From Yuukianura sp. NJ FZ-2021 (lineage: Eukaryota): a stretch of DNA of 64,000 nt. A program made the position numbers and the translations under genes. The DNA is taken from the NCBI GenBank assembly GCA_046563655.1, contig CM102283.1, positions 8,308,001 through 8,372,000 on the forward strand, written 5' to 3'. The notes below the pieces were generated by a model. That model saw only the letters and a program-made list of their open reading frames with translations, was not told the origin of the DNA and searched no databases. Shown here piece after piece: positions 1-64,000 of this stretch. Positions within the stretch are counted from its first letter, which is position 1; each line of letters starts with the position of its first letter.

Positions 1-3000
1 CCATTATAAAAGGAAATTAAGTACAGAAGCTTTTCCAGGATTTCCGGAAAAGCCATGATCTCTTTTCAGAGCATTTGGAAAACATTTTCGAAATGGAATT
101 CAATATGATTCTGGAGGATAGTTGTTTTTGTTTACAGAAATGGAACTTTTTTGTGCAAAAGTGGTGCTTAATTTTTGAAATGACTTTTTCTTGTTTAGTA
201 TCTCCTAAGATCTTAGAATTTCTGGAGTTTTTGTAAGGTTTAGTCTGTGCTTGGTTGTAAATGCTAATTTTGTTTAAGTTCCCAAATGGGAAATTTCAAG
301 CTTCCTGAGTTGTAAAATGCTAAGTGTTTTGTACTATGTAATTTTGTCAACACTTTCAAAAGTAAGCTAAAGCAGAAAATGTATCTCTTCAGCAAAGTGG
401 ATGATCTCTGTTTCCAGGTTCTGCATTTTATTGCTAAGAATTTGAGTACTAAAACTAGGCACGATTTGACTATTAATTTCAGCACAAATGTGGAATGTAC
501 AGAGCGATTTTGTAGAAATTTCAAGGTGGAAGTGGTGAAATTTTGGCGGGAAATGTACCTTTACAGAATGAAATTTAAAAAAGATAAAAAATAAAGAAGC
601 ACCGCATTTCCCGGGGTTTTGTTTTTGAATTTTTGTTAATTTTTTTGAATTTTTGTTTCCTGTTGCTAGAAATAGGAGGAAAAAGAAAAAGATATTTGGG
701 GAATTTCTAATTTGGCGCCAAAGTTTTTTTGAAGGAAATTTGGTGGATTAAACTTTCACTTCCGGAGGGAAAGCTTTTACAAAAATTGTCTGTTATAAAT
801 GTAACCTTACAAGAATTTTTTTTATTAGACTGGATTTTCTACTTAGTTACTCCCTCCACCACAGTCTGAATCCTCCTTTCATTTCCACTTTTCATTTTTA
901 CTTCTTTCACTTTTCTTCCATGTTGCATTTCGAAAAGTGGATTTTCATTTCGTTTTATTATCCACCAAAAACGGGCGAAAGTTTTGTAAGGTTTTTCCTT
1001 AAACTGCTGTACTTTCTCACACTTTTTTTTTCATTTTTTCAAAAAAATGCAAGACGGAACACGAGAAAGAGAAAGTAAGAAAATCCTAGAAACTTTTGGC
1101 CTTTAAGCTCTAAACAATGGGCGGGGTGGAATGGAACTACATACTACAGTGTGATTTTTTTAGTCGTCTACGAACGGAAGTCTTCAGACTTTTCTATTCT
1201 CACATTTCACTTTTTTTTTACTTTTAGTTTTTTTTCCTGCTGCAGCAAGCGATATCGCTGCTTCTCCACCGTCGTTGCTGCCGGAAGCGAATCTGCACTC
1301 CCTCGACGTCTTTTTGCAGCAAAAACTTCCTGCCACCACCGCAGTGCTGCTGGAACACCACCAAAAAACTTTCACTTTTCCATTAAGCTTTTTTTCTAAA
1401 AACATTTTTTCGATTTCATTTAACCCGCCACTTTAGTTTTTTTTTGTTCAAGGAAAATGTGAAGGAAATTCTGAAAATGCACAAAAAATAGAGTGGAACG
1501 AAGCAGTTGTGGTTAAGCGTACAGCTTCTTTTTTCGGAAACAGTAGAATTAGACACCATTTTCCGGAAGTGTTTACAATCCTCATAAAACTTTGTTCTCT
1601 TTTTATTTTTTAATCTTGAACTTTGGCGCTTCAAAGTTGTATAAACTTGCAACATTTTCATTGAGATTGAGTTTTGTACAAAGCTCAAGTAAGTGTTGGG
1701 GTTAGGGTGAAAGCAAAGCAATAAAAACTGCTTGTTTTGTACAATTTTGTGTCTGTAGCTTTACTACAAAGTAAAATCCTTGTGAGTCAGAGTGTGTATA
1801 TGTGAGGATGGTAAGAAAATTTTATTTTATGGCGGGTTGCAGTGTATCCTTATAGTACAGAATTGTACGGGGAGAATTAAGAGGCTGATCCTGTGGGCGT
1901 CCTTGGGCTTATGTGAAGGTTGTTATAATGGGCTTCTTACTTAACTCCATGGAACATAAACTCTGGAGTCCAGAAGGCTGGTGCAGGAAAGAGAAAGCGG
2001 ACAAACTGCCCGTGTCATTGTCAATTGTCAGGCGAGGAAGAGTTATGAGGAGAAAGGAGGCAAGAGAAAGTTATGGAGGGGCCACTTGAAAGAGAAGAAG
2101 GAAACTGCCTTATCCCAGAGTAGAGATCAATCCCATTCACCTTAACAAATCTACCACACGAGGACCCACCAAGACTTTGTTCCTTATTGATTTTGTATAA
2201 AAGAAGCACAAATTTTGGTAGGACATGAGAGAAAGTTAGGCTCTGGACACCGTTTTGGATCAAATAAGGACTTTACTCTTTTTTTTTCTTTTGTAAGCGT
2301 AAGGAATAAAAGTAAAGTGGAATGCCTGGACATTGACTGAGAGAGAGTTTTGGAGAAGTTGCAAATGAGCTTGAAAAATTTTACGCCCAAGGACTTCACT
2401 TTAACACGTTTTAGGAAAATTGGAAAATTTGAAAAGTTGAGAATATAAAAGGAGTTTCCAAGAAAATTGTGAAAAGGACAATTTTTGAAGCCTAGTCAAG
2501 TGAAATGAGGTGCGAAAAGTGTTAAGAATTTTGGAAAAGTGGAAAATGCGGGAAAGTTTTGACATGTTTGGCGACAATGTTAAAGACTGGCAGAGTGAAA
2601 AGTTTTTTGCGAATCGACGGGAAAATTTCCACTTTTTGAAATTTTTGCATGATAGCTTTTTAGTATTGATTGCTAAAAACAAGTTTCTGGTAGTTTGCTA
2701 CTTTAGGTTCTAATAAAAATTTGGAATAAAGTGCAAAAAAAAGTTTCTGGTTTTTGAAAAACGTTTTTTTGAAAAGTTTTTTTTTTAGTTTTTTGAAAAA
2801 ATTGTGCTGTCCACTTGTACACGTTCGGAATAGGAGAAGTTAGTGGTGGCAGAGGTTGTGTTAGACAGTGTGCCCTTAGGTTAAGGTTGAGGGCCCATCT
2901 TCCAGAAATCTAGAAGGAGACGAGAGCCCTTGAGATGACAAGTGTTGAAGAGTGCCAATTTCTCACTTGGGCCCTCAGGTTAGGCACAACTATGCTTGGT

Positions 3001-6000
3001 CTAACTTAGGACCAAAAAGCCCTCGAGAAGCAGAAGAAGCGTTGAAGGGCGGGAGAAAGCCTGCTTTCGTTCAAGTTCAAACTTTCCCCAAAACATAAAA
3101 TATTCCCAGGACGAAAGTTTACAATAAATAGAAAGGTTTTGGTGCTTCTTCTTCCCTTGAACTTCCAAATAAGCCTCCCATAAACTTTCAGTTTTCAATT
3201 TCCTAAAACCCAAAACACAGTTTAAGTGAAAACTGGAAAACTCAAAAGTTTTAGTTCCTGATTTATTGATAAAACACTACGATGTTTACAGGTATTCCAG
3301 AATTCATAGTTGCGTTTTACGATCTAAGCTGCGTGAGGGAGAACTTTGTTCTGAAATTCAAAATTTGAGACTCAAGAAGCCTAAATTCAAAATTTTAGTA
3401 AACTTTTAGAGCGGAACAGGAAAATTACATTAGAGATCATCAGACCACTTTCACTTTAGGAGTAATTAGGTTCACATCATGCAATATTCCCTGGCGGGAT
3501 TTTCAAATTCGGAGGTCATTCACTGGAAACATTTCGGGGCAGGGTTAAATCTGCTAAAAACTCACGTTTAGGCCAAAAGTCTATAATAACAAAGTCTATC
3601 AGTCCGTAATAGCAAAGAGTATTAGTCTATAATAGCAAAGTCTAAAAGTCTATCACATTTTGAAAGAGTTGCGTGATTGCATGTTTCATTCAAAATTTCA
3701 AAATCTCCCGCCAAAACACGGCATGTCACAATCTAAAAGACATTGACCATTGGCTTAACTTGTGCGTGACCCTGCAATTAACAACTTTTTTGTACCGTAA
3801 TCTCACGCAAAGGAAGCCATAAAAGCGTTTTACCATTTTAGGATTGCATGGCGGGAGTAACTATTTGAAAATAGCGGGAGTAACTATTCAACGTACGTAT
3901 CCTTATCAAAGTTTCTCAAGAATTCAACATAAAATGGCACTAAATTGTGAAAAAGCGCTGAAATTTTGAAAAATGGTCAAGTTTTGAGATGAAAAATATT
4001 ATAAAGTTTTAAAAGTTTTGTTTTTTGATTAGGAATAAAGTGAAAGTGTTAAAATGTTGAAAAAGGGGGAACAACAGTATGATGGAAAGGCAGAGATGAT
4101 GAGAGGCGGGAAAAATTCCCAAGTGATTCCAATTCAAAAATGAAAAGAAGAGTAATAACGTAGTAGTTTGAGTTAAAGTTAGGCTATAGTAATACACTAG
4201 AGAGAGAAAAGGGAGGGAAAATTTGAAAGTGAGGGGAGAAAGAATGAAATCGTTTTTCGTCTCCATTGAGACTTCTCACTTTCTCTTCTTTTGTATTTCA
4301 TTTCCAAACTTTAGGTTTGGAAAACCTAACTTTCTGGAAGATGAAAACATAGGGAGGGTGAATTGGAAAATGTACCTTATAGAGATCCAAAGTTTAGTTC
4401 GCACTTTCTCTCCCTGTTGGATTGGAATGTAAATGATTCCAATTCCGTCCGTCCGTTCTAATCCCACAAGCCCATTTCCAAAAAAAAAAAGTTTTCTAGA
4501 AACAAGGAACTACAAGAGCAATTATTTGCTAATGGTGATGAGAAGCGTTGTGCTGGAACAGAGAAGGTGCGCAGATGCTGTGTTAATGTTTCTGCGCAAC
4601 TCATTTTCAGCGACGCTGGAACGCTGAAACGCTTCAGTTTCCTTTTCTTTGTGGTTTTAGCGCTGAAGTTGCATGTTTTAGCGCTTGAGCAGCATTCCTT
4701 TTGTTCAGTTAGGTTTATAGTTGTATTATGTTAGGTTATTAGTTAGGTTAAGGTTGGTGGAATGTGAATAGGAGACGGATCTTACCTGGAAGATTGAAGA
4801 TGAATGTGAAGCTCATAAATCCTTGTTCCATTTCTCTTCATTTATTTACACAAGGGAAACCAAACTTTCACTTCCATCTAGCAAGACTTTCTCCTTCGTC
4901 TAAGAAATAGAGTCATAATGAAGAAATAGGAGCAGGAAATTAGGATTTTAGACCAACACGGCCATAGTAAGGAGAAACCCATTACTCTTCTTCCACAACC
5001 TGTACAATTTACAATGTAAAAAGCTTAGGAACTCAAATTATTTTGTGAATTTTAAATTCATACAAATTTCACCTTTCACTCAACTTCAACTTCCATTCTT
5101 GTCTAAGACTGGAAGTTCTAAACTTTCTCCGGTTTTGCATATTTCAGCTCCAGGAAACGCTCTAAATCACTTTTTTCATAATTCAGAAATTTTGGTTTCA
5201 AAAATTAAAATTCTTACATTCAAGTCTGACGCAGTTGGTACAGTTGCACACCAGCTAACAAAAAATAGATAAAATGTCCAAAACGTCAGCTAACTTTTTA
5301 GTTGCTTCTGGATTTTTCATTTGGCATTACCAATTTCTTTTTTTCAATTTCAATTGCAAAATCGGAAAACTGTCAAATTTTTGGTTTTTTCAAAATTTAA
5401 ACCTGATTTTTTTTTAAATTTGAAATTTTGGACTTCCACGATAATTTTGAAATCCTTTTTTTTTTTTCAGTAATTGAACTTTTTTGAATAATTCTGAAGG
5501 TGAATTTTTTGAGCTTGCCGAATTCGATTTTTCTCACGATTTTTTGTGCCTGGAGGATTGGAAGGTAGAAAATCGAATTTTTGGAAATTTTCTAAAATCT
5601 TGAACCGAAATGAAGTTAGAGACGATTGAGAAAACTGGAATTGGCTATTTACTTTCGTTTCGAACTTTCCCATTATCATCCTTACGATGTCCTCTTGTGT
5701 CTGTTGGGTTAAGCCCAGTGTAGAAAGTAGGAGAAAGTCATGGAGGGTTGTATAATTCCTTCAAAAGGGAATTCAGCCCAGCATTTGTACGTCGTAAAAC
5801 CATGTCGTAGCACCTAGGCACAAAGTCTGCTCTAAAAAGCACGTTTGCTGCTTAGAAACAAGAGAAAGTTCCATTTTCTGGGTAGCTTTTCTGCTTCAAG
5901 TGCGCTTTCATTTCTTTATTTCATTTGGACTAAGAGATGATGGAATTTTTATTTGAGGAGTTCTAGGAAAAGCTTCTGTAGTTTCGAGGCCAACGAACCG

Positions 6001-6369
6001 AAATCCACAAAAAGTGGAGGGCAATCCACAAAATTCCATATGCGACTCAGTGAGGTGAATAATATGGAAGAGGCATTGTGGATTGTGGAATGGTAAAACC
6101 AAAGACTGCCATCAATCATGGTGCTTCATGGCTTCTCGACATGAATACGCACTCCCATTCCATTGTTTCTTTCATACAACTCAGGTTACTTTCCCTTTGA
6201 CCCGGCAAAACTAATATCCAGCCACATTCAAACTGAGGGAAGAGTGAGTGAAAGGAGAAAGTCAAAATGAAAAAACAAAATAACAATGGATTTGACTTTA
6301 GTCGCTCAGTTTTTGAAATTTTGATGAAAAAGTGCGGGAAAGTAAACAAAAACAATTTAATCAATCAGA

Positions 6370-6448
6370 AAAGCTTTTTACCAAGGTTGATAAACAAAGA
6401 AATGCTTTTTCTTTAACAGGTTAGTTATTGCCTAACCTGATAAAGAAA
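6370..6448. repeat. Dispersed repeat (short, internally deleted relative of 29830-30040)
   Basis: Matches both ends of the 29830-30040 element in inverted orientation and lacks its middle. Confidence 0.6.
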
Positions 6449-9400
6449 GTCCAATTCGGTTGTCAAGGATTCCTTTTACTTTTAGCAAAAAAGAAAAATT
6501 GGGTTGAGGAGAAAGTCATTTTGTGCTTTTTAATAATTTTGATTTTTTTTCTGTGGTTTGTTGGAATTACGTCATAAATATTTCGAAACTGAAGAGATAA
6601 GATCAACGTTTCAAAATTTTGGAAAACTTTTCTGAAGTTTCCAGAATGTATACTGCTTTACTAAACGTAAATCTGTGTTCCATTTTTTTCAAAAAGAACA
6701 ATTTTGTAACTCGGGGCTTGGAGATTCATCTTCCAAAATGTTTTCTGGAAGATTAGGAACTTTTTTGAAATTTTTTTTTTCAAAAATTTATTTTGGTCTC
6801 TTTTCACTAGCGTTGCAAAGTTAGATGAGCAGATGACCAGGAGGAATAGACGCCATGTCGTTGAAATATTGGTGGTGAAATGTCCTCTTTTAAGCTGGGC
6901 AGGAGAAGATGGTTGTGAAATTGTGTTTCGGCCCTTTAGCTTCCACTCCACCATCATGATCGCTTCAGGATTCAGCTCGTGTCGGAGGAGCTGAAAAGCA
7001 GTAGATTCCCAGGGGAAGCGTTGAGATCCGTCTGCTTTCTCCATGTTATGTTATGTGTGTGCAACATACCTACAAACAGTATGCTTTCTCCCTGCCTCAA
7101 AGTCCAAGTGCTGACAAAGCCTGTTCCACTATTTCTGGAATGGCTGAACCAGATCCATAGAGCAAATGGATCTCTCCCTTGCTTTCACTGTCTCATGATA
7201 AGTATCTGTAGGGAAATAAACATAATTTGGATCCAGGCAGGAGAGGATGAGTGATGGAGGACAATGGAACAAAAGTTAATACAATTTTTACAAATGAGAT
7301 AAAAAAAAGTCCCAAAAAAGTATTACTTTTTTCACCAAAACGAAAAAAGAGAAAGGAAAAGAAAAAAGAGAGAGGAAACGAAAGAAATGAAAAATTCGAG
7401 GAGAAAGTTTCATGTGAAATTTCAGACAATTGTATTTTTTAATCCTTTAGAACTTTTTGTTTTTCGAGGCTTCAAAAAAGTGTGCCTTTTTGCTAACTTT
7501 TTGTTTTCTTCTTTCACTTTTTAAAAATTTTGAAATTTTTTTTAGAGGAATGCATGTTGTCAAATTCGTTTTTTTAGTAAAAAGTTTTTTTTTTTCGTGT
7601 TCACTCTTTGTCACATGACAAAGGATGACACCCGAGAGGAAGAATGGAACCTTTTTGAACTTTTGGCGCTGAATTTTGAATCTTTCAAGACTTTCACTTT
7701 GTGTCTGGTGTGCCTTTTCTGGAGAACTGAAATTTTGAACTTCTTTTTAGAATTGGCTTAGTTAACTTCCGGCAGAGTCCTTCCTTGCGGCTTTCCTTCA
7801 TTATTTATTCATCGCTGTTGCAGCGATTCAGCGATTCTTCAAAAAACCTTTGAGTTGGCTCTTGTTCATTTCCTGCTGGGACGACTGCCAGTACGATTCT
7901 TTTGCCCCTGGAGCCAAAAAGTAACCAATCAAAAGCCACCAAAGAAATGTCAACTGACAACGAAAACCTTTCAATGTCAAAATTTCCAAATTTTCCCGCT
8001 GGGAACGAACAACTTCTAAAATAAATTGACGTTTTCCAAATTTTATTCCCGCTGAATACAAAATTCAATTTACCGGAAGGCCAAATTTCAAAAGTCAAAA
8101 AGTTAGACAAATTTTATGAGAGTTCAATTTGTTAGGAAATAATTTTTATCTGAACGCGACGGAGCATGTTAAACTTTCACCAATTTACAAAACAAATTCA
8201 GTTTTTTTGAAATTTCAATTTTGAAAAAAATTTAAGCCTCTAAAGTTATGCTGAGTTTGTATAATTTGCTGCCTTTTTAAAACTTTTTTTCTCAAATTCC
8301 ATTTTCAAAATTGTTCAAAAAAGTGGAAAATGGATAAGTTTTGGAGAGCATTTTTCTCATGGTAATAAGAATCGATTCCATTTTAAAAAATTGGATCAAA
8401 ATTGTCTCCCGCTCTTTTCGTTTTACGGATGCGATGGCGTATCTTTTCCAATTATTGAACAAAAACTGCTATCGTAGCTTTTCTTTTTTCTCTTATAGAC
8501 TTTTTTTTTTTCGTTTTTTCGAAGTCTCCTGGATTCGATCCCACAACGCCGAATTTTCTTTCCAATTACTTTCTCCTCCTTGCTAACTTCGTGAAGCGTC
8601 CTCCTTTCACTCCATTTCACTTCCGTTTTTCTTTTTCTCTTTTTTCAAATTTGAGAACCTACAGAACCAAAATCGAAATCAAAGTTCGAAATCCTTAAGT
8701 CTATATTGCTTTTTTAGTCTTTTCTAGACTTTTATTTTTAGTCTATAGTACTTTTTCTAGATTTCTAGGAGAGAGACTAGATTTAATGACTTCCGTTCTG
8801 GTTCCTTTGATCGATCAACTAAAAGTGAAGGTATTCCTTTGTGGTTCGTGGCTTTATAGAAGAACAGAAACCAAAGGAACCGCAACGTCTAACCACCGCG
8901 AATTTCAAAAAACGAAAAAAAGTGCCCCACCTACCACCAAATTTGAATAATTCAAATTCAGCCGCTGCTACTTTTCTCTACACTCAATTATTCATGACGT
9001 GACGCTTTCCTCGTCTTTCAAGCGTAACATCTTCTCTTTTTTTGGTTTATATAAAGAGATTTTTTTTCTCAAAGTCGCAACCATTATTTTCAACAATCTG
9101 GTTTTGAATGTGTTTCAAAATTCAAAAAAATAATGTTTGCAAATTGGTTTTATGAAAAGAAAAAAAAACTCAAATCCTTTTGTTGCATAATGGATCGAAC
9201 CTAAGTGGTTTATTACAGGGTTCTCCAATTTGGAAATTTCGAAATTTCGAAAATGAGAGTGCAAAAATGAGGTCAACGACACCGGAAGATTCAAATTTCG
9301 AAGCAAATTGTATTTTTCCAAACCTTCCAATTAAATTTCTGTCGTTTTGAAAAACTTCTCGAAAAATTTTATTTGGCGAAAAGTCTTTTAACTGAAGAAA

Positions 9401-12400
9401 GAAAATCGGCTACTACATTTCTTAAGGAATGTTTTTTTGAAAAACTCCCTCCAAAACTGTTATCGCCGTGAAACGTGAAAGTTTAGAAAGAAGAAATTCA
9501 AAACGCAATAAATCTTGCGTCTCTGCTAGATATGTTTTTTATTTACATTTTTCAAAAAAGTGAAAGACATTTTCTCTTGTTAGGGTTTGTCGTTTGATGC
9601 ACTACATGCATCGCGTGTATAACATGCAGTGATGAAAGTTTCGCTTTTTCCTGCTGTTTTTTTAAAAAAGTGTGCGGGACTTTGTAGCATAATCTAACCA
9701 AATCCTGGAACGCCAAAGTCGGAAGGGAGGACGGAAGCGTTGAAAGCTGCGGATCAAATTGTCAAGGTTTGTCTTTTTATGTGTCATGTTCTTGACTGAA
9801 AAGGACTTGATTGCTCGTTTTGTATTCGAAACAGACAGTCCCACCGACGTGAAAGTCCCACCAAAAATAGTGGGGCTCCTGTCCTAAAGAAATTGAGATC
9901 GTAAGAGATGGACTTCCGGAAATGCGTCCCTCGTGCGTCGTATTCTGTCTCTTTTCTCTCAAAAACCTTAAGGAAAAGAATCCGGGCATGAGAAGGGGGG
10001 GGGTTGAAAGTGGGGGGGTGTTGTGATAATTCAGTTGTTGGGATCTATTAACCTGGGGAAATGGTGGGACAGACTCTGGAGTCCCACCAAAGTGGGCCCT
10101 CGCCCCACCTGAAACACATCCCGTCAAGATAAATGTTTCCACTTTTTCCATAAATCCACCGAGAAGGTACTTTTTTTTCCTAAAGCGGGAGGGTGGAGGC
10201 GATCCGACGGAACAAAAGTTTACTTTTTATGTGGGAGAAAGCAAATGGAGAAAGTTGAGATTCTTAAACAGGCTTTTTAAGGCCTTAAGGGCCCCCTGTC
10301 TCTACGGTCCTTAAATCCTGAAAATAGAATTCTAGAAAAAAAGTTTTGTTGCTCATGTGGTTCATGTTTTGAAAATGTTTTTTTGAAAAAGGTTAAGCAC
10401 ATTTTGAAACTTGAAAATTTTGAACTGCTGCTGTTGGAGTTAGCGAAATCCTAAAAGTCAAAACTTTGTAATTTATTAGCACAACAATTCATTTTTTTGT
10501 ATCCTTCTGCTTTTGACAGTTTTAGCTTCTCTTTGTTTAAAAAAAAGCGAGGAAAAGCATAGGTTTTGTATTCAAAATTTTCTCTTTTTCTTTCTGTAAT
10601 TCATGTTACATTTCTTTTGACATTTGGACACGTTGCTTAGCAACGCCAAACTTTCTCCTCTTCTCTTCATGTTCTTCTTGTCGCCATTTTCTCGTGTTTT
10701 ACTCCATGTAATCCTTCCTGTCATTTCCTCTTCCCCTTACACGCAAAATTCCTGAAGTTGTACTACGTTGTATGTCACACGCCATTTCCAGCTTGCGCTT
10801 TCTCCATTTTTCAGTTTTTTTCACGTTTCTATTTTTTCCAAAAAGTTTTTTTTTGGCTTTCCTCCTCCTCTACACGATTATCCTACTTACTTCCAGAAGG
10901 AAGTTTAGTGAAAGTCTATCTATTATGCTGCACCGCTGCAAGCTTCCCAAAACGTCAAGTTTCTTGTTTTCGGACACTTCTGCACGGTATTTTATGGACC
11001 GTCACTTATGGACTGAACGAACATAGCGAAACCTAATTAAAAAAACACCCAAAATTGAAGTGATAACCAGGTCTGCCAACCAATTTTTTATCCAAAATAA
11101 ACGAAATATTTAAATAAATACAATATTTACTGACAAAGCCTGAAATATTTACTTACTGTTACATGAAAGGCATAGGAAAATAAATAAATATTCAGCAATA
11201 GAACGAACTGAAATATTGATTTTGTTAAAACTACAGGCAACTAAATATGGGAACTAAATATTTTTGGCAAGTCTGGTCATAACAGTAACGTACAGAAGTG
11301 AGCGTTCCCATATTGCAGTCGTCCACAAGTTTCCGTACAGAAGTGTCTTGTTATTTAAGTTTGGAGGGGATGAGTAAAGTGGTCCTGTCGAATTCTTGTC
11401 TTGCTTCTGTTTTCTCTTTTTGAATTTTTTTCTTGCGTTTTTTCCCGCGCTTTTTTCGTATGTCGTTCACCCTTGTGCTTGTTGGAGGAGTAGATTGATG
11501 GTCTTGCCCTGGTAAATGCGGAATTCGAGGCGCGGAAATCTGTCTGACATGTCGATAACTCAACGCTTCTGTAAATAACAAAACTCCGAAGGTCCTATCA
11601 CCAGTTCCAGTCAGCCTCTCTGCCCTCTGACCCCTTCACTTTGACTAAAATCAGGGAAAGTGAAAGTGAGGGACGTGAATTGGATGCTTAAAATTTGAAA
11701 GTTGGAGCCATCCCTCTCTGTCAGTCGTCCATTGAACACTACAGAAAAGCCGGGAGGAAGCAGAGCTTTCTTTAGAAATTGAAATGGAATCCATTTACTT
11801 ACTGAAGGAGGAGCTAGGAGATAAGACGTGGCGGGAAAATCAGTTTAGCCAGATTCAGAATCCTTTGGAGCAGGATTAAGGAGAAAGTGAACACTTTTAG
11901 GTTAGGGAATGCTAAGAAATGTGAGTTTTCAAAGGAAAGCTCAAATTCAAACTTGAAAGTTAAAGTGCCGGTGGAGAAGATGTCACGTAGGTCAAAACGA
12001 CCGCCACTTTCGTCTCTAACGACACCCTGAGCAGTCGTTTTGTTCGAAAGATCCAATCGGAATCTTTAGAAAGTTAGAGCTGGACTTATGCATAAGGTAT
12101 TAGAACCTAACTTAAAGTTAGACTATAACCTGATTCAAATGCAGAGCAATAACCTTAATAATCGGTTTCAAATCTGGATACAATGGGTGGTGCTCAAGGA
12201 ACCGCCAATTTTCAAAATCTTCAAACGTTTTATTCTAAACTCGTTTGCTGAAGTAAGCGAAAATGTTTCAAAATTTAACAGAATTTTGAATTCTGGTCAG
12301 CACTCGAACCCGCAAAGTTTCAAAATTGCTGTAATTAAAACTTGGACAATTACAAAGTAATTCATCGTAATTTCAGGAATTGTCAAAATTTAAAAATTGA

Positions 12401-15400
12401 AAAAGGCGGGAACTTTGATTTTGAGCTTCAGTTTTTGAGTTTGAATTTGACGAACAAATTTTCCAAAAATTCGATACTTGAAAAATAATCGAAATCTCCG
12501 AAACTTGTGAAAATTTCGAAAAGCTGCATGCTATACTCAGATTGCTTAAATCGGCTTTTCCGGTTTAAACTTTTTAGCCGCATTTGTTCAAAAGCTGCTT
12601 AGATTTAGAAAACGCACAGCCAGTTTATCTCTCTTCAGCGGTTTTTTTTTCAAGCTGTTTGAAATTCTTGGTTGAAATTGAAAAATTGGTCCAATTTTTT
12701 TTCTGTTTGCGTCAACAAATGTTTTCTAGTGAAAGCAAAGAGAGAAAGTAAGCAGTAAATTATTTCCTTTCGAGGTCTCCAATCTCTCCAAAAGTAATGA
12801 AAACAAAGTGTTCAATTTTGTCCAATTCCAGTTCCACTTTTACTTCTCCAGTGCTTCTCCAGTGGTCCAAGTTGAGTCATTCCACACAAACTTTGGTCAT
12901 TCCACTTTCCTCAACTTTCGTGATTCGCAATTACCAAAAAACCTCCCAACTCTAGAACACAAAGTCTACTGGTTGCCAAAAAATAGTTTCTTTTACACTG
13001 AAGCTGAAACTAAAAGGTCAAAGGTCACCGTTTGACACGCAGGAAACTTTCCATTGGTTTGGCACCAGGCCAGTGTGAAGTCATAGATTTCCTATGGTGA
13101 AATTATACCTCTTGTGAAACTAGTGAGGAAACATGAGGAAATAGAAAAAAAGAGGAAATAGGACTTTCACCGCTTCCAAAAAAGTGAAAGTGGTCCAGCC
13201 TGATTTATTGGTTGATTTCCAGCTTTCTCCGTTCTTTAAAACGCTAAAACTTTAAGAGGATTGTGGTTAGGAGCTTAGGGTTTTAGCCTAACATGGGTCT
13301 ACAAGAAGGCATAACAAGCTAGGAACCAAATTGAGCTCGACACATGCGCAGAAGATAAACATTTTTCAGTCGCCTTACGCACTCTAGCTTTCTACTCTTC
13401 AGCCTTAATTCCAAATTCAATATTTACATAACAATGCATCTCTCCATCATACAAAATGAGTAATGGATTTGTTGGACGTGAAGGTTTCATGACATTTGAA
13501 TAACCCCGAGTTTGCGCTAAAGGCGCGAAACGATTTTTTAAAAAACTTTCTGCGTTCAGCACAAAACTGGCACTGAATTTTCAAAAAAAAATTCTTCCCG
13601 CGTTTATTTTGGAGAAAGTTCAAAATTCAAAACGGTGAAAAATCGAGATGTTAAGGTTCCGTGGAATCAAAATTTTGACTTTTAGTGTTGGGGTTGACAG
13701 AATTTTGAAATTTTGAGCAGTTTTTGAAGTTTTTGAGGGCAAAGAGAGGTCAAAGGCCGTGAAATTAGTATTGACAGTTATTGCTTTGTTGTGGTTGGGT
13801 ATAAAAGTGAAAGTTGGAGTAAATAAGGCTAGTGAGGGACTGATTGCGTCGGAAGTAATCGAATAAAGTGCCCAAGGAAATCAAAGAGCCCTGTGCCTCT
13901 CTCATCTCCGATTAGACCTTTCTCTGATCTTTCTTCTAGTCTTCAATTATTACCTACACTTTACAGAGATAGACATTCCTATAGACTAAGACTATAAGAC
14001 CATGGGCCAAAGACTATAAGACCATGGGCCAAAGACTATAAGCTTTCCTGGTGTTTCACTGCATGGAGCGAAATAGTTAACGCTAGGATCAGTTTCTGAT
14101 CTCTTCTAAGAAAAAATCAAAAATGGACGCACCGCAGTGTTCGGGGAAAAGGTTCAAAAGAGCCCGCTTTCCTTTTATCTCTGGCTTTCTTTTTCTTGAC
14201 TTTTCTTAGAAAAGCAACGGAAAGTGTATTTGAACAGGAGCAGGAGTGACTTGCAGTGTTGAAAAAAGAGACAATTTTCTCCTGTCTCCTTCTGTCATTG
14301 TCTCCCGTCCATCCAATTACTTTGTTCACCCAAAAAGAAAAATGGACTCAAGTCCCTCACAATTAACTTTCTTTTTCTTCACCTTCCAGCTTTAGCTTCA
14401 AGAAAAAAAAAATAAGCTTTCACCACAACAAAAGCCTCACAAAAGCCAAAACCTAAGCATTAGAGCGCTGCTGAAGCAATCATTTTGAAAAGTCGTGCTC
14501 AAACTATAGGAGAGTTTGAAAAGTCGCTTGAAATTTTTTTTTTAAATCGCTCTAAAGTAAAATCTGAAAGTCAGATACAAGAAGAAAGTCACAGTCGAGC
14601 TAAATGAAAAATTTGAAAGTCTACACTGCTGAAATTTGAAAGTCACTGTTCAAATACGCTTCCCTTTGCTTTTCAAGAAAAGTCAAAAAAGTCGCGCGGA
14701 AGGAGCGAAAATTTGAACGTCGTAGAGAAGGTCACAGTAAAACGGGGTCTTTTCGGAGCATTCTTGGAGATTGCATTTTCGAATTTGCAATTTCCCCGAA
14801 ATCTCCCGCCATTTTCATTTATTTTGGCGCCATTTCTTTGGAGTGTTTTGCCCATTACTAACAAAGTTGGCCAATTTTGTTTTTACTTTAATTTGGTAGA
14901 GGGTTCGTTAAAGCCAGATTTATTTGACAAGTTTACAAGTTTTTTGAGATGAAGATTTTCCAGAAAGAGTGAGAGAAAGTTTCTTTATCCCAAGATAAAG
15001 ATAAAAGATAAAGTTGACATAAGAGCCATAAATTCATGCTGTTTCAGTTTAGACAGAATTAGAGTAATTGGTTTGAGCTGCTTGGATGATTACTTGGACG
15101 TTTGTGGTGAAAGGAGTTGGATGGTTTAATTAATTTTTGGATGTCTCAACTTGTAAAATGGTTTTATGATGCAAATGACACTATCCACATTGATTTCTCT
15201 CCTTCAAAGAAAGTTTCCAGAAACCCACCATAGCCCCACCAAGACTATGGTGGGGCTATGTAGTGGTGGGGCTGTTTGGGGTTGTAATTGATGAAGACTT
15301 GGGTCGACTGAACAGTGTCATTTATTAGTTTAAGACTTAAGCGATGGTGGGGAAAGTAAGGGGGACATAATGAAATGCTTTCTCTCCCTCCTCCTCCAGA

Positions 15401-15864
15401 CTCCATCGGAATCCAATTGACTCAAGACTACTTTCTATGTTCAAGTACTGAATTCTGAACAGTATTCTGAACAGCATCTTCCACTTTTCAAACTTCCCTC
15501 CCGCCTAACCACTCTCACCCTCCATCATTCCGGGCTTCTGCAAACATTCATTTCCTCCCCCTCTCCAAACACTTCAAAAACAAAAAAAAATTATGAAGCT
15601 TTTTGGTCTCGGTTTTGTTAAGACTTTAAGACGATTTGTAATTTGGGTGATGCTGGAAGAAAAAAAAACGAAACTAAACGAAAAAGTTTAAAACTCTTCA
15701 AAACTTGAACATTCAAAAGCTCTGAACTGAAAATTCAAAACTGAAAGTTCGAATTTTGAAAGTTTTGACACAACCAATGGAAAAGTTTTAGCATAAATTA
15801 TTGTTGTATTGAAGTTTTTATTAAAAATTGATTTTTTGTTTTCATTTTTTTCAGGACTAAGACG

Positions 15865-18538
15865 ATGGTTGGATCAAAATTCAAGTGTTGGATGGAAACT
15901 CAAGTAGCGAAAGTTCGCGTATCGAAAGCCAGACCGTGGAGAGTTCGTGAAGACGGTACCGGAAGTTCCGGCGTACCGAGTTCCAGTAGCAACGATACTT
16001 CGATACTGCTAGGAGGCGGTAGCAGCATGGGATCATTTACGCACAACCTATCGTCGCCCGATACTGGCTACTCTACTGACGGCTACTCACCGAAGAGCCA
16101 GCATCCACCATTTCCAGCACAAATCAATGCTGTCCCAGTATCCAAGACAAGCATTCTGACACAAAGTAGAGCTCAACGGCCTGAAAACGCGCAGAATCAG
16201 ATCTTGGCTTCGTTCATTTCATCTTCTGGACTCCGACCAGCCCAAGAATCACCTAGAAAACCGCCGCGGTTGAGCAAAATCAAACAGCAACTGGAACAGC
16301 AGCAACAGCAGGAAATCACGAATACTGCCGAGGTCAAAGTTGAATGTGACATTTCAAAAATTAGAACTTCGGTGGTATCGTCAAGCGGAGATTCTGGACA
16401 GGGTACGCTCGGCAGCAATCGTCATTCGGGAGAGTCCTTCGGCCATCTTCGGTTTCCAAATATTAATGAAGAACCGCGGGAAACTGAAATTTTAAGCGAT
16501 TGGGCTCCTACTGACGAAGATGTTGACGAAGGCGTTCTGACTCCCACTCCAACTCCACCGCCATGTCCACGGTCACCTTGCCCCGGTAAGTCTAAAAAAA
16601 TCAAATTAAAGTTAACTTTTTATGAAACTTGAACTTTTTCGTTTTTGTGGAAGGCATACCCGATGCATCAGTTATCCAAACTTCTGAATTGCCCAAGGCC
16701 TATGACACGCTCCAGCTTCTCAATCAGTGCAATCACGTCTTTCCACTTCCATCTTGTACAGGGCCACGGTGCCTCCAAGCTCAATCCGAATCGCGTGCAG
16801 GCAACTCACGAAAACGCGGGAAATCAAGCGGTCCCTTTGGGTTTTTCAAAAAGCTGTTTAAACGGAAATCTTCAGTTGAGCGTGACCTGCCAGAAAATAG
16901 TCGTGGAAAACCGATTAGAACTGGTCCAGGAACGTACTGGCTCACTCCAACTCCAAATTCCTTTAGAAAGAGAACTCTAGATGCTGGCAACTACTGCTCA
17001 ACTACTATTCCAAAGGGAGTCAAAAGTGACATCATTCGACTACCACAAACGACCCCAACTACACTGCCAACTTCAACCTCAACACCAACACATATCGCTC
17101 CTCGTGACTCCCCGTTTCTTTCCCGCCTAAATTCAACAGCAGCATCCCCAGCATCTATTAGATTCAAACCACAACAAATCGTGACTCCAATACATCAGTC
17201 TCCACGGCCAATGCTGGCATTTGCAGGATCCGAAGACATGTTGCCACCACGTCTCCCGCCACCAAACATTCCTACAACCAATAGAATTCAACCACCGAGT
17301 TACAACAATTACTCACCGATTCATCGCTTAGTGGTGACTACTGGTGTCCATCCGTTTCATCATCATCATCGTCCAGCTCCAGAATCTCCGTTAGTCCGAG
17401 CTTTACATACACGTCCACCACCACCTCCTCCTCCAAGACAAGCGATTACGCCAATTCTGGTACCGAAAGGACTCGATCATGGTTCGTCCCGGTACCAGTA
17501 CATTCCTTCGTCCAATCAGAACTCTCCAAATTTGAATCACGTCGTCCCGCGAAGAGTATCTCTGCCATCAGTTACGTTTGAGGCGAAACATTACTATGCT
17601 TCACCGTTGACTCAAAATTCCTGCCATGCGCAAAGACTGCAGCCTCCAGTATCAGCTGTTCCTCCAGTCCAGTATCAGCCACATCAGGGTTTTGAAATTG
17701 ACCGAATTTATGAAAAAGTTGAAGGAACGGAAGTTAGCGATGAGGGAGACGGAGAAGGCGGAGTTTATGAAATCGATGATGTATCATGGGGTGACTCGGA
17801 ATTGAGTGTCAGTCAAGGTCAAGAGTCAAGTCGTTCTAGACAATCCCAGTCGTCAGCACAAGCGAGCCAATCAGCGCTCCCGAGAACTGTTCAAATGGAA
17901 CCTCCAGCGCCAAGATTCCCGCCAACATCTTGGAACTTTACCAAAACGGAACTGAAACTGTTAGAAAAAGAGGCGGATTTGAAATACCAAAAGTTACTTT
18001 GGGAGGCTGAATTACTTTTACGTCAATTTACTATCGATGACAATAGAAAAGTCAACTTACAAAATATTCCAAGACAACGTGTTCAGCATGTCCAGCATCA
18101 GGAACGTCGAGAAACGTTTAGAGAATGTTCGCCAGCAAGTGACCCGCTACGACGAAAGGTAAACCCTTTTGGTCATTAGCACTAAAACAATAAGCGCGAA
18201 TTCCACAAGTTGGCAACAGTGGAACTAAACATTATGGGTTTGATTTCATTGGTAATGCACGTTCAGTGTTGCCAACTTGTGGAATTCGCGCTTATTGTTT
18301 TCGAGCTAATGACCTGGAACCATTTTTCATGGCTTATTCCTTATGGCTAAGGTGAAAGGTCAGTGATTAATGATATTTTCTTGATTAATTGTAGACCTAT
18401 GACTGCTGGGCTTTACGTCGACTACAACAGGAGTTGGCACTTGCTTCACCGCCAGTTCTTCATCGTTCCCGCCACAATCTTCAGCCGAGTAATCCACATA
18501 ATCCCAAACTCAATCATCATCATCATCCAGTCATCTGA
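15865..18538 (+). CDS. Uncharacterised Pro/Ser-rich, probably largely disordered protein (3 coding exons)
   Basis: Exons 15865-16585, 16654-18158 and 18395-18538 join in frame across GT-AG introns. An acceptor (tttttcag) ends at 15854, just before the ATG. Long ORFs (255 and 516 aa); no domain recognised. Confidence 0.8.
18171..18314. mobile_element. Fold-back / MITE-like inverted repeat in intron 2 of the unknown gene
   Basis: Left arm ggtcattagc..aaaacaataagcgcgaattccacaagttggcaaca pairs with right arm tgttgccaacttgtggaattcgcgcttattgtttt..gctaatgacc. Confidence 0.75.
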
Positions 18539-18820
18539 AGTTACGGTGTATAGTCTGCAAAAGATCTAGTAAAAATTCATTAAGTTAAGATTAACCGGAA
18601 GTAGAGTTAGAAAAAAAAACGTTGAAGGAAACCATCATCATCATCACTTGTATACGATACTCTTGATTAACTCCTAACTTGATTAAAACTTTTAATTACA
18701 ACCGGGATAATCTCAAAAGGTAAAAATTAATTAACAGCGAAGATATGTCTCAAAGTATGAATGTGGCATCGTTGTACCGTCATTCAGAGTTTTGGCAGTG
18801 AGTATTTCCTATAGTCAGAG

Positions 18821-20139
18821 TTATTGGTAACTTAAAGTTTCTGGAGTTCTCCAGAATTCAACGGCATGTAAAAGTTGCGGGGTAAAACGTTTCCCTTCAA
18901 CTGATTGTGAGATAAACTTTAGAAATTCGTTTTGAGTGGAAGCACTCGTTCCGATTGGAAACGTTACGGACGGATGAGGTTGAATAATTCCTTTGACAAC
19001 GTTCAGTTCCACTTGGTTTGCTCCAAGGCCATTAAAAAATCCGACTGACTTTGTGACAGTAAAGTCTGGAGTTTTTCCAAATGTCCATTCCCAGCTACTA
19101 AAGTGTGATTTGATTTCATCCAAACCTGGAAACCAATCGTCTGTGGGATTCAGAAGTTGATAGCCTCGTTGATGAGCTGCAAAGACATCGTCTTGATGGA
19201 CACCATTTGCATCTGTCCGTAAAAACTCATCGCCGATAAAACGCAAAACTTGCCCCACTGTCACGTCGTGGCTGGATGATTTTAAGTTCGTCACCGGAGA
19301 TTTTTTGCTTTTTGTTGCTCTTGACACAAATCCATCCTGTAATCATTCAAAATTACTGTCTTTTATCATGATAATGTTACCATTTTTATATAATCCTGTT
19401 GTTACCGTATTTGGATTCAGTAGACTGGACAAGGTCTTCAAATCAGAATCCACGAGCAATGTGCAGTGATGGTAAGCACTTTTGCCAAGCTTCGATGCTG
19501 TTCCGGAAACCTTAAAATGGTAATCAGTCTTATACAGTGAAAACACTCCCTGCTCTATATTTACCTTTGCCCCATCCAGAACCAAGTCATCTTTGCAATT
19601 GATGTCCAGGAGTAATCCCAGTTTCGTCAACGCCTTTTGAATAATTGTCAAGTTGAAGCGACGATTATAGTCAGTCCGAGGTGTAAAAAAGCTGCAGTTT
19701 AGATTTCCTTTGTCATGGTACACGGCTCCTCCACCCGAATTCCTTCTTGCCACACAAACGTTGGCTCGTTCTGCTTCGTCAACATCCACTTCCGTCCATA
19801 TATTTTGATGACGTCCTATAACCAGAGTTGGATCGTTTTGCCATAGAAGAAGGACACGATGATGTTGAAAATCGGCGTGACGATACAACCAGTCCTCCAG
19901 AGCTAGATTTGTGAAGATATCATTGGATTGCGATATGAAAACGGACTTTTCCGGCGACGAGGGCATTCGAGTAGCTGCCGAAGTACTTCCATTTCTGAAG
20001 TTGATTGATTCGACCGTTGTTCGTCTAAAAATCGTCACGCCTGTTCTGTATACCTAAAAGAATAATGCAACATCCACATTAATCTCCAAAATAATTTTTA
20101 AAAAAAATGAAAAAATTTTACTTGGAAAGGAAGATTCAT
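18821..20139 (-). CDS. LIPT1: Lipoyltransferase 1, mitochondrial (lipoate-protein ligase family)
   Basis: Motifs NLALEDWLY, VIGRHQN, RRNSGGGAVYHDKGNLN, KVSGTASKLG, HHCTLL and WEWTFGKTP. Exons 20122-20139, 19565-20053, 19406-19510 and 18821-19336 have GT-AG boundaries. Confidence 0.95.
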
Positions 20140-20314
20140 TGCTGACTGACAATTCATTCCCTGGACGTCCGGCCATAGATTTTACGTCCCCCTACAAAAA
20201 TCTTCCGCAAAATCGACAATTAATCAATCGATTAACCGTAATCAACTTAAAAAAAAACAAAACAAAAGACAAACACATGTTAAAAACAAAACATCCGCCT
20301 CGTCACAACAAATA

Positions 20315-20324
20315 GGTCACACTA
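20315..20324 (+). promoter_or_regulatory. Near match to the housekeeping core-promoter Motif 1 (YGGTCACACTR)
   Basis: GGTCACACTA about 180 bp upstream of the LIPT1 ATG, on the opposite strand; the first consensus base is mismatched. Confidence 0.3.
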
Positions 20325-20586
20325 GCGGTGGTACAAAGTCGACGCCTCATATTTTTTAAAAATACAATCCTGGGCATCCATCCAAGCACAACATGCTTTT
20401 CGAAATTTCGATAAAAAAAACACCCTAAACATAAAATAAATGTTAAACAATATTTTATTGAAATTGGATTTTGTAAAGTCAAATCTGGAATCATGTTAAC
20501 AATTTCCGCTTCAAATGGCCATGTTCGGTCATTCTTAGTAACAAAGGAGGCCGTCTCAGCACTTTTTGAACAACCACAACTGTCAA

Positions 20587-20791
20587 CGCGCGAATTTTAA
20601 ATTCTCTACATTCCCCTACTTCGGTGGAATTTTTAAGTTGCAACATTCCTCAATTCCGCGAAAGTTCCAACCTTAACACTCCTTCGCGGCGAACCTTTTC
20701 AAATTTATCATTGTTTACAATTTCTTTGCGAATTTTAAAATTACAACATTCTTAAAATAGAACGCGGAAATTTTGAAATTTTAACATTCCC
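20587..20791. repeat. Degenerate minisatellite, about 6 units of 30-40 bp
   Basis: Recurring pattern cgcgaatttt(aa)a...aacattcc seen by eye. Confidence 0.4.
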
Positions 20792-22923
20792 TTCATTCCT
20801 TTCTACTTTTCTGCTCTCCTTCCTGGATAAAAGTCTGTTCCAAAGAAAAACAAGCATTGTGAAGAACATATTGCGATGTTACTGACAGGATTATGAATCG
20901 GTTAAAGGTCAGACTACAATAGGGCACGCGGAGGCACGTAGCCTTTTTAATTCCAGAACACGGAACATTCTCATGTTTTCCATTCCAGTTGTACGTCAAT
21001 TGTCAATTGGTTTCATTTTAATTCCAAACTTGGACTTTTTCCTGATCACGCTATGTTTATTACACACGATCCCAGAACATCCGTTGGCAAATAAATCCTT
21101 GTCCTAGATGCTCTGATCCTAAAAATATCCCAAGCATTTAAAAGAAAATTAACTCAAAAGTCAAGTTAAATCTGTTCTTTGCTCTTATGGCCAACGTGAC
21201 TCTAAAACTCTTATCCGTAGGCTTATCGTCCATTGACGTGAAAGAAACAATAGAATTTGTTTCCGTCGTCTGTGCTTACAGATACTCCAGGAATAGGTTG
21301 ACGACACAGTTTACCAAACGTTAATTCCTCATCATCACTCTTGACTTTTTGAAAATTCAAACAGGAAGACTTCAATTTGAACAATTGACGACTTTTTAGT
21401 ACAAACAAGTCACTGCTGATGTATCTCTACTTTGGACTCCAACTTAGTTCTGGAATGGTCAATTGAAACTCATAATAGACGCAGATTGATCCAACTGGAA
21501 ATCTCTGGAAAAAACAAATTCAATCCACTTTTTGGCAACCTGCCAAACCATCTTCCAGCTCCATGAATTTTGTATAAAAGTTTCAATTTTTTGCAATTCC
21601 TGGAACTTTTTTCTCGTTAAACTTTCCTCAAACAATTTATTCATCCTGCGCACTTTTCTCAGATTTTGATTCATGCTCAGCGCAACTTACGTCTGCAGAG
21701 TTCAAACCTATCAATCAAAATTTCAGTCATCGTTTTCCATAATTTCCAAACAATGAAACCTTTGTTTTTTAGTTTTTTGTTTCAACTTTTTGTTTTTTAC
21801 TTCAAATTCCAAAGTTTGAAATTCCAAGACTAACTGAAACTAGTAGCCACTAGCCATGAATTCAGAAGTCACACAAAAAGTTCAAAAAGCTGCTAAACCT
21901 GATTGGATCTTTGTCTGAATTAATTTGGCACATCCCCACCGACTTCATCAAAAAAGTGAAATAAAAAGGAACCAGATTGAACTGCAACTTCCAATTCAAC
22001 TTCAAATCCAAATATCCACACAGTATACTAAACCAAGTGCACAGAACGTGCAAATAAAAAGCGAAAACTTAAGTCTTTCTTTTCTGTAAATCTTGCAACC
22101 CACCAACCACAAAAGTTCTATTGTTCGTGTTCCTGAATTTCCAGAAAATACGGAGATTTTTTTTTATCTCGGAACATGGTAACGTGATCTCTAATTTCAA
22201 AAAATTCCGTTTTTAAACCTATCTTTAGAAATTCTGGAAGTGTGTTGTGATTCTTAATTTTTTTGAAACCATCTCGTGATTGTTTTTTTTTTTTTGAAAC
22301 AGTATCTCCAGGATTACTCAACTTTAAATCACGTCTTTATCAACTCCCAACACATTTAAAGACAATTAAACGTCATAGGATGTTCAACACTTAGCAAAAA
22401 CAACGTCAGCCTCCTATACACTACACTCTCCAAGCGCTAATCTTCCAGCGTAACAAGCTACTTGTTTCACATCCTACTTGACGCTGAACCGGAACGCTTC
22501 GATCTGCGACGTCGCAAAGCGCCCCAAACTGAAATCAACCTAAATTTAACAAAATCAAAACACTTTTTGAATCCTCAATTGGAAGCAGTGTTGACATTAC
22601 GTTCTGACCAACCACTCGTTCTACAACAACCTTTACGGTAAGACACAAAAACCGCAGTCAAAATTTAACAACTTAAGTAATCACCAAGTACACGATCCGT
22701 CTTAACCGCAGAAAGGTCTAATTAGCTCGCAGTGTACTAAGGCATACACGCAAAAAATTTATACCGCACACCACAAAAATTTCCGTGTCAGACTTTTCAG
22801 TTTCATTTTGACCTAGAAGCTATAATTTTCATAACTTTCAAAGCTTAGCGTAGTCTCATTTATGCTTAGTTTTCAAAAAGTTAGATTTTGATTTTTAAAA
22901 AGTTAGTCTTTGGAATTTCAAAG

Positions 22924-25900
22924 ATGGAAACCAATCATATTCAAAATAACGCGCCTCCGGCGCAAGTGTCGTCGAAGCCATCGCCCCTCAAAAGAAACAA
23001 ATCCAAAGTATGGTGGAAATCAACCCTGGAGGTACAAAATTCCTTTGTTCTAAAATTATTTTTTGCACACACTTTGAAATTTGCAAACTGCAAACAAGTT
23101 GTCATTTTTTGCAAATTGAAGTCTCAATCAGTTGTCATTGTTGCGAATTGAAATGACATTGAACGCATAGTAATTCCATTTGCTAAAAACAACTTTGTCA
23201 CCCCCTGTATTAGCTTTTTGCAAGGTTCAAAAACTCGTCATGTCTAAAAGTTACTTCATCGCGTCGTCAAGCATCATCAGTCAAAAATGTTTTAGCGAAA
23301 GTCACTTTTGATTTGTTGACGATTGCAAACGTCAAGTCAAGTCACAAAGTCTAAAAAAAATTAAGTTAGTCAAAAGTTTTGCATGGACAAGGTGACACTG
23401 AGACGACAGGATTTTGGCGGTCACCTTTCGTCCAGAAAGTTCGGACAGGATAAAAGAGGATAAAGAGGAGATAAAGATAAAGATTTGAGGATAAAATCAT
23501 CCAAGGTTGAACGGTACCGAGGTACATGAAATTTTCTGAACTCTGGACACGGTTTCGACACACAAGTTTTGATTCCTGGCGCCAAAAAACCGTTCTGGAC
23601 TGGTTTGAAATGACGAACTGGCATTTCCAAACCTTTTGACTGTTCTTAGCGCTTTAAAAGCTGAGCTGTTTGGAATTGGGGTCATGCAATTATGGATTAA
23701 GGTCAGGAGCCACTCATTTAGTAAAGTTAGCAGCGTAGGCGTGGTGGTCGGGAATTTGTATGACCGAGGTCAGCACAGGTCACGACGGCCTCCTTTGACT
23801 CTGGCCTCATCTTCACCTTGTGAGATTCATCGTAGCGTTAGCATTTTTAGTACTTTTAGTGCATCTTATGTTTCCAATTTCATGGAAAAGCACTGGGAAC
23901 TTGTAAGTTGCAGACCTGACCTTTGGGCTCCATAAAGACACGCATGGGTACTGCAAAAAGTAGTTTTTAAGGAGGTTGCTGTGAATAATGGTGACACAAG
24001 ATGTTTAGACTTTGGATAACCTATGGTGATCTGCGTGACAATTTTTACAATTGGTGGAGACACGACCATCTACTTGTAATTAAGATTCATCAGTTCCACT
24101 TTTCCAGCCCTCCAGAACTTTTTTGAGTGTCAGACTGAGGAAACACAGTCACAAACAAACAATAAGTAACAGACAGACGACGCTAAAGTAAGTTGCGAAA
24201 TTATAGACGTGACGTAGAACACACGCTCCACGTCAACGTTTTAGTATTTAATAGTCTTCTGCTTCCATTTAGGTACGCAGTTCCCTTGTTTTTAAATTAT
24301 TCCGTATTCACACATATTCCACAACTGTTTGGCAACTTTTTTGAATTTGGGCGCAACATTTTGGAACAATTTTTCCTTTCTGCGCAGGTTCACATGATGG
24401 AGTCAAGGTGGGAAGGGGGCAGTCATAAGGGCGAACCAGGGTGGACCTTTGACCAAGAAGGCTCCGAACATGAAGTGTACCCGCTATTCTGCGAAATGTG
24501 TCAACTCGTCCCGGATGACCGGGTTGGCCGACTAGAGTGGCGGGAAACTGCAAGGTATGTCACCATTTTCAAATTTTTTTCAAATTTCAAAGCTAAAAAA
24601 ACTCGGCTCTGCAATTCACAAATTACGCTATCCATTATAAGGGCCCCCCGACACCGAAACCTCGACAAAAAATGTTTAAAACAATAAAAAATTCCTATCA
24701 CGGGTGAACCAGGTTTGCGGGAAATTTAAACCAATTCAAATAAATCAAATTATATTTAATTCAGTATATTTATTTATAAGTAGTACATTAATTTGTTTAT
24801 TGCATAGTATAGCAATTTCCATAAATTCATTGAAACATATTATTATATCAATTGTTATAGTATGTAGTATATGAATTGATATATTATTATATCAATTTTT
24901 GTATTAAATAGGATATTAATATATATATTTAATGATTATGCCCCGGGGGCAGGAGTTTTTTTGTGATTACGTAATTTGTGGGTACCTTTGTATAACCTGT
25001 TGGCGTCTCATTCAGACCTTACTCACCACGTAACTATTTTTCCAGTGACTGTTGTTTGTAAACCTGGTTTTTAAATTGAATGTTGTTAAATTACAGGTTA
25101 ATTAAAATTTCCCAGTATTTCCCCCAATTACTTGTGTGGTATGCAGATGAATTCGGCTGTAATTTTCCAGTACGATTACCAAGAGACACATTCAATTACT
25201 TTTATTGCGTCTTTTCAATTGTATGAAACTTAAGTTAACAAGACGCCATAGCCTCAATTGCCCGTTTTTTGCAACAAGTTTTTAATTCTCTGCAGATTAA
25301 GCCTTTCAAAGCACGTACCATTCAAAAAGTCTCGTCATGTCCATGTCACATTTTTGCCCAAGGACAACTTTTTGTGTCCAAAAGTGTCCACTTTTGAATT
25401 ATGTCCTTGACCTGACACCATATTTCATTTACATATTATTATATTTATATTATATGTTACATTATATTATAGGTGGGTCAAATATGAAGAGGATGTGGAG
25501 CAACGTGGAGTTCGGTGGTCCAAGCCCTTCGTTCCTACCGTGGCCCTTAAGTCCCTCTACGACCTCAAGGAAATCCTCACAACGCAGCCAGTTCTGCTCA
25601 ACGTTGAAATTGAATCTTTAGAGCGTACGTGTGGAACAGTAGTTGACGCATGGGCCAAAGGTGGACTTCTGGATGACGCAGAACGCATGCGCGTGCTCCA
25701 AGCACTCCTCAGACGCCATGTCCACTTGTACGAACGGCCTAGCGGAGTGGCTACGCTTGGAATCCAGCCTGCTTGTCTCACTAAACAAAGAAAATGTAAT
25801 ATAACCTGAAAATTATTTAAATTTTTAGCCTACCTTACTAGGTACTAACTTAACTAAAGTCAAAATTTTCTCGAAATTCCGGTTTTTCGGAATTCCAAAT

Positions 25901-28900
25901 TTTTAATTAATTGTTATTTCATGTTTCCATTTTCTACTTTTTTGAAGTGACAAGACGTCCGAGTGAATTTTTGAGAAGGCCTAGCCTAGGATCAATGCGC
26001 GTAGAACCGGTCAAGGATCCTAGCAAGGTATGGACACGTAATGTTTACGCTGGAAAAACTCAAACTTACCTAAAATTTTGAGAAAAAAAAATTTTTTTTC
26101 TTCTGATTTTTAGAAAAATGTAAATTTTATGAGAAAACTTCCAAGGAATTCAGAGTCGGCCAATATTTTGGTAGGAGAGATGAGTATTTTGAAAAAACCG
26201 ATTGCCGCCTTTTTACGTTTGAAAGAGGCGCGTGTACTGGGGAACATCACAGAAGTCCCTCTGCCTACCCGCTTTGTTTTCTTCCTCCTTGGCCCACCGA
26301 ATGCTCACTTTGACTATGTTGAGCTAGGGAGGGCCCTTGGAGCCCTTATGACCGATCCTAAGTTCAAGGAAGACGCGTACTTGGCAGATACGAGGGAGAG
26401 ACTACTGGAAGGGCTGGACACTTTTCTAAATGCTACGTCAATTCTGCCTCCAGCTACGTGGGACGCTTCCATCAAAATTGAACCACCTTCAATGGAACAG
26501 GTAAAAAATGAAAATTTAATATTTTTTAAATTCAAAAATTCCCGCCACAAAATTTTTAAAAAAATATTTCCGCAGCATTCCAGTTCTGGAGACTGTTCGG
26601 ACGACGAGGACAATGAAGACAATGGGTTGAAAAGAACTGGGAAATTCTTTGGCGGGCTCGTCAAAGACATCAAAAGGAAAGCTCCTTGGTAAGTTTTTCG
26701 GTGGAGAATTCTCCACGGAGAATTGTTCCCGGTACTCTAAAAATGCAAAATATTCAAAAACTGTTAAAATTATGTAAAAATATGGGTATATAATGTATAA
26801 TATGGTTGACCTTTGACCTTAGGTATTTGTCGGAGTTCACTGACGCTCTGTCGCTCCAGTGCCTGGCGACATGGTTGTTCCTCTACTTTGCCTGCCTCAC
26901 TCCCATGATAACTTTCGGTGGACTCATGGGCATTGCGACGCATAATAACATGGGTACCATGGAAACGATGGTCGCCGGATGCATTTGCGGTGTCATCTTT
27001 GCTCTGTTTAGTGGTCAACCACTCATTATCCTCGGCTCAACCGGTCCTGTGCTGGTTTTCGAAAAAATCCTGGTCCACTTTTGCGAGTACGAACTTAGCT
27101 TAAGACAAAATTTTTTGAAAATTGACTATTAACTAACTAATTAATCGATTAATTACTTAATTAATTTTAGGTCGAATCAACTGGACTACATGGAGTTTCG
27201 ATTCTGGGTGGGAATGTGGGTGGCAGCGACAATGCTGATACTGGTGGCAACAGATGCCAGTGCATTTGTTTCCTACATTACAAGATTTACCGAAGAAAAC
27301 TTTGCCACGTTGGTGGCAATCATTTTCATGGTAGAAGCTGTCAAGGTATGAACTTACTAGGATTTTACGTTTTACGTAAATCGTAAATTGTAAATACGTA
27401 AATTTACTTTTTAGAACGTAATGCTAATTCGACATGGACCGTCAGTATCTGCCTTGAAAATGCTGAATCCGAATGACACCAGTGACAATCAGACCCACTT
27501 GATAACAATTGCTGAGAATGTGACCAAGGCATGGGCATGGGACTACGAAGTTGACTCTGATGAACCTACTCGTAGTTTGAATGTAAATTTTTCAAAAAAT
27601 GAAAGAATTTCAAAATTTTGAAAAGTTTTTGACTTTGTTCTTTAGGATTCTTACATTGACGATGATGAGGCTGACAGGCCAGTGAAGGCCAAGCTGACTC
27701 CGTACGAACAAGAGCGTCGTTTATCCATTTTCTTAACTTCACTCCTCCTCTTCGCTGGAACTTTTTTCGTGTCGTACATTTTCAAAGAATTTCGAAACTC
27801 CTCCTTCTTTCCAACCTGCGTACGCCATCTAGTGAGTGACTTTGCCGTGGTCATTGCCATTCTGAGCATGTCACTTCTGGACATGGGCCTTGGAGTGGAC
27901 ACGCCCAAACTCGTCGTTCCTGAAAAATTTGAACCGACAAGAAAAGATCGTGGGTGGGTGGTCAATCCAGTGCGGGCGAATCCTGTTTGGACCATTTTTG
28001 CAGCATCGATTCCAGCACTTCTTGCCTCCATTTTGATTTTCATGGATCAGCAAATCACTGCTGTCATTATCAACAGGAAAGATCATAAGCTCAAGGTAAG
28101 TTTTCAAAAAGTTAACCGAATAATCAGGGATGTCAAACATATTTAGTTTCCATTCTGTCAATTTTACAAAACACATATGTGAATGGTTTTGTTACTAAAT
28201 ATTTATTATATTTATTATACTTGCCCATTCCATTAATGTTAAATAAGTAAATACAGTGGATTCTCTAAATAAGGGACAGGAGCTCCTCCTCTTTCTCACT
28301 TTCACTCGAAGTCGCGGTACCGTAAAGTTTTAATTTTGGAGGGAACGTATGTTTCAGTTTATCGGCTTATTTTTTACGATTGTTTTTTTTTTTTTGGTTA
28401 ATTTTTTTTGGTGCGAAACAAAAGTAATTAGATAATTAAATAAAATTAACTAATATTAATATATCTGCGCACAACCTGCGCAACAGCGCACAACCTGCGC
28501 AACAGCGCACAACCTGCGCAACAGCGCACAACCTGCGCAACAGCGCACAACCTGCGCAACAGCGCACAACCTGCGCAACAGCGCACAACCTGCGCAACAG
28601 GGCACAACCTGCGCAACAGCGCACTGTATATAATATAATATATTATATAACCTGTTTAATAAGGGTGACATTCACAACGTAATTTGCATATAATATACCA
28701 TATAATATTGATTAGTATATAGATATCACATATAATTAGCATTAATATATGAATATTATGTATATTAATATTAATTATATACTCTGAACTTCGAAACAGG
28801 AAATTTTCATTAGAATGGTGTTCCTAGCCTTAAATTCCATATAACTGACCGTTTACCAGAAATCTTACGGTACTGGGGGAGGCGCCTGCTACCAATCCTC

Positions 28901-30288
28901 CAATCGTGATTTTTTCCCTTATTTAGAGAATCCACTGTATTTGGGCGATTTTTAAAAAAAAATAATTAAATATAAATTATATTCATAAAAAATATTATTT
29001 AAAAACATATTTTTTTTATTAATATTTACGGTTGTTTTAGCACATATTTTTGACAACCCTGCTAATAACGTAGTGTTAGCCTAACCAGAATTGAATTTGC
29101 TAACTTTTGAAACATTTTCCTGCCGTTTTGCAGAAAGGGTGTGGCTATCACTTGGATTTGTTCGTGTTGGCAATTTTGATTGTTCTGTGCTCATCGTTTG
29201 GACTCCCATGGTTCGTAGCTGCAACAGTAGAAAGTGTAAGCTCGATATTCAGAAATTTTGAAAGTTTTTTTTTAGTTTTCTTACTTTTTTTTTTGAAATT
29301 CCAGTTGACGAACATTAGTTCGCTGAAAGTGGATTCGGAATCGGCAGCTCCCGGAGAAAAGCCGACATTTCTCGGAGTTCGGGAGCAGCGTGTGTCCAAC
29401 CTCTTCGTCTTCTTTACCGTCGGACTCTCCGTTTTCCTAACACCAATGTTATCCCACGTTCCGATGCCAGTACTCTACGGTAAATGTTAATCTGGATTAA
29501 TTTTGATTACTAATTGATTAACTTAATTAACTTAATCTTACGGATTATTCCAGGAGTGTTTCTGTACATGGGGTTTTCAGCGCTCCTGAAGATGGAGCTG
29601 TTTCAGCGCACACTCCTTCTGTTTATGCCAATCAAGTACCAACCAGATCACAGTTACCTGAGTCAAGTGCCCCTCATAAGGGTCCACTTGTACACGCTCA
29701 TCCAGGTCACATGCTTGGCATTGCTCTGGATCATCAAGTCTGTCAAGGTCACTGCCATCCTGTTTCCACTCATGGTAAGACACGCAAAGTTCATTCAAAA
29801 AAGCAAGGTTGCTATAGCACCGAAATAGTTTTCTTTTAACAGGTTAGGCAATAAGTCCAGTTTTTGAAAAATCTTGAGTCAAACATTTTGGTTTTTTTTC
29901 TATCTTTTACTACTTTTCTACTTTTAATTTGCCATCTCTCCGAATTTTTTCTGTTTACCATACGAACCTCGATTGAAAGTAGGTTAACCTGTTAAAGAAA
30001 AAGTATGCCTTTCTTTATCAACCTTGGAAAAAAGCTTTTTGAAATAGTTTTTAGGAAATGGTTTTTTAAATTTTCAAAATTTTCACTTGTTTGTAGTTGG
30101 TAGTGATGATGGTTGTGCGGAAACTGCTGGACTTTGTCTTTACCTCGAGTGAGCTACTGGCCTTGGACGACGCACTGCCGCAGAGTCATAAGGTCGAAAA
30201 GGAAAAAGAGCGAAAAATCTCAAGGACAATTAGCCTAAATACACACAATAACAATTCACCCATGGCACCTCTAGCAATTCCCTGGTAA
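22924..30288 (+). CDS. SLC4 bicarbonate transporter, Na+-coupled (NBC/NDAE-like) type, multi-exon
   Basis: [102 protein letters not shown]; exons bounded by GT-AG. Confidence 0.95.
28254..28937. mobile_element. Tc1/mariner/pogo-type MITE nested in the previous element
   Basis: Perfect 23-bp TIR CAGTGGATTCTCTAAATAAGGGA / TCCCTTATTTAGAGAATCCACTG with TA on both flanks; no transposase ORF. Confidence 0.85.
28467..28624. repeat. 19-bp minisatellite, about 8 copies
   Basis: Unit gcgcacaacctgcgcaaca repeated head-to-tail inside the MITE. Confidence 0.95.
29830..30040. repeat. Dispersed repeat in an SLC4 intron (longer copy)
   Basis: Both ends are the reverse complement of sequence at 6370-6448 (aagctttt..ccaaggttgataaa..tttttctttaacaggtta; ttattgcctaacctg). 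Confidence 0.65.
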
Positions 30289-31057
30289 ATTTTGAAAATT
30301 AATTTCGAAAAAAGACAACTGAAAATGTTCTAAAGTTGAATTTTGAATTTGACTTTCCAGTGAATACAAATCAGACGATTCCGGTGTATGAAAATTTTGA
30401 GGAAAATGGAGCGCTGGAGTACTAAAAAGCGATGCTTATTTGAGCAGGACGTTTTTTTGAGGAAAAATTTGAATTTCAAAATTTGGAAAATCAAAATGTT
30501 TTTCAAAATTTTCAAGAATGTTATCCTAACTCCAGTTTAAGTTATCCATGGGCCGGTTTCCATTCCACGCTTTTGTTTTTTTTAAACAGAGAAGCGGTAG
30601 CAGTATTTTATGCAACAAATCTTTGAGCTTATGATCACAAGTTGTAGAAAGTTTAGAAATTTCAAATGTTTTAGATTTAGAAATTTAGAACAAAACAAAA
30701 AGTTTAGAAAACTTCGTTCGTAGCTGGACTAACTCTTTGACGATTTGTCTGTTTTCAAAAAAAATCAAAAAGCCAAGAAATAAAAATTGTTTTCTTTTTT
30801 AAGAAAAGTGGCGTCTGTTTAGAAAAAGTTGACACGATATGCGCTTGTTTATTTATGTTCTCACGTTGAAGTGTTGCAGAGACGCGCCAGGCGCAGGGGC
30901 GGAGTTCATATCGATCCATCCACAAAAATTCGGATCGATACCCGAATTTCACACCTTGCAGAGTCCAGACAGACCGTAGACAGCATCTCTTCTGGACACA
31001 TTGACGTTAAGCTTCCGCCTGGAAATCCCCCTGGTTCAAAAACACAAACCATTTCAG

Positions 31058-31240
31058 GTAAATTTTCAAATTTTTTCAAAATTTCAAAAAAAAAAAAATG
31101 GCTCACCCCAATTTGCCACTCGGCGGTTCCTAGCTGCTCGAATTCCGATATTCCAGGACTTCTGGATTCCTTCTGGGCTTGATCTGTAAAAGTTTTCAAA
31201 ATTTTGAAACCATTTTTGAAAAAGTTGGTTTAACTTACAG
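31058..31240 (+). other. Putative 5' UTR spliceosomal intron of the MscL gene
   Basis: Donor CAG|GTAAAT at 31058 and acceptor taacttacag ending at 31240, one base before the ATG at 31242. The upstream exon has an in-frame TAA (31008-31010) with no ATG after it, so it would be untranslated. Confidence 0.6.
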
Positions 31241-31241
31241 G

Positions 31242-31709
31242 ATGGGAGGGTTCAAGGACTTTATCATGCGTGGGAACTTGATCCAGCTCGCTGTGGCTGT
31301 GATCATGGGCGTGGCTTTTGGTAACGTCGTGAATGCTTTCACCAAAGGACTTATCACTCCGCTCATTGGCATCTTTGGACAAATTCCGTCGTTTCGCGAC
31401 CATAAATTTACAATCAACGGAAGTGAGTTCCGGTACGGCGAGTTTATTGACACGCTGATCGCTTTGTTCATCACGGCATCAGTTCTGTACTTTGGAATCG
31501 TCTACCCCTGGGAGTACTTTACCAAAAAAGAAGAAGAATCGGTCATGCGCGACTGTCCCGAATGTGCTTCGTCTATCAAGAAAAAAGCAGTTCGTTGTCC
31601 GCATTGTACTTCCTCTGTACTGGCAATTCCACCGGATGAACCGAAACCTACGGAAGAAAAAAAGTCACCAGCAGCAACACCAACCAAAAACGATCCGGAA
31701 CCGGTTTAA
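31242..31709 (+). CDS. mscL: Large-conductance mechanosensitive channel (MscL family), 155 aa, with C-terminal CxxC-x10-CxxC tail
   Basis: MGGFKDFIMRGNLIQLAVAVIMGVAFGNVVNAFTKGLITPLIG matches the MscL S1 helix and TM1. FRYGEFIDTLIALFITASVLYFGIV matches TM2. A post-TM2 KKEEE cluster is followed by CPECASSIKKKAVRCPHCTS. The CDS is intronless. Confidence 0.93.
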   Translation: MGGFKDFIMRGNLIQLAVAVIMGVAFGNVVNAFTKGLITPLIGIFGQIPSFRDHKFTINGSEFRYGEFIDTLIALFITASVLYFGIVYPWEYFTKKEEESVMRDCPECASSIKKKAVRCPHCTSSVLAIPPDEPKPTEEKKSPAATPTKNDPEPV

Positions 31710-32388
31710 AACCGGAACCGAAACCCGGTACCGGACTAAAATGCTGTATTCGGACTAAACTCAATGTCCGCCATCCTAAACTCGCAACTTTGCAAAATGT
31801 CTGCCATTTCACTTGCATTGCCATGCACCATACACATACTCAGCACAAATTGCATCGACGCTAAACATATTCCAACCCCCCCCCCTTAAAATTGACCCCC
31901 CCCCATCTCCTTAAAGTTAGAAAAGCACCAAATTTTTGTGAAAAGTCAAAATTTTCTGAAATCTCATGTGTAAAAAGCAGACTCAAGGCTTAAAACTGCT
32001 ATTTGTTTTATATGTCTAATAGGCTTTATAAACGGAATCTCATAACTTTTACATTTTTGGCTATTTTCGAATAATTTGCTTAACGATTAACGTGATTAAC
32101 GTTATAGCCATCACCATTAGTGGAAAAACTAAACAAGTTTTAGAAGAAAAAACTAAACAACAATTTGTTCTAAACAAAAAGTTGTTCTAAACATAGATTG
32201 TGTTCTAAATGATGGTTGTGTGAGATTTTAAAGCTAATAAATACTGATGCGTTCAATGTCGAATTACAAAAGGGAAAACAGTTAATTAACTGTTAACGTT
32301 AATTGTGATTACTTGGCTAATTAAGGACGAAGTTTTAGTAAAAAGTTTGGAATGGGTTTTTGTGATGACCCGATGACCAAATTGATTT

Positions 32389-34314
32389 TTAGAGGTCATC
32401 GTCTCCAATACCAGCGAAGACGCTGTTTTCTAACATCCCGCGACTCCTAGTGTTATTTCGATTTCGTTTACCAATGAGAAAGTCTGTGGAAGAACGACGA
32501 GATCCTTCAGTCTGATTCGTATGAGCGATTTTCAAATCTCCACTAGTACTGCTACTACTGCCAGCATCCGAACTGCTCGCAGATGCTTTCTAAACAAAAA
32601 CAATCAAGTATTGAAAAAACTAAAATCAACTTTCTCTGGAAAACTGGACTCACTCGCAGATCTTTGGCCGGTGAATTCTCCTTGGCCAGCATTTCTTGAA
32701 CAACTTCTTGGAGACAGAGTCCCATCAGCACTGCTTCGTCCGAAACGACACTCAGCCATTCCAGCTTATCCTTTCCCGCGAGATATTCAAACGACAACTC
32801 AGAGTGTATCTTGCCATCTTTCTCCTAAACAAATTAAAATGGTATCACTAATGTACTTTAAAGGAATTAGTGATGAATTTTGAAAACTTACATGTTGAAG
32901 AGAAATTCTCCAGCACTTGATTCTTGTGACCTTGAAAACGAGTTCTTCTCTCGTATTAGAAATGAAAGTCATTTCTCTATTGCCTATGTACACCGTCATG
33001 GGAGAGGAAAAGTGTGTTGAGCAATCAGGAAACTTGAGAGCTCCGAAGAACTTCAAAGTTTTGGCTAATCGAACGTATTCTGCCTTCTTCCCTTGTGTTT
33101 GAAGGACGGCTAGAGCATGCAGTTTTTCTTTGTCAACTTGAATCCAACCAGATTCAATGTCGGCTACTGTTTGGACGTAGAGCAAATGGAGACCAACGGG
33201 ATCCGATTCCAGAAGGTCATTAGTCGCAGGTTCCCACCGAGATTTCCTAAATACAATTCTAGTGTCATCGCCATACAGTCCAAGGGAGATACATGGGCAT
33301 TCGTAGTCTTCTAGTCGTCCGACAACTGAAAATGGGACAAAAACAAACAAATGTCAAATAGTATCAAAGTCCAAAGTAGAAAAAATATCTACAACCACAA
33401 TTGCGTGCGAATAAATCGCATGTTCAAAAAGGCATGCAATTTGGAAAATTGTCCTAAAATTATACTTTTATGATTGTGATGAGCATGTTCCCATTGTTTG
33501 AAAACTATTGGGACGACATTTATCAAAACATAGCCTATTTTTTAGTAGAGTAGCAAAAGTTGCATTTACTTTTCCATATTCCGTTCGGCGTTCGTTGAAA
33601 AAAGTAGAGACCAAAGAAACCGATTTTGTCTGGTTTCAGTCCCAAGTCCTCTCCCACCATCTAAATCCAAATCAATCAAGAAATTAAGCGAAAATCAACA
33701 GTTCCTTTAAGCTATCCTGGATTTACCCGTAAAAGCGTTGAAGTTGGTGCATTTGACGGTATTTCCTGTAATCTCTCTTGGCCATTAGATAGAAAGACAT
33801 GAATCGAACAAGTTCGCAGTTCCTCTCCGCTGGACTCGTGTTGGACGTGTCGAAGGTATGTTCGGAATACATCGGAGCAAATAATGTCCTCTACACCTCC
33901 AACTACACCCAACAAAAACCGATTAAATTACTTCAATCGAAAAGCTAAACTTATGATTAATTTGACTTATGATAAGCCTCACGTGTCTGCATGTATTTTT
34001 CTAGACCAAGTCGTCTATCCTCCAACTGAACAGTAGAGAGCGGAAGAAGTTTTTTCGGTGGAAACGACGGACGTTGGCTCTTGATTCCGCCAACTTGACC
34101 CAACTTCTCATGTAGACTTAGAAATTGACTGTACCGGAGAGAAGCATGGTACTTTCCGTTTATAAATACCTTGTAAACCTACAAAACAGTGATCAATTAA
34201 TCAACATTGTACGATTTAGAGTCCATAGCATTGTACAAGTAAGTACTGTGGACATACCGTGTAACATGTTTCACTGGTTCGGATAACCTCCGTGTCCGGA
34301 ATTGAAAAATGCAT
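32389..34314 (-). CDS. SNX17: Sorting nexin 17 (PX-FERM)
   Basis: N-terminus MHFSIPDTE, PX motifs RYSQF/FPPKKL, FERM-like FKVTRIKCWRI and C-terminal ENSVFAGIGDDDL*; multi-exon. Confidence 0.95.
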
Positions 34315-34933
34315 CACTGTGCGAAGATTAAATGAACAACGATTAGTACAAATTGACCCAAACGATTACACATACCAGTCCGTCAGATTCTTATAAGTGT
34401 ACAATGTTCCCATTTCAACACATGTAGAGTATTCCACAACCGGAAGTGGAGTAGTGGACAAGTCAATCGGTTACCTTACGAATCTGGAGCAACTGGGTGC
34501 CACTTTCTAGCAACTTTGAAATGTCTCCGATGTCGCCATCATTAATTAGTATGTTACAATCTTTATCATAGTTAAAAAGTAAAAGTAGACCCAAAGTGTC
34601 TCTGAGAAGATGAGATTAGCAGATAAGATCACGAAGATCCTTGCACTTTCTATTGAGAATCTGTCAATTGAAGACATGCATTTAGTAATGGGCAAAACTC
34701 ATCAAAATTTCATGATGTGAAATTGTGAAATTTCAATTAGTCAAGTAATCGTGTGCAACCAATTAATTAGGAATTGGTAATTGATTATGAAGCATTTGTG
34801 AGTGAAAAACAGAATTGACGAATTGCTTAAAATAAAAATTGGACTTCGCATGTTGTACACTTTTGAATGCCGATGTTGTAACCATGGTACATTGGAAAAA
34901 GTTGACGCCATGTTTATATGTTTGCGGTTTGAA

Positions 34934-34947
34934 TTTTCGCGCCAAAA
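34934..34947. promoter_or_regulatory. Double E2F-type site upstream of the F-box gene
   Basis: TTTTCGCGCCAAAA about 90 bp upstream of ATG 35037, with TTTGAA (CHR-like) at 34928 and 34971. Confidence 0.4.
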
Positions 34948-35036
34948 AATCAGCTGTTGGTCAAATCCATTTTGAAAATTTCACAATATCATCATCATCA
35001 TCACGTGAACTTCTGTAGACTCAATTTTTGGTCAAG

Positions 35037-37039
35037 ATGAATCCCATGCGTCAGGATTCTAGAAGTTTGGTCTGGAATCTTCATGTGGTCAGATGGTACA
35101 CTTAAGTTAATTAAAAATCGCAATTAATTTGAGTAATTTTTGCAGGTCATCACCAACATGTGTCGTTTCATGGACCCAGGCGAGGTTCCAAAACTCAGAC
35201 TCGTTAATCAGGTTTGCAACTACGCCGCTCTGCTGTTCATGAAACAAAATGGCCACCGTCCTACCATTCGCTTACGAACTGACGACGACATTTCATCGTT
35301 TCTCGCCGTCATGTCCAAGCGTACCAATCAGGAACTTCCAGCATTCTGCTCGTACAAGTTGGCCCTTGCGTCGACTTCATTGCACCGCGTTGAGCAGTTC
35401 GCCTCCAAGTCATCTGACCTGTTTGAAATTGAGTTCATTGGTAAGCACCGTAGATCTACTGGGGAACTGGCTCTACCTGAAGACAATTCTCCAGCAGTCC
35501 TTGATCAACAAATTGCTTCTGGCCAATTCTGTTCCAAAATACTGTCAGTATTGAAGAAAGGATCCACTCAACTCCAGAAGATTTCCATTAGGTGCAAACG
35601 GGACGTTCCTCTGGACCAAACAAAGGTGAACGAATTTCCAGAAAATTTCCCGAATCTTCGAGAAGTTAAGGCCCGTTACCTCTCACATGGATTCCAAATG
35701 ACATGTGACATGGTGTCCACAATAGTTTCCCGAGCTCCGAAACTTCAGATGCTGGAAGTAACAAACTTTGTTGGACAAAATCGCTGGATCCACAACTCTC
35801 TCTTTCTGCCACGTCTGGTTCAAATTCTAAATCGTCCAAATCCACCGTTTCTAAAACTGAACACTCGACTGACCCTACAAGATGATATGGACTCACTTGA
35901 AACTCTCATGAGAGTTGCCAAGTTCAATCGCTTGCGTGTTTTTGAATTTATGCTGATCTTTGAAGAAGTGAATCAAGACCATAGTGGAAATCTTCTGAAA
36001 AGATTTTCAAAATTCCTCAAGTTCCAGGGTCCAGCGCTCCAAGAATTGGTTGTGCTGGCTGGCGGAAGTGAAGTCAACCACACTCTGCAACTTCCAGAGC
36101 TTCCGAATTTGAAAAACTTGCAAATTGCAACCGACAGTGACTTCAAAAAAAGTGTTGTCCAGAGTCTGATGCCGAACCAGTTTCCAAATTTGGAAACTCT
36201 GACAATTTCTGGACACAATTTGTACAAGCATTTCGTTGGATCAATTGTACTTCCTTCGGTGAAGACGCTTCTGCTGGCTCTTGATACCTCAAATGCTTCT
36301 CCAGTTGAAGACGCAAGTTCTACTAATACAATTCACATTAATTTTCCGAATCTGACAACCCTTCTGCTTTGCAACAAAACTTACAAAAATCTGAAACGAG
36401 TCGACTACGTTTTGAATTATTTGGATAACCTTGAGGTTCTGGTTCTGAGTACCAACATGACCTTGAATCATCGCGGCGGAAACGCTTTCTGGAAAACTTT
36501 TGCTGGAAAACACAAGCGGCTACCCAAACGGGCCATTTTGAAATTGTGTCAACGTCAGGTCAGATCAACTAAAAAAAATTAGGCAAGACAATTAGTTAAT
36601 TGTTCAATTAATCTCAATTACATTTGTGTGTCACTTACAGCCGAAGGAGCCACTTGTTCGGGAAGAAAGAGAGGCAGTGAGGGTGAATAGCTACGACAAA
36701 CTACCGTCATTGGGCAATCTCCGAAGTTAGTTACTCTGAAGTGACCTTGAATGAATTTGAGCTTTGTTTTTTAAATTTTGCTGTTTTAAAATTTTGAAAA
36801 AGAGTTGAACCCCCTGCAACAACTTCATCTGCGATTCACCCATGGGAACTCTATTGACCCAGAGGTAAGTCTTTACAACATGTTTGTTAATTTTCATAAA
36901 TTATTCAATTAATTGCAATTATATAAAGTTTCGTCTTTTGTAGGACCAATATGATTATGTGCGTATGCTGCGACGATTCCATCACGAAGTAACAGTTGTA
37001 CAACTCGGTCCACCTCCACGCAGAGGAATCCGTATTTAA
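35037..37039 (+). CDS. Divergent F-box-like / leucine-rich-repeat protein
   Basis: N-terminal LVWNLHVVITNMCRFMDPGEVPKLRLVNQVCN resembles an F-box, followed by repeated FPNLxxLxL units. A 480-aa main ORF plus small flanking exons with GT-AG sites. Confidence 0.75.
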
Positions 37040-37313
37040 ACAAATCATATACACGTCTGCACACTGTCAAAATTTCGTTTAGCTTGTCCAAAACCAATCG
37101 TTTAGCTCATCTCAAAAATCAACCGAATTTCTTGTACGTTTAATAAAAACGATGTTGCAATAAAATTACTTCGAAACGAACGTTTCCTCTACGTTTGTTC
37201 CGAAATAGGTTTGCTCCTAATTGTATACAAACTACCTGTTTTGCATACAATACGTGGCATGTAGAGCACCGGAAGGAAGAGACTATGCTAGATATGCAGG
37301 TTAGATTACGTCG

Positions 37314-38103
37314 CTATTCGCCGATAAACTTAGTATGGCTGGCTTTGACAACGACGTCTGACGTTGATTTGTTGAATATTTCCACGTTTAGAAAGGCCAG
37401 TCGCTTTCCAACCTTCTCTGTTGAGGCTGGAATAAGTTACAAAATATATCGAACGTTATTTCTGAATTCTGATTTGACTGAATTCATAGAATGAACTAAT
37501 TTTCTACTTTAGTAGTACTACGTACTCGGAAGTATTTCTTCCAATACTCCCGTAGCATTTGCTCACCTTTGATTAAGATTTCCTCACCAATTGGAGCCGT
37601 CGTCATATACCTAATTAGATGAAAAATATTAAAAAGTTCCAGTAGTCGGCATGAACATGACAATCTTTCATTAATTACTCACGACAGGTTTATATTAACG
37701 GTGACACCGGGTGATTTACACTTTGGATGGGTCAGAAGAGCTACAACATAGGACATTAACTGATTAATTGAAAGATGAAATATTCAATTGCTTAATTCAT
37801 CTAAATACCTGTAGTTGAAAGGCCGTCTACAAGAAGAGCTGACATTCCGCCATGTAAAAAGCCGCCACGATTTGAATCTTGTTTCTCTACTGTCATGGTC
37901 GCCGTCAAAGATCCATTTCCAGCTGCTAAAATTTTGACCTGTAAAAACCAGAACGAACTAGCATTTAGAAACACTTTATTAAACAATGGAATTATTGAAT
38001 TACAGGAGGTCAAGGTTCAACTTACGCGGTCCAGCAAACGTTCAAACCGTCCTTCACTTATTAACGTTTGCATAATTGATTGTGCTATTTTTGTCCCAGC
38101 CAT
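37314..38103 (-). CDS. ACOT13: Acyl-CoA thioesterase 13 (hotdog fold, PaaI-like)
   Basis: NRGGFLHGGMSALLVD, PGVTVNINLSY, KVGKRLAFL and C-terminal HTKFIGE*; five short exons. Confidence 0.9.
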
Positions 38104-38615
38104 TTTACAAAATTTAACTCCCAGTTAAACGATTTCTTCTAGTAAAAACAAACAGTGTTCAAAATAAATTTGTGTAAAAGTCAGTGTAGTCAAATCTCGG
38201 ACTCCCGCATTTTCCTACAAAAGTCGTTACAAGCACACTAAGATGAGATTTCTCACAAGTATCGAATGCGGGAAGGTCAAAGGTCAACGTTATTCCGCAT
38301 TCCTAACTGGTAAAACCTTTTTTTTAATTGAAGTCGTGTTGTTCAAAATAATTTTTGTCGTTTATTGATTAAAACTCCAATAAATTCTGTTTCCAATATT
38401 GTCTCCGACATTGTCCAGCAGATGATAAAAGTTTTTGAACATTTTGAACATAACGTCGTCCAAAAGCTTTCAAAGCAATGCCCAGGAAGATCATTTTTTG
38501 GACGCAAGGTAAAACAGGATGCTAATCTTCAACTCCTTGACATTACTACTATGATATCTCCGTCTTGTTAACGAATTGGTGTCCAATGTATTTGGAATTT
38601 CTTGATTTGGCAAGT

Positions 38616-40238
<1,623 letters not shown>

Positions 40239-43200
40239 TTTCGTCTAGTAGTGTTACCTAGGTTAAAGATAACATCAAAGTAAATTGGAAACTTTCCTTG
40301 CTAATTAGATTAGATCTATTCTAATTCCAATTCAACTGAACATGTATTATGAGGAAAATTATATCTCAGCACGTACCGACAACGGGAGGGCGTAGTCCAA
40401 GACTAAACCAGATAATCAAATAACGGTTATGCTAAGCCAAATCCAGAACTCCAAAACTATTGACGTAACTTGACACGTCCCAAGGTCAAGTTGTTATTGC
40501 AGGCAGGCACAGAGTGAGTGATTTCGGCAGTTTTTGGGCTTATTGGGGTCAGCTGGACGGAAACCACGTGTTTTGACACTCCCGTTCTTGCAATGAGTTC
40601 TTCACTTCCCTTGGCCCCGCCCACTTTTCCAAAAAGCGTCTCTCTTAGTAATCTCAATGAATTTTTATGAAAAATTTCAAAAATTTATCAAAAAACTGAA
40701 AAGTATCATTTTGGAAGAATACCGTTGTATTTCTGTGTTCTAGAACGTTAGTAGGTCAAGGGTCAGCCTATTTTTTTGTCAGTGGTCCTCTACCTTACAG
40801 CAGCAGCGTCTGCATATACCGTTCAGTAGAGGTAAATTAAGCCTCAATTGAATTTAATTAAAAACTTTAATTAATTGTAAAACTAAAAACTTATTGTATT
40901 TCCTTCATTACGCAATACTTTTACTTTCAGTTGAAAATTCGCACCTTCCTTATTGCCTTTTTGGCTTTGACCACATTTTCACACCTTGAAACATTGCAAA
41001 AGCCTTGACTTAATTTGAATGACACCATTCGAGGTCCGCAGTTTTTCAGATTGAGCAATTTGAGTAATTGGCAATTTATATTAATTAAACAGCGTAGCAA
41101 TTAAAGCCAGTGTCAACTTTAAACTAATCGTAAGTTCCTGTGTCATAAGCTTTGGAATTTTAGTTAAGTACGGGGTACATGACTCAACTAAATTTTCTAG
41201 GAAATTCTTGGATTTCACATGCGCTTGTGCATTGCGTGACCTGTCCCACCATACTCAAATTTCAAAAACAAAAAAACGTTTGAAAAAAGTTGACATTAAA
41301 TTCCCCGTTCCCACGAGGCCCATGTTTTTGTTCCAGGAAATTCAAAAACATAAAGTTCAAAATTGTACTAAATCCGGTTTTTTTTTCTGTAACTTTCCAT
41401 TAACAATTGACGTCACTTTTCCTGGAAATGGACCAACGTGACTTCTTTCAGGTTATTCCATTCATCAAAACAATTTTCATCCCAGGTTCAACCTTGATTT
41501 GATGTAAGTCATGTAACTTGCTACATAACATTCTGCAATCTTCCCAAAATTATAAAAAAAAAGTTATGAAAAGTCCGAAGTTGATGGAAAATCCAAATTA
41601 AAAAAAAAGTTGTCTTTTACGTTTTCCGTGAGTCTGGTAAACTTTTGAGGAACATCAACTCTTAAATTAGTTTTCTTCTAAATTTTACATTTCTGGCTTC
41701 CAATAAAACCAGTTTTGGCGTGTTGCTATAATTTTTCGTTTCAAAATTCAAGGTTCTACTACTAAATTCATCGTTTAAAGTAAAAATGGTAAACAAAACG
41801 ACGCGTCCGGGACCTAAACTGGTTTTTACTCCCTTTTTTTGAATGTGGTCAGATCATTTTGGAAAAATCTTCTGGAATGCATTTCTTTTGTTAATGGACG
41901 CAGTAGTGAAACTATTTTTTAGTGACTTTCCTATTTTCCTATACCTCAACACAAAAAACAAAAACAAAAAAATTATCAAATATTTTTTGGAACTGAAAAT
42001 ACTCAAAAACAATTCTTCCAAACTTCAAGGACGACCACGACCATATCACATAGGATTACAACTTTTGGCAAATGAAATTTTTTTAAATTTGAAATAAAAT
42101 TACGACGTAAAAGGCCATCGCGTAAGATGCCGAAACTTTGATCACAAAAAACTTACGATCCTTTGACGAAATTTTGATCGTAAATCGAAACAACCGTCTT
42201 TCCACAGTTATTATAATTATTGGAGTGGAACAAATGCAATTTTATGTTGTTTAAATTTTATGTTTTACACACGATATCTCAACTTCGTCATCATTTGAAA
42301 AGTGATGTTACGTGACACTGACAACTGCATGAGACGTGTCCAAGCATGCCAAGAAGACATTGGCCACCTCAGTATCTTATAACTTCCTGCGTCACTTTTG
42401 CTCATTTTTTGCAAAAGGCAGTTGACTATGACCTCATCTGTGAACAATTAAGTTCGAAACAATGCAATTCCTTGGCTCAATTTCCAATTTTTAGGACCTA
42501 CATAAAGTTAGTGTCCTCCCTAAATTGCATTTTTTTTTGCAAAACAATTTCACTGTTGACAGAAAGCCATGTCCCAAATATTTCCTGCTGAGGGCGTCAC
42601 GTACTCTAAGGTTTTAGTGTTTAACAGGATATGATCTTAACAAAAACTAAGGTTTAATAGCACAGTTAAGGTTAGTTTAAGTTAGGTATATGTTTAAGGA
42701 GTACTTCTACTTCAGCAGTACCTAGTATTTGAGCCTATGTTGTAGGAAGAGTGAACAAAGAGAGGGACAGTCAAGGTCAAAGTTTGGCAATTCCTGACTT
42801 ACGTTAGGCCTAAGTGGCTTGACCACTTTTGGTTAGGTTTAGACCAACCTAACGAAGTTGGCGTTTCGTCAACAATCAAGTACTTGCCAGTTTTTAGTAG
42901 TTGGACATTGGAGGGTTGAATAATAAGGATTTTGTTTACGATTGTTAAGGCTAAGCTGTTTGTTATAGTTACTCCCTTTAAAAATACTTACGTCAGTCTT
43001 AACTATTGATCCCCTAATAATACGTCGTCATTTTCCCTTCAGGGTGCCACACGCTACCGCAATTAAGCTTCTCAGTTCTGGTTTGACGTGTTTTTCTAAA
43101 CGTTTTTTTTTCTACTGGAAAAGTATTGCCACACCTCGCCTGTAAAGTCAAGCAATCACAACAGTCCAGAACTTGAATCCGGAAAGAAAGCATCACACGC

Positions 43201-43303
43201 AGGTCCACCTTCACATTCAGACGAGAACAGTTTCTACGCAACGCGAATTGAAATTTCACGCAGGACGTAAAATTTCAAGAAATTTTGCAAAAATTTACTC
43301 AAT

Positions 43304-44671
43304 ATGGATTTCCATAGCGAAGCTACCGAAATCCCAGAGGGGGACGCTTTAAAACGTCTTCTGGAAGAACTTCGTGCAAGAGTCATTGGTATAAAAACAA
43401 AACATCGAAACATTTGTACTTTTTTTTAAGTTTTTAAAACTTTTTGAATTTTAGGCCTCGAGTTGACCATTACGCCAAGAACAGACGACCCCTTCTTGAC
43501 CAAATTCCTCAACGCCAAGAACTACGTGGTAGAAGAGGCGTTGAAGTCAGTGAAGCGTTACTATGCCAACGTCAAGCGGAACTTGGACTTTATCAAAGGC
43601 ATCCGTCCTTCGGACTTCACTGACACGTTTCTCAATGGCCCATTTTTCATCTTCAAGCATTGGTCCAAAGGGCGCAGAATCGGAGCCATTCAACTGTCCA
43701 AATGGAAACCAAAAGTGCATAGTCTTCGGGATGTCCAGTTGACTGCTGTGCTCATGGCGGAACACGCCCTCTGGGAACCAGAGATGCAAAAGAAGGGCTT
43801 CGTCATCATCTTTGACCTCAAGGGACTCTCTTTTGAACAAATCCGATACGCCACACCACGGGAACTCAAACGCATACTGCTCACTGGACAGGTACTAAAA
43901 ACAAAAACGAAATTTCGGTCGAAGTAAACCTAAACTGTATGAATTGTAACCACCAGCGCCACATTTGTAAACCACTCTGCGAATAAGCTCTGTGGTAACA
44001 ATGCAACAGCTGTTGTTGACTTTAACAAACCGCACCATACTTGTATCCACCAGGTTGGATTTTGTAAATTCAAAAACAGCTGTTTTATTGTAACTACCCA
44101 GCTATCCACAAAGTGGTTACAAATACGGCAGTGGTGGTTACACTGCGTGGTTAAAACGGATCCAATTTAGGTTTACTTCAACCCAAAATTCAAAATAATT
44201 TTTCAAAGAAAAAAGTATTTCTTTTAAAATTCTTAAACTTCCTAGGAAGGACTGCCAATCAAGGTGTCGGAAGTGCACATAGTCAACCCACCGCCATTCT
44301 ATTGGTCTGTTCACGCCATTTCAATGAGATTTGTGAAAGAAAAAATTCGAAAACGAATTCACATTCACTACAATCACGAGAGTCTACATGAATTTCTGGA
44401 TGCTGGAATTTGTCCAGCATCGCTTGGTGGAACCCTTAGTGAAAATGAAGCCAGAGACTACGAGGGCATCGACTACATATTACGCAAAAACATTCTCTAT
44501 GAAGGTAGGCCCTTAAAAACTTGTTTCTACATTTCTAAAAAAAATTCAAACTAACTTTTCAAATTTTGATTTTTAGATATGTGGAACGGTGACAGAAATT
44601 ATGAGAAACAATACCGAAAATTGGGACGTAAGCGCTCATCTGCCGGTGACGTTGTGTATAGCTTGGCGTAA
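43304..44671 (+). CDS. CRAL-TRIO (alpha-tocopherol transfer protein / clavesin-like) lipid-binding protein
   Basis: DDPFLTKFLNAKNY, GFVIIFDLKGLS, PIKVSEVHIVNPP, KEKIRKRIHIH, PASLGG. Exons 43304-43388, 43455-43891, 44246-44504 and 44577-44671. Confidence 0.92.
43917..44183. mobile_element. Palindromic MITE-like element in CRAL-TRIO intron 2
   Basis: Terminal ggtcgaagtaaacctaaa / tttaggtttacttcaacc plus inner inverted blocks (tgtaaccacca / tggtggttaca; tttgtaaaccact / agtggttacaaa). Confidence 0.7.
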
Positions 44672-45182
44672 AAATTTTCTTCTAGAAACTTCTTAAATTT
44701 TTCGAAATCTTCTTCAAAAATTTCGCAACAGTTTCGTCCATTTTTGGTCTTATTTATTAACTGTAAGTCCACAAACGTTTTGTTTTATACTTTTCGCTTC
44801 GTGTGAATAAAGCAATTTCCAAAAAAAAAAAATGCACAAAAAAATTGCAAGTTTTGATGTCAACTTATTTACGTCCTCACAGTTTCTTTCGGAACGGTAA
44901 AGAGACAATTGAACGCGTTCGTGAAAAAACCACATAACTCATTTTTGGTTTAACCTAAAGTTGTACCTACTAATTTGTTTGTAAACAAACTTGCAGTTGC
45001 AACCGAATTTGGAAGTGTGAAATCATCCGCATTCAAACTGCTTTATTGATTTAAAGCCTCTGTGTCTGTCTGTCTGTCACCCACTAAAAGATAGCCAGTA
45101 CAAAGCACGAATATTTTATACACATGAATTGCTACCACGATTACGACCACATTAGCATTATGACGGGCTAATGGCAAGCAAT

Positions 45183-45640
45183 AGAGGTTGTTGTGAATGT
45201 GACTGATTTTTTAAGAGATTCAGCAGTTGTAATTCTGAAGAATCTATGCCACCCCTCTGGAGGTGACTGAGAACATTTCAGACACTTCAGTCATAACGAA
45301 ACATCAAACGTAGTAGGCTGTTTGCAGGCCAAAGCTGAGGTTGTTGTAAATGTGACTGACTTTTTTAAATATTCAGCAGTTGTAATTCTAAAGAATCCAT
45401 GCCACCCCTCTGGAGGTGGCTGGAACATTTCAGACACTTCAGTCGTACCGAAACATCAAACGTACTAGCCTGTTTACAGACCAAAGCTGAGGTTGTTGTG
45501 AATGTGACTGATTTTTTTTTAAATATTCAGCAGTTGTAATTCTGAAGAATCCATGCCACCCCTCTGGAGGTGGCTGGAACATTTCAGACACTTCAGTCGT
45601 ACCGAAACATCAAACGTACTAGCCTGTTTACAGACCAAAG
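45183..45640. repeat. Three 152-154-bp tandem units related to the adjacent 167-bp satellite
   Basis: The anchor gctgaggttgttgt recurs at 45334, 45486 and 45640. Units share gaggNtgttgtgaat..tcagNagt..agaatcca with the 167-bp unit. Confidence 0.9.
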
Positions 45641-48600
45641 CTGAGGTTGTTGTGAATATGACCGAACTTATAAAATGTTCAGTAGTCGTTATACTGTAGA
45701 ATCCAACTCGCAGTGTGGCGGTGGCTGTAATATAGCCATGCACAAGACGTCGAGTGTGTTTAGCCACGCCCAGACATCGGATTCGTGAAACTGTATTCAG
45801 GCAATAGCTGAGGATGTTGTGAATATGACTGAATATATAAAATGTTCAGTAGTGGTTATACTGTAGAATCCAACTCGCAGTGTGGCGGTGGCTGTAATAT
45901 AGCCATGCACAAGACGTCGAGTGTGTTTAGCCACGCCCAGACATCGGATTCGTGAAACTGTATTCAGGCAATAGCTGAGGATGTTGTGAATATGACTTAA
46001 TTTATAAAATGTTCAGTTGTGGTTATACTGTAGAATCCAACTCGCAGTGTGGCGGTGGCTGAAATATAGCCATGCACAAGACGTCGAGTGTGTTTAGCCA
46101 TGCCCAGACATCGGATTTGGGAAACAGTATTCAGGCAATAGCTGAGGATGTTGTGAATATGACTTAATTTATAAAATATTCAGGAGTAGTTATACTTTAG
46201 ATTCCAACTCGCAGTGTGGCGGTGGCTGAAATATAGCCATGCACAAGACGTCGAGTGTGTTTAGCCACGCCCAGACATGCGACTTGTGAAACTGTATTCA
46301 GGCAATAGCTCAGGATGTTGTGAATATGACTGAATATATAAAATGTTCAGTAGTGGTTATACTGTAGAATCCAACTCGCAGTGTGGCGGTGGCTGTAATA
46401 TAGCCATGCACAAGACGTCGAGTGTGTTTAGCCACACCCAGACATGCGACTTGTGAAACTGTATTCAGGCAATAGTTCAGGATGTTGTGAATATGACTGA
46501 ATATATAAAATGTTCAGTAGTGGTTATACTGTACAATCCAACTTGCAGTGTAGCGGTGGCTGTAATATAGCCATGCACAAGACGTCGAGCGTGTTTAGCC
46601 TCGCCCAGACATCGGATTTGTGAAACTGTATTCAGGCAATAGCTGAGGATGTTGTGAATATGACTGAATTTATAAAATGTTCAGTAGTGGTTATACTGTA
46701 GAATCCAACTCGCAGTGTGGCGGTGGCTGTAATATAGCCATGCACAAGACGTCGAGTGTGTTTAGCCACGCCCAGGCATCGGATTCGTGAAACTGTATTC
46801 AGGCAATAGCTGAGGATGTTGTGAATATGACTTAATTTATAAAATGTTCAGTTGTGGTTATACTGTAGAATCCAACTCGCAGTGTGGCGGTGGCTGTAAT
46901 ATAGCCATGCACAAGACGTCGAGTGTGTTTAGCCACGCCCAGGCATCGGATTCGTGAAACTGTATTCAGGCAATAGCTGAGGATGTTGTGAATATGACTT
47001 AATTTATAAAATGTTCAGTTGTGGTTATACTGTAGAATCCAACTCGCGGTGTGGCGGTGGCTGAAATATAGCCATGCACAAGACGTCGAGTGTGTTTAGC
47101 CATGCCCAGACATCGGATTTGGGAAACAGTATTCAGGCAATAGCTGAGGATGTTGTGAATATGACTTAATTTATAAAATATTCAGGAGTAGTTATACTAC
47201 AGAGTCCAACTCGCAGTGTGGCGGTGGCTGAAATATAGCCATGCACAAGACGTCGAGTGTGTTTAGCCACACCCAGACATGCGACTTGTGAAACTGTATT
47301 CAGGCAATAACTCAGGATGTTGTGAATATGACTGAATATATAAAATGTTCAGTAGTGGTTATACTGTAGAATCCAACTCGCAGTGTGGCGGTGGCTGTAA
47401 TATAGCGATGCACAAGACGTCGAGTGTGTTTAGCCATGCCCAGACATCGGATTTGGGAAACAGTATTCAGGCAATAGCTGAGGATGTTGTGAATATGACT
47501 TAATTTATAAAATGTTCAGTTGTGGTTATACTGTAGAATCCAACTCGCAGTGTGGCGGTGGCTGAAATATAGCCATGCACAAGACGTCGAGTGTGTTTAG
47601 CCATGCCCAGACATCGGATTTGGGAAACAGTATTCAGGCAATAGCTGAGGATGTTGTGAATATGACTTAATTTATAAAATATTCAGTTGTGGTTATACTG
47701 TAGAATCCAACTCGCAGTGTGGCGGTGGCTGAAATATAGCCATGCACAAGACGTCGAGTGTGTTTAGCCACACCCAGACATGCGACTTGTGAAACTGTAT
47801 TCAGGCAATAACTCAGGATGTTGTGAATATGACTGAATATATAAAATGTTCAGTAGTGGTTATACTGTAGAATCCAACTCGCAGTGTGGCGGTGGCTGTA
47901 ATATAGCGATGCACAAGACGTCGAGTGTGTTTAGCCATGCCCAGACATCGGATTTGGGAAACAGTATTCAGGCAATAGCTGAGGATGTTGTGAATATGAC
48001 TTAATTTATAAAATATTCAGTTGTGGTTATACTGTAGAATCCAACTCGCGGTGTGGCGGTGGCTGAAATATAGCCATGCACAAGACGTCGAGTGTGTTTA
48101 GCCATGCCCAGACATCGGATTTGGGAAACAGTATTCAGGCAATAGCTGAGGATGTTGTGAATATGACTTAATTTATAAAATATTCAGGAGTAGTTATACT
48201 ACAGAGTCCAACTCGCAGTGTGGCGGTGGCTGAAATATAGCCATGCACAAGACGTCGAGTGTGTTTAGCCACGCCCAGACATCGGATTCGTGAAACTGTA
48301 TTCAGGCAATAGCTGAGGATGTTGTGAATATGACTGAATATATAAAATGTTCAGTAGTGGTTATACTGTAGAATCCAACTCGCAGTGTGGCGGTGGCTGT
48401 AATATAGCCATGCACAAGACGTCGAGTGTGTTTAGCCACGCCCAGACATCGGATTCGTGAAACTGTATTCAGGCAATAGCTGAGGATGTTGTGAATATGA
48501 CTGAATATATAAAATGTTCAGTAGTGGTTATACTGTAGAATCCAACTCGCAGTGTGGCGGTGGCTGTAATATAGCCATGCACAAGACGTCGAGTGTGTTT

Positions 48601-50802
48601 AGCCACGCCCAGACATGCGACTTGTGAAACTGTATTCAGGCAATAGCTCAGGATGTTGTCAATATGACTGAATATATAAAATGTTCAGTAGTGGTTATAC
48701 TGTAGAATCCAACTCGCAGTGTGGCGGTGGCTGTAATATAGCCATGCACAAGACGTCGAGTGTGTTTAGCCACGCCCAGACATCGGATTCGTGAAACTGT
48801 ATTCAGGCAATAGCTGAGGATGTTGTGAATATGACTGAATATATAAAATGTTCAGTAGTGGTTATACTGTAGAATCCAACTCGCAGTGTGGCGGTGGCTG
48901 TAATATAGCCATGCACAAGACGTCGAGTGTGTTTAGCCACGCCCAGACATCGGATTCGTGAAACTGTATTCAGGCAATAGCTGAGGATGTTGTGAATATG
49001 ACTTAATTTATAAAATGTTCAGTTGTGGTTATACTGTAGAATCCAACTCGCAGTGTGGCGGTGGCTGTAATATAGCCATGCACAAGACGTCGAGTGTGTT
49101 TAGCCACGCCCAGGCATCGGATTCGTGAAACTGTATTCAGGCAATAGCTGAGGATGTTGTGAATATGACTTAATTTATAAAATGTTCAGTTGTGGTTATA
49201 CTGTAGAATCCAACTCGCGGTGTGGCGGTGGCTGAAATATAGCCATGCACAAGACGTCGAGTGTGTTTAGCCATGCCCAGACATCGGATTTGGGAAACAG
49301 TATTCAGGCAATAGCTGAGGATGTTGTGAATATGACTTAATTTATAAAATGTTCAGTTGTGGTTATACTGTAGAATCCAACTCGCGGTGTGGCGGTGGCT
49401 GAAATATAGCCATGCACAAGACGTCGAGTGTGTTTAGCCATGCCCAGACATCGGATTTGGGAAACAGTATTCAGGCAATAGCTGAGGATGTTGTGAATAT
49501 GACTTAATTTATAAAATATTCAGGAGTAGTTATACTACAGAGTCCAACTCGCAGTGTGGCGGTGGCTGAAATATAGCCATGCACAAGACGTCGAGTGTGT
49601 TTAGCCACACCCAGACATGCGACTTGTGAAACTGTATTCAGGCAATAGTTCAGGATGTTGTGAATATGACTGAATATATAAAATGTTCAGTAGTGGTTAT
49701 ACTGTAGAATCCAACTCGCAGTGTGGCGGTGGCTGTAATATAGCCATGCACAAGACGTCGAGTGTGTTTAGCCATGCCCAGACATCGGATTTGGGAAACA
49801 GTATTCAGGCAATAGCTGAGGATGTTGTGAATATGACTTAATTTATAAAATGTTCAGTTGTGGTTATACTGTAGAATCCAACTCGCAGTGTGGCGGTGGC
49901 TGAAATATAGCCATGCACAAGACGTCGAGTGTGTTTAGCCATGCCCAGACATCGGATTTGGGAAACAGTATTCAGGCAATAGCTGAGGATGTTGTGAATA
50001 TGACTTAATTTATAAAATATTCAGTTGTGGTTATACTGTAGAATCCAACTCGCAGTGTGGCGGTGGCTGAAATATAGCCATGCACAAGACGTCGAGTGTG
50101 TTTAGCCACACCCAGACATGCGACTTGTGAAACTGTATTCAGGCAATAACTCAGGATGTTGTGAATATGACTGAATATATAAAATGTTCAGTAGTGGTTA
50201 TACTGTAGAATCCAACTCGCAGTGTGGCGGTGGCTGAAATATAGCCATGCACAAGACGTCGAGTGTGTTTAGCCACACCCAGACATGCGACTTGTGAAAC
50301 TGTATTCAGGCAATAACTCAGGATGTTGTGAATATGACTGAATATATAAAATGTTCAGTAGTGGTTATACTGTAGAATCCAACTCGCAGTGTGGCGGTGG
50401 CTGAAATATAGCCATGCACAAGACGTCGAGTGTGTTTAGCCACACCCAGACATGCGACTTGTGAAACTGTATTCAGGCAATAACTCAGGATGTTGTGAAT
50501 ATGACTGAATATATAAAATGTTCAGTAGTGGTTATACTGTAGAATCCAACTCGCAGTGTGGCGGTGGCTGTAATATAGCCATGCACAAGACGTCGAGTGT
50601 GTTTAGCCACGCCCAGACATCGGATTCGTGAAACTGTATTCAGGCAATAGTTCAGGATGTTGTGAATATGACTGAATATATAAAATGTTCAGTAGTGGTT
50701 ATACTGTAGAATCCAACTCGCAGTGTGGCGGTGGCTGTAATATAGCCATGCACAAGACGTGGAGTGTGTTTAGCCATGCCCAGACATCGGATTCGTGAAA
50801 CT
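45640..50802. repeat. 167-bp tandem satellite, about 31 copies
   Basis: The anchor tagcca lies at 45761 and 50771, exactly 30 x 167 apart; units differ only by substitutions. Confidence 0.98.
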
Positions 50803-50825
50803 AATCGGATTTGTAAATGGGCCAT

Positions 50826-50948
50826 TGGCCCATTTTTCTTCTTCAAGCATTGGTCGAAAGGGCGCAGAATCGGAGCCATTCAACTCTACAAATGGAAACC
50901 AAAAGTACATAGTCTTCGGGATGTCTAGTTGACTGCTGTGCTCATGGC
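50826..50948 (+). pseudogene. Duplicated fragment of CRAL-TRIO exon 2
   Basis: 123 bp matching 43636-43758 with about 6 substitutions, one turning CAG into an in-frame TAG. Confidence 0.9.
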
Positions 50949-51370
50949 TGGACCGGCATTGCATCTTCATCTTCATTTATTTGCACTTTTAAAAAGTTTG
51001 TCAGTTTTTGCATGTGCAAAATTGGGAAAAAGAGGAGAGGAAGTTGAAATTTTGGTTTTGCAGATTCATGTCGCCAGTGCAAGCTTATGCGAACCCCGTG
51101 AGAAACTGAAGTGGAAATGAAATTTTTGCATCGTTTTAAAACCGGGAAGTGAAGTTTATATAGTTTTTTGGTTCAAGAAGCCCCGGAGGTTGAATTCCCA
51201 GTTATGTACATCGTAGGAAGAGGGGCAATGGCCTTTGCAGAACTTTACCTCCTGCTCCGTTAAATCCCTCTTTTGTGCGAATCTTGTGCTGCCAATCTCT
51301 AAATTTGCAATGAAGATGGTGAAGGAAGTGGAGAAAGTAGCAGAAGATGCAGTCGGAAGCCAAGATCAGC

Positions 51371-53279
51371 ATGGATTGGAAGCTCCTTACGATATTGACC
51401 TTTGCCCTTCCCGCCTGCCACGCCCTCCCTACAGTTGACAAAGGTCAGAAATTCATTTTCAAATTCAAATTTTTTCAAAAATGTTAAATTTTTCATTTTT
51501 CACAGGCGTTTTTGTGATTGTTGGAGTCCAAACTTGTGGAAACGGCAGCGGTTACTGCATTCTCGGAAATGAGTGTAGCGTGGACAAGGAGTTTGTGGCA
51601 GACGACAGCGGCGGAAACTGCGACGGTCTCAAAACGGCATTCACACCAAGAGCAAATTTCTTATGCTGCATGTTGGCCGGTACTTTTTCAAAAATATTGA
51701 AATAATTTCTGAAATCTACAAAAACAAGAAAGTTTAGGAAACAAAAACTTTGACTTTCTGTAGAACCAGAAGTGACAACGACTACAGTAAAAACGACAAC
51801 AACAACAACAGAAACTGTACCTTCCGTAGAGTCAGTGGAATCGACGTCTGTAGAATCTTCAGAATCAAATGAAGTACATCCAGCATCGGATGCTTCACAA
51901 CAACCAACTTCCGAAAATGTGCTGCCAAGCATCACCTCTACTCCAGCCACAACAACAACAACAATTTATGAACAGAAGACTGAGATCAGTGTTGAGCAGA
52001 GTCTGAGTCTGGAGATGATGTGCGGCATTTCTTATGGTGGAGTTGAAGAAGGGCGGGTCGCCAGTCAGGTATGGAAACCTATTAATAAATTTTCAATACA
52101 GTCCGAAAATTTTAAGTACAGTGGAACCTCTCATTGCGCAACTTTTAGCTCCGTCTGCTGATACGGTAAAGCTCAGAGAGATTTTAGTCGTACATTAACC
52201 AAAAACACTGTCTGCGGGGCAATACCTCAGTTGTGTTAGAATTTGGAACCGTACGGTATAACCGCCAAAAACTCTTAATTCCAACCAACCAATCAGGGCG
52301 TGTTGCACAATGAGAGGTTCCACTGTAGTATATCAAATTGTACTAAAAACTGGATTTTACTTTACTTTTGATTAGAATCCAACTACATCTTCGTGTTTCA
52401 CAGCCGCCATTGTGCGATCTCCCACTTCTTTGTTCTCCCTGTCCGATCCAGGATCTTTCCTCTGCACCGGCGCAATGATCTCCAAAGACTTTCTTCTAAC
52501 GTCCGCAACTTGCGTCAGTCGCCTGTTCCAGCAAGATTTGAGTCTCTTCAAAGTTATTCCTGGAGTTAAACATATTGTCCACCCAAGCCACGGACTCAGT
52601 GCTTCCGAGTATAGAAATATCCAGGAAATCCATGTCCACAAGGACTACGTTGTCAAGGGACATCTAAGATACAATGACATTGGTACTAATTGAATTGTTA
52701 AACTAACTTTTAGAACAAAAAACAAGTTAAATTTTTTGATTACCTTAACATTTTGGTTCCTAACAGCCTTGGTACGCCTGGAACCTTCCAATGGTACCGG
52801 AAGCTACTGCAGTATTTGCTTGCCAGATGAAGACGAAGACTGGACAAACTCCAGTTGTTTTGTAACGGGGTATTCACATCCCGCAGACTCAAATGGTAAA
52901 GTGTCATTGCTATACAAAAAATGTAATAATCTAAATTTTAAAGTATTGTGCAATAGTAATCTTATTGCGGTTACTTCCAGATTCCGATGGATTTTTACAT
53001 GAAGCTCCGCAGCACATTGAACCTAGGGAAGTTTGCAACCGAACTGTGACTCCTTCCTTTCACCGTGACCTCAACGGTCTCATTTGTGCCAGCGGTGAGA
53101 AGTCAGCGGAAGCATGTTTTTCCCCGAGAGATGCTGGATCTCCACTGAGTTGCAATGTGGGCGGAGTCATGAAATTGTCGGGAGTATTTAGTTCGGGATT
53201 CCACTGTGGGTCAGTGACCTCTCCCGTTCTCTATACTGAGATACGGAAATATCTCAGTTGGGTCAAAGTACTCATTTAA
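51371..53279 (+). CDS. Secreted clip-type serine protease homologue, catalytically inactive (masquerade-like architecture)
   Basis: Signal peptide MDWKLLTILTFALPACHA, six-Cys domain ending in CC, Thr/Ser/Glu linker. The trypsin domain has TSATC in place of TAAHC, retains NDIAL and has RDAGSP in place of GDSGGP. Confidence 0.85.
52119..52325. mobile_element. pogo/Tc1-type MITE in a protease-homologue intron
   Basis: TIR CAGTGGAACCTCTCATTGcGCAAC / GTTGCaCAATGAGAGGTTCCACTG with TA flanks. Confidence 0.85.
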
Positions 53280-53856
53280 CGGTTAATAAAAATATAGCCT
53301 TGTTCTAAAATTGTTCTTCTAATTTAAGAAAACCCTAAGCTATGCCCTTGTTTTATCTGCTCGGAAACACTTTCAAACAACTTTCTCTTTGTGTTGAATG
53401 AAAGTGTACAAGGTTGTACATTTCTGAGCCGAACGGTAAGGGTCATGAGGACGCCAATGTTAGCTTTCATAACGGTAAAATTCTAATTTTAGATGGCAAA
53501 ACTTCATTCAGATTGGTTGGAAGTTCCAACCAATCTGAAATGAATAGTTTCTGAAGTTTCGTAGCAGAGAAGTAGGTATATAAGAACGAAAATGCAAATT
53601 AAGCGTCTTTGCAATTCTTTATCAGTAGACTGCAAACCTCGTATCTTCGCTACAACTTCTGGAAATTAGAGCTGAAATTCGCTACAGTTGGGTTGCTTTT
53701 TGCAAAAAAAAAATATCCCACTACATACAGGTAAGTTTCCTTGGATTTATACTTTTCTGGCTTAAAACTGATAGAGCAAGGAAGCAAGGTTACTAGTTTT
53801 GCGAATCTTAGAAATTGTTGATTGATCAAACTAATTGTACGAACAATTTATTAATC

Positions 53857-54433
53857 ATGCCGAAGCCAGAGCTTCCAACAGAATTGGCCGAAGACATTTT
53901 GGCCTTAGAGGAGTCCAACGAAGCGTCGTCAAGTGGGGCCATGACGGCCGGACATGCACCTGAACGTCAAAGACAGGTACAGAAATCCTAAAATCTCCGT
54001 AAAATCATTGGAAGATGTTACAAATGAACACTCCTTACGGAATGTTATATCTGATTGTTAACTTTTCGTTAAACAGACGCCGTCCAGCGTTCCATCCAAT
54101 CCGACGAACGAAAGTTCGGTCAGTGACACAATACTAGCAGCAGCGGCAATCAACATCGAGAAGGTGGAGTTCGAAAAGAAAGAAGTCAAAATGATCGACG
54201 CCGCGGGGGGAGTTGAAAAGCGACAAGAGGAATTAGAAAACCAATTGGAGAAAGCGAAAATGGAATTTAGAGAAAAACAAGCGGAATTGAAAAAAAAGAT
54301 CAAATTTGTCAAAAGTTGTAAAGATGGAGGACTGGAAAAAGTCAAGAAGAGGATCGCTACAGATGCGAAAATAGTTGAAGATGTTAAAATCAAAAAGATT
54401 GAGACTGATTTGAAGCCAGCGGACCAACCCTAA
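53857..54433 (+). CDS. Small orphan protein with Lys/Glu-rich coiled coil (about 158 aa)
   Basis: Exons 53857-53976 and 54077-54433 join in frame (CAG|gtac ... aaacag|). An upstream donor CAG|gtaagt near 53731 suggests a UTR exon. Confidence 0.6.
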
Positions 54434-54684
54434 AACTCACACTGGTATCGTTCTTATCACAACTTAATCTACAGCATCAAACAAATAATTCAATTTGTTT
54501 GAATAAGAAAGCCTACACTTATTTCCTACAATATTCAATAATTGATTACCTCTGAAATTAAGTAATACTTTCAGACAAGTTGTTTGTGTTCAATAATAGC
54601 ATTCTACTAGTACGTCAAATGTACTCCTTTTAGTACTACATTCATGTAAGGTTAAGGTAAAATTTCACTTAATTGCAAATAAAT

Positions 54685-54985
54685 CTGAGGTTTCTTCACC
54701 CATGAATCCAATTCCAGAACTTTAGCATTGCCAAACTTGATTACTTGATCAGGGCCGTCACTATCCCATGAATTTTTAAAATTTATTTCCAGTAATCGAT
54801 TACATTTATATTTGTATTCACATTATTTCAAGTTGACCTCGATAGCGTGAAGAAAATCTCGGAAACTGTGTCGTTGTTGACGCCGGTCTCTCTTGGCTTG
54901 ATACTTGCGTGATTGGACAGAAAGTTGTCGAAGTTTAGCAATCAGTGTCTTCATGTTAACCCTGTCAGCATGGCCGTTCCGGAGT
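54685..54985 (-). pseudogene. Duplicated IFRD fragment (parts of two exons plus intron)
   Basis: Clear match to 55660-55952. Confidence 0.9.
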
Positions 54986-54990
54986 TTGAG

Positions 54991-55140
54991 TGAGTTGCAA
55001 TGTGGGCGGAGTCATGAAATTGTCGGGAGTGTTTAGTTCGGGATTTCACTGTGGGTCTGTCACATCTCCAGTAACCATTATACTGACATACGCCAGTACT
55101 TTAGCTGGGTTAAAGTCCTAATTTGAACGTTTAATAAAAA
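54991..55140 (+). pseudogene. Duplicated 3' end of the serine protease homologue
   Basis: Matches 53146-53292 including the stop position and AATAAA, with a small frameshifting indel near 55072. Confidence 0.9.
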
Positions 55141-55351
55141 TTTAACAATACCTTACAAGGGTAATTGGATATTTAAATACACTTTCAATTTAATTTCAAC
55201 ATTTAAGAGAATTACACGTATTAGATTAACCATTCTGAGGTCAACGATTTCATCTTCACTACTTACGCACATGACCACCACCAAGAATTTTGTAAAATTA
55301 GAGTTTACATTTAAAAGGTATTAAGATTTAGTTCATAAAACTTCTTTGCTA

Positions 55352-57624
55352 TTAAAAATCCGTAAGATTAGACATCCGTATATCCCGATTCTTCCCACGG
55401 TTGACACATCTGGCTTTGAAGTTGGCGCTGTTCAAAAATTGACGTTCCTGCTTAGCCTGTTTTCCACTCAATTGGTCCACTGCCTGTAGAGGACGCGGTG
55501 AACCGAGATCCAGAATCTGACGTACCAAGATGTTCTCGACAAGGTGTTTGTTCATTCCGGAGCCAAGAATCTAAAACAAAATCATGAAATTAACAAGAAA
55601 CCAACAAAGTGTTTAACGTGTAGTATGACATAAAATATTACATGACACATGGAGTCATACTGACGTTTCTTCACCCATGAATCCAATTCCAGAACTTCAC
55701 CATTGCCAAACTTGATCACTTGATCAGGGCCGTCACCATCCTAAGAATATAAAAAAAATTATTTGGATTTCCAGTGAAATCGACTAATCTTATTTCAATT
55801 TTACCTCTACGGCGTGAAGAAAATCTCGGAAACTGTGTCGTTGTTGACGCCGATCTCTCTTGGCTTGATACTTGTGTGATTGGACTGACAGTTCTCGAAG
55901 TTTAGCAATCAGAGTCTTCATGTTAACCCTGTCAGCATGACCGTTCCGGAGTCTTACACCGTCACATTCATCATCCGACGTGTCTTCATCAGATTCTTCC
56001 AGACCACAGATCTCTACCAGAAGTGCCACAGCTTCCCCTGAGTTCAAACGAACCTCCAGCTCCGAAACATCCAAAAGTTTTTTGAAAGTGTCCACCCATC
56101 TAAAAGACGTCAAAAACATTCTATGAATCTGCCAATATTTGAAAATATTAACATGTGAAACCTTACGCCTTGGCTTTGCGTGTGAGAAACTCAGCTGGCA
56201 TCAGAGTGATGAGAAGCGACCAGCCAGCAATTGCAGCGGAGGCTAAACTTCCACAACTCGTTCGTACAATTTTCATTCCTCCCTTGTTTCCAGCTTCTTC
56301 GTCATCTGAAGATGGTTTTGCAATTACAGCGTTGCTCAGAGCGAATAGTGGTTCCAATATGCCAAGAAGGTTGCTGATGTCGTCCAATGAACTCTCGGCA
56401 AGGAATGCTCCCATGCAGATAGCTTGACAGCACTGCAACAATGAAAACATAAATTAATCAAACGATTCACATGATTAAGCTAATAATTAAGTTAATCTTA
56501 CCTTGACTCTGACTGCAACTGGTGCAGTGTGATCTAAAAGAAGCGACTGAAGTGTGGGTTTGAGTAGATTGTAATCTTCAGTAGCAATGTCCAATTCCAC
56601 AGCTCCCAACTGGATCGCCAACAGTGACAAAAGCGTGGCTGCTGAACCTTGATCCGCACGTTGACCCCGTTTCAAAATTTTCTCCAATTGGTCTCTTAGT
56701 GTTTCCTTCTGGTTCATGATTGAGTCTGGAATGAATTGATTACTGAACGTTGTATTCAAGTTGGTAAGACAAGAAGCCCGGTAGCTGGCAGACTTTTCTG
56801 TAAGTCCTTCGATCCATTCCCCGATTTTTTCATCCATGTTCTCACGAGAAGTGTCACTGGTCACATCCACGTCATAGTTGTTTCCATTCTCTTGAACGCC
56901 TAGGATCAATAACAAAGGAGTTTAGATTCATTCCAATTCAGTAATTGAAACAATCAAGCAATCAGCAATCGATATTTCATGTTACCACCATCTTCGTAGC
57001 TTCCACGATCGGAGCTCAAGCTCATAACACTGGCTGAGTCTCCACCATTGACCGAGTCGTCATCCGACATGGCTCCATTTCGTCGTGGGTTCCGGAGTCC
57101 TGAAAAAATGAGAAAAAAATATCACTCATCTTTCCTCTTTTTCTTTGAAATTTCAATTTTTCAACCACTGTTGACTGATCTTCATTTAAAGGCCAATTCC
57201 TACTTGTGGCTACACATTGCATTCTTTTTCCAATTCATCTGCTACAGTGTGTCAGTTGTAAAACCACTTTAGTGATTGTGCAAAAACTGGCATGTGTACA
57301 GTAAACTTCAATCTCTCTCTCTTGCTAATCGTACCGTCTGAGTCTGAGCTCTCAAGGTTGATGTATACCCATAGCATATAAATAAAACAATGGTAATGGC
57401 AACGTTACAAAAAAGATACAAGGACAATGAGGTGGGTCAACAAAAATCAGGAATGGCCCAGTTACAACTTACTAAATTCGTTTCGTTTTCGAAACCAAAC
57501 CGATGTCAATTGATTTATCGATTTATGCTACCCAATTGATTAAGTTTAAGAAATTCTAGTTACCCGGAAGTCCTCGTTTCGGAGTTCCCTTGGCAGAGTT
57601 CTTGCCTGATCGATTCTTCGGCAT
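55352..57624 (-). CDS. IFRD1: Interferon-related developmental regulator (IFRD1/2 family)
   Basis: Basic N-terminus MPKNRSGK, LSLLAIQLG, GWSLLIT, GEAVALLVE, SHKYQAKRDRRQQRHSFRD, KFGNGEVLELDSW and C-terminal FKARCVNRGKNRDIR. Confidence 0.9.
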
Positions 57625-58934
57625 CTTGTTAAATCACGGAAGACAAAAAAATCAGAAAAGGAATGAGTTAAAGTCAATTAAATCAATGGCGCGTGCAGCA
57701 ATTAAGATTTTGAGGACATGGCCAAGGTCTTTGGCTCCGACCATGATCCATGAAAAACGAAAACAATGACCTTATTCACTAACTTGCTAAGTTGCTTATG
57801 CAGTTATTTGTAAACTTACGTTTGTTATTCAGTTAGCAGCTGTTATTATACAGGATGATCCCCTTGACAATCCAGTAACACAAGCAGTTGCAGTATTAAC
57901 ACGTGGCTGGAGATGCTGATAGTACTGGAGAGATTACCAGGGGCCAAGGTGATTAACTTGACAGACAGACGGGGCGAAGATGGGGAGCAATTAAATTGCT
58001 AATTTAGGGAAAGTTAGTTAAATGGGTCCAGCCCACTTTTAGTTACCCTAAGTATACTGGCACTTACTGTTATTTGTAATTAACTTATCGATTAACACAC
58101 TTTAAAAGAATTAACTTCAGTAAAACGTAGGTATTTAACTATAAATTTGTTGTTTTAGGTTAAGTCTTTTATCAAAAACGTTTAAGGACCAACCGTGGTA
58201 TAGTTACTTGCGGGATAGGATTTGGACACTGACCAAAGTTATGTCGTAAAGGATCAACTGGATGAACAATGGTAGCTGGAGATGATGACTCATGGACAAC
58301 AATGGCTGATTCTTTGGCCTGGTTCACTACAACCATTGCAGACTGGACCAAATTGAAGATAAGGATATACCAAATTCAATCCTTGTGAATTTTGGTAGTT
58401 AGTTGACCTCTTCCTTGACCCAAGTACTCAAAGTACTCTCTTGAAGACTACTAATTTGCAGTCACTTTTACTTTTAGCAAGTAGCACGAACGACGACGAG
58501 ATGACGAATGAACCACCTTTACTTCCGTATGTCTGCAAAAAGACTCGCGAGAGATCGAAATTTACAAGGAGATTCTGGGAATTTGGCATTTAGAGTTGCG
58601 CGCCGTCGAGAAACGAGAGAAGTGACGTACGGCGTGGCCTTTACAACATGCTTTTACAATCTTATGACTACGAATGACGGTCGACGAGGACTCATGACGC
58701 CTTGACGCCCACGAAAACAGATCGATCAGTTGACCTTTGACCTTCAAACAATGATTTCTATGGTCCTAGAGTTAATTTTAGACTCCAAGGGTCCAAGGGT
58801 TGATATTTTCTTGGCTATTTTGGAAGACGTTCGGGCAAAGGAACCTTTTTGTCTATTGCGAACCATTTATTCCACTAATCGATTAGAACGATTAAGTAAT
58901 CAACATGATTAGTTAATTAAGTTACTATTTAAGT

Positions 58935-61900
58935 TTAGAATCTGTTTTTTCAACAGCTGTTGGAGCTTCAGTAGCCGCAGTCGAGTTGGAGGGAGTTTGA
59001 TGTGGTGACAATGGAGTGAGATCTACTTTCAGTGGCTCCCTCTTGACGACCTGGCCTGACGAGGATCCGTCCAGCTTAAAAATAGCAAATGTTAAGATTT
59101 GACCTCAAGTTGACCTCTGCAGGCTGAAATTCAAAACGTATTTTAAAATATTTTACCGCTTCCAGCTCAACTGGACTATAAAATCGGACGAGTAGAAATT
59201 TGCGAATTATTGGCAACGTTACAAAGCAAATCGGTAGAACTAAGGCTCCAGGGGAGGTCTTGATGGCCCAGATGATTGCCAGTGCAAGGAGCTCAATCAA
59301 CGTGAAAACATGCATTTTCCAAGTCCGAACCTAGAAAAAACAACAAAGCGTATCTGAATTTCAAAATTCCGGCTTTCAAAATATCCGAGGCGCCAATTTT
59401 TCAAAACTTCTTACTTGTTTGACATAGGGTACTTCGGGGTAGTTGGATACTTGCTTGAACATGAGATACGTTCTGTCAGCAAACTGCATTCCTTTCAAGG
59501 ACGTTATGCCCATGTACAGGAAAAAACCAAGCAAAACGGACGTTGGAACGTACTGAAGTGCTCGGCCCATTACCACCGAAAATCCCAAGATAATACTCGT
59601 AAAAAGCGCGGTAAGTCGCTGTTCTATTTCAAAAAAATTAACAAAACGTTTTGAAAAACTGCAAGAACGAAAATGATGAAGGTCAAAGGTCACCTTTGGT
59701 TTCTATGATTTCAGGCGGTACTCCTGGTGGATTATTGGTTGAATACACTGCCAAGGCCATAAGATGTGTCACTCCGCGTAATGTCGCCGGTGACAAAAAG
59801 TTTGTCCCAAGTAGCCCCATTAAAGAATTTATGAAACAGATCAGCAGTACGTCTGCGTGGAATCCTCCGCCTTTCCGCATCAAAGACTCCTTCCGGTCCA
59901 TCAGCAACCTTTTCAAAAATCCAAAACAATTTTTCAAAAAATCATTTTTTTTGTCAAAAACGGAAAATTTTTTGATTTACTCTGCAATAGACAGTTCAAT
60001 GAAGACGACAACAAACAAGAGTAGTCCAGGCGCCGACGCAGCAAAGATCCACGTGACTGACAGGCGCATTGGATCCACGATCCATCCAGAAGGTCTTGCA
60101 AGTGCTGACACATTGTCGCTTCGTGTAGTTCTTAAACCATAAGTAATGGCATCCGGCAGCACAAGGTTCTTGTGTACGGGGTCAAACGGGGTCAAAAAGT
60201 AAGCCAAAATGGACATAACGACGATACTCAAGAAAACTCCGAAGTTGCCTAGATGTTTTCGGATGAGTTTTGTGCCATAAGTGGAGTTCTTGAAGGCTCG
60301 GAAGGTCATTGCCAGTGAAAAAGTGGTCATCATTAGCCCCAAATTAGTAAAAAACACTCCAGAGTCAGCAAGACTGCACAGATACAAAATTTTAACTTAA
60401 TTTTTGAAATTCAGTTTCAAAATTTTCGTTTTGTAGCAAAATTTCTTACGTTTTGGTCTTGAGAACTACGAGGTCCATAAATTCCTCAGTGACGAGCTTA
60501 AAACTTTCCCAAATGAAAACAACCTTGTACCCAGAAAGGGAGTAAAAATTTGAAAATTTGAAATTAACTTTTTGAAAGAGTCAAAATTTTGAAACATGCA
60601 TACCGATATAAAAACGGCAAAAATTTCTTGTGTGAATCGTGACAAGTATTTGGCAAGTACGCTTCCTTCGGCTGCAGTCACAACAAGTCCAACGACACTC
60701 ATCCAAATTCCGGTCCAAAATCGCATCGCAAGAAACTCATTCTTCATGTCCATGTTCACACAAAACTGAAATCCATCGAGTTTCCAGTAACATTCCAAAA
60801 TTTCGAAATTTCGTTTTTCAAAATTCAAAAAATCTCCTCTTACATCGTACAGACTCATTTCAAAAACCAGCAGAGATCCACTTGTCGCCAAAACCAACAG
60901 AGGTTGACATCCTAGAAGAGCAAAAATGACTCCGCCAACGGACGATCCCAGCAAATTTTCAGAAATACCGACAAAATTTTCTGTCTTCCTTGCTGTTTTA
61001 CACAAAAAATCAATCCGAGAAATGTTTAACTGAAAATCGCGAATTTTCGAAATTCGTTTTTGTTTAACCTAAGGTGGCTCCAAGTGCACAAGCTGACGCG
61101 ACGCAAGCAAAGTACATGAAAATCGCAACGGCAAGGCATTGCACGTTGAGTCCATCCCGAATGTCGGACCAGTAAAACGCGTATCTTCTGCGTATGTCAT
61201 TCCAAACTCCACCGAATGGACGCTTTGTACGTTCAAATGGACCGCCGATGAATTTGATTGGTTCTGGTTCACCTTCCTCCGAAAATTCAAGACTACCACG
61301 AAGTTTTCTGACGTAAATTGAATGTGCCCGGGCTTGAAGTTTTTGAATATGGAACATTTCATAGTCCCATTCTCCATGAGGAATGATCATGCTATGAAAT
61401 TTAAACCAATTTCATTAATTTTATTTACATTTTAAATAATTTTGATCAAATTAACACAAATCTTTGGTGGCTCAGAGTGCCAATGCTGTTTTTGCTATTT
61501 TGTAATTCAAAGAGAGTTTCAATTGCATTTCTTATTTCAATTTCAATTGCAATAATATTTTCATTTCAATAGCAATTTTATTTGCATTTGCAATTGAAAA
61601 ATTTCTAAGATCTGCGAGAAAATAGGGTAAAATTTCATTTCAAATGCATTTGCAATTGAAATGAAAATACAATTGCAATGGAAATGGACGTAGAAATCAA
61701 ATTGAAATGCAATTTCTATTAGAAATTGACAAAAACGAATTTGGCACTCTGGGGCCACCATATAAATCTAATCAATTAACAAAAATTAGGCGAGAGAAAT
61801 TACCTCGCGTCCAGAAATTCGTTCAGAGCAACCAAAATTTCACGCCGTTCACGCGCCTGGTAAATAATGTGACGAAATATCTGAAAGAAAAAATGCCTTT

Positions 61901-63131
61901 TTTTTAGAAGAATTTGGAATTCTGAAAACAGCGAATTTTTGAACTTTTGAATTTCTTTTCCTCATTTACTGAATTTGTAAGGAGTACGCCCATGCAACGT
62001 CCAACTTCTGAGTATGTTATTTCGCAAGTTGCAGGACCCAGCAGTACAAACACAAACCGAACTGGTATTGGAACCTAATCCAAATTTTGAATTTTCAATT
62101 TTTATTTTGAAATTTTGAAAGTTCTGGGAATGTTACCTCAGTGAGTCCAGGCATGAGTATGCCTTCGGCCAATCGCACAAAAGCGACTGCAAGTCCTTTG
62201 AGCGTCTCCTGCTCACTGCACAGGATGACGGCAGCTTCGGCTTCTTCCGGAATCCGCCGAACCAAGTGCGACAACTGCCGAATCCCCCGGATATCCTCTA
62301 GAGAAAGCAAAGAAATATTTCCAGCACCGCCTGTCTGAAATCACAAAACTCAAATTCAGTTTATTTTCATGTTTTTTTGAAAATACTGAGCCACCTAACC
62401 TCTGTTCCTCCAACATCGATTTGATTCATTTCCCTCTCTAAGAAGTTCCAAACTTTTTCAGAATCGTCAACATGACTGTGCTTCAGCAGCAGCGTTTTCC
62501 GCACAATTTTCAAATCGCTGGATTCCAGAACTTCCAGGTTATTGACAATTTCTGAAACTATACTTGCCATGTCAGTAGCTTCCAAATCCAAAAGAATTGG
62601 ACCTGACCAACAAAATTTCATTTTCAAACCAAACTTTTTGTCTTTTCTAAAAGTTTTTTTCAAAAAATTCAATTTCAAAAAGTTTTTGCCAACCAGCTTC
62701 CATAATACGACGGAGGTTAACCAATGAGTGGAAGTTGAGTGCTGGAATGTGCGGTTTGCCCCACCGAGATTCATTTTCTTCCAGCGCTTCTTCGTACTTG
62801 ATCCACCGTGATACTTGTCGCCAGCAATCTTGTGACAAAACATGTTGCTCCACAAAAAGCTAAAAATAGGTCACGGTCAGAATCAAAAAGTAAAACATGA
62901 AACTTTTTCGTAAAAAGTGCCGTTAGGAAGCTAAAATTTTGAAATTTTGACACCTACCATACGGTCTTCATGCTCGAATTTGCTAAATTTTGTAAGACTT
63001 TCTTTGTCGTCACTAGGTACATCCAGAAACAACTCTCCAAGGTCCAACGTCCTTGAAAATAAGCGCAGATCATTGCAATCTTTTAAACCAACAGAGCGCA
63101 GGCGCAGTTCGTTCTTGGCGTCTGAACCCAT
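58935..63131 (-). CDS. SLC4 anion exchanger (AE / band 3-like, divergent), multi-exon
   Basis: WRQVSRWIKYEE, RWGKPHI, GLTEV|PIPVRFVFVLLGP, PFERTKRPFGG, LSRFTQEIFA, FIELSIAE, KGGGFHAD, ATLRGVTH, EQRLT, FFLYMG. Confidence 0.92.
61465..61760. mobile_element. Palindromic MITE-like element in an SLC4 intron
   Basis: TIR tggtggctcagagtgccaa / ttggcactctggggccacca; the interior is built of inverted caattgcatttc-type motifs. Confidence 0.75.
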
Positions 63132-63418
63132 TAACTGTCACTGTTTACTTAAAAAACACTGATGCTGATGTGTTACTAAAATCTACCAATCAAATTGTTC
63201 TAAAATGGACCAGTTTACAAAAAAAAATGTTTAGAAAATTTACGTTTCAAAAGTTTTGTTTCAAAAACAAAGCATGGGATTTGCTATTAGCAACTTACGA
63301 TAACTTACTTTCATAAGTTATATTTTTTATTTCTACTTTTTTTTAGTTTTGAAATAGTTTGATATCTGACATGCTCGTACTTACTAAATTCAGTGATTGA
63401 AATTTCAGCATTTGACTT

Positions 63419-63989
63419 TTACATTGAGAATGCTGAGTTGTTGCCACACCATTTTGTAATAAATTTTGAAATGGCAGACAGTTCCTTACTGCTGCCACTG
63501 CGCAGTGTTCGAACAAATTTTTGCCAGTCATCTTTGTTCACTTGGCGCCCATTTTCAAAAACAGTTGCACTGTTTAAAAGCACTGGATATCCAGAAATGA
63601 GACACGGTTGAAGCTGGGTCACACCGTTGGTCAAACTACCCTCGTACACTCCACGTTCATCCAGCCGAAGTTCCTGCATTTCAAAAATTATCATTCCGAA
63701 GTTAGAAATTTCGAAATTTCAATTTTGGAAATTCAAATTTGTGCAAAGTTATGTAAACCTCGACAATTGTTTTGTCAGTAGCCGCTGATAGGACCCACTC
63801 CTTAGCTTCTTCGTGTTCATCCTGTGACACAGTGTGTTGTCCCGGCAGAGTACAGAACGCTGGAATGTCAGTTTCAGCGATCGATGAAGAATCTAAAGCA
63901 GAAGTGCTGCTGCGTCCTTCTTCCACTGCGTCAAAAATGTCCAAGTAGCGATTCAAAAACACGAGGGCCATGTTGTTCCAGCGCATGTC
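63419..63989 (-). CDS. IFT172: Intraflagellar transport protein 172, last two exons (gene continues beyond the window)
   Basis: NMALVFLNRYLD..DAVEEG, TDIP, EEAKEWVL, LDERGVYEGSL, PCLISGYPV, NKDDWQKF and KFITKWCG match the IFT172 C-terminus. Confidence 0.92.
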
Positions 63990-64000
63990 CTAAGGATTAG

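Follow-up and report, generated by a model that had tools for sequence, protein, structure and literature searches.

MscL is the osmotic emergency release valve of bacteria. Five subunits form the channel, a hydrophobic ring closes its pore, and membrane tension tilts the helices so that a wide, non-selective pore opens. To our knowledge, MscL is not counted among the channels of animals. The MscL of Mycobacterium tuberculosis (PDB 2oar) and the entries 3hzq, 4y7k and 9tiv belong, by sequence and by fold, to the same family as the protein described here, whose gene, unlike those of the canonical MscLs, has an animal as its host. Both 2oar and this protein have an amphipathic helix, two transmembrane (TM) helices, the series L/A/V/A/V/G in the first of these and a Lys/Glu cluster after the second; they part at the C-terminus, where 2oar has a bundle helix and the animal-hosted protein a zinc ribbon followed by a disordered tail of 33 residues. 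In addition, the Asp of the N-V-V-D-L motif is replaced by Gln (NLIQL).

Much closer relatives are found among the actinomycetes. The nearest bacterial genes, those of Nocardiopsis spp. and Thermobifida cellulosilytica (L081-L085, L094; P0025), encode proteins of the same architecture that share the motif NL[IV]QLAVAV with the animal-hosted protein and in three of seven cases end in PE[TL]V; they differ in their third-position GC content (GC3 0.92-0.98 versus 0.51), in the length of the tail (9-14 aa versus 33 aa) and in their bacterial chromosomal context. Closer still are gene models from a springtail, Folsomia candida (P0006), and a fungus gnat, Bradysia coprophila (P0010 and P0021), which likewise carry a zinc ribbon with an extended tail and fall into the same clade (100/98), albeit on other sub-branches and under automatically assigned names. 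A precedent for such a distribution exists in another gene family: according to an excerpt of PMC11665903, canonical terpene synthases are common to Sciaridae, Collembola and Acariformes and are read as the product of intraphylum transfer. The two cases are alike in that a microbial-type gene occurs in both fungus gnats and springtails, whereas the branch order of the MscL proteins is too weak for a transfer from arthropod to arthropod to be deduced from it.

A complete MscL gene between two animal genes

The window, by which we mean the whole 64-kb stretch of DNA that was analysed, has an intron-rich, animal-type gene content that includes two SLC4 genes, SNX17, a lipoyl ligase, an aminotransferase and a CRAL-TRIO protein, among others; Rfam and tRNA scans gave no match. 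Within it lies a single MscL copy (tblastn), a complete and intronless coding sequence of 155 aa at 31242..31709 on the + strand (P0001), identified from the open reading frame (ORF) together with Pfam MscL, TIGR00220 and PDB 2oar. The intact ORF of 155 codons runs from an ATG at 31242 to a TAA at 31707-31709; the frame, taken from stop to stop, opens at 31134, and this ATG is the first to occur in it and aligns to residue 1 in all homologues. The Pfam MscL profile (PF01741) matches residues 2-113 with an E-value of 3.1e-27 and 95.8 bits (cutoff 27.4), while TIGR00220 (mscL) is a borderline case at 71.0 bits, barely attaining its cutoff of 71, and the narrower NCBIfam equivalogs score under their cutoffs. 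Six distinct solved MscL sequences are matched with E-values from 2e-12 to 2e-10, among them 2oar (2.1e-12), and two archaeal fusion constructs are matched at E 0.002. In the Protein Atlas the matches are to bacterial MscL clusters only, and the exact protein is absent from the protein-cluster collection. Judged by its sequence, the ORF is a member of the Pfam MscL family, with a match well above chance.

Upstream of the gene, at 26114..30288 (+), lies a multi-exon SLC4 bicarbonate transporter, as read from Pfam matches on its exon ORFs. Five of these (26114-29825) match Band_3_cyto (E 2.6e-42) and HCO3_cotransp (E 1e-29 to 1e-49); the last exon spans 30097-30288, its stop codon (30286-30288) lies 953 bp 5′ of the MscL ATG, and earlier exons probably begin from about 24.2 kb. 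The downstream neighbour is convergent. The last exons of SNX17 occupy 32389..33353 on the − strand, with SNX17 FERM domains recognized by Pfam on 32802-33353; the terminal exon (32389-32589, −) ends in GIGDDDL, an ending also found in P0391 and P0392, two homologues of SNX17, and the stop codon, at 32389, lies 680 bp from that of MscL. A search with the SNX17 exon returned three proteins only, two at 53-54% identity, with 54% to a protein named sorting nexin-17, and one ostracod protein at 39%. For the LIPT1 exon, the named proteins among the 120 matches listed are from insects only, at about 55%, and a quick tree places the window exon in a strongly supported clade of 10 rows outside Diptera (99) and Hymenoptera (100). 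From these exons the host can be placed among the pancrustaceans but not among the flies; it is probably a hexapod-like animal of the soil, and a springtail would be a fair guess. An earlier note, made from the letters of the window, had described an intact intronless ORF of 155 aa with the MscL helix S1, both TM helices and a charged cluster, placed 950 bp after a multi-intron SLC4 gene and 680 bp from the SNX17 stop, and had named the Pfam MscL profile as a check; ORF, profile match and structure model all agree with that description, and the distances are as given above.

Some signals in the flanks would suit a eukaryotic gene. A putative 5′-UTR intron of 183 nt at 31058..31240 (+), read from the sequence, would run from the donor CAG|GTAAAT (31057/31058) to the acceptor TTACAG|G, which ends one base before the MscL ATG; an alternative donor, GTAAAA, is present at 31186. 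The start codon itself stands in a good context, with A at −3 and G at +4. Downstream, a motif scan found a candidate poly(A) signal, AATAAA, at 32236..32241 (+), the sole one on the + strand from the stop codon to 32500. Together, the putative intron and poly(A) signal would make up a plausible eukaryotic gene model.

An MscL protein whose C-terminal helix has given way to a zinc ribbon

An AlphaFold model of the protein, built with 141 aligned sequences as input, has a mean pLDDT of 76.4 and consists of helices at residues 2-8, 11-45 and 65-101, a beta hairpin at 56-63, short strands where the cysteines lie, and an end that is disordered. When the model is compared with the PDB by Foldseek, 2oar MscL comes out on top (E 2.3e-4), followed by archaeal MscL 4y7k. 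A prediction of a complex of four copies gave a score of 0.12, with the mark at 0.42.

The features of the chain, all on the + strand, follow the order familiar from bacterial MscL. The N-terminal amphipathic helix S1 (residues 2-8, GGFKDFI; 31245..31265), a helix in the AlphaFold model, contains F4 and F7, which are invariant across 22 aligned sequences. N-myristoylation of Gly2, which is common in the arthropod-like sequences, was considered for this protein and rejected on account of the Asp at position 6, which we take to be incompatible with the consensus. TM helix 1 (residues 11-45; 31272..31376), delimited from the model and the 2oar alignment, includes the pore-lining stretch GNLIQLAVAVIMG; L16, A17, V18, A19, V20 and G23 are identical to 2oar and L13 stands in place of an Ile, and these aligned positions presumably form the hydrophobic gate of MscL. 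The extracytoplasmic loop and beta hairpin (residues 46-64; 31377..31433; strands 56-58 and 61-63) carry the motif N59-G-S61, of which N59 and S61 are invariant in the 22 sequences and nearly so in the 141. TM helix 2 (residues 65-101; 31434..31544), again a helix in the model, ends in the charged cluster K95-K96-E97-E98-E99 (31524-31538), which aligns to RKKGE of 2oar. The parts that would be needed for gating, namely the amphipathic helix, the TM1 residues and the KKEEE cluster, are thus present, and by homology the protein would be a tension-gated pore.

Beyond the Lys/Glu cluster the protein lacks the C-terminal helix and continues instead with CPEC-x10-CPHC and then 33 Pro/Glu/Lys-rich residues. 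The four-cysteine zinc ribbon (C105-x2-C108 ... C119-x2-C122, residues 105-122; 31554..31607), assigned from cysteine conservation and weak profile matches, has all four cysteines invariant in the 22 sequences; Pfam zinc-ribbon profiles match weakly and under their cutoffs (E 0.007-0.013), the AlphaFold model has short strands here at pLDDT 83-87, and a local Foldseek search brings up RanBP2-type zinc fingers, weakly, at E about 0.5. The tail (33 residues; 31608..31706) ends in PEPV and is predicted to be disordered, with pLDDT below 50 for residues 134-154. Because both termini of MscL are cytosolic, the ribbon and the acidic tail behind it would be expected to lie in the cytosol. Neither the ribbon nor the long acidic tail figured in the earlier note's description. 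The CxxC..CxxC motif recurs in 242 of the 270 nearest proteins, so the replacement of the C-terminal helix by a zinc ribbon is a trait of a subfamily and no ground for exclusion from Pfam MscL; by the same count, the ribbon arrived with the gene.

Origin among the actinomycetes and integration into the host genome

A search of 5.8 billion proteins returned 755 matches to the window protein, the best of which are metagenome and Logan proteins at 50-62% identity. Among the 120 matches listed, the named animals are Folsomia candida and Bradysia coprophila only, with three proteins in total: the 'large-conductance mechanosensitive channel' of the former (P0006; 61% identity, on a 12.9-Mb contig) and two proteins called 'large-conductance mechanosensitive channel-like' of the latter (P0010 and P0021; 59% and 50%, on contigs of 1.9 and 2.6 Mb). 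The top named bacterial match is Nocardiopsis algeriensis at 54%, and when prokaryotic genomes are scanned, each species being represented by one, the best matches (51-55% identity) come from five Nocardiopsis and from Thermobifida cellulosilytica.

In the main maximum-likelihood tree (58 rows, 145 columns), 18 arthropod-like rows form a single clade (UFBoot 100, SH-aLRT 98) on a stem of 0.42, which holds the Folsomia protein and both Bradysia proteins; most of its members are metagenome or Logan proteins whose host was assigned by this clustering. The sister group consists of seven Nocardiopsidaceae rows (Nocardiopsis and Thermobifida; 100/95), with Allonocardiopsis (100/96) and then Streptosporangiaceae following outward from that pair, and earlier trees built on other sets of rows agree (97/91 with 57 rows; SH-aLRT 91 with 83 rows). 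Since the branching of the bacterial sequences follows Streptosporangiales and actinomycete taxonomy and the arthropod clade comes off a single family, the direction of transfer was from bacterium to arthropod. A single entry into arthropods would be the simplest reading. Inside the arthropod-like clade the window protein groups with P0002, P0122 and P0123 (99/97), but the main branch order is weak (85/34), so that vertical descent with losses is inseparable from spread between arthropods.

The C-terminus records part of this history. The tail after the zinc ribbon measures 14-42 aa in 27 arthropod-like sequences (at least 22 aa in 26 of them) as against 9-14 aa in eight sequences of Nocardiopsis, Thermobifida and Allonocardiopsis. 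A C-terminal PE-x-V occurs in 24 of the 270 nearest proteins, all 24 of them arthropod-like, with the endings PEPV, PEAV and PEEV. This ending had been entertained as arthropod-specific, a PDZ or ER-export motif gained in the eukaryote, and the idea was dropped because the PE[TL]V form closes three of the seven Nocardiopsidaceae genes. Among these sequences, the arthropod-specific novelty is the extension of the tail and nothing else.

That a gene so typical of bacteria should turn up in an animal assembly invites two objections, both of which we regard as extremely improbable. One is that a bacterial fragment was misjoined to arthropod DNA, either as contamination or as a chimera, and it can point to the low-complexity interval 31097-31217, which separates the ORF from its upstream flank, which none of the Logan contigs listed bridges and for which the link between SLC4 and MscL therefore rests on the assembly. 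The putative 5′-UTR intron includes TTTTCAAAATTTT repeats of a kind that breaks short-read contigs. On the other side of the gene the Logan contigs, which come from four DNA runs in two studies under two organism labels, are continuous: one (X3 record 19, 31217-32340) covers the whole ORF with 630 bp of 3′ flank, and a second (X1 record 6, 31834-32583) overlaps it and extends into the terminal exon of SNX17, so that the ORF is joined to the end of its neighbour. Upstream, a contig at 29949-31097 leads from the SLC4 last exon up to 145 bp before the MscL ATG, and the second study also has the ORF and its flanks (X4; 30452-31095, 31440-31864 and 31906-32841); as the best-matching runs may be the window assembly's own sample, these contigs amount to good support and not to independent proof. 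Composition also speaks against a misjoined fragment. The ORF has a GC content of 0.47 and a GC3 of 0.51, within the 0.34-0.61 of 11 host exon ORFs, whereas GC3 is 0.92-0.98 in the mscL genes of Nocardiopsis, Thermobifida and Allonocardiopsis. A metagenome scan recovered 80 related loci, none of which exceeds 52% identity and all of which are bacterial-type in composition (GC3 minimum 0.55, median 0.76, and 0.89-0.98 in the nine closest). No second bacterial gene adjoins MscL; the host-type AT-rich low-complexity motif TTTCAAAATTT occurs upstream, right before the ATG and downstream of it, and the megabase-scale contigs that carry the Folsomia and Bradysia homologues fit a stray fragment poorly. 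With the best bacterial identity at just 55%, a host-like composition and contigs from two studies, contamination is very unlikely, and MscL truly belongs to the nuclear genome of its arthropod-like host. The other objection, that MscL is an ancient eukaryotic gene inherited vertically and lost from most animals, draws on the homologues that occur in some fungi; a literature search for statements on eukaryotic MscL homologues yielded nothing of use. It sits badly with a clade that lies deep within Actinomycetota, beside Nocardiopsidaceae, in a tree whose bacterial branches track taxonomy, with a zinc-ribbon variant and a PE-x-V ending common to the window protein and Nocardiopsis, and with named animals that, among the 120 matches listed, come down to one springtail and one fungus gnat. 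A bacterial origin followed by true integration is, in our judgement, highly probable.

These results bear on what the earlier note had concluded. Its proposal of a horizontally acquired gene is upheld by the position of the protein in a clade that is nested among the zinc-ribbon MscLs of bacteria and has the Nocardiopsidaceae for its sister group, and the chimeric assembly that it had named as a possible refutation is not indicated by composition, neighbours or contigs. The case is not confined to this genome: Folsomia candida and Bradysia coprophila, a springtail and a fungus gnat, have NCBI models of such a channel under automatically given names, so that the databases already document MscL-like genes in arthropods. 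Full-text searches of the literature found no paper on arthropod MscL genes or on the zinc-ribbon form of MscL, and supplementary lists of horizontally transferred genes may include the Folsomia gene; neither 'mechanosensitive' nor 'MscL' occurs in the main text of the paper on the Folsomia genome (PMC5490193) or in that of a compendium of metazoan horizontal gene transfer (PMC13342648).

Retention and possible use of the channel

The note's further suggestion, that the gene has been retained, is moderately borne out by the intact ORF and by patterns of conservation and variation. Homologues align end to end with the ORF at 50-65% identity, and nine arthropod-like sequences have 49 invariant columns, among which are those of the pore stretch in TM1 and of the four cysteines. 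Among the Logan differences listed, seven codons of the ORF vary, five of them synonymously (31475, 31481, 31538, 31550 and 31691) and two with conservative replacements (R64K and A74T). Were roughly one random change in four synonymous, chance would yield at least five synonymous codons in seven about once in 80 cases, a figure that applies to this best-supported subset of the differences, beyond which there are 398 more. The sciarid-like group has retained two paralogue lines. A fully host-like base composition takes long to reach and so speaks for an old arrival, yet the ORF is intact. Retention under constraint is therefore moderately supported, as far as sequence comparison can tell, and an old transfer from an actinomycete near Nocardiopsis and Thermobifida, with the gene still under constraint, seems to us quite likely.

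What the protein does in its host allows more latitude, and the competing views range from no function to a new one. The gene might be idle, that is, horizontally acquired, not or never usefully expressed, and intact by chance or because it arrived recently; its splice sites and its poly(A) signal are, after all, readings of the sequence. We hold this to be quite improbable, because a recent arrival clashes with the host-like composition, while chance is a poor match for an intact frame that aligns end to end across homologues, for the invariant columns and the mostly synonymous codon changes, and for paralogues that have been kept in the sciarid-like group. A stronger contender, though still on the unlikely side, is domestication for a job other than that of an osmotic valve in the plasma membrane, whether as an organellar or secretory-pathway channel, as a regulated pore through which a gland or the gut releases solutes or peptides, or in a role in which the zinc ribbon and the tail outweigh the pore. 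The lengthening of the tail relative to the bacterial sister group would suit it, as would the close relatives P0122 and P0123, in which the N-terminal helix is missing and the C-terminus is made up of long repeated modules, a sign that the family is being remodelled; moreover, animal cells possess other volume-regulated channels. However, the protein has kept the TM1 pore residues and the charged cluster of bacterial MscL, so that a kept channel function is the simplest account, and no targeting signal was identified in the window protein.

Since an actinomycete gene of the MscL-zinc-ribbon type entered the arthropod lineage, its base composition has drifted to host values and the presumably cytosolic tail of its product has been lengthened by 20-30 residues; a 5′-UTR intron was probably gained as well. 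The protein would, by homology, assemble as a homo-oligomeric, canonically pentameric pore, shut by a ring of conserved hydrophobic residues in TM1 (L16/V20); stretch of the membrane would open it and let small solutes pass. In soil arthropods with a permeable skin such a pore could serve as a valve for ions and compatible osmolytes upon sudden re-wetting. The release of osmolytes at re-wetting is the most likely use that we can name, a tentative choice that we rate at slightly less than even. According to an excerpt of PMC5897719, bacterial MscL is functional when expressed in mammalian neurons, so that an animal membrane would be no obstacle. The broader scenario, in which one capture from a Nocardiopsis-like actinomycete was followed by spread among arthropods of soil and litter (springtail-like hosts and sciarid flies) and by use as a stretch-gated valve at re-wetting, is unlikely to hold in all its parts. 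Animal cells are without turgor, which makes the selective value of a valve that opens near the lytic threshold uncertain.

Implications

An intact and host-adapted MscL in at least three arthropod lineages would mean that animals have long kept a bacterial tension-gated large pore, and these genes offer a natural test of the role that such a pore can play in cells without a wall. They add a membrane channel to the gene transfers into arthropods, which in the literature that we found are mostly of enzymes, and they may provide a second marker, after the terpene synthases, for the movement of genes among soil arthropods. On the bacterial side, the locus points to an apparently unstudied subfamily of MscL with a zinc ribbon instead of the C-terminal helix. 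Should both the spread among arthropods and the role as a re-wetting valve prove true, a bacterial large pore would be at work in the water balance of animals.

Genomic surroundings of the MscL gene

Upstream of the MscL gene, on the plus strand, lies an SLC4-type bicarbonate transporter gene (24187-30288), and a second gene of this type, recognised by eye from ORF translations only, occupies positions 59376-62870 on the minus strand; a single 64-kb window thus holds two SLC4-type genes in opposite orientation. Two intronic stretches of the first gene, at 28068-29135 and 29670-29936, stand out in the assembled contigs, with a summed depth of up to about 112,000 compared with about 200-500 close by, and with numerous joints and loose ends. 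High-copy repeats or relics of transposons probably account for these stretches.

The sequence directly 5′ of the MscL ATG is of low complexity. One contig from X1, one of the four DNA runs compared with the window, links position 31084 to position 31219 through 27 letters that differ from those of the window, at a depth of 216. This joint may reflect indel variation in that low-complexity sequence; alternatively, it may derive from a repeat copy located in another place.

Other parts of the window also carry long ORFs. An intronless ORF of 481 amino acids (35137-36582, plus strand) adjoins SNX17; it has no Pfam match at an E-value of 0.001 or better and may be a lineage-specific gene. Two further long ORFs of 266 and 517 amino acids, rich in serine, proline and glutamine, lie side by side on the plus strand at 15832-18179, where the GC content (0.47-0.48) reaches the maximum of the window.

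Relatives and sequence features of the MscL protein

After the protein P0002, the nearest relatives of the window MscL are P0122 (330 amino acids) and P0123 (179 amino acids), both from JGI contigs, with which it groups in the maximum-likelihood tree at 97/91 (UFBoot/SH-aLRT). Both proteins are without the N-terminal helix, have an altered start of TM1, and carry long C-terminal tails built of repeated II-NAGFEVL-DLK-like modules. They may form a remodelled paralogue line or else be mis-predicted gene models.

Among the 270 nearest MscL proteins (P0001-P0270, the window's own included), 242 have a C-terminal CxxC..CxxC zinc ribbon. Judging by these proteins, the loci from genome and metagenome scans (L001-L160) and the record titles, this subfamily has a wide distribution among Actinomycetota, Chloroflexota and Acidobacteriota; a full-text literature search found no paper on MscL together with a zinc ribbon.

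The MscL loop contains the motif N59-G60-S61 (31416-31424), which is invariant in 22 aligned sequences and nearly so in 141, bacterial ones included. In the eukaryotic secretory pathway, this motif would constitute an N-glycosylation sequon on the lumenal or exterior side.
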